The notes under the pieces were generated by a model. That model had not been told where the DNA came from, did no database searches, and saw only the letters and a program-made list of their open reading frames with translations. Position numbers and translations under genes: made by a program. A stretch of 10,500 bases of DNA from a virus (lineage: Duplodnaviria; Heunggongvirae; Uroviricota; Caudoviricetes), in IMG/VR virus record IMGVR_UViG_2703718869_000008, positions 1 through 10,500 of that record; one strand, written 5' to 3'. Every line of letters begins with the position of its first letter. Within the stretch, counting starts at the first letter, position 1. This document shows, piece after piece, positions 1-10,500 of the stretch.

Positions 1-5027: not shown

Positions 5028-5860
5028 ACAGTTTAACGGCAAATAACCGTTTGTCGCAACAGCTGGTGTTCAGTGTCGCTGAACACCTGTTGTTACGGCA
5101 TGAATGCAGATTACCAAATCACCTGGCTGTAAGTAACCACAGAGAACTTTACCTGACTGTGGGGGGCGAGTTGTGCTGGAACTTAACCGCTGGTTTCGTG
5201 ACGGAAGAGGGCTTTATGTCCATGTTATTCGTTGGGAGCCAGAAACACAGCGCGTTATCTATCTTCGCAAAGACTACCCGCATGAGTGCTTTAGTCCTTT
5301 GTGGAAATTCAGGCGTGATTTTGTTGAGTGTGAAGGACCACCAGCACATTGATTCTGCCATTCCGGGACGTTACACTGTTCAGGCACCTTATAAAGCGGG
5401 TGTCGGGATTGGCGTCCTGGAATTGCATACGGCGACAATTGGCGCGTTAGCGTCTTTTTTGTTGCTACAACTCAGCTATACCCAAATTATGGTGGGCTGG
5501 GTGGGGGCACCGAAAGGTGCGCCGGTTTCCGTATGCGCCGGTTACGCCAACCCTGCTCAGTTCACCACCAGCGAAATTGGCGTTTCCGGTGGTGGAAGTT
5601 ATCCATTGCATACGGAGGCTGCCATCATGGCTACTGTCCCAGCCCTCTCTCGTCTGAATGATGAAGACTTACATAAACTCAGTTATGTAACAACTGCACT
5701 ACGTGCTCTGCGCAAGGTAACTCTTTCGGATCCGCAGGCGCATCAGGTTTTGGTAGAAACCCTTCTTAACTTGCAGGCTGAACGTATTCGTCTGGCGGAT
5801 AAGGCTAATTTTCATATTCACCGTCTCCTGAATATCAGCGGAGGGCATCGTCATGCTTAA
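5024..5860 (+). CDS. 278-codon ORF of uncertain authenticity. It may be a composite of several shorter coding units.
   Basis: It is the only long ORF over this span and is ATGA-coupled to the upstream gene. First-position G enrichment over 5354-5626 supports this frame there. Three points argue against a single gene: a better-supported alternative frame at 5173-5352, an internal hairpin followed by T6 at 5441-5460, and a strong internal SD GGAGG (5614-5618) plus ATG 5627 that would give a 77-aa product (MATVPALSRLNDEDLHKL...). Confidence 0.4.
   Translation: MNSLTANNRLSQQLVFSVAEHLLLRHECRLPNHLAVSNHRELYLTVGGELCWNLTAGFVTEEGFMSMLFVGSQKHSALSIFAKTTRMSALVLCGNSGVILLSVKDHQHIDSAIPGRYTVQAPYKAGVGIGVLELHTATIGALASFLLLQLSYTQIMVGWVGAPKGAPVSVCAGYANPAQFTTSEIGVSGGGSYPLHTEAAIMATVPALSRLNDEDLHKLSYVTTALRALRKVTLSDPQAHQVLVETLLNLQAERIRLADKANFHIHRLLNISGGHRHA
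5173..5352 (+). CDS. Small DUF4222-like protein (59 aa, GTG start) in the -1 frame relative to the 278-codon ORF.
   Basis: My own translation is MLELNRWFRDGRGLYVHVIRWEPETQRVIYLRKDYPHECFSPLWKFRRDFVECEGPPAH. It aligns without gaps to residues 25-70 of the product of 5853..6089, sharing W, G, V, E.Q+VI and PL..FR. A G-rich stretch (GGGGGGCGAG) lies upstream of the GTG. At 59 aa it is shorter than any ORF listed in the track. Confidence 0.55.
   Translation: MLELNRWFRDGRGLYVHVIRWEPETQRVIYLRKDYPHECFSPLWKFRRDFVECEGPPAH
5441..5463 (+). terminator. Weak terminator-like hairpin plus T-run (possible tR1 analogue) inside the 278-codon ORF.
   Basis: GGCGC-gtta-GCGTC (5 bp including one G-U pair) followed by TTTTTTGTT. 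The stem is short, so this is tentative. Confidence 0.3.
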
Positions 5861-6089
5861 TCCGTTGATCCTCAATATTTGCCGTTTGCTTCAGCGTAAA
5901 AAAACATCAATTCCTACAGTTGGGCAGTGGTACACCACGCCTGCAGGGCATGTTCTACGTGTCAGCCTGGTTGACCGTGAATGTCAGAAGGTGATTTGTG
6001 AACCGCTGGGCCGTAATTACCGCGTCAGTATGCCGCTTATAGCCTTTCGCTCCGGAAAAAACATGAAGCATCTCGGAGGTGCAGCATGA
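5853..6089 (+). CDS. Small DUF4222-like protein (78 aa).
   Basis: SD GGAGGG (5840-5845) lies 7 nt before the ATG. The stop overlaps the next start as ATGA. The core GQWYTTPAGHVLRVSLVDRECQKVICEPLG fits the pattern I recall for DUF4222. Confidence 0.7.
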   Translation: MLNPLILNICRLLQRKKTSIPTVGQWYTTPAGHVLRVSLVDRECQKVICEPLGRNYRVSMPLIAFRSGKNMKHLGGAA

Positions 6090-6904
6090 GTATGGAGCTG
6101 ATGGTTAAAGCGATGAAAATTCGAGTGGGTAATCCATTGCGAAAACTGGTTCTGATCAAGCTGGCTGATAATGCCAGCGATCAGGGTGAGTGCTGGCCCA
6201 GCTACCAGCATATTGCTGACCAGTGCGAGATTAGCAAACGTTCTGTGATGAATCATATTGCGGCCCTTTGTGATTCCGGGCTGGTAAAAAAAGTCACCCG
6301 GAAAGGTGAAAAAGGTAACTCAAGTAATATCTATCTCCTTCATCTTGATGGTGCAGGAGATTCACTAGGGGGTAGTGCAAATAATTCACTATCTAGTGCA
6401 GCAAATTCACCAGGTAGTGCAGGAGTTGCACCAGGGGGTGGTGCAGGAGATTCACCCAGAACCAGTCACTCTTTTGAACCAGTCAAAGAACCAGTCAATG
6501 AACCAATAGCTGTTGGTGCATCTGCTGATGAGTCCGTGCGAGTTCGTTCAAACCGACCGGAATACTCTCCGGAGTTTGAGCAGGCATGGCTGGCATACCC
6601 CAAACGTGCTGGTGGCAATTCAAAATCTGCAGCCTTCAAAGCCTGGAAAGCTCGTTTGAATGAGGGGGTAAAACCCGAAACCATGCTGGAAGGTGTGAAA
6701 CGCTACGCGGGCTGGGTATCTGCGATGGGTAACAGCGGCACACAATTTGTGAAACAGGCTGTCACGTTCTTTGGTCCGGATCGTCATTTCGAAGAATCCT
6801 GGGAAGTTCCTGCGGTATCTGCAGCCAGACGCGAGGACCCGTACTTCAAAGCCAGTTACGACAACGTGGACTACAGCCAGATCCCGGCAGGATTCAGGGG
6901 GTGA
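6086..6904 (+). CDS. Replication initiator, O-like (N-terminal winged HTH, internal iteron-encoded linker, conserved C-terminal domain), 272 aa.
   Basis: SD GGAGG lies 6 nt before the ATG. The N-terminus LRKLVLIKLADNASDQGECWPSYQHIADQCEISKRSVMNHIAALCDSGLV is an HTH_36-like motif typical of phage initiators. The C-terminus contains FEQAWLAYPKRAGGNSKSAAFKAWKARL. The position and the internal iterons parallel lambda O. Confidence 0.8.
   Translation: MSMELMVKAMKIRVGNPLRKLVLIKLADNASDQGECWPSYQHIADQCEISKRSVMNHIAALCDSGLVKKVTRKGEKGNSSNIYLLHLDGAGDSLGGSANNSLSSAANSPGSAGVAPGGGAGDSPRTSHSFEPVKEPVNEPIAVGASADESVRVRSNRPEYSPEFEQAWLAYPKRAGGNSKSAAFKAWKARLNEGVKPETMLEGVKRYAGWVSAMGNSGTQFVKQAVTFFGPDRHFEESWEVPAVSAARREDPYFKASYDNVDYSQIPAGFRG
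6350..6508. repeat. Candidate replication origin inside the initiator gene: five 16-bp iterons plus a second triplet repeat.
   Basis: RGTGCA-N5/6-T(T/G)CAC units sit at 6350-6365, 6374-6389, 6395-6410, 6416-6431 and 6440-6455. Spacings are 24/21/21/24 bp, and the first and last copies are identical (GGTGCAGGAGATTCAC). These are followed by AACCAGTCA at 6461, 6477 and 6489, plus a degenerate AACCAATA at 6501. Confidence 0.6.
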
Positions 6905-6906
6905 TC

Positions 6907-7395
6907 ATGAGTCTTTTGAATGAAGTTCAGAAATTCATTGAAGCCCATCCGGGGTGTACTTCCGGAGACATTGCGGATGCTTTTGCAGGTTACTCACGGC
7001 AGCGCGTTCTGCAGTCAGCAAGCAAGTTACGTCAGAGTGGGCGTGTGGCTCACCGTTGTGAAGGAGATACACGCAGACATTTCCCGCGCCTGACTGAGAG
7101 AGCGCAGGAACCGGAACCACAACCAGTTCGAGAAACCAGACCTGTGCGCAATTTCTATGTCGGCACTAACGATCCACGGGTGATTTTGTGCCTGACCCGC
7201 CAGGCTGAAGAACTGGAGTCCAGGGGCTTATACCGTCGTGCTGCAACCGTGTGGATGGCGGCATTCCGTGAAAGCCACTCCCAGCCAGAACAAAACAATT
7301 TTCTGGCGCGTCGTGAGCGGTGCTTACGGAAAAGCAGCAAGCGCGCTGCATCGGGTGAAGAGTGGTATCTGTCAGGGAATTACGTGGGGGCTTAA
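6907..7395 (+). CDS. Winged-helix N-terminal / PerC-ANR-like C-terminal regulator-like protein (162 aa).
   Basis: The track starts at GTG 6901. I prefer ATG 6907, which follows GGGGGTGA. The N-terminus VQKFIEAHPGCTSGDIADAFAGYSRQRVLQSASKLRQSGRV looks like a winged helix. The C-terminus AEELESRGLYRRAATVWMAAF...ARRERCL resembles the PerC/ANR motif from memory. Confidence 0.6.
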   Translation: MSLLNEVQKFIEAHPGCTSGDIADAFAGYSRQRVLQSASKLRQSGRVAHRCEGDTRRHFPRLTERAQEPEPQPVRETRPVRNFYVGTNDPRVILCLTRQAEELESRGLYRRAATVWMAAFRESHSQPEQNNFLARRERCLRKSSKRAASGEEWYLSGNYVGA

Positions 7396-8048
7396 TGAGT
7401 AATAAATATTGCCAGGCGCTGGTGGAACTGCGGAACAAACCAGCCCATGAACTGAAGGAAGTGGGCGATCAGTGGCGCACGCCGGACAACATTTTCTGGG
7501 GAATTAACACCCTGTTTGGCCCGTTTGTTCTGGATCTGTTTACTGACGGTGATAACGCCAAATGTGCCGCGTATTACACGGCGGAAGATAACGCGCTGGC
7601 GCATGACTGGTCAGAACGTCTTGCGGAGCTTAAAGGTGCTGCCTTTGGTAATCCCCCATACAGCCGCGCCAGTCAGCATGAGGGGAAATACATCACTGGC
7701 ATGCGTTACATCATGAAGCATGCCAGTGCCATGCGTGATAAAGGCGGGCGCTATGTTTTCCTGATCAAAGCTGCCACCAGCGAAGTGTGGTGGCCGGAAG
7801 ATGCAGATCATATTACTTTTATTCGCGGGCGTATTGGTTTTGAACTGCCTGTCTGGTTTATCCCGAAAGACGAGAAGCAGGTACCGACAGGAGCTTTTTT
7901 CGCTGGTGCTATTGCTGTTTTTGACAAGACCTGGAAGGGACCGGCAATCAGCTACATTGGGCGCGATGAACTTGAGGCATGTGGTGAGGCGTTTCTGGCG
8001 CAGGTTCGCCAGCAGGCGGAAAAACTGGTCAGGGAGATGGCTGCATGA
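7395..8048 (+). CDS. Phage N6-adenine DNA methyltransferase (Dam-type, PF05869-like), 217 aa.
   Basis: The in-frame ATG at 7395 overlaps the upstream stop as TAATG (MSNKYCQAL...). The motifs WRTPDNIF and FGNPPYS (NPPY catalytic motif) are characteristic of the phage Dam family. Confidence 0.85.
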   Translation: MSNKYCQALVELRNKPAHELKEVGDQWRTPDNIFWGINTLFGPFVLDLFTDGDNAKCAAYYTAEDNALAHDWSERLAELKGAAFGNPPYSRASQHEGKYITGMRYIMKHASAMRDKGGRYVFLIKAATSEVWWPEDADHITFIRGRIGFELPVWFIPKDEKQVPTGAFFAGAIAVFDKTWKGPAISYIGRDELEACGEAFLAQVRQQAEKLVREMAA

Positions 8049-8371
8049 CGACATTAACTCAATGCCAGCAGCAGGTGCTGGATATGCTGATTTCTTATCA
8101 GAAAGAGCGTGGCTTTCCGCCAACCAATCAGGAGGTGGCAACCATGCTGGGATACCGTTCAGTGAATGCAGCGGTAGAGCATCTTCGCGCACTGGAGAAA
8201 AAAGGCGTCATCACGATAAAGCGTGGCGTGGCCCGGGGGATAACGCTTCATACCGCGGTGAAGGACGACGACAGCGAGGCGGTCGGGATTATCCACTCAC
8301 TGCTTGCCGGTGAGGAAAACGCAAGGCTGCGTGCAACCCACTGGTTACATGAGAGGGGCCTGAAAGTATGA
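8045..8371 (+). CDS. LexA DNA-binding-domain-only protein (108 aa, no S24 protease domain).
   Basis: Residues 1-70 align without gaps to the N-terminal winged helix of E. coli LexA as I recall it: LT..QQ.V.D.I......G.PPT..E.A..LG.RS.NAA.EHL.AL..KGVI.I..G..RGI.L. The protein ends about 35 aa later with no Ala-Gly/Ser/Lys module. ATGA overlaps are present at both ends. Confidence 0.85.
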   Translation: MTTLTQCQQQVLDMLISYQKERGFPPTNQEVATMLGYRSVNAAVEHLRALEKKGVITIKRGVARGITLHTAVKDDDSEAVGIIHSLLAGEENARLRATHWLHERGLKV

Positions 8372-8763
8372 AGCTGATCCTGCCTTTTCCGCCCAGCGTG
8401 AACACGTACTGGCGACACCCCAACAAAGGGGCGTTTGCTGGTAAGAGCCTGATAAGCGCGGCGGGGCGCAAATTCCAGAGCGCGGCGTGTGCAGCAATAG
8501 TTGAGCAGTTACGTCGTCTGCCAAAACCAACGTCGGCACCTGCATCAGTGGAGATCGTGTTGTTTCCTCCGGATAACCGGATCCGCGATCTGGACAACTA
8601 TAACAAGGCGCTGTTTGACGCCCTGACCCACGCGGGTGTGTGGGAAGACGACAGTCAGGTGAAAAGAATGCTGGTGGAGTGGGGACCGGTTATCCCGGAA
8701 GGGAAGGTCGAGATCACTATCAGTAAGTACGAAAAAGCGAGTTGCAAATTAGCAACTCGGTAA
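8368..8763 (+). CDS. rusA: RusA-family Holliday junction resolvase (131 aa).
   Basis: MKLILPFPPSVNTYWRH...RIRDLDNYNKALFDALTHAGVWEDDSQV is the canonical RusA signature, including the catalytic Asp cluster. Confidence 0.9.
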   Translation: MKLILPFPPSVNTYWRHPNKGAFAGKSLISAAGRKFQSAACAAIVEQLRRLPKPTSAPASVEIVLFPPDNRIRDLDNYNKALFDALTHAGVWEDDSQVKRMLVEWGPVIPEGKVEITISKYEKASCKLATR

Positions 8764-8768
8764 CGGAA

Positions 8769-8797
8769 TTGAGCAACACCCTAAATTTGGGTATTAC
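8769..8797 (+). promoter_or_regulatory. Candidate sigma70 promoter for the antirepressor gene.
   Basis: TTGAGC (8769-8774) - 17 bp - TATTAC (8792-8797), located 11 bp upstream of the SOS box. The match to consensus is moderate. Confidence 0.35.
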
Positions 8798-8808
8798 CTC
8801 GTTAAAGA

Positions 8809-8828
8809 TACTGTATTTATGAACAGTG
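8809..8828. promoter_or_regulatory. LexA (SOS) box.
   Basis: TACTGTATTTATGAACAGTG matches the consensus TACTGTATATATATACAGTA at 16 of 20 positions. The CTGT-N8-ACAG core is intact (8811-8814 / 8823-8826). It lies in the 151-bp gap between rusA and the KilA-N gene. Confidence 0.7.
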
Positions 8829-8914
8829 TATCCTTGATAACTATTAAAAATCGCAGTAAGTTCATCTTGCATCAACGAAAAGGGAGTGCAGTCCCGAAAT
8901 TTGTGGAGAAACCA

Positions 8915-9730
8915 ATGAATCAGTTGCTTGTAATTGATGGCGTTTCTGTGCGCCAGTACTTTGAATCTAACTACTGTCTTAACGACCTTCAGAAAGCTGC
9001 TCTTCTTGCCGCTGGTGAGAATCGCTCCTCCCGTTCGCTGGAAGTTCACGAGTTTATGCGTCGTCCTGAAACGAAGGCTCTTGTGGAATTACTGGAAGAA
9101 GAAACTACGGGAGATTCCCGTAGTATTCCTGTCATCACCATTCAGGGGCGCAATGGTGGGACGTATGTCTGTAAAGAGCTGGTCTATGCATATGCAATGT
9201 GGATCAGCCCGGCATTCAGCTTAAAAGTGATACGTACTTTTGATGCGCTTCATAATTCATCACCAGAAGAAACCACATCCGACAAAATTAAATCCGGGGT
9301 CATTCTGCTTGAATCAGCAGCAAAGACTCTAAATCTGTCAAACTCCTCGAAACTTGGTGCATACCAGAAATTATCAAAGGTAGCTGGTCTTCCTGAACTT
9401 ATGCCGATCTATGCCATTGATGCACCTGCTGATGCGCCAGATGGTTCAAGCCGCCCTACGCTGTCGCTGAGTGCACTGCTGAAGCAGTATGGTATCCGCC
9501 TGACGGCTAATCAGGCATATCACCAGATGGTGAAGCTGGGGATCGTCGAGCAGCGCGAACGATACAGCCGTACCGGGATTAACAACATCAAAAAATTCTG
9601 GTCGCTGACGGCGAAAGGCTGCATGTTCGGCAAGAACATCACCAGTCCCGCAAATCCGCGCGAGACGCAGCCGCATTTCTTCGAATCCCGATTCCCTGAG
9701 CTGTTAAAGCTGCTCGATACCGTTCATTGA
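8915..9730 (+). CDS. Antirepressor-type protein: KilA-N domain plus KilAC/ANT-like C-terminal domain (271 aa).
   Basis: Track ORF 8819..9730. I prefer ATG 8915 (MNQLLVIDG...), preceded by GGAGAA, because the ATG at 8819 lies inside the SOS box. The N-terminus (...YCLNDLQKAA...GGTYVCKELVYAYAMWISPAFSLKVIRTFD) is KilA-N. The C-terminus (LSALLKQYGIRLTANQAYHQMVKLGIVEQRE...FWSLTAKGCMFGKN) resembles the KilAC/ANT domain. Confidence 0.8.
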   Translation: MNQLLVIDGVSVRQYFESNYCLNDLQKAALLAAGENRSSRSLEVHEFMRRPETKALVELLEEETTGDSRSIPVITIQGRNGGTYVCKELVYAYAMWISPAFSLKVIRTFDALHNSSPEETTSDKIKSGVILLESAAKTLNLSNSSKLGAYQKLSKVAGLPELMPIYAIDAPADAPDGSSRPTLSLSALLKQYGIRLTANQAYHQMVKLGIVEQRERYSRTGINNIKKFWSLTAKGCMFGKNITSPANPRETQPHFFESRFPELLKLLDTVH

Positions 9731-9737
9731 GGTGACC

Positions 9738-10500
9738 GTGAGAGCACTACTGACCCCTGAAATTGCCCCGCGTATGGGGATCGTATTGTTCAGGCCAGGT
9801 TCAGAGCTGATGCCCCTGTTTATGCAGGGGCGTGTCCTGCTGGAGCCTGAGCCGGAACGTTATTCATCTTTCGCTAGTGGTGCCGTTCCGGCGGCATCAC
9901 AACCGCTGGCGGATGATCCTTCCGTTCGGGCCGTGTTCCGCAATGAGGCAGTGATCCGTCGTGCTGGTGGCGTGGAATGTCTTGAAAGCTGGTTACTTCG
10001 TGAAAAAGGCTGCCAGTGGCTTCATTCCGACTGGCACAGCGAGAACATGACCACAATGCGACACGCTCCGGGTGCAATCCGTCTGTGCTGGCACTGCGAT
10101 AACCAGCTGCGCGATCAGTTCACGGAACGGCTGGAATCAATGGCAACGGATAACTGTGCCCGCTGGGTGTTGTCTGTTGTGCGTCGGGATCTCGGTTTTG
10201 ATGACAGTCACGTTGTGACAATGCCGGAACTGTGCTGGTGGCTGATTCGTAATGACCTGGCGGATGCCTTACCGGAAAGTGCAGCCCGTAAGGCACTGAG
10301 ATTACCGAAGCCTGTTGTGCCGTCTGTCACCCGGGAAAGTGACCTTGTGCCTTCGGTTCCTGCCACCAGCATCATCCAGGATAAAGCGAAAAAGGTGCTG
10401 GCGCTGAAAGTGGATCCGGAGTCGCCGGAGTCTTTTATGTTACGCACCAAACGTCGCCGCTGGGTTAATGAAAAGTACACGCGCTGGGTTAAGACGCAGC
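9738..10500 (+). CDS. DUF968 domain protein (nin-region protein, YdfU-like). The C-terminus lies beyond the right edge.
   Basis: Manual translation from GTG 9738 (SD GAGG 9729-9732) gives VRALLTPEIAPRMGIVLFRPGSELMPLF...CLESWLLREKGCQWLHSDWHSENMTTMRHAPGAIRLCWHCDNQL...KRRRWVNEKYTRWVKTQ. The frame stays open to the window end. It is missing from the ORF track because it has no stop within the window. An alternative GTG lies at 9732. Confidence 0.8.
   Translation, partial: MRALLTPEIAPRMGIVLFRPGSELMPLFMQGRVLLEPEPERYSSFASGAVPAASQPLADDPSVRAVFRNEAVIRRAGGVECLESWLLREKGCQWLHSDWHSENMTTMRHAPGAIRLCWHCDNQLRDQFTERLESMATDNCARWVLSVVRRDLGFDDSHVVTMPELCWWLIRNDLADALPESAARKALRLPKPVVPSVTRESDLVPSVPATSIIQDKAKKVLALKVDPESPESFMLRTKRRRWVNEKYTRWVKTQ

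Follow-up and report, generated by a model that had tools for sequence, protein, structure and literature searches.

In the phage DNA analysed here (10,500 nucleotides, hereafter the window), a stretch of about 200 nt that lies after the cII-like gene and before the replication genes has no stop triplet in any forward frame, is bracketed by a direct repeat and is rich in GC hairpins, which raises the question of what this segment is. The preliminary description put the stop depletion first and offered multi-frame coding constraint, an embedded structured RNA downstream of a terminator-like hairpin, or a small insertion with a duplicated target as explanations. In our view, sequence comparison makes it very probable (about 0.9) that positions 5349–5629 are a P4/P1-type antisense-RNA immunity cassette of an SfV/Ayreon-like lambdoid prophage. 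This is an ordinary element, known from earlier work, namely a C4/CI-type antisense RNA with two repeated target sites that would shut off the next gene (Table 1). The case for it is built on exact complementarity and covariation, and the identity of the RNA stands independently of the stop statistics.

Table 1. Features of the cassette and its surroundings, in window coordinates
Feature	Position	Strand	Details
Long open frame, 278 aa	5024–5860	+	Spans promoter, IsrK, C4 and targets; in frame into the 77-aa ORF
Putative cassette promoter	5349–5377	+	−35 TTGATT 5349–5354, 17-nt spacer, −10 TACACT 5372–5377
IsrK / P4 seqA-type leader sRNA	5384–5460	+	Rfam RF01394, 58.9 bits vs gathering score 50, model 1–77
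C4 / P4 CI-type antisense RNA	5485–5572	+	Rfam RF01695, 80.7 bits vs gathering score 45, model 1–87, E = 5e-15
Target-presenting hairpin	5563–5594	+	CACCACC 5563–5569 with GGUGGUG 5588–5594; loop holds UUGGCG (Y2) 5577–5582
Downstream target X2 and Shine-Dalgarno	5605–5618	+	ATTGCATACGG 5605–5615 fused to GGAGG 5614–5618
First ORF after the cassette, 77 aa	5627–5860	+	ATG 8 nt after GGAGG; 55 nt past the C4 3′ end

The stop-free run is real, but it covers 204 nt on the + strand (5451–5654, between TAG at 5448–5450 and TGA at 5655–5657) and not the 205 nt from 5450 first reported. It is the longest in the window on both strands, the runners-up being 173 nt (+) and 161 nt (−). Where nine or ten stops had been expected, the window-wide stop density gives 8.7 per 204 nt and dinucleotide-preserving shuffles of the segment a mean of 5.2. 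None of 5000 such shuffles was stop-free, whereas a run of at least 204 nt arose in 0.36% of shuffles of the region 5300–5800 and in 2.45% of whole-window shuffles, the last being the fair post-hoc figure. The same 2.45% measures the residual share of chance in the run. In 2.3 Mb of enteric phage loci, 45 runs of this length or more were found, 26 of them on the same cassette class and 19 outside the IsrK-C4 cassette (about 0.09 per 10.5-kb strand). The run is unusual, not extreme.

Comparison with related cassettes shows that the all-frame stop-freeness is not conserved: a run of 190–211 nt is found only in the GTATGCG loop class, to which the window belongs, and shrinks to 19–99 nt in the other enteric classes, whose loops carry an out-of-frame TGA or TAA. 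The stop depletion is a by-product of GC-rich helices, of the stop-free loop and target of this class, and of one open frame similar to that of P4 eta; although the preliminary description led with it, it is incidental and does not mark the function.

The C4 and isrK models of Rfam both match at full length, on the + strand only and above their gathering scores. The C4 RNA has a basal stem of 17 bp (5490–5506 with 5551–5567), the 5′ arm of which is the G-rich tract remarked on earlier, followed by hairpin 1 (5507–5520, GCACC-GAAA-GGUGC), already recognised for its GNRA-like GAAA loop, and by hairpin 2 (stem 5521–5525 with 5538–5542, loop 5526–5537). The loop of hairpin 2 contains the element X′, CCGUAUGC, at 5529–5536, and a second element, Y′ (CGCCAA, 5545–5550), lies in the unpaired junction. 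The minimum free energy fold reproduces the consensus structure exactly (−45 kcal/mol, z = −3.9), and none of 200 shuffles was as good. In an alignment of 49 distinct cassettes, comprising 16 loop classes plus phage P4, 95.3% of the cells are paired, against 36–50% with the partners slid, and double changes occur in 25 of the 44 pairs, among them 10 of the 17 pairs of the basal stem and all five of hairpin 1. Of the original explanations, the structured RNA located beyond the terminator hairpin is the one that the Rfam match and these abundant compensatory changes bear out, the latter having been proposed as a check.

The IsrK-type RNA lies directly upstream of C4, with a spacer of 24 nt, and carries the upstream targets of C4. 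Its hairpin 1 (5384–5403) is followed by hairpin 2 (5404–5419), with UUGGCG (Y1, 5409–5414) in the loop, by the single-stranded target X1 (ATTGCATACGG, 5422–5432) 10 nt after Y1, and by an intrinsic terminator found in a terminator scan (stem 5441–5454, U-run 5455–5460). What had been called a tR1-like hairpin (5441–5460) is indeed a terminator hairpin, but it belongs to the IsrK-type sRNA. The minimum free energy fold equals the Rfam structure, the stability of this RNA by itself is ordinary (z = −0.78), and RF01394 is also matched at the equivalent place in P4 and Gifsy-1. The putative promoter, read from the sequence, would place the +1 at about 5384; it agrees with the consensus at 8 of 12 positions and can be aligned in every column to the Gifsy-1 PisrK (TTGACA-17-TATATT), and divergent cassettes have TTGAC-type hexamers at equal distance. 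A consensus promoter scan of 4900–6200 made no call.

The 11-bp direct repeat is confirmed as exact, with exactly two copies in the window, starting at 5422 and 5605. Its core, GCAUACGG (5425 and 5608), is complementary to the X′ element of the C4 loop, and the loop sequence UUUCCGUAUGC (5526–5536) is complementary to both copies of the 11-nt repeat, while the junction element Y′ is complementary to the UUGGCG in the hairpin loops at 5409 and 5577. A second repeat, AATTGGCG, is present at 5437, as noted before, and at 5575 (not 5574), and a third, shorter copy, ATTGGCG, is found at 5408–5414. The pairing of CACCACC with GGTGGTG likewise exists, in the target-presenting hairpin, with its 5′ arm one position upstream of the 5564–5570 first given (91.8% vs 31.5% paired in the alignment; 31–66% over all slid versions). 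Both sides have changed in five of its seven pairs, and the 5′ arm shares 5 nt (5563–5567) with the C4 basal stem.

The predicted duplex between 5608–5618 and the C4 loop at 5526–5536 has 11 bp (8 Watson-Crick, one A-U, two G-U) and spans the Shine-Dalgarno sequence of the 77-aa ORF; this helix is paired in 92.3% of the aligned cells, with compensatory changes in 6 of its 11 pairs. In the 16 loop classes, sequences matching the loop are found about 60 nt upstream, inside IsrK, and abutting GGAG downstream, the full downstream complement being kept in 10 of 15 loop classes vs 6 of 210 mismatched pairings. Since the repeats covary with the C4 loop across the 16 classes, they are antisense target sites. 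In the aligned sequences of related cassettes, covariation with the C4 loop is seen for the stems as well as for the two target sites, and specificity is set by a variable 7-nt segment of the hairpin-2 loop plus its two targets. A duplex-energy scan of the 29-nt loop and junction against the window was not specific, as other GC-rich sites score similarly.

The 77-aa ORF occupies the position of P4 kil and Gifsy-1 anrP, and its variability by codon position (12/4/16) is coding-like. It gave no BLASTP alignment with P4 Kil and nothing in sequence searches of Pfam (beyond Ash), NCBIfam or PDB, and neither this ORF nor the following one (5853–6089) matched the Icd or Ant families. The PHROG families of this cargo are without tested function, and the AF2 model (pLDDT 84) has two long helices forming a generic two-helix hairpin. 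By analogy with the known cassettes, the 77-aa ORF would be the gene whose ribosome-binding site is masked by C4.

The ATG of the long frame and the stop codon of the cII-like gene share the sequence ATGA (5024–5027), and elsewhere the frame is annotated as 'ash family protein' or 'immunity region'; Pfam Phage_ASH matches its residues 117–209 (nt 5372–5650, E = 1.8e-16). The frame is open in all E. coli/P4-type cassettes, where the spacers of 80, 119, 125 and 164 nt are all 2 mod 3. The variable columns by codon position show no periodicity over IsrK (9/9/8), C4 (11/13/14) and the targets (12/13/10), while 5173–5352, which corresponds to DUF4222 in another frame, is coding-like (11/9/20). Over its RNA part the frame thus appears to be without selection at the amino-acid level. 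It is a positional analogue of P4 eta, and the transit of ribosomes through it may matter, in an eta-like manner, whereas its amino-acid sequence apparently does not.

These observations bear on whether the locus could simply be an ordinary protein gene (Ash family, immunity region or Rha-type N-terminus), with incidental RNA matches. Besides the Phage_ASH match, public annotation has only a CDS here, the frame of the E. coli/P4-type cassettes is kept open, with spacer lengths in multiples of 3, and in Gifsy-1 mutations of the start and stop codons spoke for orf45 being translated from the AUG within the 5′ stem of C4, SPA-tagged orf45 constructs having also been made (PMC4825925). However, the Pfam domain occupies precisely the span of IsrK, C4 and their targets, where codon periodicity is absent and the helices and loop-target pairs covary; moreover, the frame is not conserved in Gifsy-1 and the non-enteric members, in contrast to the RNA structure, and orf45 is conserved in nucleotides, not in amino acids (PMC12197685). 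We consider a plain protein gene very unlikely. Multi-frame overlapping coding, with two or three forward frames translated and selection purging the stops, is still harder to sustain, even if it would explain a segment with zero stops where shuffles average 5.2, and one frame is truly long. The run dwindles in the sister enteric classes, with their out-of-frame stops in the loops. Furthermore, no third-position excess is seen over 5384–5626 in any frame, frame 0 is broken in non-enteric cassettes, whose spacing is not a multiple of 3, and the substitutions are compensatory for RNA helices.

Pure chance, by which the stop-free run and the hairpins would have no common cause, is to us just as improbable as multi-frame coding: whole-window shuffles do reach this length at times and 19 such runs exist elsewhere in the phage DNA, but here the run falls on members of two Rfam families and on covarying structures, and most runs of this size (26 of 45) sit on the same cassette class. 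The remaining proposal, that the 183-bp interval is an insertion between the copies of an 11-bp target-site duplication, has in its favour the exact repeat that brackets the interval, the chance of an 11-mer repeat in about 240 nt being below 0.01. It can nevertheless practically be set aside, because the repeats are complementary to a loop within the interval and both copies change together with that loop in 16 classes, and because P4 and Gifsy-1 share the upstream/downstream pair with different sequences. A BLAST search with the 'empty site' junction gave, in the best 12 of 991 records, two-piece matches only, spanning 371 bp, so that the interval-free relatives suggested for comparison did not appear among them. 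No transposase or inverted-repeat ends were found, and the module boundary relative to an O157 prophage lies at 5651, not at the repeats.

How the antisense cassette would work can be proposed from P4, P1/P7 and Gifsy-1. The weak internal promoter would make mostly short IsrK RNA, and processing of read-through transcripts, by RNase P/PNPase as expected of the C4 family, would release stable C4 to serve as an immunity repressor. By the same analogy, C4 bound to the downstream site would block ribosome binding at the 77-aa ORF, the lack of translation favouring Rho-dependent termination ahead of the replication genes (O-like, 6086–6904), and the leader's upstream site could be bound by C4 as well. 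Short IsrK, which has the same target sequences, might be a competitor for C4 or the cis structure and so turn expression on, and transcripts from the early promoter, if translated through the cassette in the long frame as with eta, might escape C4 control. The outcomes differ among the models: in P4 termination is premature, in P1 translation is repressed, and in Gifsy-1 IsrK acts as an activator. Choosing among these for the present locus would be an extrapolation by analogy.

The cassette is found in thousands of E. coli prophages, with a match in 3235 of 5426 complete genomes, at a median of two places per genome, and public records label it as protein only, either as 'ash family protein', as 'immunity region' or as part of 'Rha family' regulators. 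The result has mainly annotation value and implies no new biology: the IsrK and C4 RNAs and their targets, once recognised, explain the odd sequence statistics. By analogy, they may provide a second, RNA-based control layer before the replication genes of a lambdoid phage. Lambdoid prophages have C4 loop specificity classes in common with P4-like satellites or islands: for the GATAACG class, the cargo is of Rha type or 77 aa long in lambdoid surroundings and Kil-like in P4-like elements, and the GTATGCG class also precedes an unrelated 81-aa ORF adjoining an integrase-like gene. Given these shared classes, a prophage C4 could act on satellites in the same cell in trans, or vice versa. That this happens, together with an eta-like translational bypass of immunity, is a tentative idea that we judge more doubtful than probable; if true, it would amount to RNA-based cross-immunity or anti-satellite defence, on which Barquist et al. 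reportedly speculated in 2013. The eta-like bypass is not known from any lambdoid phage.

Among known phages, Escherichia phage Ayreon is 100% identical over 5370–5660, with the ORF annotated as "immunity region", and orf37 of Shigella phage SfV has 98.6% identity over the 71-aa C-terminus of the ORF. The SfV and Ayreon proteins and the 'ash family protein' of PGAP (Pfam PF10554) represent the same long ORF as in the window, the SfV and Ayreon records having protein annotation only, with the RNA genes and targets unannotated. The c4 of P1/P7 immI is the RNA around which Rfam built its C4 family; immI is an operon that Citron and Schuster reportedly described in 1990 as c4 antisense RNA, icd and ant. 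The Rfam model RF03163 (c4-a1b1) matches the window weakly (20.4 bits vs a gathering score of 46.7). The unpaired a′/b′ of c4 pair with a1/b1 upstream and a2/b2 downstream, the latter across the ribosome-binding site, and specificity classes lead to heteroimmunity (PMC12197685); the same paper states that c4 blocks the ribosome-binding site (PMC12197685). The window differs from P1/P7 in having no downstream Icd or Ant homologue and in having an IsrK-type terminated leader.

P4 matches these two Rfam families as well, with isrK (8692–8615) ahead of C4 (8507–8420) as in the window, followed by CAGGAGGCTGCCATCATGGCTAC at the kil start. Two papers give the order of its immunity region as PLE, seqA leader, CI RNA, seqC and kil/eta (PMC10111431, PMC3632133), equate IsrK and C4 with seqA and CI, a pair also present in lambdoid prophages (PMC3632133), and place CI inside eta, the translation of which prevents termination (PMC10111431). 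As in the window, the P4 RNA has a loop and a junction complementary to one upstream and one downstream site, the downstream site is directly adjacent to GGAGGCTGCCATCATGGCTAC, which does not differ between the two, the first ORF begins 55 nt past the RNA, and a long ORF, coupled to the gene before it, extends across the promoter and the RNAs. The loop and junction themselves differ (CCUGUGAA and UUCUCAC in P4, CCGUAUGC and CGCCAA in the window), as does the IsrK-C4 spacer (about 107 nt vs 24 nt); the window cargo is unrelated to Kil, and P4 is a satellite, whereas the window is from a lambdoid prophage, whose cI/cro switch is made of proteins.

In Salmonella Gifsy-1, where IsrK, orf45, anrP and STnc1160 have been characterised (Hershko-Shalev et al. 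2016, PMC4825925), isrK lies at 34316–34240 and C4, which is orf45/STnc1160, at 34214–34131, and anrP starts 55 nt after C4. Among the experimental properties of IsrK are Hfq binding and the activation in trans of the read-through mRNA (PMC4825925). The Gifsy-1 locus adjoins antQ in the late region, whereas the window cassette precedes replication genes, its loop/target specificity is CGGUGAU/AUCACCG, and its cargo is an antirepressor-like protein, compared with the 77-aa ORF of the window. The Gifsy-1 hairpin-2 loop is shorter by 4 nt, so that the stop of orf45 (45 aa) and the start of anrP overlap in an ATGA, while in the window the AUG at 5489 is in frame with the ATG at 5627. The two nevertheless have much in common: both are in lambdoid prophages, the isrK-C4 gap is 25 nt in Gifsy-1 and 24 nt in the window, the promoter hexamers align, UUGGCG is present in the IsrK hairpin-2 loop, an AUG is found in the C4 5′ stem at about +106/+107, and the downstream gene begins 55 nt past C4.

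The segment free of forward stop triplets belongs to an IsrK-C4 (seqA-CI) immunity cassette of textbook type, which both Rfam and the literature already describe. In the Rfam scan of the window exactly two matches exceed their gathering scores, each on the + strand (table), and C4 folded alone reproduces the Rfam consensus exactly (-45 kcal/mol, z = -3.9); the embedded structured RNA sensed in the preliminary description is real. The GNRA hairpin noted there is C4 hairpin 1 (5507-5520), and the G-rich tract supplies the 5' side of the 17-bp basal stem of C4. The CACCACC hairpin also exists, with this arm at 5563-5569 and not at 5564-5570. The "tR1-like" hairpin at 5441-5460 is what terminates the IsrK-type RNA, as an intrinsic terminator.

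Features of the cassette and its flanks, with variable alignment columns counted at codon positions 1/2/3
Feature	Position	Strand	Rfam score	Positions 1/2/3	Pattern
isrK (RF01394)	5384-5460	+	58.9 bits (gathering score 50)	9/9/8	no periodicity
C4 antisense RNA (RF01695)	5485-5572	+	80.7 bits (gathering score 45), full model	11/13/14	no periodicity
Target region				12/13/10	no periodicity
DUF4222 gene	5173-5352, another frame			11/9/20	coding-like
77-aa ORF	5627-5860			12/4/16	coding-like

Judged by complementarity, the repeats in this region are antisense targets of C4. The 11-mer ATTGCATACGG is an exact direct repeat at 5422 and 5605, as had been described, and AATTGGCG is present in two copies, at 5437 and 5575, the second one position away from where it had been placed; an additional ATTGGCG is found at 5408. 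The C4 hairpin-2 loop carries CCGUAUGC (5529-5536), the reverse complement of both 11-mer cores (5425-5432 and 5608-5615), and at the downstream copy the pairing lengthens to 11 bp (5526-5536 with 5608-5618), spanning the Shine-Dalgarno (SD) sequence GGAGG (5614-5618), 8 nt before ATG 5627. CGCCAA, left unpaired at the C4 junction (5545-5550), complements UUGGCG, a sequence found in the loops of IsrK hairpin 2 (5409-5414) and of the downstream hairpin 5563-5594 (5577-5582). A third UUGGCG (5439-5444), making up the 5' side of the IsrK terminator stem, occurs only in the window's loop class, other classes carrying GACGCGCCAGCGTC instead; termination could in principle be influenced if C4 paired here. 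The anti-SD motif UUUCC occurs twice, in the C4 loop (5526-5530) and in the downstream-hairpin loop (5583-5587), and in the fold of the isolated downstream region the latter pairs with GGAGG, which may offer a second, cis-acting way of sequestering the SD.

A pattern scan of viral contigs retrieved 120 loci, giving 76 unique extracts with 16 different hairpin-2 loop sequences. About 10 nt past the IsrK UUGGCG hairpin a sequence matches the loop in every class (0-1 mismatch in 8), and a perfect complement to the loop (at least 7 nt) abuts GGAG downstream in 12 of the 16. This downstream complement is kept in 10/15 classes when matched, against 6/210 mismatched pairings. Compensatory changes, which the preliminary description had proposed to seek by covariation analysis, are found in an alignment of 49 distinct cassettes, P4 included: pairing across the C4 helices and the two intermolecular helices reaches 95.3%, compared with 36-50% when slid, and 25 of 44 pairs show double-sided changes. 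Compensatory pairs number 5/5 in hairpin 1, 6/11 in the helix between the loop and the downstream target fused to the SD, and 5/7 in the downstream hairpin, which is 91.8% paired.

The stop-free run, previously given as 5450-5654 (205 nt), extends from 5451 to 5654 (204 nt), between TAG 5448-5450 and TGA 5655-5657 with no forward stop triplet in between, and is the longest on both strands of the window. In dinucleotide-preserving shuffles, a check suggested with the original observation, 5.2 stops are expected in the segment and 0/5000 shuffles were stop-free, while 204 nt was attained in 0.36% of cases for shuffled 5300-5800 and in 2.45% for the shuffled whole window. Among real enteric phage loci (2.3 Mb), 26 runs of at least 204 nt lie on the same cassette and only 19 elsewhere. 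The run, repeats and hairpins are confirmed, and taken as a whole the observation moderately exceeds chance.

All-frame stop-freeness is nevertheless not conserved across cassettes: runs of 190-211 nt occur only with the window's loop GTATGCG, whereas other enteric loop classes have just 19-99 nt, with out-of-frame TGA or TAA in their loops (e.g. UUGAUCA, GAUAACG). What is retained in all E. coli/P4-type cassettes is a single frame that stays open over 204 nt or more ahead of the AUG in the C4 stem and continues in frame into the downstream ORF. The IsrK-to-C4 spacer distances of 125 and 164 nt (from Rfam coordinates) and of 80 and 119 nt (measured separately) are every one 2 mod 3. The frame is not retained in Gifsy-1 or in non-enteric members. 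This pattern fits a P4 eta-like need for ribosome transit and not for amino-acid sequence. The 204-nt run then results from three things together: the single open frame, helices rich in GC (56%, compared with 49% in the window), and loop and target sequences that lack stop triplets by happenstance.

The Pfam PF10554 'Phage_ASH' match (5372-5650; aa 117-209 of the 278-aa ORF 5024-5860) coincides exactly with IsrK, C4 and the targets, and codon periodicity is absent from it. Public records there hold a protein only ('ash family protein', the PGAP label for 5315-5860, 'immunity region', or a fusion to 'Rha family' regulators), with RNA genes left unannotated; the Phage_ASH family may for the most part represent conserved RNA in translated form. 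The DUF4222 gene lies wholly within the same long ORF, and its third-position variability supports DUF4222, not the long ORF. Its stop TGA (5350-5352) falls within the -35 hexamer of the putative cassette promoter. Just past the cII-like gene and inside the long ORF, in its 5' part, a perfect 10-bp hairpin with a T-rich tail (GGTGTTCAGTGTCGCTGAACACC, 5065-5087) may serve in termination or regulation.

Homology to an O157:H7 prophage (L002 3732) breaks off at 5651, 4 nt short of where the stop-free run ends, and restarts at 5922. By this alignment the break is a mosaic junction, the cassette being a portable module ahead of different cargo genes: 64-aa Kil-like ORFs, the 77-aa ORF, and ORFs of 120, 181 and 185 aa. 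Inspected by eye, the products of 120 and 181 aa resemble Rha-type proteins; for the 77-aa product, predicted to be a two-helix hairpin, no relatives of defined function were found. The loop class GATAACG is common to P4-like satellites, with Kil-like 64-aa cargo and int-alpA RNA nearby, and lambdoid-type cassettes (L015, L013 and L029 versus window-type loci such as L041 and L024), which raises the possibility that prophages and satellites are cross-immune through RNA. In six viral loci (L010, L015, L034, L061, L062, L091), Rfam int-alpA RNA matches occur at a distance of 1.2-3.7 kb from the cassette's C4, consistent with P4-like satellites or islands.

To the RNA structures, their complementarity to two sites, the SD masking and the covariation of all these, established here at the sequence level, a mechanism can be added by analogy with P4, P1 and Gifsy-1. 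The internal promoter would yield mostly short IsrK, and read-through transcripts would be processed to C4, which would block translation of ORF 5627, so that, by polarity, less transcription would enter the O-like replication gene (6086-6904). IsrK, bearing the same targets, could antagonise C4, and early-promoter transcripts may escape control by translation through the cassette.

Among the CHARACTERISED systems compared with the window (P4, Gifsy-1, phage Ayreon and P1/P7), IsrK and C4 have already been equated with P4 seqA and CI, and the pair reported also in lambdoid prophages (PMC3632133). P4, with Rfam matches to isrK (8692-8615) and C4, its CI RNA (8507-8420), has upstream and downstream target pairs like the window, though in its own sequences, and shares the identical motif GGAGGCTGCCATCATGGCTAC, in P4 at the kil start, 55 nt past the RNA. 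CI lies within the eta ORF, whose translation prevents termination (PMC10111431). In Gifsy-1 (L125), where IsrK, orf45, anrP and STnc1160 have been described (PMC4825925), isrK (34316-34240) and C4 (34214-34131, the orf45/STnc1160 region) lie 25 nt apart, with the anrP start 55 nt past C4. The putative window promoter TTGATT-17-TACACT (5349-5377) aligns with TTGACA-17-TATATT of Gifsy-1. When 34131-34214 of Gifsy-1 is set against 5489-5629 of the window, the Gifsy-1 hairpin-2 loop is 4 nt shorter, so that the end of orf45 overlaps the anrP start as ATGA; in the window, unlike Gifsy-1, AUG 5489, the orf45-start equivalent, is in frame with ATG 5627, making a 123-aa N-terminally extended product possible. 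PHROG 4908 is built on calls of this kind. Ayreon is 100% identical to the window over 5370-5660 and annotates ORF 5024-5860 as a CDS, "immunity region". In P1/P7, the ribosome-binding site is masked by c4 (PMC12197685).
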